Shown here one piece after another: positions 1 through 64,000 of a stretch of 64,000 nt of DNA (position 1 is the first letter of the stretch; each line of letters begins with the position of its first letter). The notes under the pieces were generated by a model. That model did no database searches. It saw only the letters and a program-made list of their open reading frames with translations, and had not been told where the DNA came from. Source of the stretch: Thalia democratica (lineage: Eukaryota); NCBI GenBank assembly GCA_965202585.1, contig OZ241831.1, positions 14,632,001 to 14,696,000 on the forward strand, read 5' to 3'. The translations under genes were made by a program, and so were the position numbers.

Positions 1-400
1 TTTTACTAAACTTATTAAAATATGTCATTTATAAGTGATAGTATAGTATATTAAATAGCTTTTAAACCCTTGACAAATAATGCAACATTTGTAATTCTTG
101 AAAGTATAAACCTCAAACCTAAATTAAAATTTTAATTCTATAAAGTCTTTTGTTTTTTACTAAAAGCTTAAAAATACAAGTCAGTTTTTACTTATTGTCG
201 AAGAAAAGCTCAGACCCCTTTAAAACTTCAAAAATATATAATGTATGCTCTGCTCAGTGCAGTTTTAAGACTTTATTTTGTTTTAAAGTTGTTTTTAGCT
301 TAATGTTAATTTGTACCCTGCTAGAATGTAAAAATAATGCTAGTTTATCTGGGTAGTTGTCTAAATTGCACGAGCGGAAAAAATTGCACAAATATACTTT
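1..400 (+). repeat. Dispersed direct repeat, second copy at ~18371..18770
   Basis: 1..~400 aligns base-for-base with 18371..~18770 at offset 18370-18371 (TTTTACTAAACTTATTAAAA ... GGGTAG(T/C)TGTCTAAATTGCACGAGCG). The ORFs 150..356 and 18521..18718 are near-identical by-products. Confidence 0.9.
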
Positions 401-897
401 TGCACAAAGGGTCACTTTTGCACAAAGACACTTTCGCACAAGCAGACAATTTTGCACAGGTTAACTTTTTTATTTTATTTTACCCTTAACCCTCACCCTC
501 GGTTAGTAATTTTAGTTTTAAATTTTTTACTATCACTTTTACTCCTAACCCTTACCCTCGATTGGTTGCTTTTTTTTTACTATTTTTTTTTAAATTTTTA
601 TTGTTATTTTTTATTTTTACTGTCACTATTACCCCTTACCCTCAGTCAGTAACTTTTTTTTTATAATTTTTTTTTTTCTCTGATTATTTTTAATTTTTAT
701 TTTTTTCTGTATTTTTTTATTGTTGTGAAAAAATGTAACTTGTGCAAAATTGACCCTTGGTCTAAAACTATTTTTGTGCAACTTTGTTACCTCATACAAT
801 TTTGTGCCCACGTGAAAATTTGGCTTTGTTCAATTTTGTTATCGTGCAATTTAGTAACCTTGTGCAACTTTGTCTTCATGCAATTTAGACTCGTTCC
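351..897. mobile_element. Foldback/MITE-like element with modular TIRs (TTGCAC/GTGCAA subrepeats) and a TAACCC(T)-rich core
   Basis: Left GTCTAAATTGCA is the reverse complement of right TGCAATTTAGAC(TCGTTCC). Arms are built of ~12-13 bp TTTTGCACAA units, and the core has AACCCT/ACCCTC motifs. Related copies occur elsewhere in the window. Confidence 0.7.
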
Positions 898-1878
898 TAG
901 TTTATCTATCAGTAATTCTTAAATTAAAATTCTTAAAAGTAAGTCTTTCTTTTACCCTTTATCATAAAATCTGATTAAATAGCTAGTTTAGGTTAAAATA
1001 TTGTTGTTTTTAAATCCTTAAGTATGAACTATAGTACTTTATTATTGGACTAAAATCACTTCCTTTTTAGAGTAAAATGATTTTTATCATATTTTTCAAT
1101 TAAATGTGCTAAAAACAACAATGTTTTCTATGCGATTTTTTATTTATTAAAAAAAATAAGTCCATACAAGTTTAAATATTTTTTTTTTACAAAAATAAAC
1201 ATACAGTTTTGCATAAAGTCTTAAGTATAAATTGTAATTAATTTTTTATAAAAAAAACTTTTGAAACAATTGTTATTGTAAAAAGTTTTGATGCATAAAT
1301 GTAGTCAATTTTTCAATCTAGTTTTCTCGCAAATTTTAAAATTTACTTTATATCTTTTTTCTTCTACTAGTGACCATAAATTTTTAGCAAAGATTTCTTA
1401 AGAAAAACTTTTTTTTTTGTTCTCAAATTAAAACAATATTGAAAAATAAAAGTTTAAGATAAAAAAAGGAAATCTTTGGATCTTTTTTTTTTAACATATC
1501 AAATTTTCTACACTTAATAAATTTGAATAATGCTAACGGGTTTAATGTAAAAATTTAAAAAATATCTAACAATGAATGATAGATAGATTTTTAGATAATG
1601 TTTTTTTATATTTTTTAGTTTGTGCTTAGCTTGATTTGCAGTAATCACCTATTGTATCTTGCAAAGTTTTTTTATTTTTTGCAAAGGGATAATCTTATAG
1701 TTTAATAAAATTGTTTTGAAAAAATATCTCTGTACAAGCAAAAACTGTAGTAACGTAGTTATAAAATGAAGCACTACAATTAAATAAAATTAAAAAATAA
1801 ATTGGAAGACTTGGTTACTAAAAAAATCAAGTTTGTATGGTTTGCTTAAGGTAATGTTTACACAGAAATTAAGCATAC

Positions 1879-2358
1879 AAAATTGCACAAGGGGAAACAA
1901 TTTCAGAAGTGCACAAATTTGCACAAGCAGACAATTTTTAAGAGTTATTATTTTTTTTTTATTAATTAATTTAAATATTTTTTTTTACTATCACTGTTAC
2001 CCCTAACCCTCGGTTGGTAACATTTTTTTTCTTTGATTAGTTTTTTTTTAATATATATATATAATTTTTTTATTTTTACTATCACTGTTACCCCTAACCC
2101 TTACCCTCCGTCAGTAACTTTTTTTTTGTTTATTTTTTTACAAATTATTTTTAGTTTTTTTTTCTGTTTATTTTTTTACACTCGGGTAAAAATGTAACTC
2201 TGCAAAATTGTCTTCAAGCAGTTTTGTCCTCTCATGCAATTTTGTGCCCTTGTGCAAATTTGGCTTCGTGCAATTTTGTGCTCTGGTGCAATTATGTCCC
2301 CTTGTGTTATTTAGTTACCTTTTGAAATTTTGTCTTTGTGCAATTTAGACACGTTCCC
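1879..2358. mobile_element. Second copy of the TTGCAC foldback/MITE family (left end truncated)
   Basis: AAAATTGCACAAG repeats on the left, a CCCTAACCCT core, and right end GTGCAATTTAGACACGTTCCC. Confidence 0.65.
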
Positions 2359-2824
2359 TGTTTACACATTAAAAAGTCTGTGCAAGCTAGATACTTATGT
2401 TGGCAGGCCAAATCTTGCCTAGGGTCCTTACGTTACCACCCCTGGTTTAATCACTAAGATGAATTAAAAAAATACGATAAGTTATTTTAAACAAATAGAT
2501 CTACATATAATTGTTTAGTACATTCTAAATAAGTTTTACTTTTAATAGTACTGAGTTTATTTTTTTACAAGTCTTATGAAATCAAGCTAGCTTTCAGTAA
2601 GTCAAATAAATTTTTGTCCCTGGCAATAGTAACTTTTGTTATAATCAAATAAAGTTTTTTAATTAAAATATAAGTTGTTAAATGTTGCATTTTGCTACAA
2701 ACAAGTAAATTATGAACTTATTATTTTGGTATTAGATTTTTTTAATAAATTGGAAGGTATTGTAACTTAACGTTTTTAAATACTTAATTACTATACACTT
2801 TACAGCTTTGAAAATTGAGTAAAC

Positions 2825-5800
2825 ATGTCATTACAAATTAAGATTAAGACTGACAGTAAAGTTGAAGTCATCCAATGTGAGAATTTAGGATTAACAGTAA
2901 TGGATTTGACCCATTATGAAAAGCTGTTTAGAACAATTGTGAAAGAAACGGTCATTGAAGATTTCAGTCCAAAATATGTATACATGGTAAATTGTTACAT
3001 TTTTATTTAAACACTATAAAAGTATATACCTAGTTTTATCATTGTTTTAAAGAAATCAAGATTGTTTCTTAAATGAGAGCTTGAATATTGAACTATAAGT
3101 AGTTATAAAGTCAAAGGATGGTTGGGTCAAATATTTTTTTAAGAAAATGAAAAAAGGCTTTTATATGAAAGTATAAACTATAGGTTAGTTTTTATGCAAA
3201 ATAAATTTTCTATTAACAATTGATATACTGTTAGTTATGCAAACAGTTTGTTTTACGTTGTTTTTTGAGATAAAAAAATAAAATTTTCAGAAACTGATCT
3301 TTTAAAAATATTAAAAGTATTAGTAAAAATTATTGTCAAGTAAAAAAAAGATTTTCTTCGAAAGTTTTAAATTTCCTGAATTATAGTAAAAGACTAATTA
3401 GTTAAGAATAAGAAAAACCTAAAATAGACTTATTTGAAAAATAAGGAAAGATATAATTTCAAAAAATATAATTTTCCCTTTTAGTTTGCACAGTCTATTT
3501 TTAGTTTATATGAAAGCTACCGAGCTCACCAGTTTTAATCTCTCATATCTCAAAAACTACTTTAAGCTTTACTAAGCTGTAAATAATGGGTTTACAAATG
3601 GTAAAAAAGTCTAATATCCACAAAGGTACACTTTTGTACAAAAGGTCAAATATGCACAACAACACTTTTGCACGGGGTCTATTTTGCTTAAAGACTTTTT
3701 TACACAAGTTGCATGGGATAAAAAAAAATATTAACTTAAATTTTTTATTATTTTTTTTACTATCACTATAACCCCTTAACCCTTACCCTCTGTTGGTAAT
3801 TTTGTTTTTTGTTTGTTTATAATTAATTTATCAATTGTTTTTTTATTTTCTAGTTTATTTTTTATATATATATTTTTTCCTATTAAAAAAATTTTTTTTA
3901 CTCTTGTGCAAAAATGATCCTTTGTGCAAAAGTGACCTCTGTGAAAAAGTGTCCCTTTGTGGAAAAATGTCTCTTCCTGCAAAAAAGTCTTTGTGCAAAA
4001 GTGTCCCTTCATACATATTTGACTCTTTGTGCAAAAATAACGTTGTGCATATTTGATCTGTTACGGTAAAAAATACTTCTTAGCATAATTAATAAATAAG
4101 ACAAAATTTTAAAATATAAGGTTAACCCTATATATGACCTAACAGAATGAGATAATTTCATTTAGTTTTTGACATAAAGTTATTTTATAAAGAAAGATTT
4201 TACAAAAGTGTAAATAATAGGAAAAAGTATCATTGCTTTACTTAATTTTTGTTTGATTTAACTAAAAGTTTTTCTTTTTTTTAGTTGGTTTAGGTGAGTG
4301 ACTCGAAATCTTCAAGAAACAATTGTTAAATAGTTATAAATACAATAAAACAATTGATTAATTTTTTTTTCTTACAAAAGTATATTGAAAATCCTCTATC
4401 AAAAAACTATTTTAATCCAATAAAAATAAATCATAGGCTCTTAATTGAAAGCTTAAAGTAAAAGATATAAGTTAGTTTATATTAATAAAACTAAGCTTGA
4501 ACTGTACTCTAACCATTGTTATATAAAGTTTCTGCTATAGACCTATGCACCCCTATATTTTTTTTTTTTGGAAAAAAATGACTTACTAAAGTATATCTAA
4601 TTTTTTGAGCTGTAGACTTTAATTGCTGCAAAAATACAACTAGCTGCACAACAAAATATTTCAATTTCTACTCTTAAATTAGCTTCTGATTTTCAGGTTA
4701 TTTTGTGGATTTCAAAGTTTAAAGACAACTTAGAATTTAGAAATATGAGCGAAGGTGGAAATATTCCGCCTATAGAACAATGGAATCTTGATGTAAAACA
4801 ATTTTTTGACGATAATATTCGGTCTTATGAAGAGTACTTTCTACTTTTTCAAGTTTGTTATAATTTGAGCTTTAAAAAATTATAGTTTCAGTGTAGTTTT
4901 AAACCATTTTTATTTTCAAATGCACAGTGTACTCGAAACTAGATTTATAAAAATTGTCAGTGGTTTTATATCCTAGATAACCCTAAATTTGAACAGGAAA
5001 ATTATGAAATTTAACCATTACAGAACCTAATTTATCAGGCTTTAAGTAAAGATAATTAAGCAAGTTTTTGCTACATGCTAGTTGTCTAATAAAAAGTAAA
5101 TTAAAGTAAAATATTTTTGATAATGTGTGTTTTAGATTTAAGTAAAAATTGAGACATTTCTTTGTTTTATCATCTGTTAAATTTTTAGTAGCTACAAAAT
5201 ATAAAACGCTTTTAATTCAATTTTTTTGTTGTACTGTAAAATCAAAATAAAATCATGTTAAAAAAAATTAAATTTAATAATAAGTTTGCAATGTTGATAA
5301 TCTTCAACTTAAAAAAGAAATTTTCTGGCTTTAATAACCAATCTTTAAAAAGAGATTATCTACTTTTGTGATACTTAAATTAATACTACTTAGACATTAA
5401 TTATCATTTTTAGTGTTTTTTTTTCAGTTTATTTTATTTTTAATTTGCTTAATTATTTTAAAAACATTTTGATAAAAAACCTTCAAATTTAGTAATCAGT
5501 TTTTATTGAAAGTTGTTACGAAAAGTAATGAATTTTATATTATAAAGTTAAGGAAAAGTATAAAAAAAAATTAGACAGTCATGATAGTTTACATTTTATT
5601 CACAAATCTATTTGACCAGTGGCATAACTTATGTGTGGTGATGCTGAAAAAATAAACTACTTAAAATTTAATTAAACTTTATGTTAAAATATGCAGTTAT
5701 GTTAAAACTACAAAAAAGAATGTAGTTTCAAAGTATTAGAGATAAAAATAACGAAAACAGTTTTTTTTGCAACCCATGTAAATCAACTGCGTTGCCACTG

Positions 5801-7505
5801 ATAAAGACCTTAATTATTTTCATTGTGAATTATATAAGAATTATTAAATACTATCTAATTTTTATACTTGAAAGTTTAAATTTTTAGGAATTTTTTATTT
5901 AATAGTCTCAATTTAATAATCTTTTTGTTTTAATTCAAAAATTATTTCATAAAACTTTAGGTCTATAACTGCCAAAATAGTTCTGTTTTTGAGATAAGAG
6001 CATTAAAATAATTTTTCTTAAATTAAAAAGTTCCCTTCATTTAAGTTGTGATACGTTTTAAGCTTGTATTAGATAAGATAAGTTTATAAATACCATTTTT
6101 TATTTCAATACTAGTTTAAGTCCATTGTGAATTAGTTTAAAAGCGTTTTAATTTTATTATACTTTGAATTTAAAAACGAGTTCATTTATTGAAATTTGAA
6201 GTTTCATAATTTTTAGATTCGAAAATTGTATAATTTTTTTAAATTTTGAGTAAAAGTATTATTTTCCTAAAAAGTTAAAAAAAACTAATTTTATTTTATG
6301 GTTATAATAATCTTAAGTTTTAAGTTTTCCTAAAATTTTTGTCAGGGCTTTTCTATTAATGCAAGGTATATTTCATAAAAATTTGAGGTTAATTGATTTA
6401 AAAACGAAGGAGAAGATAGATTTTTTCGTAGACTTTTCAAAATTCTTTGAAAATTGGCAATGAAAAATTTCTTCTTCATACGTTTGTAAACTTATCTTTT
6501 TACACAACTGACTATATCTCAATATTTAAATATTGTGTTTTATTCTGTTAAAAGTATCTTATAGTATATTATTATAGATTTTTTGTTAATTTCTGTAAAA
6601 AAAAAGTTGGACTCTTTTATGACTTTTGTTTAAGTATAAAGTGTAGATTATAAGTAATTGTATTGCTACAAACTGGACATGAAGCATAAGTAGTAAAAAA
6701 TTATAAAATACTAATCATTAGCTAAACAACTATGATACTAATTTAATTATATGAGAAGCCATGTACAGACGATATAAGTAGTTTGAAATGAATGTTGCTG
6801 TTTATTTTACTACGCCCATTAAAATTATTATGTTCTCAACTTTATTATAATATCAAGAAAATTTTCCTTTTTAAGCAATTGTTTAAGAAACTTAGTAATA
6901 GTGTTTGTAGCTTAAAGTATAATGTTTTAACCTTTTAAAGTTACAAACACAGTATGTTGCTTAATTTTTTTTATTTTAAGTCAAATTAATTTTAAATTAA
7001 CTTTTTTTTGAACTTTAAAGTTTAGTTAAGTTTTATTAAAAATCTTTTCGAAAAAACTGTTAAAATCGTTGAATAAATTGTCAAAAATTCGTGATAACCT
7101 TTTCAGTACTGTAATTCGATTTTGCAATTTAAAAAAGTTAGTGAATTGATTTTCCATATTGTAAGAAGTTTAATTAAATTATTAAAAAAAAACTCTGCAA
7201 AAGTACTTTACTTTTCAGCAGTTTAGTTTTCTAATCAAAAATCAATTTGCTGATCAATTTGTAACTAAATAGTTGAGCAAATATTTAACTACGGCTTAAA
7301 ATGCTCTTAAATCCACAACATACCGATGTGTGACAGTTTATGTAATTTAACATTTTTACAGGTCTGCAGTTATTTCAAAATAAAAACCCTTGAGATGTTC
7401 ACCTACCAGTACATACTGAAGCAGTGGCATTTAATTTCAAAGCACGCAAACGAAAAGTATAAAGAAGATTTTAGACAGTTGTTTAGTCTTTTGCACGGAT
7501 TTTAA
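2825..7505 (+). CDS. Divergent Skp1/POZ-like protein, 153 aa, 3 exons: 2825-2986, 4697-4852, 7362-7505
   Basis: All-phase-0 GT-AG junctions (ATG|GTAAAT, TTTTCAG|GTT, CAA|GTTTGT, TTTTACAG|GTC) join into one ORF: MSLQIKIKTDSKVEVIQ...YVYMVILWISKFKD...IPPIEQWNLDVKQFF...YFLLFQVCSYFKIKTLEMF...LLHGF*. The motif pattern resembles Skp1 (VIQWCTHHKD, WDxEF, LILAANYLDIKGL), recognised by eye only. Confidence 0.6.
3600..4064. mobile_element. Third, more diverged copy of the TTGCAC foldback/MITE family
   Basis: GGTCAAATATGCAC on the left vs GTGCATATTTGATC on the right, TTTGTGCAAAA subrepeats, and an ACCCCTTAACCCTTACCCTC core. Confidence 0.6.
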
Positions 7506-8098
7506 ACAGTACTTGTTTTCAAATTTAAAATATGGTCAAGTTGACAATTGCCATCCTTTTTGGTTTACATTGTTAACTGGTCAGGACTCATACGCGTCAG
7601 GCTAGTGTTTTTGGAAAAATTGGCAAAATATCAGTTCATATGCTTAAATATTTCAATAAAAGTTCTAAAAAGTTTGAAAGTTTTATATTTTGTACGAACC
7701 CTAAAAAGGTACATAAAAAATAACTACAATTATAATATTTTGTATGTTTTATAAAACTTTAGAATCATGTTAAATACACATTGTTTGCTTTTGAAATTTT
7801 AATTTAAAAAGTTTTTATTTTATAGATTTCTATTATTTATTATTTTTAGATAAATATCGTAAATGTTGTGGTATAAGTAATTGTTTTTTTTAAATGCAAC
7901 AGTTGTCCACAAATATAGTTTTTGATGTATTATAATTTAAAAAACAGGTGGGGATACTGGAGTTTTTAAATACCAATTCAGTAAGAAACACATTCTACGT
8001 TTAAAATTTATTCGCATGACGACGTTTCGACTTTCAATAAGTCATTATCAACAAATTACTGTGCAAAAATAAATAAAATTAGTGATAAACAACTATTC

Positions 8099-8350
8099 AC
8101 TTCACGACCATTAGTAGAAAGAATTAAAGAACATTTAAAGGGCAAAACATCGGTATCGGACCATATTAGCAATTGTAATGTTTGTAAAAATGAAAAAATA
8201 ACTGCTAATAATTTTGGAATTTTGAAAGAATGTAGAAATAAATTTGAGACCCTAATAAGTGAAGCTCTACTAATTAAACGCTATAATCCAATTTTAAATA
8301 AACAATTAATTAAACCGGGTATTACCCATACATTAAGAATTTTTGATTAG
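8099..8350 (+). pseudogene. GIY-YIG endonuclease C-terminal fragment (83 aa, no start) of a Penelope-like element
   Basis: Manual translation TSRPLVERIKEHLKGKTSVSDHISNC...NNFGILKEC...LISEALLIKRYNPILNKQ... matches the PLE GIY-YIG pattern (TxRxLxxRxxEH, EALxIKxxxPxLNKQ). The frame is still open. Confidence 0.8.
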
Positions 8351-8521
8351 TTTGATATATATTAGTGTAACAATTTGTTAGTACTTATGTAAAATGTTTT
8401 TTTGTATTAGAGTTTATAATCTTAATTTATAAAATTTTTATATAATGTATCACTTAGAATTTTTTTTTTTGTATACTTAGTTGTTTATCACTAATTTTAT
8501 TTATTTTTGCACAGTAATTTG

Positions 8522-8555
8522 TTGATAATGACTTATTGAAAGTCGAAACGTCGTC
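8522..8555 (+). ncRNA. Candidate minimal hammerhead ribozyme in the pLTR (inverted copy 8018..8051 on -)
   Basis: TTGATAA-T-GACTT(ATTGA)AAGTC-GAAAC-GTCGTC: core with U3-A8, a 5-bp stem II, GAAA, and a GTC site. Stem I pairing is poor. Confidence 0.5.
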
Positions 8556-10275
8556 ATGCGAATAAATTTTAAACGTAGAATGTGTTTCTTACTGAATTGG
8601 TATTATAATTTGTTTTGAAAATTATACAACTTAAAATATTAAAGTTTTTTGTAACTAATAAAAAATTAACTTCTTTTTACCTTTATTAAAAGGCTACTCT
8701 TAATAACATGTTTTTTAAGAATTTTCTGATTTAAATTATTCTTAACCTATTAAAAATGTACTTTATTTTTTTCTCTATTTTGTTAAGTTATCCATTGAAA
8801 TTAAATGGTTTAAAATTTATAATTCTTGATTTACAGCTTTTTGTTTTGTCATTTTTTTTAACAAAAGCAATACATTTTTTTTTAGTAAAATATTTTTATT
8901 ATTATTTGTTGCTCAGTAGTTTACCTTTTTATCAACAAACTACGATTAAATGTGTAATTTCATTTTAAATAATTTTAAACAAAAGACTATTAATAATAAT
9001 ATTGTTGTTACAATGTTTCGCTGCTCCGAGTAAAAGAAACAAAAAAGTAAAATAAGATTATAGTTATCAATTTAAGTGAAATATTTAGTTTTCACATTCT
9101 AAAAATAAGCAATGACTAAAACTACAAATAACTACAAAATATAAGAAAATTTATCTTTTATAATAATCCTGTTTTTTCAATTCCTAATTCTATTAGTCGT
9201 AAACATGTTTTCCCAATATTTATAATCTAAAACACTTGACTATTATTGTTACGACTTATAATTTTAAATATCTTTTTGTAATCATCTACTCATATCAGTT
9301 ATTTAAGTATAAAACAATTTGAAGCTAATACTAAGCATTAAGAGTGCTAAATTTGTAAGTTTTTCAGTTAATTCATAAATAAATATTCATACTTTTTTTT
9401 TTCCAAAACTGTTAAAAGTCAAGTTAAAAGCATTTTAACGTTGTCTTTACAGACCAGTTCTATATTAATTTAAGGAATGATATTTTTCCAAGTTTAAATG
9501 GTTATATTTTAAACCTCATAAATTCCAATACATATAATATACAACTAGAGAAGTTTGACAATAATAAGGTTCATCTTAGGTTCCTTTATAATTTATGGGA
9601 AATTTTTTATACTTTTGTATATTATACTAGCTTTAATTGGAGTATTTAAATTAAGTTGCTTAGTTTAGTTAAATAATTTTTATTTTTTTGAGTACAAAAT
9701 ATAGCAACATCAAAATATTTTGAGCTGTATTTTTTGCTGTAAACTCTAAAAGTGTTAGCGCTAGCTTTGAAGTAGTAATGAAAAAATACTAACAAAATGG
9801 TCACTTAATACTTACCTTGTACTTTTAAGTCGTTATATGTACCCAGATTGATTGAAAACGTAATTTAAATTAAGTTTAAAATCCATATAGCTATTAAAGT
9901 CACAATTTTAATTTTCATGCTATTTATTTTTTTATAATGAGTATATAATTAATACTAAACTACTTTTATCAAAGTAAAAATAACGAAATGTTTATAAGGT
10001 CTTAGATTTTATTAGAAATTCGAATTTTATACGATGTTTATTGATACTTCTATATTTTGTTATTCACATATTATTTACAATTATGAATAATCAAAAATAG
10101 TTCTGTGAAAATATATTTTAAAACTATTACTATTAGTTGAATAACAAAAATATATTCAGTTCAAACTGTAAAACTAAAGTGTTATTCAACATTTAGTGAG
10201 TGACATTTTAGAAAAAAAACAACTAATATAATTTTGATTAAAAACACTGAAGTTGTCAAACAAACACAAAGAGCA

Positions 10276-10632
10276 TTATTTTCTACATTTCGAGCACAAT
10301 GCTTCAGTCTGAATTTCTACACTTTTTCTTTCAGCAAATCTTTCAAAGATGCCCTCATCATTTTCCACCTTCAACAAAATAACTTTTTTGTTTTCTTCAT
10401 ACAACTCGCATTCAGTGGTAAACACACAACTTTCTAAAATCTTCTCAACTTTAATCAGCACTGTAATGTTTAAGCACTTCAAGTTTGGAATGTTGTTGAC
10501 TATAGGTAACTGAAAAAGATTTACGTTTTCTTGCAAGTAATTGTGCTTGTTATTAACTCGCTGCAAGTCAAGTATTTGAACGTCTGCGCTCCACACAGCT
10601 CGGCTTTCACGAATTTTTCCCGAAGAAAACAC
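10276..10632 (-). CDS. Probable coding exon of an unidentified gene
   Basis: 118-codon open frame with protein-like composition and higher GC than the flanks. No recognisable family, and the upstream splice site is unresolved. Confidence 0.35.
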   Translation of the reverse strand: MFSSGKIRESRAVWSADVQILDLQRVNNKHNYLQENVNLFQLPIVNNIPNLKCLNITVLIKVEKILESCVFTTECELYEENKKVILLKVENDEGIFERFAERKSVEIQTEALCSKCRK

Positions 10633-11302
10633 TTAGCGTATCACACCTAGAACGTTGTTTAAATAAAATTCACTTGTTTCTATGAACTGTATACATGTTA
10701 TTATGGTCATTTTCCATTTGGAAGGTGTCTTATTTTTACAAAGTATGACATAATATTTGAAATAGTCTTAAATAAATTATTTTACTATGTTTTCAAAAAC
10801 TAATCTAAATGATAAACGCTTAAAAGCTTTCAAATTTGATAATTGAACCAAAAAACAAAGTAAAAATAAAATTCAAAGTTTTGTTTGGAATGCGTAGCTG
10901 ATTCTTCATAAAAAAATTGTTTCGTTTAAAACAATATTTAGCCAAAAAAAAAAAGAAAGTTAAACTCCATGTTTTTAAACGATTCAAAAAATATTTTAGT
11001 TCAAATTAAAAAAAAGTACTACTAGAGAAAGCTTTTAAAACATATGAGTAAGAAAACCATTTAAAGGTATAAATACTGAAAACCTTGCTGTAGATAGGTT
11101 CTATTAAATGCTTGCGTCAAAATAAATCTTAATAGTGATTTTTTATAGCAAATTTCATAACACATATATAAAGTTTAACCCAGTTAAAAACTCTATTATA
11201 ACAATCTTATATTGGAATTAAAGTAAAGTTTTTATAAACAACTTATTTAGACTAATTTAAAAAGTTTTTAAAACATATTTAACACAGAAATGACATGCCT
11301 TT

Positions 11303-11488
11303 TTATTCGCCGTTTTCACTGTAAAATTCACTTCTAATAAATTTTTTTATTTGTCCTATAGTTGTGTTTTCATCGAAATATTTGGAAGATTTTCTACCAG
11401 TAAATTGTTGAAAGAATGGATGAACCACAAATTCGTTAACATTGTACATTGCGAAAATTTGTCTTTGAAATACCTTTTTTGGTGGCAT
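11303..11488 (-). CDS. Possible first exon or short ORF of an unidentified gene (MPPKKVFQRQ...)
   Basis: ATG start and protein-like sequence; DENTTIGQIKKFI is vaguely ubiquitin-like. It may splice to 10276..10632. Confidence 0.3.
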   Translation of the reverse strand: MPPKKVFQRQIFAMYNVNEFVVHPFFQQFTGRKSSKYFDENTTIGQIKKFIRSEFYSENGE

Positions 11489-14414
11489 TTTATTTAACGC
11501 TTATGTAGTTTTTAGTCTGAGTTTTCTTTTTAAACTAAATACATACGAAAAGAACTTTTTGGTTTTACGAAGTTTAATTTTTATTTAAGTACATAAAACC
11601 TTTAAGAAGTATTTTGATCTTTAATAAAAAAAAATTAATAAAAATTCCTTTTTAGTTTGTTTTAAGTAAAATGAAATTTAAGTAAAATATCATAATAAGC
11701 TTATATAGTTTTTGTTTTAATAAAATTTTAAAGTAAGACTGTTGCTTTGAAAAAAAAATCTTACTTTAATAAAAAATCTCGATTATAAAATACAAAATTT
11801 TACTATCAAAAAACTAAATTTAATTGTAATTAAAATAATTGTAAATAAACATCTTAAACAAATTTTAACTAAATTTAGTGTTTAAAAACTTAATAGTTTT
11901 ATTTAACAATATATGTAAAAACTTTTTCTTAGAAAAATGGTAGTGTTTTTTTTTTTTAACATAAAAAAAAGGTTGAATAAGATACTTGAGAAACTAAAAA
12001 AAGTAAATATTTACTGCTTAATGACTTTAAAATACTAGCTAATATTTGTCCTAACTTCGATTAATTTACAAGGCCTTTCCAAATTACTGTTTATTAATTT
12101 GGAAGTTATTTAAACAAACTAAAAATCATTAGAAAATAATGTATACCAAATTAGAAAAACTAAGTTATTTTCAAAGCTAATATTGTTCGCTAAACTATAG
12201 TCGATAGACAATTTATTGCTAATCTGAGTAACCTATCTGTCAAAAGTTGCAAGTTAACTTAAAAAAAGTGTCTTATTTTAATTTTTTTAACTTGCTGGCA
12301 CCTACTGTTATGTTTACTTGCTTATTTTATTAAGTGTTGACTGTGTATAATACCAATAAAAGAACTTATAGCTTCTAGGCATAACTATTGTCTTTGTTAT
12401 ATGAGTTTTTCGTTAAACTTTTGTAATGTTTACAAATTTAAAACCTATTGTAAAAACAAATTTATAAAAAACAAGAACTTTTAAAATTTTTCTGTTTGTT
12501 TTTCGATATAAAGACTTACAAAAAATAGTTTGTTGAAAAATAAAAACAAAGAAGCATGTGTTTTATATATATAGTTGTATGCTATTTGCTTTTAAATTTT
12601 AAACTATAAAACTTCTCGTTTTTAAAAATTTAATAATTCATAAGTCAGATTTATTTATTTACTTGGCTATTAATTAAAAAAATAAAACGTGAATTTAATT
12701 TTTGTACATAAGTGTATAAAACGAAGTAGTATGTTGTTTTAAATCTATACTAATCAAAACTTTGTCATTATAAAAGTTTTAACAGAGAAGATAAACTATG
12801 ATTCTGTAAATACTTTATTTTAATTTATTCAAGTCTTATTACACAAAACTTTCTATAAGACCCTAAAACATTTAAGTAATGTTTGTAAAATAAGTTTGAG
12901 TTGATATTGATTAAGAATAAAAATAGTTTTAATATATAAACGCATTAAAAGAAATCGAAACTTATACATGCGAGCGAGTTCGTTAAAGTTGATAGTTTAA
13001 TAAATAACTTTTTATTTCAAAGTACTTAAGTTGGTTTAATAAAGAACTTAACAAAAAATAACTAATAGAATCTATATAAGTTTTCTTTTTTTTGTTGTTC
13101 TTTTTAATTTATTTTTAATAGCTTTTTCTATTCAAAAAAATGTTTGATTACAAAATTCAAAGTTTCATGACTAAAAACTTTACCTTTATATATTCCATTA
13201 TTAAAAAAGACTTATAATAAAAAATTAAGTTATATAACACTATAGCACTGTAAAGTATTAATTCACTAAAGTTAAGACGTTGAAGCATTTTTTTTCAGAT
13301 GCTGCCTAAAATGTTTTTATTTTTTTGTTTTCACTTACTGTATTTACAAATTAGCAATACTTTATAAATAAGACTATACTAATCTTAATTTGTTATTTTA
13401 CTATAATTAGTGTCAAATAGTTGTAATGAACTCAATATTTTAATTTTATGCATTTAAAAGTTTCTTATACTTATACTACTTCAAAAAGTATTCAATCTAT
13501 TAAATATTTTATTTTCAATTATTTTTTATATTGTTTTAAGTTTTTATATACACTTGTAGTTCTTATTTTTAGCCATCTTTGTCGGAAACATATTAAAGAA
13601 AAAAATTCTAAAAATTTAATGCACTATACATTGTTATTAAGTTTAAAAAAATAGTATCAATAAAGTTAGTTTCACATACCTTTGCTAAAATTAAACTTAT
13701 TCAAAATAAATATAAGGTTACGACTTTCGACATTAATCAATTGACCAAACTACTGAAGTCAATTTGAACATAATAAAAAACCAGATTAGTTTGATGTTTT
13801 GCTTTTAAATTTTATGCCAGTTTATAACAGACTTTTTTATAGGTGTGTATGTGTCAGTTTTTTTTCTTTTAACATTCAGATATTACACTTTTCTTCACAA
13901 GATACTTGGTTTACTTACAATTGCCAACCTCTATCAATTATCACGCAATTTTTTATTATTTTATTTATTTAATATATTTTTTGTATTTTGAAACTTATTG
14001 TAAGTTTATATTTTATTATCATTATTAACCCTTACACTTTGTGCGGTTCTCGGATTTGATTGGAAATCGTTTGCAGGAGCCACTTATATGACTAGACTAC
14101 TTACAATATGAACTATACAATTAACATTTTATAAATTAACTGTCTATAAAATAAATATATATATATCATTTAAACTTTTATATGTATTGCATATCATATC
14201 ATACTTTGAAAAGTTTTAAATAATCGAAATTGTTTTTTTTTTTTTTATAAATCATAAAAGATAACAAAAATTCTCCAAATATATTCAACTTTTCATTGGT
14301 AATATATATTGTGTTCTTTTTTCAAAAATGTATTTAGACAAATAAACCTTTAACACATTTGAAGAGATAGTTAAATTATTTTTTAAACATTCTACAACTT
14401 TGTATTGTCTAATG

Positions 14415-17400
14415 CAGGGGTCGGCAGGCAGTTGGTGGTCGCGGGCCAAATTTCAAGGTTACAAAGTCTTCGCGGGCCGCAGTTTTAGTTTTAGTGATAT
14501 TTGAATAATCTTTTGGTTTTAGTTTTAGTCACACTAGAGAAAAATTTTACTTTTATTTATCTTATCATTTTAAATGACTTTTAGCTATACATAGAATGAC
14601 TATTTAAATAAAATAAAATTAGAATAAAATTTACATTGAATAATACACTTAAGTGTTAATAAACTATGTACTTTCATAAGCACTTAAAAAATTAAATTTA
14701 AGAGTTTTGTAATTTTACATACAATTTAACTCTCTATAAAAACCAAATTTGAAAGACAATTTATTAGTTACTTTTATATATTTGTTATATTGTCAACCCC
14801 TTTTTTCATATTTCTAGGAATACTAACTTAAAAAATAAGTTTTTGCGTGTTAAATAGTCTACATTCATTAAAAAATTTAGTAATTAGTTAATTTAATAAA
14901 ATTAATAACTGTTTGTATTATAGAAAGCTAAAACAAACTCTTTAACATAAATAATTCTCGAATACTTAAATAAAATATTATATAAGTAACTAGTCTTTTA
15001 CATAGTTGTCACTTAAAAAGCAAAAATGTCTGAGTTGTATCAAACCAGCCTAAGTTAATTAAAAGTTTAAAAAGCTAGTAAATCTTTGTAAATCAAGCTT
15101 AAGTACCTAGTAAAAATGTCATCATCATTAAAAAGTACACAAAGTGTAAAAAAAACAAGAAAAAACTACAATTAGTAAACTACACTACAGTCATGAAAAC
15201 TATTCTGGGAATTCTAAGATTTCTTTTAAGTGTTTGAAATAAAAGTTTCACACACATCTGAGTTTTTAAGCTTTTAAAATAGCATGTTTGTGTAGCAACC
15301 CAGTTAAAACAAAGTTCACAACATAAAGAAATAACGAAACTTATTAACAATAAACAAATTACATGCCAAAAAATATAAGTCAGCTGGAATGGACAATTAA
15401 CTTTCTTAAACATTTTTAACAAAAGTATAAAACTTTATTGAGTCATTAGCGAAGATATAAACTTATTTTTTATTAAGCTTTACAGCAATTCTTTATCTGC
15501 AATAAGAATATAGCATTTAAAAATATTAGTTGTAAAATAAAAGACGAGCAACAAAAATAAAAAAAACGTTAGTTAGGAGTTATTGCGAGAAACGATAAAA
15601 AAATTAAATCACCAAAGTCAGTTCCAACAAAGCACATGATTATCTTCAGTAACTACAGATAATCAGAAAAAAGTTGTTAAGGCAAGTTATAAAGTAGCAA
15701 AATTTATAATTAAAAATGAGATGCCGTTTATAATTGAAAATTTTTTTGAAGAAATTTTGTTGGCAGTAATGAAAAATTTTTGTTATTTCTTCAATGACAA
15801 CAAAACGTCCTAATTAGGAAATGCATTAAGGTTATAAAGTCGTTAAATCAAATTTCGACTTTAATCAATATGTCAACATGAGAGCACAGATAGAAAAACT
15901 ATTGCTTATCTGAGAATTTTTATTAGAGATGTTTTTTGAACTTTGACACTTTAGTATAATTCCTTGGTTTAGTTCAAACACGAAGCACAGCAATCGGTGA
16001 AATTTTACAAGTAAAGGTGCAATGCACCAAAAGCTTTTAGAAGTACAATTCCTTCTTTTATTTTTAGTATAAAGTTTAATTAAAGTTTGAAAAGTGTCTT
16101 ATAAAGTATATCAATATTAAAAAACACTGTTAAGCTACTTTAATATATTTTTTATTAAAGAAATGTTTATTTGCTAAATTTTTTGTGTCAAATCGAAATT
16201 TCACTACTTTACATGTAAAAATTGTTTGAAACTTTAGGCTTTTTCAAAAATTCTCAAATTCAAGTTTTTTTCCAAAATTTTTAAGCATAAATTTTCAAGT
16301 TCAAAGCTATTCCGAGATTCATGTTTTTTGGTATCACTGATTGTTCACACTTATACACAATAATATAAATAATATTCTGAGTTGTATCAGCTGCAAGTCT
16401 TAAAATTTAACATATATTATAACTAAAACTAACACTTTGGGTGTAGCAAAACTTACATCATAAGTTTAATTTGCCACTCTTTTAAGCAAAAAAGCCAGCC
16501 TGAGTTAACAAAAACATTCCTGGTATTTTTGTATACAAAAAACAATTCTAGCCAAAAACTTATAAAATGACTTAGTTGGCCTGAGATTTTGAATTCTTCA
16601 AATAGTAATAGTCTGAGTGTGTGTCAATGTTTATAAACCATCCCTAAGTCTAATTTATATTAAATAGGTAGCTCCAAAAAATAGCAAATGTGTGCATGAT
16701 ATGCAAAGCATAAAAGTTAAATTAGTCTGACAAAATCTATGTTTAAAAAATGAAAATGTATACCTAATAGAAACTATATTAGTTTATGTCATATATATTG
16801 TTTTAAATGTGTCTGTACAAACTTAGATATTACATGTAGAAAAAACAAACTTAGAAAATTATGCATAAACTAAACTTAAACTAACTAAAGTATTTTATAA
16901 AAAGTGGTTTAAAATATGAGCATCTTTTTAAGTTGGTGTGCATAAAAACTAATTTAAGTGTAAAGAAAACTTCTAAAAAATTAAAATGTGTCAAAACAAA
17001 ACTTAAATAAACCTTTTTTTCTTATTACTATGTTATTTTAAATGTTTTTACACTAAAACATAACATTTACAAATAAAAAATATATGAAAGAAACTTAGGT
17101 ATAAAAAATATTGAAAAGAATATCTAATCTATAAAGAAATGACACTTTAGTTAATTACTGTGCATTACTTTTGTACAAAATGGAAAACATTTGCATTTAG
17201 TTTATTTAATAAATAGGGATAATATAACTAACTTATTATATTCCAGAAATCTTTACACTCTTTTTTAAGATAATTACTTGCTGTTGTAAAATAGAAGTTA
17301 TTATGAACCTCAGAAAAATATCCTGTTAGAATGCATACCTGTCTTTTTCACATTTTTAAACTTAAGTAGTAACTTCTTCTAATTATTTTTAAATGTTATA

Positions 17401-17601
17401 CAAAGACTTAAAACTAAACTAATCAAATTAAATCGAATTACAGAAAAAAATTTTACTTGAAATATATTTTTGCTCAGCGGGCCACTTTTACATGCTCGCA
17501 GGCCACAAAATTTTCTTTCGCGGGCCGCATTCCATTCAAAAAAATAATGTGCTCGCGGGCCGCAGATTTATCCTTCTAGGGCCGCAGTTTGCCGACCCCT
17601 G
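14415..17601 (+). mobile_element. hAT (Charlie/Buster/SPIN-like) DNA transposon, 3187 bp, decayed transposase
   Basis: TIRs CAGGGGTCGGCA / TGCCGACCCCTG, a perfect 8-bp TSD GTCTAATG (14407-14414, 17602-17609), and subterminal GCGGGCC(G) repeats. The internal relic VKASYKVAKFIIKNEMPF (15661+) resembles Buster/GTF2IRD2-type transposases. Confidence 0.9.
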
Positions 17602-18721
17602 GTCTAATGTATATTATATTTTATTTATTATTTGAGGCTGCCAAAATATTTAATTAACCATTACGTTAATTTACAACAATATTGAAATAACTCAAAAGTT
17701 AAATAGTTTGTTAGTTTTTGTAAATTGTTAGAACTATAAATTATCTAATTTAAAAAGTATTTTAAACTTAACATTTAATTTGATTTTAGAACTTGAATTT
17801 AATCAACAAAATATATAACGGAGTAAAAAAAAAAAATTAGCTTCATATTTTTTAAAATGTTACACATATTTTAAAAACGTCATTATGGCTCTAACTGTTT
17901 GCTATTCCAAGTTTTTCACATGAGTCATTTACTTGTTTTTCATACTGTAGAAAATATTTTTGGCAAAATATATTACCTTATCTTTAGACTTGTTCAGCTA
18001 ATTTAATTTTTAGTTAACAATAAGTTAGTTAATCTTGCTTACAATTAACACTAAAGTTTTAGGTGAAATAGCATTAGGTCTTTTTTATTTTTAATAAAGA
18101 TAAAAATAGCACTATATTTTTATTAATTTTTCAAAAATAGTTGTGTAATAATATAAAACTAATCATATAAGTATATTGTATCTCGATATTCTGTTGTTTG
18201 AGGTATTCGTTGTAAAGGTTTTATAGCTATGTGTATGTTATGCTTAGAATGGTACTGACACCCAGGCTGTAATAACCACTAAATGAACAGTATCTGTTTA
18301 ACAAATAGTTTTACAGTCAAATATTTTGTTTTGTTTTAAGCAAATAAATTTAACATTGGGTTTTAAAGATTTTTACTAAACTTATTAAAATAAGTCATTT
18401 GTAAGTTATAGTATAGTAATTTTAAAAGTTTTTAAACCCTTGACCAATAATGCAACATTTGTAATTTTTGAAAGTATAAACCTCAAACCTTAATTAAAAT
18501 TTTAATTCTATAAAGTCTTATTGTTTTTTACAAAAAGCTTAACAACACAAGTCAGTTTTTACTTATTGTCGAAGAAAAGCTCAGACCCCTTTAAGACTTC
18601 AAAAATACATAATGTATGCTCTGCTCAGTGCAGTTTTAAGGCTGTGTTTTGTTTTAAAGTTGTTTTTAGCTTAATGTTAATTTGTACCCTGCTAGAATGT
18701 AAAAATAATGCCAGTTAATCT

Positions 18722-18960
18722 GGGTAGCTGTCTAAATTGCACGAGCGTACAAAATTGTACGAGGGGACAAAATTGCACGGGTGCACAAAATTGCACAAAG
18801 ATACTTTTGCACAGGGTGATAAAATTGCATGAAGATAAAATTGCTCAAAGATACTTATGTACAAAGGGTTAATTTTGCACGAATACAATTTTGCACTGGT
18901 TAGTTTTTTTTTTTTTTGTTAATTTTCTTCTAACCCTTACCCTTAATTGGTAATTTTTTT
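18722..18960. mobile_element. Left arm of a TTGCAC foldback/MITE, truncated by the adjacent Penelope-like insertion
   Basis: GGGTAGCTGTCTAAATTGCACGAG plus AAAATTGCAC subrepeats and a TAACCCTTACCC core. The right arm is missing. Confidence 0.65.
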
Positions 18961-18966
18961 ATGTTT

Positions 18967-20223
18967 AGGAAGTTTAGGTGATATTTAACATTACGATACT
19001 GGGATATACAAAGAAAGGTTATACAACTTTGCGGAATTGAAAAGGTAACTTCTACTTCATTTGGAATCCTGAAACTTTACAGGATTCCTCTTCAGAGGTT
19101 TTAGAAGAGTGATCTCTTTTTATTCAAAAATTTTATTAAATTTTTTTTTATTTAATTATAGTTTAAATCTACATACTTGAACGCAATATTAACGCTAGCT
19201 AGCCTAGTAAAAACTGTCTATATAACTTTGCAGAATTGAAAAGGTAACTTCTAGTTCATTTGGAATCCTGAAACTTTACAGAAAATCCTGAAACTTATAT
19301 TATTGAAAAACACAAGAAAAATATAACTAAAAACTTGATAACTTATTAAATTTGATGGAAAGTTTTAAGCTAAAATCATTGTTCATTCAAGCGTTTAAGA
19401 GAAAGCTCTCAAAGTCATGTGTTTTACTGGTGCAAGATGATTACAGTTAAAATAAGGAGAAAATTATGTGCACACAAGAAATTACTGATGTAATGTAGCA
19501 TAAAGTTAAGAACGTAGTCTAGTAAAAATGTATAATAAAAAATTATAACAAAAACTTGGTAGAACATTAATGAGTCTTTATTACAATAGTTCAAGGTTAA
19601 AACTACTCCACAATTGTTTTAACATACTAATTTTTGGTTTCATATACAATAAAAGTTTAACCGACTGTTTAACGAAACATTAATAAAAAAAACAATGGTA
19701 TCACTGAAAGATTTTTAGTACTTCAACTCATGTTTAGTATGTGAAATGTAATCACCGCACGTGCAATAATAACAATTATCTTCTTGTTTATAAAACTTGT
19801 ACTCCTCTTCCGATAGATTCAAACAATCAGTATGTATAGTAACAAAAAGTATGAGTTTAAAATTAAAAAATTAAAAGAGATCACTCTTCTAAAACCTCAA
19901 GAGATGTATCCTGTAAAATTTAAGGATTCCAAATGAACTAGAAGTTACCTTTTCAATTCTGCAAAGTTATATAGACAGTTTTTACTAGGCTAGCTAGCGT
20001 TAATATTGCGTTCAAGTATGTAGATTTAAACTATAATTAAAAAAAAAAAAATAATAAAATTTTTGAATAAAAAGAGATCACTCTTCTAAAACCTCTGAAG
20101 AGGAATCCTGTAAAGTTTCAGGATTCCAAATGAAGTAGAAGTTACCTTTTCAATTCTGCAAAGTTAAATAACCTTTCTTTGTATATCCCAATATCGTAAT
20201 GTTAAAAATAACCTAAACTTTCT
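18967..20223 (-). mobile_element. Second Penelope-like insertion with ~315-bp inverted arms made of tandem ~210-bp pLTR units
   Basis: Arms 18967..19281 and 19911..20223 are reverse complements with an internal partial tandem duplication. The minus-strand relic CYYCTCGDYISHTKHEL (~19725..19785) resembles a GIY-YIG motif. A CTGAAGA-hairpin-AAA hammerhead-like core is present. Confidence 0.65.
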
Positions 20224-21167
20224 ATCCATATTTCAACTATATTGACTAAAAACTTTTCAGGAACATACATACCGCTGTTTTAACAGTAACAACAAAAGTA
20301 ATAAATATCTTAAAGATCTTAAAATAAAACTAGAATTTAAATTAAGTAATGGAGTGTATGAATTCTTAAGAAAAGAACTCAGCAAAATTCATATTTTATA
20401 TTTAGAAACTATAATACTATTGGTTAGTCAAGATTATAAATATAAGAGTATCAATGTAATTTTATTTATCAATGTTATCAATTGTAATGAAATTTAAAAA
20501 AAATGTTTTAAGTATGTACTATTAGCACGAAATAAAACAAAATCTTAGTTTTTGATGTTTTCAATTAGATTAGAACATTCAGTCATTAAACTTTTTCTTA
20601 CAGTTGACTGATTAGAGCAAAAGCTTTTTGTGACGTCGTTGTTGTCTTTTTATCAATGTTTGCTTGTGATATGTAATAAGTACAAGATTGAAACAAAGCA
20701 TTATCAAACCACTTGTCCGTACGCTACTTACACAACATTTTCAAAGCTGTTATAAACACAGCTCAACAAGCTTTTATTTTAGAGATTTAATAAATAAATC
20801 AATTTAAGAAAAACACTCTTGAGTTTTAAATTAACATCGTTTTTCTGTTTCAATTAAAACACTCCTATTTACTTGTTTTAAATTCTTTCATGAAATACTT
20901 TTAGTGTTAGTTACATGTTTATACTAACTAGAATTTAATTTTTCTTTATAACCTCTAAATTAGTTTTTAAAGAGTTTTGTTTGACAGCGGTATACACTTT
21001 TAGTCTTAAACTTTCTAAATAAATACCTACAAACTACTATAAACCTAAATTTTGACTTTTTGTTTTATTTATTTTACCATTAAGAATAACTCAAGTAAAT
21101 TGAAAATAGCTTACACTGGGTATCTTTTTTATTTTTAAAGCGAACAAATTAATAGTACTTTTCCAAT

Positions 21168-24100
21168 TTACTGCTCTTTTTTCGTCCCTTTTACATCTTT
21201 CATGTAGTGCTTCTTAATAAAGATTAAAAGTATGACAACTAGAATGCAAGGAACAACTGTGGAAAATGATTCGGTCAAGGTTAACCAAGGGTCGCCAGCC
21301 ATCAAGGAACTAAGCTTACAACCTACCTAGAATATTAAATTATTAAAGTTTATCAAGTGTTAACTATTTAAAAAAAAATGTTTAAAATGTTGACAAAAGT
21401 TTACTAGCTTCTCTTATGATAAGTAGTATTTTAAAATTGTTTAACAGAAACATTTCAAGAAGTTAACATTATTTGGTAACTATACATTAAAGAGTAAGTT
21501 TAAGCTTTAAATTATTTCAAAGCCTTTTAACTTGTTTTATTTTTTTTAATAAGTACAAACTACTTTGTTCAAAAACTATCTAAAAATTTTTAGTTTGAAT
21601 TTTTTTGTATTTATCATATTCAGTATAAATAAACTATACTTATCATGTAGCACAGTAAACGTTTAAATAAACCAATTACCAATAAAATTTAAGCGAAAAC
21701 TTTAAATTGTTTTTTTTAAACTATAGCTTGTATTTTGTAAATCTTAATTTAAACTTAAGTTTTAGTGTCACTTAGGTAAATTATTAATTTAATTTAATTA
21801 AAAAACAAACTGAGACAGCTAAATAACTGGGCGGTGCAACGCCCAAAAATGTTGTGGTGAAGAAAGTGACCAACGGAACGCCAACTATGGGTGAACAGAT
21901 GTTAATAAAAATATTTGGTACAACTGGAAGCATCCGTATAATTAACATGTAAAAGAACAAGTTGTCATGGTGTTTGTCCACCTGCGAAACAAATCTTGAG
22001 TTGATTAATGATAGTTGTGATTTATGAAACATATTCTTCACGTTTAATAATTGAAGTTTTTCTTGGATTTTAAGCCACTGTTTGTTTTAAAAACACAAAA
22101 CTAAAAAAAAAGCTTATTGTTACGCAATTTTTTGAGATCAATTAGTTAAGATAAACAGCAACTGTAATAAAATTTTAATCACTAAAATTTGCGTGACTAA
22201 ACATTAAAAAAAGTGTTTATATTATAACATTTTTTAAACTTAAAAAAATTCTTTATTAATATGTAGTTAACTTTATAAAACTATGGTAATAGAATTAATG
22301 TTCATTATTTTTTTTTAGCATAAACTATTTGGTTTAATACAGCACCTCGCTTTATCAGTACACATTATTAAACGTTTAACTAACTCTTTCATTCCATTAA
22401 AAAACAAAAACATTTATTTAAAGATGAATTAGTATAAAAACTCTTAGCTTCATATATAAACATTTTACAAAGTACATTATGCCATACTTAAATATACACT
22501 AACATGTTCTTTAAAACTAGATATTCTCTGAGGAAAGAAATGGTTAAGAATTCGTTTTCCAACAAAACCAGAAAGACAATAATTGGCAGTTGCTCCAATG
22601 CTCGCGCTCTGTAGATAAAATATATAAGTGTTCTAATTTCCTTTTAAAAATTGCGAACATTTACAAATAACTTTGGAGGTAAATTTATAGTTTTTATACT
22701 TTTCAGGCACTTATGAAAATAACTCTAGTATAAATATGACATTAAATTTTTGTTCAAAAACAACTAAGTTTTGTTTAACATACAAAACACTTTTATGAAA
22801 AACTAACCAAACAAACGTAGAACATAGCTGTATGAAACGGATACAAAAACCCAGCTAAAACAGATAACCCTAATGTTCCAGGTAAAGAAAATGTTAGAAG
22901 GCTGAAAAGAAGTATATACAGATTATTGTTTATTTAAGTTCTGTACTTAAAATAGAGAAATTAGTCAAAAACAAACTTCTAAAAAAATTGAAAATTGCTT
23001 TTATATTAGGTTTAAATTTCAAGTATTTGTTTTTCTTAACTGCTGATATTAGTTCATAAAATTAATAACTGTAGAAAAAGTAAGGAAGTTTCAAGATATT
23101 TTTAATACTGTATATAAGGAAATATTTTAATAACAAATAGTAAATAGTTTGAATTAGTGATTTTCTAAGAGACTTTATAGATTAAATTGTAAAACTGAAG
23201 ATTTAAGCACTTAGTTTATAAACAATTGTCTGATTCATTATAAAAACTATTGTATTAAGTGTTTTACATAAATGCTTATTGATAATTTATTATAACTATT
23301 AGTTTGTACCTAACGGTTTTAGTGTAATGTTTAATATTTTTAAATTTTTATGTTTTTGGCTTAAATAGTTATTTTTAACTTTATGCTTTTTAGTTTTAAA
23401 ACAAATTTTTAATGACATCTGCATAATAATACTAACCAAACATAAGTTGAGAAGAATGCAAAAAGGAGATGATAATAATTGCTTTGGCTGAGCATTTTTA
23501 AAACCTCACTTAAACTTTGAATACTTTCTAATGACGTCGGTAAATGAACTTTGCTATACATCTCACTAAAAAAAATCATTTACAAGAATATATTTATTTT
23601 TAAGTAATGCAAACTTATTTTTTTGCTTAGTACTATATTCAGGGTTGCCACTCGTTTATTCAAAAAATTTTCCAGGTTTTCCAAATATCATATAGGTTTT
23701 TAAAAGTACACATTTTTGAGTCTATTTTAAGTTTAAAGTTAATTTAAAGGTAAAAAACTGTGTTAAATAGTATAACAACATTGAAAGGATACTGTAAAGC
23801 TACTTTAAATGTGTTTTATAATAAAAAACAAATTTTGATGATGACAAATTTTATTTATCATATGATAGATTTTTTGAGTCAAATCGAAATTTTACTACCG
23901 AATATGTTAAAATTTTTAGAATTTCAGAATTTTTGTTCAAATTCTTGTTCTTTTCAGTTTTTTTTTTTTTGCCTAAACTGTCAAGTTTCAGGTTTTTCCA
24001 GGTTTCCAGGTAAAGTGGCAACCCTGTATATTATATACTATAGTTATTAAATTTTTAAGTGTTAGAATTTGTTTTTGCTCTGTTTATATAAAAATATATT

Positions 24101-24496
24101 ACAAAGTCAAAATGTCACGTTAAAGTTGTTTTTATTTTTTTAACAAGATAAAGAAAACATATTCATTTTTACTTCTGCTTTGTACATAAACCACTCTAGC
24201 TAAAAAAAATTATGTTTTCTAGCGATTAGAAAATGTTTTATTGAAAAAACTTAAAGTTTGTTTAAATTAAAAACAAAACATTGAGTATGTCTTACTTTAG
24301 GTTATTCCTTTTTATTTTTACAAATAGTACTTTTAGAAATGAAAAATAAAACTCACGGTGTTAGGGTGTTTACCATTTTCCAGAAAGAAAAGCCAACGGC
24401 AGAAAAAAAAAATACTGCGGCGATTCCAGCTAAAGTTAAATTAACAAAATGCGGCCATATTTTTGAGTCTCTTTTTAAACTTGTTGTTTGATCCAT
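21168..24496 (-). CDS. TMEM41B: TMEM41B-like VTT/DedA-domain (SNARE-associated Golgi) membrane protein, 265 aa, 6 exons: 24496-24357, 23565-23437, 22901-22808, 22608-22504, 21981-21811, 21326-21168
   Basis: All junctions are GT-AG with compatible phases (2,2,0,0,0), totalling 798 nt. Motifs TFSLPG..LSVLAGFLYPF, IRMLPVVPNIFINICSP and FLGVAPPSY match TMEM41B (TFAIPG..GFLYPF, LRITPFLPNWFIN, FLGVAPPSF). Confidence 0.85.
23640..24026 (+). mobile_element. MITE with CAGGGTTGCCAC TIRs in TMEM41B-like intron 1
   Basis: 12-bp perfect TIR, flanking TATATT duplicated on both sides, and internal TTTTCCAGG subrepeats. Confidence 0.85.
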
Positions 24497-24635
24497 AACC
24501 TAACACTAAACGTTTTATTACTTTTAAAATAATAAAAAACAACTAAACAAAAACTTTAAAGATTAAATAATGTAACTTAAGCAACAAGTAAAACTTTAAG
24601 AATAACTTAACCGTGTATTAGTCTAGAAAAAGTGG

Positions 24636-24695
24636 GAACGGTCAAATATGCACGAAGACACTTTTCCACGAAGATAATTTTGTACGAAAGGTCAA
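24636..24695. mobile_element. Short terminal fragment of the TTGCAC foldback/MITE family
   Basis: GGGAACGGTCAAATATGCACGAAGACACTTTTCCACGAAG matches the family terminus. Confidence 0.5.
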
Positions 24696-25222
24696 ACAAA
24701 ATTTTAAATTAAGATAGAATTTAATAATCCAACACCAGTCTTTAGAATGAAAACACTTTACTTCTAAAATTGTTAAGTGTGCTTACTTCTTAACTAACAT
24801 TGAGAACATAATCCTAAATTTTAAGTGCACATTTAATAAAACACTTTTTACTTGTAGTTTCCTTTTATATAACAAAAAACTTGAAATAAATTTGATGACC
24901 TGTACCATATTAAAGTACTATACTAAAATTTTGAACCTTTGTTTCATGAAATCAGGGTAGTTCTTGGCTTTTAAAAGTGGGGATGACACATACTTTATTT
25001 GTTTAGAAATATAGTTTTTTCATGGTTACTTTCATAAGCACTTTATTATATTTATAAAATTTATTTCATAAAGAGTATCTTGCTTAGTGAGCTTATAAAC
25101 ATATATAGATATATAAATCTGAAAAACTTTGAAATCGTGTAGAAGATAATGTTAGTAGATATCAACTATAAGTTAAAACTTGTATGGAAAACAATACAAT
25201 TTTTTGACATTGAAACAAATAT

Positions 25223-25619
25223 CAGGGTTGCCACTCGTTTTTTAAAAATTTTTCCAGGTTTTCCAAATTTCTTACAGGTTTTTAAAACTACACATATTTA
25301 TGGGTCTAATTTTAGTTTAAAGTTAAGTTTAAGGTAAGAAATTGTGTTAAATAGTATAAAAACACTGAAAGATGCTGTAAAGCTACTTTAAGTATGTTTT
25401 TTTAATAAAAAAATGTTTGATGATGACAAAAATTTTTTATTTATATGATAGATTTTTTGAGTTATATCGGAATTTTACTACTGAACATATGAAAGTTGTT
25501 AAAGATTTTTCCAGGTTATTTTAGTGATTTTTATTCAATTCCAGGTTTTTCAAGATTTTTTTTGGCTAAATTGTCAAATTCCAGGTTTTTCCAGGATTCC
25601 AGGTAAAGTGGTAACCCTG
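25223..25619 (+). mobile_element. Second copy of the CAGGGTTGCCAC MITE
   Basis: CAGGGTTGCCAC ... GTGGTAACCCTG, colinear with 23640..24026 throughout. Confidence 0.85.
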
Positions 25620-25899
25620 AAATGCTGAAAAGGTTTTAACTAAGTTGTACTTGTTCAATTTGCAGATATGTTGCAGTACATATTAACTTTTGATTAAAAC
25701 TTTAAAACAGAAGTTTAAAAAAAAAAGAAACTATAAGGAACAATAAATAATATAATAAAAAACTAATTAACTAATGTTTAATAAACTTGGACGTAGGTTA
25801 AGTAGATATTAACTATTGGTTAAAACTTTAAAACAAAAAAACGTTATAAGTTTGAAACAAGTACTAAAAAACCATAGGAATGATAACTCAGTAGACAAT

Positions 25900-28800
25900 A
25901 TAAGGTATGGATGTTAGTACACTTAACTTATTGGTACTACTTACCATAATCCTATACTACTTTATTTAACTACTATATAATAACTACTAGATTCTATTTG
26001 AAACTATTTTATATAAATCAGACAAGACAGTTTAGGACTTTAGGTGATGTATATATTGTATAATAAAACCACAGAACACTATTAATTCCACTATTTCAAA
26101 AGTATAAGTAACTTTATAAGTAACTTTGAATATATAAAACTTTTTAAAAATCTAAGCTCAAGTACTTTAAAACCTTAAATAGTGTGAAATATATTCTAAA
26201 CTCTAACTTGAGAGATTCTAAAACAATTAAGTTTTGTTAAATATAAACTCTAAACACTTAAATAATCCACATACAAAATAAATAACATGCAGTTCTAAAA
26301 AAGGTCTAACAATAAATCTTAGCAATATCTCAATACAAGTTCTATACTACTATATTACAAGTACAGTAACCTCTCGCTTATTTACGCACATTGTGTCCAC
26401 AGAAAAAGTGCGTAAAGATATGAGAGATCGTAAAGATACGAGAGGTACCAAATATAGTTACTATAATGGCTGTTTTTTGATATTTCTTCTAAATAAAAGC
26501 AAACTGTAGACTTTCCCACTTTTAACAATCTGTTTACTTTCTTTATGAATATGAAAAAAAGATAAAACAATACACATATTAAAAAAAAGGATTTAAAATT
26601 AAATTAACAAAAATAACAGTACTTGTAAAAATTTTTTACTAATATTAACAACAAGTAGATTTTATCTTTATTCATATGTGACTTATTTGATACTTAACAT
26701 TTATATTCTATTGTACTATACTTAACATTTATATTCTATTGTACTTAGCAAATTAAATTTATAATTAAGCATTTCTTTACATTTAAGAAATGGTGTGATG
26801 TCTATATTAAAATTTGTTTCTATAGTCTTTTACAAAAACATGCACTTGGTACTGTAATGGATTTCTTCTTTTGAACAAAAATATATAAGATATAAGAAAA
26901 ATGTTAAATAAAAATTGTTTATGTTACTACAACTTTTTTTAATTTGACCTTTGCCCACATAAGGATAAACTTAAATTTAATCTTTTATTATTAACAAAAT
27001 TTCTTATATACTGAATTATAACTAAATGTTTATTAATTAGTCAAGGAACATAAGTTTACAAATTCTAAAGATATAGAGAGATGAGTTAGCATTTGAAAAC
27101 ATATTATTAATTAAAAACATACAATAAACCTAATTTATGCAATATTAAAAAAATTAAAAATTTTATTACTTGAATATTTTAGAATTCTAAAATGCGTAAC
27201 TAAACGAGAGTGCGTAACGTCACGAGTGCGTAAAGATGCGAGAGGTTACTGTAACTCTCTTTTATATGTTTTTAGTGCAATCACCTCAGGATTACACGCT
27301 TCATTGTTTTGTAAAACTCAACATTCAGTATTTAACAATTAACACTCAAACGATGGAAGAGTATATGAAAAATGCAGCCCATTACAACAAAAACTTTTAG
27401 ACAACTTCAAAAATAAAATTATTTAATTCTCAAAATTTAAATAACAACAAAATCTATAAATGTCACTATGATGTACTTAATGATTTTAGCGGTAGTGTTA
27501 GTCAAGTATCTTTAACTTAAATTCAAATTTAAAGTAAGTTATATAATGTAACTATTTTGATTTGGTGATCTTGATCTTTGAGTTGCAGTGACTTGATCAG
27601 TTTTTAGTAAACTATAAGAATAAAAACTTTTAAAATAAATAAAAAAAGTATCATGCTTAAAAACGCGCTGGAATCTACTTTAATACAACTCAATTTTTAA
27701 TTCCTATACATTAACATTAAATAGTTTGCTTCACATAAGTTTATTTTCCATAAGTAAGCAAGCAAAATTCAACTATAAAAACTTTGTTACTAGTAAATTT
27801 CAGTATCTAGTTCAAAACTAGAAACTGCACACTTTTAATTAGTATATTAATATCTTATTAGTGCACAAACTTAATTTATATACTTTTACTAAACTAGCAT
27901 TTTCAATTAAAAGTCCTATGCAACTTAGTTAATGGTTTCTTTTATAAACAGGCTCTCATGAAATATAAACTTCTTATGACATTATACAAAAATAATTTAA
28001 AATAGGTTTTAGCTGTTTCCAAGGAGTAACTATTAAATAGAGTTAAAAAAGCTTGAACACATTTTTATAAACTTTAATACTCTTGTAACATATCTCAACT
28101 ATTAACAAAGCAATACAAATTAAAGATTTTATATGCTAACAAAATAACATCCTAAGTTTTTTTTATTAAAACTGAATATTTTCTACCAAAATAAAGTTGG
28201 TAACTCATAATCAAAAGTTTTACACACAATTAAAAATAATTAACCAGTTTTGTTAAAGTCTAAAAATAAATTACACTTTCTTATTTTAAATATAAGCAGA
28301 TTATTACTTTTTGAGTCCTACCTGTTAGATAAAGCGACCAAAACTTAGTTCAAATCTGTGTAATTTTGCTAGATTATTTAATGTTTTTAAATTGCAGTTG
28401 TGAACTTTAAAAAACCTAATATTTCAGGGCCGTTTTAGTACTACTCTTTTACATATAAAGAGAATTATAAGTTTTGCAGCATTAACAACTTATTAAAAAA
28501 AACTATTACCATTCAATTGGGTAATTTCACCAATTTTAAATATTTAAACGTTAAAAGCAAAAATGAGCTTAAAAAATCATTACTTTTTATTTTTATAGAA
28601 TATGTAAGTTACAAAACTAAGTATTTAATAAAAACTAATTTTGTTGCAGAAAAAAATGTATGTGTGAATGTTCTAGATGCATTGTTTCAGATTTCCTACA
28701 AGCAAATCGCCAAAATTTATTCGAGCATGGCAATTTTTTTATTTCTAAAACTTTGGCAATTCTGATTAGATGCACACAGCAAAAATTCCTCTAGCAATAA

Positions 28801-30760
28801 ACAAGAAACTAAATAACTGTTTTCATATAACGGACGAGGAGGCGTTACCAGAAAATATAAAATGCCATTTTTTTAACCAATAAAAGAAAAGAAAATTTGC
28901 ATTCTTTATAACTTGTTGCCTCTCAAGACACAATCTTTTTTCCGCTCCTTTACCCCCACTAACTCGCTCAATTCAAACTGAAGTTTACTCTTGTACATTG
29001 TTTATCTTTCATAACAATGTTTTCCTAAACAACTTTTTAAAACGTGCCAAACAGTAACTACAATGATACTTGTTAAAATGTCCGAATTTCTTTTTGTGCA
29101 CCAGGTCAAAAACCAAACATTTTGAGAACTTTTCTCTGTCGTTCAAAATAAACTACATATATACTACTTAAACACAAATGGTATTTATTGGATGAATTAA
29201 GCACAATTGTTTACATAAAAAACTAATTAAGTAGTTAATAAAATTTACTTGAAATAACTGTGTTATTTAGTGTTTTAAATCTTTCAAAACATAACTATCT
29301 GTTATTACTTTTTATTGAACGTCAAAAAAAAAAATCTTAAAAAGTATGGTCTAAGAACCAGGTGTGCGAAAAAACCTTTCGGTTAAAGAGTCATATAACC
29401 CACAGAAACATAAACTTAGGACCAATTTCAGAAATTTAGGGGGACATAATCTTTAAAGGAGCAAAAGAAGGGGGTGTTACTAGTAAAGCGGACATATGCT
29501 CATTATTTTAAACTTGCACTAGATATTCTGAAGTCGATGATGAAGAGTAGAAAAAGGTCTTAGGAGTATTTAAAATTAGTTGTTTGAGAAATTTCATAAG
29601 AGGGACCAATTCTTTTTAAATTTCTTTAAGGGGCTCTCTTTTTGTCAGTTAACTAATTATTTCTATAACCAAAAAAATTATTTTGCTACAGCTATCTTAC
29701 TGAAGTTTAGAATAATTAAATTTTCCAAACTTCACAATAACCAAATACTTACAAATATTGATACTATTGGTTACTTTTTAGTAGTCAATTTTTTTTTGAA
29801 GTTAAAAACTAAAACAATTTTAATTTATCAATTGTTGCACTTAATTTGTCAAAACGGTACGTTTAATATGTAAGAGTTTTTTTCATCTTAATATAAAAAC
29901 GTTAGTTATTATATTTAAAAAGTATTTTTTTAATTTTTTGCTTATAAGCTCTGAAAAGTTATTAAAGCTAATAAAGATATTGTTCAAATAATTAACATCC
30001 CTAGTTTTTTTAAATTTTCAACAAGTTAAATATGTAATATTATAGTTTTATAAGGATAAATATATCTTGAATTTATAATTTGATTTTTGTCTAACTGAAT
30101 TGTTTACAAACTAGCAAAAATGTTGGCTAGTATTTCTAAATATGTGCACTTAAATTTATGTTGAGCACAACTTTGTATAAAAATGATACTGGGAGGAAAT
30201 CATTTTAATGATTAAAACTGTAAGTCGTGGATGTTGGTTTTTTTGATTTATTGGTACTACTCATTATAACTAAATTCTACCTTATTTACCTATTACCTAA
30301 TAACTACTGTATGTTATTTTAGTCTACTTTATGTAAACCAGACAAGACAGTTTCAACAATGTATCTCTTATATAAAGAACCACAAAAAAATATTATAAAA
30401 ACACTATTTCAAAAATATAAAAAATATTAAAAGTTTAAGTAAATTAAAAACTATAAATAGTGTGACAACTATATAAAATATTTAAACAACTCTAAAACAA
30501 TTAAATATTGTTTAAATAGTACATCTTTTACTTGAACCATAAAAATACACTAGTACATTTTCCTGTAATTTTTACTCAATAATAAAGATCTAATTCTCTG
30601 TCTCTATAACTTAACCAGCAACTCTATCTCATAATAACGATAAGATTTCCTGAGATACTTACGTTCTGGTTAACTGATTTTGTGACACTCAAAATGAACA
30701 TTCAAACAATGGAAGAGCATATGAACGATGTTTTCCATTACATAACAATTACCTAATTAG
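25900..30760. repeat. Diverged local duplication: ~25900..26330 plus 27290..27400 (split by the pogo-like element) vs ~30220..30760
   Basis: Shared blocks TTATTGGTACTACT, CAGACAAGACAGTTT, CACTATTTCAAAA and CAAAC(G/A)ATGGAAGAG(T/C)ATATGAA occur in the same order. Confidence 0.6.
26364..27251. mobile_element. Tc1/mariner (pogo/Tigger-like) non-autonomous element, 888 bp
   Basis: TA|CAGTAACCTCTCGC...GCGAGAGGTTACTG|TA: ~26-bp imperfect TIR, TA TSD, and subterminal GTGCGTAA repeats. An internal VGKSTV (ORF 26382..26570) resembles a CENP-B/pogo HTH. Confidence 0.8.
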
Positions 30761-32676
30761 TTTGCTATGAATACGTAAGAAAAAACATTTTTTTGATTCT
30801 ACAAAAAAAAATCTTGACACATTTAACCTTTATACTACAATAAATAAAACAAAACACGCATAAATTCTATAATATAACTACTATAAAAACGTTTTTGAGC
30901 TCTATTGTTTTTAAACAATACTACTGTTTTACTTGTGAACCAATATTTTTTCTGACCCAGTAATTTTTTGAAATAAAAATTTTAATCACAAGAAAAAGTC
31001 TACTGATTATATTTTATTATGAAGTTTTAAAAATACTTTTTATTAGTTTAAAACTGATAAAATTATTAAAATTAAGCTCGTTGAAAACAAAAAACTGCTT
31101 TTTAAATAACAATTTGCTGTATTACTTTATCGATACTAACCTTTATCTAATTCAAATATTTCATAAATTCATTTTTACCTTCGATATGGTCAACTTTCGA
31201 TAGATTTTTTTAGTAAATTTCAAATTATTTACTTTTAAAGAGTTTAATCTAGTTGTTATAAAATAAATACAAGGATATTTACAACATTTTTAGTACATTA
31301 CAAATTTTGTAGTTTCATTGATCAATGTACCAATCTATTGACAAACTATAATCATACTTTATAAAAATATTTTTAATTTACAAATTCATTGTAAATTTTT
31401 ATATGAATTTTGCTGACACTAATAAACCATAATATTCACTTAAAATATTATTTTTGAATTCTGTTTTTTAAGTCAAACGAAAACTTTTCACACAAAACAT
31501 AAAGTTATATATGACTGAATAAACTTTTGTTTAGATTTGAAGTAATACTAAAAAAGTTTTGTTTGTTAATTTCTTTTTTTTTATGGAAAAAATTTGGAAT
31601 TTTTTTTTTATTCTATTACCTAAAAGATAACTATACTTTACAATTAACGTGTAAATCAATAAAGTCTCTCTTGTAATAATATAGGGAACGTTAACTAAAG
31701 TTCAAAACACTTTATATAAACAAGTACTAGTACTTGAAAATTTAGTTTACTTAAAAACTGTAGTGTAACATAAACGAGTATAATGTTTTATTGTTGTAGA
31801 TCACTGACTGAACTATATACATGTAATAGTTAATTAAATATTTCCATCAATACAAAAAAGTAATCGATCTGTTGTTTATTTGTATTTTAATATACATATA
31901 CAAAAGTATTAACTAATGTTTTGTATTCTTCTGCTTAATTTTTTTAACAAAAGGACACCTAAAATCAAATAACTTATAAATCACTTTGTAAGAATAGTAT
32001 AATCTTTGATAACATTCTACTGATAATTATATTCAGAGTAGTTTTAACAACAAAAAAAAGCAATTTTCTTCTATTTTAAAACTGTTACTTCGATGTTTTA
32101 CATGACATAAAAACAAGTAAGTTGTTATATTCTTACAGTATAAGAATGTTAATATTTAAAAGCTAATTAAAAAGCTTAAAACAATTTTCAAAGTTCTAAA
32201 ATTTATTTACACTTAAACCAGTGTTAAATCGAAAATTTTCAAGAGTAATGTAGTACTAATTTTATTCGTTAAGTATATTTTAGAACATATTTAATACTAA
32301 GTTGCAATTTGGCTTAATTAAGTATAAACTAATAAAAGTAATAGTAAGATTTTGTGTACATAAAAGTTTAAAAGTCTAAATAGTATATTTAAAATATACG
32401 ATAGTAGTTTGTAGTGGTTAAACAAGAAAAAGTTAAACAAGAAAAAGTTCTAATATGTATGTTTTTGTAAACATATGCATGTACTTAACTATGTTGTTAA
32501 TTAGTTTTTATAAACAGCTAAATTAATCAATATTTAAGTATTGTAGTTATTAGTTACATGCATAAATGTTAAATTTTTCAAATGTTAAAATTGGTAATAC
32601 TTGTCATAATAATTTTTCATGATAAAAGTGTTTTATAAAAGATACTAAAGCTAAAAAAAACATTTTTCGTTAAAAG

Positions 32677-34414
32677 TTAAATATTTAGTTTTTGTATTTT
32701 TAACATTTTAAACAAACATTCTCTAAAGCTTTTATTTCTCCAAACATAAATTAAAAAGTTCCAAATAGTTCCACAAATAAAAAGTATTTGACTGATGTAA
32801 AAAAACATGAAAAACAACAAGTAATTTTCATAGTTCCGGCCAAAAACTGAGTAACCATGAGTTTGAGCAGTAAAATAACATACAAATAACGGCGTGACCA
32901 TAAGAAGAAAAGAAAGTACTACAAACATTAAGTTTTTAGCCAACTTTACCTCAGTTTTAAATACTTTTTTGTGGTGTGCATCAAAACGCATTGTTTTTGT
33001 TTTCAAGTTGTTCGATCTCAACACTAAGGCCGTCATAAAACTTAAAACTATAACTAAAATAGTTTTAATTATCATATTGTAAAAAACGTTCACATACATA
33101 TCAGTATGTGCAGTCACAGCCAAAGACGCAAAAAAATAATAATAATAGCAATTCCGTTTACAATTAAAACCGTAAAACATCGCAACAGAAAAGCTCACCA
33201 ACCAGATTAAAACACAAATGCACTTTGATGCTTTTTTCATGTCATCCGACCTGTAAAACAGAGGGCACACGACAACTGTTAGACGGTCGGCGCAAGCAAA
33301 CACAAACGAGTAGCTTGTCACGGAGCCGGTGAAGTAACTCAACATGGTGAAAGATTTGTCGAATGCACTGGAGCTGTGCCTCGTCCAAGCTTGTTGGTCG
33401 TCTCTGCTTGCCAGCAAGCTGTGTTTTGAGTGGCGCGCGTAAAACCACATGTTGCCGATCATCGACGGTAAAATTGCGGTTGATACTATTACGTCACTGG
33501 CAGCCATTGATACTCTGTAGCACAACTGGCTGTTGCGCAGTTGTTTGTGACGTAATATTACGGTGATCACGAGCAAGTTGAACGCGAGGATTGACGCTGA
33601 CAATAGCGTTAAAACAATGGTCGTTGTCATCAAGTAGTTGTAGCACCTTTAAATAAAAGTATATGTTTAAGAACATTTTTAATTTAGTTGAAAAAATTGC
33701 TATTTAGTAACGACGTTTAACAGTTAAACTAATATTATACACTTACCCAATATTTTTTTTTATGTAAACAGATAAAACTAGTACTTAATAACTGCATTGT
33801 AACCAAAATAGCTACACATACACTTTTTATAATATTAAAATACAACTGTAATAAGAAACATTAGTTTACAAGTTATAAGTATGAATATCATAAAATGCTT
33901 TAAACGTTTAAACATACGTGTTTCTTGCGTCAAAAAGCATAGAATCGTTCAAATAGAACGGAAAGTTCGAAGCGAAGTAAGCATAATGCATCGAGCAAAA
34001 AGGTAAGTCATATTGAGCAAGATGAACATTAGAAAACTCAACCGTACTTCTACAACTTTCCTCGTCATATATTTTCTTTTGTCTTTGATAGTAGTTTTCA
34101 ATGCACTTTGTTGTTTGATTTTCTTGTTTGCTTACCCACAACACAATATCTTTAGCTTCTAACCCACACTGTTCTTTTATAAAAACTTTACAGCTAGGCC
34201 GTTTTTCTGGCTTGTTTAAATGAACATACTCGGAATAAACTAGTTCAGAATACATGCTCCAGTAACATGAAGGCTTGGTGAAAGGAAAAGTCTTTGGTTT
34301 TTTGTTAAATACATCTCTCTCATCACATAACTTGTAGTCAGTATAATTAGTATAGTCAGTGAAGTTTGTGGAAGTGATAATACTCGTAGCCAGCATTGTA
34401 GTTAATAGCATCAT
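32677..34414 (-). CDS. Class A (rhodopsin-like) GPCR with signal peptide and Cys-rich N-terminal ectodomain, ~488 aa, 2 exons: 34414-33918 and 33646-32677
   Basis: ORF 32677..33633 has 7 hydrophobic segments, TM2 SMAASD, ADRL (DRY-like) and WNFLIY (NPxxY-like). ORF 33908..34438 has a phase-2 donor AC|GTATGT matching the phase-2 acceptor TTTTATTTAAAG|G, giving an in-frame fusion ...ARN-T-CYNYLMTTT.... The 7TM part is more certain than the splice. Confidence 0.8.
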
Positions 34415-34891
34415 TGTGAATATGAACCTTTTTCTCAAAATAGCAGTAAATATTTGTTACCGGATAGTTGACTAATTATTAAAAACAAACATTTAGAACA
34501 TTTTTTATTGATATATTTTTCTTGTAATAATATATAAAACCAATTGATTCAAAAAACAAACATTTCAAACAGTTTTTAATGCACAGCGCACTCTAGTAAA
34601 TAAAGTTTTTCTAGTGTTTTCAAACACTTAAACTTGAATTTTTCTACAAAAAAGATGACTTTTTTAAATTATTAGTTCTAAAAATAATAGTGTTTTTGTA
34701 ACTGTCAGTTTTTACAATAATGTTGTACTAAAAAATTGCAAATGTAAAATGCTGATGGATGTTGGTTACAAACTAATGTAACATTTTACTGTTAAAAAAG
34801 CATAAGCGAAAGTATATCAAGCTAGAGTTTGGAATTTCATATGCCGTGAGACAAGCTCAAGCTAACATAAAGTTTTGACCATACCACTTCG

Positions 34892-34983
34892 ATCATCAGG
34901 CTACAAGCCTTCGGTAGACTGAGACACGGGTTTAAATTTGAAAAACCGGGTCTCAGCCTATCGAACGCTTGTAGCCTGATGAT
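34892..34983. other. 92-nt near-perfect palindrome/hairpin
   Basis: ATCATCAGGCTACAAGC (34892-34908) pairs perfectly with 34967-34983. Inner stems TTCGGTAG/CTATCGAA and CTGAGAC/GTCTCAG continue it. Confidence 0.85.
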
Positions 34984-35250
34984 AAGGTCTAAACTATAAA
35001 CCTCGTTTGTAAAAAACAATTAAAACAAATTTCCACTGAAAAAATTTGAAAGCGTTTATACAGAAATTTTTGTTATACAAAATTTTGCACTGTTTCTTGA
35101 AAAAGATTAGGTCATTTTATAATGAAAACATTTTTACAGTACGCTAACCGAAGAAGTTTAAAAACCGTTTTTTTTATTCTCATAAACAAAAAACTTTGCA
35201 TGATACTAAATATAACTTAATAGCAAATAATATTTTTTTGTTAGTAGATA

Positions 35251-35668
35251 AAGCTTCTCCGCTTGTAATTCTCACTTGAAGAGAGCACTTACCAGCGGCG
35301 TGACCAAAGGTTATTTTCTCCAAACTACTGGAAAAGGCGCTTCTGGCTCGTTCAAGCTTGCTCCAATGCCAGCTGCTGGTCCCAAGAAGAGGACAAAAAA
35401 AGTAGCTAAAAATCCAGCAATAAAGAAAGCTGTAGCTAAGAATCGAGTAAAGAAGTGTGCTCCCAAGAAGGCAGCGAAAAAACCAGCAGCCAAAAAGCGA
35501 CCTGCTAAAAAGTGCGCTCCTAAGAAGGCAGCATCTAAAAATGCTGCAAGCAAGAAGAAGAAAGTAACCAAGAAGAAGCCGGTAGCCAAAAAAGCATCTA
35601 AGAAGGCAAGTACCAAGAAGAGCTGCAAAAAATAAGTTGTTCTTTTACCCAAGATCCTTTTCAGGACC
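35251..35668 (+). pseudogene. Inverted 3' half of histone H1 with a mutated stem-loop
   Basis: Begins mid-globular domain (NSHLKRALTSG...) with no ATG and ends at TAA 35633-35635. The stem-loop GATCCT-TTTC-AGGACC (35653..35668) has one mismatch. Orientation is opposite to the array. Confidence 0.9.
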
Positions 35669-35777
35669 ACTCAATTAAAATACAAGCAAAATTTAGAATG
35701 CTTTAACAATAATAAAAATATGCAAGTTAGTCAATAAAATACAGTGGAATCGCTTGCGTCCGTGTCTCCGTAAATAG

Positions 35778-36038
<261 letters not shown>

Positions 36039-36269
36039 GTAAAGAGTTGGTATAAAGTGTGGACAATGAAAGAGTTCGTATTAGTAAAGTTCTATGGCAT
36101 TCCCTGTTTTTGCGATGTGGATTACAGTTAATTCATTTTAATTCTCGAATATTATACTGTTGTTATTTGTTTTTTATTATGATGGTATTTATACTTATGA
36201 GAGACCTTAAACTTTCTACCTCTTCCTAATTATTTAATTTCGTATAAAGCCATTAGTATTATTTTATTA

Positions 36270-36930
36270 CTCTTTATATTAATACTATTTATACTATTGT
36301 TAATGTTACTATTATTATAATAATATGTTGTTATCAATATTTTTATTTTTATTATCATTGCTATTATTAATACAATTGTTAATGTTATTATGATTGTTAT
36401 TATAATTACTGTTATTATTATTTACATTTATACTTTTATTTTAGTATGATTACTGATATTATTACTCCTATTATGATTACTACTGTTATTACTTTTAAAG
36501 TTCTTACTAATATTTTTATCATTAAAACTGTTATTAACTATTACTAGAATAGTTATTGATACTATTATTTTGTTATTAATATTGTTTCTATTCTGATTAT
36601 AATTAATATTTTATTGTAATTAATAATTTAACATTATAAAACTTGGAATAGGAACTCTTCTGTATTTGTAAATATTAACAATACCAACCAAACATGAAAA
36701 TAAAAACAGTAATAATAATAATAAAAACAATACAACAAAAAAATAAGAGTATAAATAAAAAAATAGTAGTTATACTAATAAAAAAGTTGTAATATTAATA
36801 AAACTGATAATAATAATAAAAATATTAATAGTTTTAAAAACAACATAACTAAAAAAAATTAATTAAAACTGTAATAATAAAAACAACACAACAAAAAATT
36901 AACACAAATAATAACAATAATAGTTATACT
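36270..36930. repeat. Low-complexity T-rich (TAT/TGT) block followed by an A-rich (AAT/AAC) block
   Basis: Visible compositional strand switch at about 36650. Confidence 0.7.
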
Positions 36931-37460
36931 GTTTTTTTTTTCTTTATTGAACGACAAAAAAAAGCGCTCCAAATATTTGATCCTAGGACCTGGTGCACGA
37001 AAAACCCTTTCAGTTATCGAGTCGCACACCACGGATACCTTTCAACATCATTTCCAGGACACACAACAAAATAATATTATTATTAATAAAACTAAAAATA
37101 ATAATAATAACAATAGTATGAACGACCAAAATATAAATTTTAAGCGTTTGTTAACAATAGATCCTAGCGAAACAAGTTATCTGTAATATATGATAATAAA
37201 AACATGAATAACATTAATATTAGCAATAATAATGACAATAGTTCTAAAGACCTAGAAAAACAGTCTAAATGGTACTGCACACCTCTAAAATTAATGAGAT
37301 AGACTAGATATCAATTAAAGTATATTATTACTCACATGGCTTAGTTTTCTTTAGCTGCAAACTTAAAATTGTAAGAGAGCTCTAAACAAAAGAAACACTT
37401 GAGCAAATAAGCTACAAGTTTCAGACAGCTTATTGGTTTAGCTATTTATCATTTTCAAAC

Positions 37461-37584
37461 GCCTACAACCATACCACACTGAACACACCCCATCTCGTCC
37501 GATTTGGGAAGTTAAAAAAGTGTCGGGCGCGGTAAAGAACTTAGATGGGTGACCGCTTGGGAATACCGCGTGCCGTAGGCTTTT
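37461..37584 (+). rRNA. 5S rRNA-like edge copy (probable pseudogene)
   Basis: GCCTACAACC...GTAGGC-TTTT, 120 nt to the final C. Helix V is intact (GCGCGG/CCGCGT) but loop E is altered (TAAAGAA), and helix I has extra mismatches. Confidence 0.85.
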
Positions 37585-37873
37585 ATTTTCAAGCTCTTGT
37601 TTGTTGATTAATTCTTCATACTTATTATAAAAGTTTCTAGTTTATCTTGAACATTTTTCAATAATAAATGACACACTAACTAGACTGTCATTTAGTTGTA
37701 GACTTATTTTGTCTGTTGCTTACGTTTTGCTATTTATACAAAAGCCATAACTTTATTTTTTATAAGCGTTTCATTCTGCTCTACACTTTTAACAAATACA
37801 ACTTGAAAAAAACAGTTACAGTAGTTTTTAGTCATCAAACCTTAAATCTGTCAAAATCAAAAAAGTCAAAATC

Positions 37874-38137
37874 TCATACACAGTCTTCAATAGAGTTAAG
37901 TGCTTTCTTCAAGAGAGAATTAGAAGCTGAGAGGTCAAGCTTGTAGGTGTCCGCGATATACTTTTGTATCTTCTGGCGGGATGTACCTTTTCGTTCTTTC
38001 ATTGCTCCCAGGGCAGAGTTAATCATCTCCCTGTAAGTCGGGTGTTCTGCCTTCTTGGCGCTTGGTCTCTTGGAAGACCTGGTCTTGGCTGCGGCCGCCG
38101 CTGCTACTGCTGGCGCTGCTACTGCTGTGGTAGACAT
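37874..38137 (-). pseudogene. 5' half of histone H1 fused to spacer (87-aa ORF)
   Basis: H1 homology runs from ATG 38137 to ~37897 (SNSLLKKAL), then reads into 5S-downstream spacer sequence to a stop. Confidence 0.9.
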
Positions 38138-40275
38138 TTTGTATGTATACTAAAGCAACCAAAACAATAATTTCAGTAGTTACTGACTGTGACGAATTGA
38201 CAATATAAATTATAAATTGAGTTCTTTCATGTATTCGACTAGTTAAGCAATCAAAAACAAACTAAATAGATGTCAGCTTTGTAAAATAAAAGTTTTAATG
38301 ATAAGCTTTCATCAATTATTTCAGCTATTTTTGTTTTGGTAAATCGCGTACTTATTTATAGTGTTGTTTTTCTTTGAACAATCGATGTTGTTTACATTTA
38401 TGTATTTTTATGTATGATTTTTAAATTACTATGCATGTTTTTGATCGTGTTTTAGTTGTAATTAAACTATATTTTTTTGTGAAACAAATACTGTTTGTTG
38501 TTAACAATTGAAAACATACTTTGTTGATAAACCAAAGTAAGTTTTATTCTTATTACTATTTAAGTGTACTATTTTCATTGAAAAATATAACTAGTTTTTA
38601 AAGTGACGTAGCGTAACTTTTTTAAAAAGTTAAAAAACAAATAATTATTGAATGTTTAAGAAAAGTCCACAAAGTAAGAACGAATAAGATAGAGTTCTTA
38701 GAAAAAAAACATATCAAGAAGAAAAAGACATCCAAGTTAGTTAATTATGTTAAGCATTCAATTACAGTAGGCAATAAATTAAGGATTATAGCAGTGATCA
38801 CACTAGTTTACATCGCAAAAGTTAGATCAAAAATAAAGTAAAAGTAGAGAAATCACAGCAAGCTTAACTGTTCAATTAATAATGGAAAGCGATAAAATAT
38901 AGTTTGGAAGTAAACAGTGTTGTTCAGAGTTCTTTGATCCTTTATCATCACAAAGTAGATTTAGTATGTAAATTTGTGTCATTGAGTTTAGTACACATTA
39001 GAAGCTTGCATCAATGACTGGTGATCCACGTAAGCTTTAGACTCAGGGAAAGTACAAAGAAAAAACAAATGATTTTTGGATTTTGCATTCTAACTAACAA
39101 GACTAGTATACTTTAAAAAATTAAACCTCAGTTTAATTGTTATCTTTGACTAAAGTGTTTTTGATATCAATACAAATTCAAGTTTTCTTCTCATTATAAT
39201 CAACTGAAATTTGAATTTGAAAATTTAACTAATTTTTTCAGTGACATGGTATAATTTTAGATATTTCATTTACAAAACTTATTTTGATATTAAAAATAAC
39301 ACTGACTGTTTGAAAAACTTGTCCACAAAGTAAGCATGAATAAGAATAAATTTTGTTTAATATACCTATTGAAAAACATTTTTACCTAACACTCAAATAC
39401 TAGTTAGAAAGGAAAACAGATAAATATTATCATTTAGAAGTAAAATGTTTAGATACATTAGTAACTGGTTAAATCAGTTGGTGGTCCTGATTATTTTAGA
39501 TTTATAACAAACATAACTTAGAACAAACAATTAGAGTTACTTTAGGTCATCAAGTTGTCTAACACCTAGTCTAAACAAGTAACTTTATTATGAAAATAAT
39601 AAAACAAGCATTTTTTAACCGTGTTTCAGCTAATGAATTGGTTTGTATCATAGGGTGATGTTTTGGCTTAATATGATATCTTAAATAAGCTAAATAGGTG
39701 TCAGCCTTGTAGGTGGGAATACTTAAATGTGTTGTGAACTTTTATTTCTATTTATATACTTATAACTTTTTAAAACATTTTACATGGTTTTAACTGCATT
39801 TAAGTTGATAAAAAGAAGACGTTTAAAAGTTAAACCTTTGTTGTGTTGCTGATAATCAACAACAACAACAACTTAAAAATGTAACAAAAACTTTTTTTTG
39901 TTATAAGTTGAGTATACGTTACTGTATTATTTTTTTTTAAACACTTATTTACTGAATGTTTTAACAGAAATTCAACAAATGAACAAGAAGTTGTATAGAA
40001 AAAAAAAAGTTCACGGACAACGTATTGAAGTTAGTTAAATCCTTTTTTACAGATACTACTGTTTTTTCAAATTAGACTTATGCAATGGTAACCATAAGAT
40101 TAAAACTTAAAAGTACGACAAATTTTAAATCAAACAACTAAAGTGTTTGATCTTTTAATTCTTATAACAACCAGTTTGTTTGTACAATTATCAATTTGTG
40201 GCTTGTACTTTAAGTAGATATCAATAGCCGGTTTTGTTCAAATGGTGGTCCTAAAAAGGACCGGTTGTTGAGCAT

Positions 40276-40635
40276 TTATTTTGAGCTGGTGTACTTGGTA
40301 ACAGCTTTAGTTCCCTCTGAAACTGCGTGCTTTGACAACTCGCCGGGGAGCAAGAGCCTGACAGCAGTTTGAATTTCTCGGCTGCTCACAGTTGACCTCT
40401 TGTTGTAATGAGCCAAACGTGAAGCCTCTGCTGCAATGCGCTCGAAGATGTCGTTGACAAATGAGTTCATGATTCCCATCGCCTTGCTGGAAATTCCGGT
40501 GTCGGGGTGCACTTGCTTCAAAACTTTGTACACGTAGATGCCAAAGCTTTCTTTGTGCCTCCTCCTTCGCTTCTTCTTGCCGTCGACCGGGGTGGTCTTG
40601 GCTACTGACTTCTTTGCGCCTTTGGTTGCGGTCAT
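40276..40635 (-). CDS. H2B: Histone H2B, 119 aa (unit 1)
   Basis: Canonical core [18 protein letters not shown]...AVTKYTSSK with a short N-tail and a 3' stem-loop. Confidence 0.99.
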
Positions 40636-40794
40636 GATGATGTGTGAACTTCAGTCTCGGCGCCAGCTTATATACTGAAAGTTTATGCAAATTAGCATTT
40701 CCGTACGCGAACGACAGCCTCTCTCATTTTATGATTCTCTCGTTTGTCGTAAATATTTTTAGGTGGTCCTGAAAAGGACCTGGTTTGTTTTAAC

Positions 40795-41175
40795 TTAGGC
40801 TGATTTTTTTGAAGCGGTCTTCTTGGGCAACAATACTGCCTGGATGTTTGGAAGAACACCTCCTTGAGCAATAGTGACGCCGCCGAGAAGCTTGTTCAAC
40901 TCTTCGTCGTTGCGGATAGCTAGTTGCAAATGGCGGGGAATGATCCTGCTTTTCTTGTTGTCACGAGCAGCGTTACCGGCAAGCTCGAGCACTTCTGCGC
41001 TCAAATACTCGAGAACGGCAGCCAGATAAACTGGAGCACCAGCTCCGACTCTTTGGCTGTAGTTGCCAGTGCGCAACAGGCGGTGCACGCGACCGACTGG
41101 AAACTGCAGTCCTGCACGAGAAGACCTGCTCTTCGGCTTAGATTTGAGTTTTGATCCTTTACCACGTCCCGACAT
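40795..41175 (-). CDS. H2A: Histone H2A, 126 aa (unit 1; true ATG 41175)
   Basis: MSGRGK...[14 protein letters not shown]...[10 protein letters not shown]. No SQ(E/D) H2A.X tail. A stem-loop follows. Confidence 0.99.
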
Positions 41176-41369
41176 CTTGTTGTTCGAATGATTGTGCCAA
41201 GATGCTCGCACAGCTCTGTATAAAACTCAAACCTAACCGCGTCGAACGAACAACTAATTTGCATATGTCGTAGCTGCTCTTTAATCTTGTCAAAATGTTT
41301 GTTCAGCAGTGTTGAAGAAATTTGATTTTGAAATGGGTGGTCCTAAAAAGGACCGAGTTTGCTAAATGT

Positions 41370-41714
<345 letters not shown>

Positions 41715-41870
41715 TTATTTATAAGCTGTTACGGACGCGTACGGTTACTACTAAACTAATTTGCATACTCAGAAAAGTCTCTTACTTACATTCTTTCGTT
41801 TGGTTTATTTTTTCTCACTATCAAACAAAGTTTAAAAGTGGCCCTGAAAAGGACCGGTTTTAGCTAATGC

Positions 41871-42407
<537 letters not shown>

Positions 42408-42468
42408 TCATGTTTTGTTAATATTTTGATTGAGTGGTCCTGAAAAGGACCTTGGGTAAAAGAACAAC

Positions 42469-43038
42469 TTATTTTTTGCAGCTCTTTTTGGTACTTGCCT
42501 TCTTAGATGCTTTTTTGGCTACCGGCTTCTTCTTGGTTACTTTCTTCTTCTTGCTTGCAGCTTTTTTAGATGCTGCTTTCTTAGGAGCACACTTTTTAGC
42601 AGGTCGCTTTTTGGCTGCTGGTTTTTTCGCTGCCTTCTTGGGAGCACACTTCTTTACTCGTTTCTTTGCTGCGGCCTTCTTTACTGCTGGCTTTTTAGCT
42701 ACTTTTTTTGTCCTCTTCTTGGGACCAGCAGCTGGCATTGGAGCAAGCTTGAACGAGCCGGAAGCGCCTTTTCCAGTAGTCTGGAGAAAAGAACCTTTGG
42801 TCACGCCGCTGGTAAGTGCTCTCTTCAAGTGAGAATTAGAAGCTGAGAGGTCAAGCTTGTAGGTGTCCGCGATATATTTTTGTATCTTCTGGCGGGATGT
42901 ACCTTTTCGTTCCTTCATTGCTCCCAGGGCAGAGCTAATCATCTCCTTGTAAGTCGGGTGTTCTGCCTTCTTGGCGCTTGGTCTCTTGGAAGACCTGGCC
43001 TTGGCTGCGGCCGCCGCTGCTACTGCTGTGGTAGACAT
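42469..43038 (-). CDS. H1: Histone H1, 189 aa (unit 1, 15-bp in-frame deletion in the N-tail)
   Basis: Globular domain HPTY..MI..AL..MKERKGTSRQKIQKYI...GKGASGSFKL, a Lys/Ala/Pro tail, and a stem-loop at 42436..42451. Confidence 0.98.
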   Translation of the reverse strand: MSTTAVAAAAAAKARSSKRPSAKKAEHPTYKEMISSALGAMKERKGTSRQKIQKYIADTYKLDLSASNSHLKRALTSGVTKGSFLQTTGKGASGSFKLAPMPAAGPKKRTKKVAKKPAVKKAAAKKRVKKCAPKKAAKKPAAKKRPAKKCAPKKAASKKAASKKKKVTKKKPVAKKASKKASTKKSCKK

Positions 43039-44993
43039 TTTGTATGTATTTTAAAGCAACCGAAACAATACTTTCAGTAGTTACTGACTGTGACGAATTG
43101 ACTGTTGAGCAGTTTTACTTTGTGAGGTACCTTTTACTGATTAATACGAGCATTAGCATGTGAGTTTAAAGCGCATATGCTCATAAAAGCATAGTTATTT
43201 TTTTACGAACGTCAAAAACATTCCAGTGACAAAGAAACCAGACTTAGCCTGGTCGGAAACAGAGTTTTTTTTAAAGCTTAGCTTTAAAGGTCCAGAAAAA
43301 CAGTCTAAAAGTTACAGCACACCTCTGCATTTAATGATATAAACCTCAAATGAAACAAAATATATTACTACACATCCGGATTAGTTTTCTTCAGCTGCAA
43401 ACTTAAAACTGTAAGATTTTAGACAAGCACAAGTATTTTTTCCACTTCAAACTTAAGTTAAGTTTTATTATTTTAATTTCATTCGGTTTTGTCAATTGTA
43501 AAACCCATGAAGTATGTTTAACTTGATTACAACTTTAACTGTGCTGGTTAGTAAAAAGTAATTCATAAACAAACACAAGTATTTAATTTATGATACTTTA
43601 CAAGTTATCATTACTTTAAGTATACTTATATTGAATATGGCAGTACTAAACCACCTAAAAAAACTTAAGTACATAAGTTTTGAATTTGTTCTTCCACATA
43701 CTAGTAACTTACCTTTTCAAAAATGTTCTGAACAGTAGCCATACAAAACTTGTTAAAAAGCTAGAAACTAATGTTTAACAAAGTTTGTTATATAAAACAG
43801 TCCCAACTAGTTACTAGTATTTCACAGTTAGAAAAATTTGAAACAACTTTTTAAAACTATTACACAGTTGTTTAGATTTTTTAACAACGTTTTATTTGTT
43901 ATACTCGAAGCTGAACTAAGAACTTTTTCTTTGTAGATTTCACGAAAAGAAAGCGAACAAATGGATTTGATCGTAACTTTCCAAAACAAGACGAAATAAC
44001 TTACACTTAAATGAATATCAGTACTGTTCACTTATGTTCAAAGAAAAGGACCGAAATTTCAATATGAAGTTTAAAAGAGTTGCTTATTTTGAGACGAATA
44101 ACTTTACTTAAAAAAAGAGGTTAGGCTTATTTTAAAAGTAGTATCAAGTAAGTAACGATCATAAAAAAATATCAATGTTTCATAACTAATTTGAAAAACT
44201 AGATTGGATAAACTTTTGTTTACATTCAGTACTCATAAACTTGCGATGTGTTTAAGAAAGTCTATTTGACAATCATACAGTTAAAGTTTATTTTTCTAAA
44301 ATTTGTTCATCAATTCTCATGAATTGAAACTGTATGAGCAACTAAATTAAATCTTGTTCAATGCATATTACAAAACATCATTAAATGTTCAAAGCAACAA
44401 AAGTACAGTTCAAAAATGACTGCATAATGATAGAAGTGTTTATGTTTACTAAGTGAAGATTTGTTTAAATAAACTTTAATTGATTTACTGCTTAAAGTAG
44501 TTTCTAAGTGTAATAAAAACTAGATTCATTACAATGTTCTGCACAATTTAGAAATTTGACTGAATGATTTGCTGTGGTATATTTAAAAAAGGTTGTTAAA
44601 TCAACTCTAACTTGATATAAATGTAATTTCAAAATGTAGTCTTTATTCTCAGGTGTTTTGAGCACTTCTGTTGTAACAACAGAATTTAAATTTCTAACAT
44701 GTTAACAATTAGCTAATGTGTTTGTTTGATTTTTGTGTCTTTTCCTTTTAAAACAGGGTATTTACTTATTTGAAAACTGTACATTGCTTAAGCACTCGTA
44801 CTATCTTAGCTGAACAGTTTTACGAAGCTTACTTTGAAGCAAATAAAAAAAAAGAATAAGTAAAGGCAAGAAAAACTTAAATTATTTTTTAGTTAGAACA
44901 AAGTGAGCTCTAAACTTAAGAAACACTTAAGCAAATAAGCTACAAGTTTCAGACAGCTCATTGGTTTATAACAACTTTTTATCGTTTTCGAAC

Positions 44994-45119
44994 GCCTACG
45001 ACCATACCACACTGAACACACCCCATCTCGTCCGATCTGGGAAGTTAAAAAAGTGTCGGGCTTAAAGGTTAGTACTTAGATGGGTGACCGCTTGGGAATA
45101 CCGCGTGCCGTAGGCTTTT
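44994..45119 (+). rRNA. 5S rRNA-like gene, variant with +4 nt (unit 1)
   Basis: GCCTACGACC...GTAGGC (122 nt) plus TTTT terminator, and a TTTATAA at about -29..-23. IE TTAGTA and box C AGATGGGTGACC are intact; box A and helix V are altered. Confidence 0.9.
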
Positions 45120-45375
45120 ATTTTCAAGCTCTTGTTTGTTGGATTAATTCTTCATACTTATTATGAAAGTTTCTAGTTTATCTTAAACATTTTTCAATAA
45201 TAAATGACACACTAACTAGACTGTCATTTAGTTGTAGACTTATTTTGTCTGTTGCTTTCATTTTGCTATTTATATAAAAGCCATAACTTTATTTTTTACA
45301 AGCGTTTCGTTCTGCTCTAGACTTTTAACAAATATAACTTGAAATAAACAGTTGCAGTAGTACTTTTTTAGTTTT

Positions 45376-48300
45376 TGTCTCATACACAGTCTTCAATAAA
45401 GTTACAAAGCTGTTTACTTCTTTTCCTTTGCATAATGTTTCAGCTATTGGTTTTTTTACGCGTTGATGTTTTATGTTAAAAATCCATAAGCAACTAAGTT
45501 TAATAAAACAAGTCTAATAATTAAAAAAAAAAATTCAACTTTGCTATTCATGACAGTTGTACTGAAATTGAATGCTTTTTGGTAGTTTTTTTCTTTAGAA
45601 CAATCACTGTTGTTTACATTTATTTATTTTTGAAAATACATTTTGATAAGCATGGTCAGTATAATTTTAATGAATAAACCTCTACTGTTCAAGTATTTTT
45701 AAAAATAATACGAAATTTATTAAAACTAACTGTTTTATTTTCATTCCATAATGAAATTACTTTTTATAGTGACGTAGAACAAGTTTTAAAAATTAAGTTT
45801 AGTATTTATTAAATTAAAAAAAAGTCTACGAAGTAAGCATAACTGAGAATTTTTTTTTTGTCTAAATAAAGAAGTTAACTAGAAAAAGCCTTTGGACAAC
45901 ACGTTTAAGTTAGTTGAAGCTTTTTATGAAACATCAAATTACAACTAGTTTACAAAACTTATTCAACGATTTAGGCAATACTTTCAAAACATAACTAGCT
46001 CTTTTATCAAGAGTTGCTTAGAATGTCCAGTAAAAGTACAAAGGCAATAGTAAGTATGCATAACTAGGTGACAAAAGAAAAGACAGAAAAAATATTATTT
46101 AGAAGTAAAATGTGTCATTCAACTAGCTCTAACTCTTACTTTTGATCTTTTACCACCACAAAGTTGGTTGAGTTGCATAATTTTGTTGTTTAGTTAAAGC
46201 TTGTTTAACACTGCTTAGTAGACTTTAAAGCTGGTTAAATACACTGGTTGTCCTGATTACATTAGATTAACTTGATAAAGCTATAAGCAATGATAGATCA
46301 ACTAAAAGATGTAAGCTTTTCAAAGTTATAGATTCGAAATGTTTTTTTTCGTTCATGTTGTGATGCATATATGTTGTTTTTTGTTTATGTATTTATGAGT
46401 TGTAATGCATGTTTTAAATGTGTTTTAGTTAAAGTTATTTTCTGAAACGATACAACATTAATTAGACCCAAAGCTAAACTAATTTTCAACTTGATAAATC
46501 TGTTAACAATTTGAGTTCAATAAAAAGCTTTGTAAAAAGAAATCGGTTGTAATACATGATGGTTGTTGTACTGAAATTGCAGTTTTGTTGACTTTTTTAT
46601 TTTGGTTTGAACAGCTTCTGTTGTTAACTGTATTTTAAACTGTTTTATTTAGTTTGAGTTGCATTGTAATAAAAAGAAATAATAAATTTTAGAAACTACT
46701 GGTTTATTAGATTGTAATTGTTAATATCCAAAGTTAAGTTTGTTTTATTATAATTTAATGTATTATTTTCATTTAAAATATAATACTTTTTACAGTGACG
46801 TAGAACAGTATTTTTTAAATAAACTAAATACTTTTTCAATTTTACAAAAAGAAGTATACAAAATAAGCATAACGGATATAAGTTTTGTTTAAAGAAAGAA
46901 GTTTACAAGAAAATCTTATGGACACAAAAATCAAGTTAGTTGAAGCTTTCTGCGAAACGTATATTTATTTGTAATGTAACAGACTTAAGCAATGGTTTTT
47001 TAAAAATGCAACTAGCTCCCTCCTCAAAAGTAGTTTAAAATGTCATGTAAGAGAACAAAAACAATTGTAAATACAAGTATGTGACAAAAAGTTAAAACAC
47101 AAAAGTATAAGTTAGAAGTAAACTGTTTTATACAAACATTCTAACTCACCTTTTACCAGCACAAAAAACATTAAGTTTTGTTCGTTTTTGTCGTCTAGTT
47201 AGAGCTTGTTTAATGCTGCTTAGTGGGCATTGATATCTGGTTGAGTCAGTTGGTGGTCCTTATCACTTTAGACTTATAACAGAAATAACTATAGACTGTA
47301 AAAGTCGTTTTAAGTCATCAAGTTGTCTCACATATAGTTGTAACAAGTAATACAAATGAGTGGTGACAAGCTGTTACTTCTTTTCCTTTCAGCTTATAAA
47401 TTGAGTTCTTTCATGTATTCGACTAGTTAAGCAATCAAAAACAAACTAAATAGATGTCAGCTTTGTAAAATAAAAGTTTTAATGATAAGCTTTCATCAAT
47501 TATTTCAGCTATTTTTGTTTTGGTAAATCGCGTACTTATTTATAGTGTTGTTTTTCTTTGAACAATCGATGTTGTTTACATTTATGTATTTTTATGTATG
47601 ATTTTTAAATTACTATGCATGTTTTTGATCGTGTTTTAGTTGTAATTAAACTATATTTTTTGTGAAACAAATACTGTTTGTTGTTAACAATTGAAAACAT
47701 ACTTTGTTGATAAACCAAAGTAAGTTTTATTCTTATTACTATTTAAGTGTACTATTTTCATTGAAAAATATAACTAGTTTTTAAAGTGACGTAGCGTAAC
47801 TTTTTTAAAAAGTTAAAAAACAAATAATTATTGAATGTTTAAGAAAAGTCCACAAAGTAAGAACGAATAAGATAGAGTTCTTAGAAAAAAAACATATCAA
47901 GAAGAAAAAGACATCCAAGTTAGTTAATTATGTTAAGCATTCAGTTACAGTAGGCAATAAATTAAGGATTATAGCAGTGATCACACTAGTTTACATCGCA
48001 AAAGTTAGATCAAAAATAAAGTAAAAGTAGAGAAATCACAGCAAGCTTAACTGTTCAATTAATAATGGAAAGCGATAAAATATAGTTTGGAAGTAAACAG
48101 TGTTGTTCAGAGTTCTTTGATCCTTTATCATCACAAAGTAGATTTAGTATGTAAATTTGTGTCATTGAGTTTAGTACACATTAGAAGCTTGCATCAATGA
48201 CTGGTGATCCACGTAAGCTTTAGACTCATGGAAAGTACAAAGAAAAAACAAATGATTTTTGGATTTTGCATTCTAACTAACAAGACTAGTATACTTTAAA

Positions 48301-48830
48301 AAATTAAACCTCAGTTTAATTGTTATCTTTGACTAAAGTGTTTTTGATATCAATACAAATTCAAGTTTTCTTCTCATTATAATCAACTGAAATTTGAATT
48401 TGAAAATTTAACTAATTTTTTCAGTGACATGGTATAATTTTAGATATTTCATTTACAAAACTTATTTTGATATTAAAAATAACACTGACTGTTTGAAAAA
48501 CTTGTCCACAAAGTAAGCATGAATAAGAATAAATTTTGTTTAATATACCTATTGAAAAACATTTTTACCTAACACTCAAATACTAGTTAGAAAGGAAAAC
48601 AGATAAATATTATCATTTAGAAGTAAAATGTTTAGATACATTAGTAACTGGTTAAATCAGTTGGTGGTCCTGATTATTTTAGATTTATAACAAACATAAC
48701 TTAGAACAAACAATTAGAGTTACTTTAGGTCATCAAGTTGTCTAACACCTAGTCTAAACAAGTAACTTTATTATGAAAATAATAAAACAAGCATTTTTTA
48801 ACCGTGTTTCAGCTAATGAATTGGTTTGTA
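45376..48830 (-). repeat. Spacer built from 4-5 diverged ~1-kb modules, apparently fossil coding sequence
   Basis: Ordered anchor motifs (TCAAGTTGTCT, GTGACGTAG, AAGTAAGCAT, AAGTTAGTT, TTAGAAGTAAA, GGTGGTCCT) recur in each module. Confidence 0.8.
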
Positions 48831-49458
48831 TCATAGGGTGATGTTTTGGCTTAATATGATATCTTAAATAAGCTAAATAGGTGTCAGCCTTGTAGGTGGG
48901 AATACTTAAATGTGTTGTGAACTTTTATTTCTATTTATATACTTATAACTTTTTAAAACATTTTACATGGTTTTAACTGCATTTAAGTTGATAAAAAGAA
49001 GACGTTTAAAAGTTAAACCTTTGTTGTGTTGCTGATAATCAACAACAACAACAACTTAAAAATGTAACAAAAACTTTTTTTTGTTATAAGTTGAGTATAC
49101 GTTACTGTATTATTTTTTTTTAAACACTTATTTACTGAATGTTTTAACAGAAATTCAACAAATGAACAAGAAGTTGTATAGAAAAAAAAAAGTTCACGGA
49201 CAACGTATTGAAGTTAGTTAAATCCTTTTTTACAGATACTACTGTTTTTTCAAATTAGACTTATGCAATGGTAACCATAAGATTAAAACTTAAAAGTACG
49301 ACAAATTTTAAATCAAACAACTAAAGTGTTTGATCTTTTAATTCTTATAACAACCAGTTTGTTTGTACAATTATCAATTTGTGGCTTGTACTTTAAGTAG
49401 ATATCAATAGCCGGTTTTGTTCAAATGGTGGTCCTAAAAAGGACCGGTTGTTGAGCAT

Positions 49459-49818
49459 TTATTTTGAGCTGGTGTACTTGGTAACAGCTTTAGTTCCCTC
49501 TGAAACTGCGTGCTTTGACAACTCGCCGGGGAGCAAGAGCCTGACAGCAGTTTGAATTTCTCGGCTGCTCACAGTTGACCTCTTGTTGTAATGAGCCAAA
49601 CGTGAAGCCTCTGCTGCAATGCGCTCGAAGATGTCGTTGACAAATGAGTTCATGATTCCCATCGCCTTGCTGGAAATTCCGGTGTCGGGGTGCACTTGCT
49701 TCAAAACTTTGTACACGTAGATGCCAAAGCTTTCTTTGTGCCTCCTCCTTCGCTTCTTCTTGCCGTCGACCGGGGTGGTCTTGGCTACTGACTTCTTCGC
49801 GCCTTTGGTTGCGGTCAT
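49459..49818 (-). CDS. H2B: Histone H2B (unit 2)
   Basis: Protein identical to unit 1; stem-loop at 49430..49445. Confidence 0.99.
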
Positions 49819-49977
49819 GATGATGTGTGAACTTCAGTCTCGGCGCCAGCTTATATACTGAAAGTTTATGCAAATTAGCATTTCCGTACGCGAACGACAG
49901 CCTCTCTCATTTTATGATTCTCTCGTTTGTCGTAAATATTTTTAGGTGGTCCTGAAAAGGACCTGGTTTGTTTTAAC

Positions 49978-50358
49978 TTAGGCTGATTTTTTTGAAGCGG
50001 TCTTCTTGGGCAACAATACTGCCTGGATGTTTGGAAGAACACCTCCTTGAGCAATAGTGACGCCGCCGAGAAGCTTGTTCAACTCTTCGTCGTTGCGGAT
50101 AGCTAGTTGCAAATGGCGGGGAATGATCCTGCTTTTCTTGTTGTCACGAGCAGCGTTACCGGCAAGCTCGAGCACTTCTGCGCTCAAATACTCGAGAACG
50201 GCAGCCAGATAAACTGGAGCACCAGCTCCGACTCTTTGGCTGTAGTTGCCAGTGCGCAACAGGCGGTGCACGCGACCGACTGGAAACTGCAGTCCTGCAC
50301 GAGAAGACCTGCTCTTCGGCTTAGATTTGAGTTTTGATCCTTTACCACGTCCCGACAT
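49978..50358 (-). CDS. H2A: Histone H2A (unit 2)
   Basis: Protein identical to unit 1; stem-loop at 49948..49963. Confidence 0.99.
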
Positions 50359-50552
50359 CTTGTTGTTCGAATGATTGTGCCAAGATGCTCGCATAGCTCT
50401 GTATAAAATTCAAACCTAACCGCGTCGAACGAACAACTAATTTGCATATGTCGTAGCTGCTCTTTAATCTTGTCAAAATGTTTGTTCAGCAGTGTTGAAG
50501 AAATTTGATTTTGAAATGGGTGGTCCTAAAAAGGACCGAGTTTGCTAAATGT

Positions 50553-50897
<345 letters not shown>

Positions 50898-51053
50898 TTA
50901 TTTATAAGCTGTTACGGACGCGTACGGTTACTACTAAACTAATTTGCATACTCAGAAAAATCTCTAACTTACATTCTTTCGTTTGGTTTATTTTTTCTCA
51001 CTATCAAACAAAGTTTAAAAGTGGCCCTGAAAAGGACCGGTTTTAGCTAATGC

Positions 51054-51590
<537 letters not shown>

Positions 51591-51651
51591 TCATGTTTTG
51601 TTAATATTTTGATTGAGTGGTCCTGAAAAGGACCTTGGGTAAAAGAACAAC

Positions 51652-52236
51652 TTATTTCTTGCAGCTCTTCTTGGTACTTGCCTTCTTAGATGCTTTTTTG
51701 GCTACCGGCTTCTTCTTGGTTACTTTCTTCTTCTTGCTTGCAGCTTTTTTAGATGCTGCCTTCTTAGGAGCACACTTTTTAGCAGGTCGCTTTTTGGCTG
51801 CTGGTTTTTTCGCTGCCTTCTTGGGAGCACACTTCTTTACTCGTTTCTTTGCTGCGGCCTTCTTTACTGCTGGCTTTTTAGCTACTTTTTTTGTCCTCTT
51901 CTTGGGACCAGCAGCTGGCATTGGAGCAAGCTTGAACGAGCCGGAAGCGCCTTTTCCAGTAGTCTGGAGAAAAGAACCTTTGGTCACGCCGCTGGTAAGT
52001 GCTCTCTTCAAGTGAGAATTAGAAGCTGAGAGGTCAAGCTTGTAGGTGTCCGCGATATATTTTTGTATCTTCTGGCGGGATGTACCTTTTCGTTCCTTCA
52101 TTGCTCCAAGGGCAGAGCTAATCATCTCCCTGTAAGTCGGGTGTTCTGCCTTCTTGGCGCTTGGTCTCTTGGAAGACCTGGCCTTGGCTGCGGCCGCCGC
52201 TGCTACTGCTGGTGCTGCTACTGCTGTGGTAGACAT
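51652..52236 (-). CDS. H1: Histone H1, 194 aa (unit 2)
   Basis: Full-length N-tail; stem-loop at 51619..51634. Confidence 0.98.
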   Translation of the reverse strand: MSTTAVAAPAVAAAAAAKARSSKRPSAKKAEHPTYREMISSALGAMKERKGTSRQKIQKYIADTYKLDLSASNSHLKRALTSGVTKGSFLQTTGKGASGSFKLAPMPAAGPKKRTKKVAKKPAVKKAAAKKRVKKCAPKKAAKKPAAKKRPAKKCAPKKAASKKAASKKKKVTKKKPVAKKASKKASTKKSCKK

Positions 52237-54209
52237 TTTGTATGTATTTTAAAGCAACCGAAACAATACTTTCAGTAGTTACTGACTGTGACGAATTGAC
52301 TGTTGAGCAGTTTTACTTTGTGAGGTACCTTTTACTGATTAATACGAGCATTAGCATGTGAGTTTAAAGCGCACATGCTCATAAAAGCATAGTTATTTTT
52401 TTTACGAACGTCAAAAACATTCCAGTGACAAAGAAACCAGACTTAGCCTGGTCGGAAACAGATTTTTTTTTAAAGCTTAGCTTTAAAGGTCCAGAAAAAC
52501 AGTCTAAAAGTTACAGCACACCTCTGCATTTAATGATATAAACCTCAAATGAAACAAAATATATTACTACACATCCGGTTTAGTTTTCTTCAGCTGCAAA
52601 CTTAAAACTGTAAGATTTTAGACAAGCACAAGTATTTTTTTCCACTTCAAGCTTAAGTTAAGTTTTATTATTTTAATTTCATTCGGTTTTGTCAATTGTA
52701 AAACCCATTAAGTATGTTTAACTTGATTACAACTTTAACTGTGCTGGTTAGTAAAAAGTAATTCATAAACAAACACAAGTATTTAATTTATGATACTTTA
52801 CAAGTCATCATTACTTTAAGTATACTTATATTGAAAATGGCAGTACTAAACCACCTAAAAAAACTTAAGTACATAAGTTTTGAATTTGTTCTTCCACATA
52901 CTAGTAACTTACCTTTTCAAAAATGTTCTGAACAGTAGCCATAAAAAACTTGTTAAAAACTTGTTAAAAAGCTAGAAACTAATGTTTAACAAAGTTTGTT
53001 ATATAAAACAGTCCCAACTAGTTACTAGTATTTCACAGTTAGAAAAATTTGAAACAACTATTTAAAACTATTACACAGTTGTTTAGATTTTTTAACAACG
53101 TTTTATTTGTTATACTCGAAGCTGAACTAAGAATTTTTTTTGCTTTGTAGATTTCATGAAAAGAAAGCGAACAAATGGATTTGATCGTAACTTTCCAAAA
53201 CAAGACGAAATAACTTACACTTAAATGAATATCAGTACTGTTCACTTATGTTCAAAGAAAAGGACCGAAATTTCAATATGAAGTTTAAAAGAGTTGCTTA
53301 TTTTGAGACGAAAAACTTTACTTAAAAAAAGAGGTTAGGCTAACTTTAAAAGTAGTATCAAGTAAGTAACGATCATAAAAAAATATCAATGTTTCATAAC
53401 TAATTTGAAAAACTAGATTGGATAAACTTTTGTTTACATTCAGTACTCATAAACTTGCGATGTGTTTAAGAAAGTCTATTTGACAATCATACAGTTAAAG
53501 TTTATTTTTCTAAAATTTGTTCATCAACTCTCATGAATTGAAACTATATGAGCAACTAAATTAAATCTTGTTCAATGCATATTACAAAACATCATTAAAT
53601 GTTCAAAGCAACAAAAGTACAGTTCAAAAATGACTGCATAATGATAGAAGTGTTTATGTTTACTAAGTGAAGATTTGTTTAAATAAACTTTAATTGATTT
53701 ACTGCTTAAAGTAGTTTCTAAGTGTAATAAAAACTAGATTCATTACAATGTTCTGCACAATTTAGACAGTTGACTAAATGTTTTGCTGTGGTATATTTTA
53801 AAAAAGGTTGTTAAATCAACTCTAACTTGATATAAATGTAATTTCAAAATGTATTCTTTATTCTCAGGTGTTTTGAGCACTTCTGTTGTAACAACAGCAT
53901 TTAAATTTCTAACATGTTAACAATTAGCTAATGTGTTTGTTTGATTTTTGTGTCTTTTCCTTTTAAAACAGGGTATTTACTTATTTGAAAACTGTACATT
54001 GCTTTTGCACTCGTACTATCATAGCTGAACAGTTTTACGAAGCTTACTTTGAAGCAAATAAAAAAAAAAGAATAAGTAAAGGCAAGAAAAACTTAAATTA
54101 TTTGTTAGTTAGAACAAAGTGAGCTCTAAACATAAGAAACACTTAAGCAAATAAGCTACAAGTTTCAGACAGCTCATTGGCTTATAACAACTTTTTATCG
54201 TTTTCGAAC

Positions 54210-54335
54210 GCCTACGACCATACCACACTGAACACACCCCATCTCGTCCGATCTGGGAAGTTAAAAAAGTGTCGGGCTTAAAGGTTAGTACTTAGATGGG
54301 TGACCGCTTGGGAATACTGCGTGCCGTAGGCTTTT
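54210..54335 (+). rRNA. 5S rRNA-like variant gene (unit 2)
   Basis: Same as unit 1 except one C>T (AATACTGCG). Confidence 0.9.
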
Positions 54336-57300
54336 ATTTTCAAGCTCTTGTTTTTTGGATTAATTCTTCATACTTATTATGAAAGTTTCTAGTTTATCTT
54401 AAACATTTTTCAATAATAAATGACACACTAACTAGACTGTCATTTAGTTGTAGACTTATTTTGTCTGTTGCTTTCATTTTGCTATTTATATAAAAGCCAT
54501 AAATTTATTTTTTATAAGCGTTTCGTTCTGCTCTAGACTTTTAACAAATATAACTTGAAATAAACAGTTGCAGTAGTTTTTAGTTTTTGTCTCATACACA
54601 GTCTTCAATAAAGTTACAAAGCTGTTTACTTCTTTTCCTTTGCATAATGTTTCAGCTATTGGTTTTTTTACGCGTCGATGTTTTATGTTAAAAATCCATA
54701 AGCAACTAAGTTTAATAAAACAAGTCTAAGATTTGTAAAAAAAAAATTCAACTTTGCTATTCATGACAGTTGTACTGAAATTGAATGCTTTTTGGTCGTT
54801 TTTTTCTTTAGAACAATCACTGTTGTTTACATTTATTTATACTTTATTGTTTATCTATATTGTTTTAGAAACTACTGGTTTATTAGATTGTAATTGTTAA
54901 TATCCAAAGTTAAGTTTGTTTTATTATAATTTAATGTATTATTTTCATTTAAAATCTAATACTTTTTACAGTGACGTAGAACAGTATTTTTTAAATAAAC
55001 TAAATACTTTTTCAATTTTACAAAAAGAAGTATACAAAATAAGCATAACGGGAATAAGTTTTGTTTAAAGAAAGAAGTTTACAAGAAAGTCTTATGGACA
55101 CAAAAATCAAGTCAGTTGAAGCTTTCTGCGAAACGTATATTTATTTGTAATGTAACAGACTTAAGCAATGGTTTTTAAATGCAACTAGCTCCCTCCTCAA
55201 AAGTAGTTTAAAATGTCATGTAAGAGAACAAAAACAATTGTAAATACAAGTATGTGACAAAAAGTTAAAACAAAAAAGTATAAGCTAGAAGTAAACTGTT
55301 TTATACAAACGTTCTAACTCACCTTTTACCAGCACAAAAAACATTAAGTTTGGTTCGTTTTTGTCGTCTAGTTAGAGCTTGTTTATTGCTGCTTAGTGGA
55401 CATTGATATCTGGTTGAATCAGTTGGTGGTCCTTATCACTTTAGACTTATAACAGAAATAACTATAGACTGTAAAAGTCGTTTTAAGTCATCAAGTTGTC
55501 TCACATATAGTTGTAACAAGTAATACAAATGAGTGGTGACAAGCTGTTACTTCTTTTCCTTTCAGCTTATAAATTAAGTTCTTTCATGTATTCGACTAGT
55601 TAAGCAACCAAAAACAAACTAAATAGATGTCAGCTTTGTAAAATAAAAGTTTTAATGATAAGCTTTCATCAATTATTTCAGCTATTTTTGTTTTGGTAAA
55701 TCGCGTACTTGTTTATAGTGTTGTTTTTCTTTGAACAATCGATGTTGTTTACATTTATGTATTTTAATGTATGATTTTTAAATTACTATGCATGTTTTTA
55801 ATCGTGTTTTAGTTGTAATTAAACTATATTTTTTGTGAAACAATTGTTAACAATTGAAAACATACTTTGTTGATAAACCAAAGCAAGTTTTATTCTTATT
55901 ACTATTTAAGTGTACTATTTTCATTGAAAAATATAACTAGTTTTTAAAGTGACGTAGCGTAACTTTTTTTAATAAGTTAAAAAACAAATAATTATTGAAT
56001 GTTTAAGAAAAGTCCACAAAGTAAGAACGAATAAGATAGAAAAAAAACATATCAAGAAGAAAAAGACATCCAAGTTAGTTAATTATGTTAAGCATTCAAT
56101 TACAGTAGGCAATAAATTAAGGATTATAGCAGTGATCACACTAGTTTACATCGCAAAAGTTAGATCAAAAATAAAGTAAAAGTAGAGAAATCACAGCAAG
56201 CTTAACTGTTCAATTAATAATGGAAAGCGATAAAATATAGTTTGGAAGTAAACAGTGTTGTTCAGAGTTCTTTGATCCTTTATCATCACAAATTAGATTT
56301 AGTATTTAAATCTGTGTCATTGAGTTTAGTACACATTAGAAGCTTGCATCAATGACTGCTGATCCACGTAAGCTTTAGACTCATGGAAAACACAAAGAAA
56401 AAACAAATGTTTTTTGGAGTTGTCTCATATACAGTATAAAAAAGAGATCAAGTTGTTATTTTTTTCTTTTGTATCATGTTTTTATGTGTCGACGTTTTTG
56501 TTTGATAGAGCCACAAACAATTTGAGTTCAACGAAACAAGTTTAAATATTTGTAAATAGAAACATTTCAACTGTACTCTTAAACTATTGTTGTACTGAAA
56601 CTGTATGTTTGTTTTGAACAGTCGCTGTTGTATACATTAATGCATTGTACAACTTTCAATCTGCTTTTTATGGTTTCAGTTGCATTCTAACTAACAAGAC
56701 TAGTATACTTTAAAAATTAAACTTCAGTTTAATTGTTATCTTTGACTAAAGTGTTTTTGATATCAATACAAATTCAAGTTTTCTTCTCATTATAATCAAC
56801 TGAAATTTGAATTTGAAAATTTAACTAATTTTTTCAGTGACATGGTATTATTTTAGATATTTCATTTATAAAACTTATCTTGATATTAAAAAAAAAAATT
56901 GACTGTTTGAAAAACTTGTCCACAAAGTAAGCATGAATAAGAATAAATTTTGTTTAATATACCTATTTAAAAATATTTTTACCTAACATTCAAATACTAG
57001 TAAGAAAGGAAAACAGATAAATATTATCATTTAGAAGTAAAATGTTTAGATACATTAGTAACTGGTTAAATCAGTTGGTGGTCCTTATTATTTTAGATTT
57101 ATAACCAACATAACTTAGAACAAACAATTAGAGTTACTTTAGGTCATCAAGTTGTCTAACACCTAGTCTAAACAAGTAACTTTACCATGAAAATAATAAA
57201 ACAAGCATTTTTTAACCGTGTTTAAGCTAATGAGTTGGTTTGTATCATAGGGTGATGTTTTGGCTTGAAATGATATTTTAAATAAGCTAAATAGATGTCA

Positions 57301-57896
57301 GCCTTGTAGGTGGGAATACTTAAATGTGTTTGAAATTCACTTTTTTATCTTTTGTTCTGAACTTTTATTTCTATTTATATACTTTTAACTTTTTAAAACA
57401 TTTTACATGGTTTTAACTGCATTTAAGTTGATAAAAAGAAGACGTTTAAAAGTTAAACCTTTGTTGTGTTGCTGATAATCAACAACAACTTAAAAATGTA
57501 ACAAAAACTAAGGTTTTTTTGTTATAAGTTGAGTATACGTTACTGTATTATCTTTTTTTTAAACACTTATTTACTGAATGTTTTAACAGAAATTCAACAA
57601 ATGAACAAGAAGTTGTATAGAAAAAAAAAGTTCACGGACAACGTATTGAAGTTAGTTAAATCCTTTTTTACATATACTACTGTTTTTTCAAATTAGACTT
57701 GAGCAATGGTAACCATAAGATTAAAACTTGAAAGTACGACAAATTTTAAATCAAACAACTAAAGTGTTTGATCTTTTAATTCTTATAACAACCAGTTTGT
57801 TTGTACAATTATCAATTTGTGGCTTGTACTTTAAGTAGATATCAATAGCCGGTTTTGTTCAAATGGTGGTCCTAAAAAGGACCGGTTGTTGAGCAT

Positions 57897-58256
57897 TTAT
57901 TTTGAGCTGGTGTACTTGGTAACAGCTTTAGTTCCCTCTGAAACTGCGTGCTTTGACAACTCGCCGGGGAGCAAGAGCCTGACAGCAGTTTGAATTTCGC
58001 GGCTGCTCACAGTTGACCTCTTGTTGTAATGAGCCAAACGTGAAGCCTCTGCTGCAATGCGCTCGAAGATGTCGTTGACAAATGAGTTCATGATTCCCAT
58101 CGCCTTGCTGGAAATTCCGGTGTCGGGGTGCACTTGCTTCAAAACTTTGTACACGTAGATGCCAAAGCTTTCTTTGTGCCTCCTCCTTCGCTTCTTCTTG
58201 CCGTCGACCGGGGTGGTCTTGGCTACTGACTTCTTCGCGCCTTTGGTTGCGGTCAT
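57897..58256 (-). CDS. H2B: Histone H2B (unit 3)
   Basis: Identical protein; stem-loop at 57868..57883. Confidence 0.99.
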
Positions 58257-58415
58257 GATGATGTGTGAATTTCAGTCTCGGCGCCAGCTTATATACTGAA
58301 AGTTTATGCAAATTAGCATTTCCGTACGCGAACGACAGCCTCTCTCATTTTATGATTCTCTCGTTTGTCGTAGATATTTTTAGGTGGTCCTGAAAAGGAC
58401 CTGGTTTGTTTTAAC

Positions 58416-58796
58416 TTAGGCTGATTTTTTTGAAGCGGTCTTCTTGGGCAATAATACTGCCTGGATGTTTGGAAGAACACCTCCTTGAGCAATAGTGACG
58501 CCGCCGAGAAGTTTGTTCAACTCTTCGTCGTTGCGGATAGCTAGTTGCAAATGGCGGGGAATGATCCTACTTTTCTTGTTGTCACGAGCAGCGTTACCGG
58601 CAAGCTCGAGCACTTCTGCGCTCAAATACTCGAGAACGGCAGCCAGATAAACTGGAGCACCAGCTCCGACTCTTTGGCTGTAGTTGCCAGTGCGCAACAG
58701 GCGGTGCACGCGACCGACTGGAAACTGCAGTCCTGCACGAGAAGACCTGCTCTTCGGCTTAGATTTGAGTTTTGATCCTTTACCACGTCCCGACAT
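58416..58796 (-). CDS. H2A: Histone H2A (unit 3)
   Basis: Identical protein; stem-loop at 58386..58401. Confidence 0.99.
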
Positions 58797-58990
58797 CTTG
58801 TTGTTCGAATGATTGTGCCAAGATGCTCGCACAGCTCTGTATAAAACTCAAACCTAACCGCGTCGAACGAACAACTAATTTGCATATGTCGTAGCTGCTC
58901 TTTAATCTTGTCAAAATGTTTGTTCAGCAGTGTTGAAGAAATTTGATTTTGAAATGGGTGGTCCTAAAAAGGACCGAGTTTGCTAAATGT

Positions 58991-59335
<345 letters not shown>

Positions 59336-59483
59336 TTATTTATAAGCTGTTACGGACGCGTACGGTTACTAATTTGCATACTCAGAAAAGTCTCTAACTT
59401 ACATTCTTTCGTTTGGTTTATTTTTTCTCACTATCAAACAAAGTTTAAAAGTGGCCCTGAAAAGGACCGGTTTTAGCTAATGC

Positions 59484-60020
<537 letters not shown>

Positions 60021-60081
60021 TCATGTTTTGTTAATATTTTGATTGAGTGGTCCTGAAAAGGACCTTGGGTAAAAGAACAAC

Positions 60082-60666
60082 TTATTTTTTACAGCTCTTC
60101 TTGGTACTTGCCTTCTTAGATGCTTTTTTGGCTACCGGCTTCTTCTTGGTTACTTTCTTCTTCTTGCTTGCAGCTTTTTTAGATGCTGCCTTCTTAGGAG
60201 CACACTTTTTAGCAGGTCGCTTTTTGGCTGCTGGTTTTTTCGCTGCCTTCTTGGGAGCACACTTCTTTACTCGTTTCTTTGCTGCGGCCTTCTTTACTGC
60301 TGGCTTTTTAGCTACTTTTTTTGTCCTCTTCTTGGGACCAGCAGCTGGCATTGGAGCAAGCTTGAACGAGCCGGAAGCGCCTTTTCCAGTAGTCTGGAGA
60401 AAAGAACCTTTGGTCACGCCGCTGGTAAGTGCTCTCTTCAAGTGAGAATTAGAAGCTGAGAGGTCAAGCTTGTAGGTGTCCGCGATATATTTTTGTATCT
60501 TCTGGCGGGATGTACCTTTTCGTTCCTTCATTGCTCCCAGGGCAGAGCTAATCATCTCCCTGTAAGTCGGGTGTTCTGCCTTCTTGGCGCTTGGTCTCTT
60601 GGAAGACCTGGCCTTGGCTGCGGCCGCCGCTGCTACTGCTGGTGCTACTACTGCTGTGGTAGACAT
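60082..60666 (-). CDS. H1: Histone H1, 194 aa (unit 3)
   Basis: One Ala>Val in the N-tail (MSTTAVVAP); stem-loop at 60049..60064. Confidence 0.98.
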   Translation of the reverse strand: MSTTAVVAPAVAAAAAAKARSSKRPSAKKAEHPTYREMISSALGAMKERKGTSRQKIQKYIADTYKLDLSASNSHLKRALTSGVTKGSFLQTTGKGASGSFKLAPMPAAGPKKRTKKVAKKPAVKKAAAKKRVKKCAPKKAAKKPAAKKRPAKKCAPKKAASKKAASKKKKVTKKKPVAKKASKKASTKKSCKK

Positions 60667-62623
60667 TTTGTATGTATTTTAAAGCAACCGAAACAATACT
60701 TTCAGTAGTTACTGACTGTGACGAATTGACTGTTGAGCAGTTTTACTTTGTGAAGTACCTTTTACTGATTAATACGAGCATTAGGATGTGAGTTTAAAGC
60801 GCATATGCTCATAAAAGCATAGTTATTTTTTTACGAACGTCAAAAACATTCCAGTGACAAAGAAACCAGACTTAGCCTGGTCGGAAACAGAGTTTTTTTT
60901 AAAGCTTAGCTTTAAAGGTCCAGAAAAACAGTCTAAAAGTTACAGCACACCTCTGCATTTAATGATATAAACCTCAAATGAAACAAAATATATTACTACA
61001 CATCCGGTTTAGTTTTCTTCAGCTGCAAACTTAAAACTGTAAGATTTTAGACAAGCACAAGTATTTTTTTCCACTTCAAGCTTAAGTTAAGTTTTATTAT
61101 TTTAATTTCATTCGGTTTTGTCAATTGTAAAACCCATGAAGTATGTTTAACTTGATTACAACTTTAACTGTGCTGGTTAGTAAAAAGTAATTCATAAACA
61201 AACACAAGTATTTAATTTATGATACTTTACAAGTTATCATTACTTTAAGTATACTTATATTCAAAATGGCAGTACTAAACCACATAAAAAAACTTAAGTA
61301 CATAAGTTTTGAATTTGTTCTTCCACATACTAGTAACTTACCTTTTCAAAAATGTTCTGAACAGTAGCCATACAAAACTTGTTAAAAAGCTAGAAACTAA
61401 TGTTTAACAAAGTTTGTTATATAAAACAGTCCCAACTAGTTACTAGTATTTCACAGTAAGAAAAATTTGAAACAACTTTTTAAAACTATTACACAGTTGT
61501 TTTGATTTTTTAACAACGTTTTATTTGTTATACTCGAAGCTGAACTAAGAACTTTTTCTTTGTAGATTTCATGAAAAGAAAGCGAACAAATGGATTTGAT
61601 CGTAACTTTCCAAAACAAGACGAAATAACTTACACTTAAATGAATATCAGTACTGTTCACTTATGTTCAAAGAAAAAGACCGAAATTTCAATATGAAGTT
61701 TAAAAGAGTTGCTTATTTTGAGACGAAAAACTTTACTTAAAAAAAGAGGTTAGGCTAATTTTAAAAGTAGTATCAAGTAAGTAACGATCATAAAAAAATA
61801 TCAATGTTTCATAACTAATTTGAAAAACTAGATTGGATAAACTTTTGTTTACATTCAGTACTCATAAACTTGCGATGTGTTTAAGAAAGTCTATTTGACA
61901 ATCATACAGTTAAAGTTTATTTTTCTAAAATTTGTTCATCAACTCTCATGAATTGAAACTATATGAGCAACTAAATTAAATCTTGTTCAATGCATATTAC
62001 AAAACATCATTAAATGTTCAAAGCAACAAAATTACAGTTCAAAAATGACTGCATAAAAATTGAAGTGTTTATGTTTACTAAGTGAAGATTTGTTTAAATA
62101 AACTTTAATTGATTTACTGCTTAAAGTAGTTTCTAAGTGTAATAAAAACTAGATTCATTACAATGTTCTGCACAATTTAGACAGTTGACTAAATGTTTTG
62201 CTGTGGTATATTTTAAAAAAGGTTGTTAAATCAACTCTAACTTGATATAAATGTAATTTCAAAATGTATTCTTTATTCTCAGGTGTTTTGAGCACTTCTG
62301 TTGTAACAACAGCATTTAAATTTCTAACATGTTAACAATTAGCTAATGTGTTTGTTTGATTTTTGTGTCTTTTCCTTTTAAAACAGGGTATTTACTTATT
62401 TGAAAACTGTACATTGCTTAAGCACTCGTACTATCATAGCTGAACAGTTTTACGAAGCTTACGTTGAAGCAAATAAAAAAAAAGAATAGGTAAAGGCAAG
62501 AAAAACTTAAATTATTTGTTAGTTAGAACAAAGTGAGCTCTAAACATAAGAAACACTTAAGCAAATAAGCTACAAGTTTCAGACAGCTCATTGGTTTATA
62601 ACAACTTTTTATCGTTTTCGAAC

Positions 62624-62749
62624 GCCTACGACCATACCACACTGAACACACCCCATCTCGTCCGATCTGGGAAGTTAAAAAAGTGTCGGGCTTAAAGGTT
62701 AGTACTTAGATGGGTGACCGCTTGGGAATACCGCGTGCCGTAGGCTTTT
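62624..62749 (+). rRNA. 5S rRNA-like variant gene (unit 3)
   Basis: Sequence as in unit 1, with TTTT terminator. Confidence 0.9.
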
Positions 62750-64000
62750 ATTTTCAAGCTCTTGTTTGTTGGATTAATTCTTCATACTTATTATGAAAGT
62801 TTCTAGTTTATCTTAAACATTTTTCAATAATAAATGACACACTAACTATACTGTCATTTAGTTGTAGACTTATTTTGTCTGTTGCTTTCATTTTGCTATT
62901 TATATAAAAGCCATAACTTTATTTTTTATAAGCGTTTCGTTCTGCTCTAGACTTTTAACAAATATAACTTGAAATAAACAGTTGCAGTAGTTTTTAGTTA
63001 TCAAGTTGTCTCATACACAGTCTTCAATAAAGTTACAAAGCTGTTTACTTCTTTTCCTTTGCATAATGTTTCAGCTATTGGTTTTTTTACGCGTTGATGT
63101 TTTATGTTAAAAATCCATAAGCAACTAAGTTTAATAAAACAAGTCTAAGATTTGTAAAAAAAAAATTCAACTTTGCTATTCATGACAGTTGTACTGAAAT
63201 TGAATATTTTTTGGTCGTTTTTTTTCTTTAGAACAATCACTGTTGTTTACATTTATTTATTTTTGAAAATACATTTTGATAAGCATGATCAGTATAATTT
63301 TCATGAATAAACCTCTACTGTTCAAGTATTTTTAAAAATAATACGAAATTTATTAAAACTAACTGTTTTATTTTCATTCCATAATGAAATTACTTTTTAT
63401 AGTGACGTAGAACAAGTTTTAAAAATTAAGTTTAGTATTTACTAAATTAAAAAAAAAGTCTACGAAGTAAGCATAATTGAGAATTTTTTTTTGTCTAAAT
63501 AAAGAAGTTAACAAGAAAAAGCCTTTGGACAACACGTTTAAGTTAGTTGAAGCTTTTTATGAAACATCAAATTACAACTAGTTAACAAAACTTATTCCAC
63601 GATTTAGGCAATACTTTCAAAACATAACTAGCTCTCTTATTAAAAGTTGCTTAGAATGTCCAGTAAAAGTACAAAGGCAATAGTAAGTATGCATAACTAG
63701 GTGACAAAAGAAAAGACAGAAAAAATATTATTTAGAAGTAAAATGGGTCATTCAACTAGCTCTAACTCTTACTTTTGATCTTTACCACCACAAAGTTGGT
63801 TGAGTTGCACATTTTTGTTGTTTAGTTAAAGCTTGTTTAACACTGCTTAGTAGACTTTAAAGCTGGTTAAATAAACTGGTTGTCCTGATTACATTAGATT
63901 AACTTGATAAAGCTATAAGCAATGCTAGATCAACTAAAAGATGTAAGCTTTTTAAAGTTATAGATTCGAAATGTTCTGTTTCGTTCATGTTGTGATGCAT

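Follow-up and report, generated by a model that had tools for sequence, protein, structure and literature searches.

The 5S-like genes of a tandem histone-gene array are described here, and on balance we regard them as a histone-repeat-linked 5S paralogue that no longer acts as ribosomal 5S, a young pseudogene spread by homogenisation. These genes are 5S-derived, carry lesions in both structure and promoter and have intact paralogues elsewhere in the genome, features that together define a 5S pseudogene of a tandem repeat. The array copies descend from a long-working, structured 5S RNA gene that acquired a lesion in box A and helix II and, later, a replacement in helix V. The original prediction for this locus had considered three possibilities: a pseudogene riding on concerted evolution, a TFIIIA/TFIIIC site that had been retained, and a new Pol III RNA. 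The first of these three readings is the best supported, and every histone-linked copy is damaged.

The window, meaning the entire stretch of 64,000 nucleotides that was analysed, holds the beginning of the array, with one 5S-like gene per unit on the forward strand (Table 1). In each unit the 5S (+) is followed by a spacer of ~4.3 kb and then by H2B, H2A, H4, H3 and H1, all on the reverse strand. The array period is 8.2-9.2 kb and 20 of 21 full units carry the 5S, which places the array among 5S-histone linked repeats. In the 4.3-kb spacer adjoining the 5S, neither open reading frames (ORFs) of at least 70 amino acids nor Rfam families nor short-period tandem repeats were found; some units of the array also have a spacer segment of ~1 kb that others lack. 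Homogenisation had been predicted from the window copies and holds for the whole array, in that a 23-mer diagnostic of the variant has 20 exact copies, all within this one array on contig C7. The variant helix V core likewise occurs 20 times, always at C7:14.677-14.843 Mb and on one strand, so that the genome-wide census of the variant comes to these 20 copies and the edge copy, confined to one array. One unit inside the array lacks a 5S as the result of a ~240-bp deletion (Table 1), and the 5S is therefore dispensable within the array unit. An assembly artefact was rejected on the basis of 20 identical junctions, a regular 8.2-kb spacing and unit-specific flanking variants, and the stretches read contained no runs of N.

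Table 1. Positions of the 5S copies, their lesions and promoter elements, and associated features (window coordinates unless a contig is named)
Feature	Position	Strand	Details and basis
Array copy 1	44994..45116	+	123 nt; RF00001 84.1 bits, full model 1-120
Array copy 2	54210..54332	+	RF00001 82.9 bits, model 1-120
Array copy 3	62624..62746	+	RF00001 84.1 bits; identical to copy 1
Edge copy	37461..37581	+	121 nt; RF00001 78.1 bits
Lesion 1	45049..45051	+	AAA replaces G56-C57; alignment with rDNA-linked 5S
Lesion 2	45062..45066	+	TTAAA for two bases of the helix V 5' strand, +3 nt
TATA-like GGTTTATAA	44963..44971	+	-31 to -23; alignments
Box C equivalent	45077..45094	+	Identical to canonical gene, by alignment; box limits from the Xenopus definition
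T4-A-T4 Pol III terminator-like run	45116..45124	+	Sequence; TTTT at 45116-45119
Histone quintet H2B, H2A, H4, H3, H1	49459..52236	-	ORFs; source of four-fold sites used as neutral yardstick
5S-removing deletion	C7:14727479-14727496		Takes last 44 bp upstream, entire 5S and 72 bp downstream
C8b array	C8 46.18-46.31 Mb	+	DNA search
C8a array	C8 46.99-47.16 Mb	-	DNA search

Scoring with Infernal against Rfam RF00001, as the original prediction had proposed, recovered the three anticipated array copies on the forward strand (82.9-84.1 bits), and all four copies in the window exceed the gathering cut-off of 38 bits over model positions 1-120. The array copies are 122 nt long to the last C (44994-45115), as had been noted beforehand, versus 118 in the genome's canonical 119-nt 5S. 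Alignments show two differences in array copy 2: a private C>T at ~54318, within the 3' strand of helix V, and a T>C in the TATA-like motif. Lesions were defined by reference to the rDNA-linked 5S type that ends in GGCT, from which the array copies also differ by the substitutions G22>A and A106>G. The predicted replacement of GC by AAA in box A (lesion 1) was confirmed at 45049-45051. It alters box A, adds 1 nt and breaks the G21-C57 closing pair of helix II, a pair that the Infernal alignment flags as non-standard.

Lesion 2 changes the 5' strand of helix V to GC-TTAAA-GG (45060-45068) in the array copies, as opposed to GCGTGG in the canonical gene. Helix V is thereby weakened to 2+2 pairs around a 5x2 internal loop, and a continuous helix is lost. 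The earlier statement that helix V cannot form was thus too strong, as these pairs remain and the arm retains a folding energy of -7.4 kcal/mol. It had also been claimed that the 5' strand was changed and its partner was not; the change in the 5' strand is real, but the partner in the histone-linked copies is CCGCGT and differs from the canonical CCACGT by A106>G. The edge copy has the box A lesion in common with the array, yet its helix V 5' strand is intact: GCGCGG pairs with CCGCGT, as C69 compensates for the change at position 106. Its loop E reads GGTAAAGAAC in place of GGTTAGTAC, and it has two other substitutions, so that the earlier description of this copy as retaining the pairing with a damaged loop E agrees with the alignments. 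The self-consistent CCCA/TGGG pairing of helix III that had been pointed out is present, although it is merely the normal 5S sequence of this species.

Unconstrained minimum-energy folding was uninformative, since the canonical 5S itself misses the 5S shape, and folds were therefore computed with helices I and II enforced. Folding had been proposed at the outset, and the array copy proved weaker than the canonical gene. The 5S-shaped fold has energies of -43.4 (canonical), -40.2 (edge), -33.3 (array) and -31.9 kcal/mol (sister array), and the helix IV/V arm alone has -15.1, -16.8, -7.4 and -5.7 kcal/mol, respectively. The motif TAAAG is present both in the array lesion (TTAAAGG, 45060-45072) and in the altered loop E of the edge copy (GGTAAAGAA, 37527-37540), and it resembles the nearby box A lesion (TTAAAAAAG). 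This likeness may reflect templated repair or slippage as opposed to unrelated events.

Box coordinates in the variant were assigned according to the Xenopus definition. The intermediate element is +67 to +72 in Xenopus numbering, which fits the gene at that point, and it coincides with the damaged 5' strand of helix V. The promoter parts had been described as intact, and this is true of box C, the TATA-like motif and the T4 terminator (Table 1) but not of the intermediate element, which is itself the damaged stretch. Of the three internal elements of a type 1 Pol III promoter as defined in Xenopus, the array copies thus have box C unaltered, a box A with AAA for GC and an intermediate element interrupted by TTAAA; the distance from box A to box C is changed by +4 bp in the C7 array and by -8 in the sister arrays on contig C8. 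The rDNA-linked 5S genes and the C8a arrays have the TATA-like GGTTTATAA at the same distance from the gene, and this motif, at -31, is the only upstream one shared with the rDNA-linked 5S. It has a 5-bp deletion in the edge copy, and most C8b copies have TATGA instead of TATAA. A GCAAATA-like motif near -60 was dropped as a shared element, being offset by ~7 nt and not kept in the C8 arrays.

A search for other 5S loci, also proposed originally, found copies in the rDNA, linked copies on contigs C8 and C1648 and a solitary copy on contig C10. In the whole-genome RF00001 search the canonical copies are 119 nt long and score 112 bits. In a 10-kb stretch around one of them, 5S, 18S, 5.8S and 28S lie on a single strand. 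Each rDNA unit of ~15.5 kb carries two intact 5S genes in its intergenic spacer, a placement inspected by position for the first ~100 of the 531 or more canonical copies. The canonical helix V core occurs 531 times, corresponding to at least 531 intact copies, versus 20 variant cores, a ratio of more than 25 to 1. The variant is therefore a minor paralogue and not the working 5S supply of the species. That it might be simply the species' 5S, the outcome that had been named as the one to disprove any special status, is contradicted by the same counts.

Position 23 and the final base distinguish two sequence types of the canonical 5S (GAGTAC...GGCC and GAGCAC...GGCT). The two genes of a 45S rDNA unit lie ~2.95 kb apart in the intergenic spacer on the rRNA strand, for example in C258:5000-14999 (925-1043) and in C26. 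Some rDNA units have two 5S genes of the second type (period ~15.09 kb) and others have one of each (~15.51 kb). The solitary 5S scores 105 bits and is located at C10:1921200-1921650 (173-291, reverse strand), distant from the rDNA arrays. Two substitutions disrupt base pairs of helices I and V, and the DNA on its upstream side is of the kind seen in rDNA spacers, which makes it a dispersed fragment of rDNA spacer.

When the 5S plus flanking sequence was used as a DNA query, homologous histone arrays were found on contig C8 (C8a and C8b, Table 1) and a fragment on C1648. All 27 of 27 C8 and C1648 copies have a normal box A and score 63-72 bits; an 8-nt deletion, G64-G71, has cost them the whole 5' strand of helix V together with the two outer pairs of helix II. 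Another single nucleotide is missing from the C8b copies and from one other copy. None of the 48 histone-linked 5S copies in the assembly is intact, and the only intact copies found are rDNA-linked. The junction sequences GGGCTTAAAGGTTAG (C7) and CAGTGTCTTAGTAC (C8) are diagnostic of the damaged forms, the canonical junction being GTCGGGCGTGGTTAG. The TTAAA replacement in C7 and the 8-nt deletion in C8 affect one 8-nt stretch and are independent events, because the C7 edge copy has the box A lesion yet keeps its helix V strand. Among the histone genes themselves, one C8a unit (C8:47035000-47044500) has a 7-nt frameshift deletion in H4 (~2820-3090) and a 23-nt deletion in H2B (~3827-4163). A homogenised broken histone gene was considered as a precedent and rejected, since the frameshift junction in H4 occurs once in the genome, so that one unit has died and the defect has not been homogenised. 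The 3' stem-loops of the array histone genes score 27.8-33 bits (local positions 4014-6226 and 2937-5171) and are missed by default Rfam annotation because these scores lie just under the 34-bit cut-off of RF00032.

Several comparisons indicate that the linked gene worked long after it separated from the rDNA copies. The pair 69-106 is U-A in both rDNA types and in two metagenome contigs with identical canonical 5S, and is C-G in the edge copy; this compensated double change shows that the histone-linked lineage remained a structured RNA once it had split off. Outside positions 53-77 the 5S bodies of the C7 and C8a consensus sequences differ at 1 of 98 sites. Identity between the same arrays is 57% at -21 to -1, 68% at +124 to +170 (47 bp) and 70-86% in the spacers, and 36 of 343 four-fold sites (10.5%) in the five neighbouring histone genes differ between C7 and C8. 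The deficit of changes in the body is significant relative to the four-fold sites (P = 2.4e-4) and to the spacer (~20% divergence; P = 8e-9), and it follows that purifying selection maintained the gene through most of the divergence of the arrays, until fairly recently. Neutral decay would have lasted for at most ~1/4 to 1/2 of the array divergence time, a bound calculated from one observed difference. Gene conversion from rDNA copies is an unlikely cause of the conserved body, since the diagnostic A22 and G106, the G24 of C8 and the lesions have all survived in the interior of the conserved blocks.

Whether constraint continued after the lesions was assessed from changes within and between the damaged arrays, and the signal is suggestive and marginal. 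Between C8a and C8b, which share the 8-nt deletion, 0 of 110 body positions are substituted where ~4.4 would be expected, and 14 of 352 four-fold sites differ. The probability of this deficit is ~0.011 relative to the four-fold rate and 0.055 when the flank rate of 2.6% is used. Variable sites in the C7 array number 1 of 123 in the body and 46 of 784 in the flanks (p = 0.014), but the body does not differ significantly from four-fold sites (7/264) or from histone intergenic DNA (36/1154). The body varies like its flanks within C8b (2/110 vs 28/772) and in the irregular C8a copies (3/110 vs ~3%). Peripheral copies, that is, the edge copy and the irregular C8a copies, decay at the rate of their flanks.

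We hypothesize that relaxed selection lies behind the loss, with more than 500 intact 5S genes in 45S rDNA units supplying the ribosome. A damaged version would then have spread through the array of ~22 units via unequal crossing-over and gene conversion. On this account each array was hit independently, each lesion afterwards spreading by repeat homogenisation, and peripheral copies would escape this process and decay further. Because the TATA-like motif, box C and the terminator are intact, the variant may still be weakly transcribed by Pol III. A normal helix IV/V arm could not form in any such product, which would be a by-product with no ribosomal role.

Three other readings were weighed against a pseudogene spread by homogenisation. 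We consider it rather unlikely that the lesion-bearing copy is still selected as a non-ribosomal Pol III unit. Such a unit may act as an RNA, namely a 5S-derived small RNA that has helices I-III, loop C and helix IV and lacks helix V. It may instead act as a DNA site, for instance a boundary or tether, at which box C and the upstream TATA recruit Pol III factors within the histone array. Sites bound by Pol III factors act as chromatin boundaries in the case of tDNA insulators and TFIIIC-only sites, and the short Pol III promoter module inside a Pol II gene array is a possible analogy; unlike those sites, the TFIIIA-type internal promoter is partly destroyed here. The conservation of the body speaks for continued selection: C7 and C8 share 99% identity over blocks 1-52 and 78-123 at a four-fold divergence of 10.5%, the C8a and C8b bodies accumulated no substitutions after their shared deletion, and C7 body polymorphism is depleted relative to the flanks. 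These tests are marginal after the lesions, however, and hinge on the yardstick used, and the free decay of peripheral copies counts against such selection. The TATA-like spacing, box C and the terminator are retained, and the spacing is exact in C7 and C8a though the adjoining 21 bp are only 57% identical, but the TATGA of most C8b copies weakens this argument. The damaged box A and intermediate element are the parts needed by TFIIIA/TFIIIC in the Xenopus model, the spacing from box A to box C has shifted in opposite directions in the two arrays, and one array unit is entirely without a 5S. The retained TFIIIA/TFIIIC site and the novel Pol III RNA of the original prediction are therefore favoured by the conserved body and disfavoured by the damage to both internal elements and by the unit without a 5S. 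That two arrays lost the helix V 5' strand separately, through lesions within one 8-nt stretch that is also the intermediate element, counts in favour of continued selection; the probability of such a coincidence by chance is ~0.08 (a rough estimate, not computed). A version in which the linked copies are selected as such a unit and loss of the helix V strand and intermediate element, having occurred twice independently, was favoured or tolerated strikes us as rather unlikely. If true, this loss would free the element from ribosome assembly and TFIIIA binding, with helices I-IV, box C and the TATA retained.

We judge it improbable that the copy is long dead and that conversion from the rDNA-linked 5S, or between histone arrays, mimics conservation. 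More than 500 potential donor copies exist, and the histone coding regions are likewise far more alike between arrays than the spacers are, as inter-array exchange predicts. Set against this, homology with the rDNA copies extends for only ~50 nt on either side of the lesion, identity falls sharply at the gene borders (to the 57% and 68% given above), and the same A22 and G106 of all histone-linked copies, the G24 of C8 and the lesions have survived within the conserved blocks. That the variant is a functional 5S rRNA of a specialised kind, perhaps stage-specific, which enters ribosomes and tolerates a larger loop in helix V, appears very improbable. Two 5S classes in one genome have precedent, such as the rDNA-linked oocyte 5S of turtles (PMC8789306), and the variant matches the full model at 84 bits, far over the cut-off, with helices I-IV, loop C, loop E and 4 of 6 helix V pairs kept. 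On the other hand, the folding energy of its helix IV/V arm is down by about half, the conserved GC of box A is lost, and intact copies outnumber it as described above. The sister arrays, without the helix V strand and two helix II pairs, indicate that the histone-linked family as a whole is not kept as rRNA.

As a pseudogene spread by homogenisation, the variant can be set beside several known systems. The 5S pseudogene of Xenopus adjoins a working 5S gene within the same repeat unit. This pseudogene belongs to the oocyte 5S DNA repeat of Xenopus laevis and has been characterised as a truncated copy (Jacq, Miller and Brownlee 1977, cited in PMC5187791). Like it, the variant is a defective 5S in tandem units, made uniform by homogenisation, with working 5S also present. 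Unlike it, the variant is full length with internal lesions and is the sole 5S of a histone quintet unit, and the working genes are in 45S rDNA. Linked 5S-histone repeats are known in Artemia, Mytilus, Hydractinia and freshwater snails (PMC13525598, PMC5011920), and as in those repeats one 5S lies inside each tandem histone quintet unit. The linked 5S of Hydractinia is reported as transcribed, and damage to linked 5S is not mentioned in the portion of that report considered (PMC5011920). In the present genome, unlike Hydractinia and the other linked repeats, 48 of 48 linked copies are damaged and the intact genes are elsewhere. 5S genes inside 45S rDNA spacers (L-type) are represented by the NOR-5S of turtles (PMC8789306) and notothenioid fish (PMC10138776), which the canonical copies, as opposed to the variant, resemble in lying within the rDNA intergenic spacer. 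They differ from NOR-5S in numbering two per unit on the rRNA strand and in appearing to be the main or only intact 5S supply instead of a minor class.

The linkage of 5S to histone genes and 5S pseudogenes in tandem repeats are thus already known; the dating against four-fold sites and the independence of the lesions are added here. The locus provides a datable case of a linked 5S paralogue dying in a histone repeat once rDNA-linked copies carry the load, and serves as a case study of lesions fixed array by array through concerted evolution. For annotation, the 48 histone-linked copies should not be counted as 5S genes. Should the post-lesion constraint be true, a 5S-derived Pol III unit without helix V in histone loci would represent a new use of the 5S scaffold.

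A metagenome scan for any of the three 5S forms returned two contigs, both with the canonical form, and no histone-linked form. In one marine metagenome contig (ERZ1740072 NODE-6938), the 5S (1866-1984) is identical to the second canonical type and adjoins U5 and U2 snRNA genes (3784-3898 and 3980-4175). Here the 5S is linked to other genes, U2 and U5, in an organism that is either the same or a relative.
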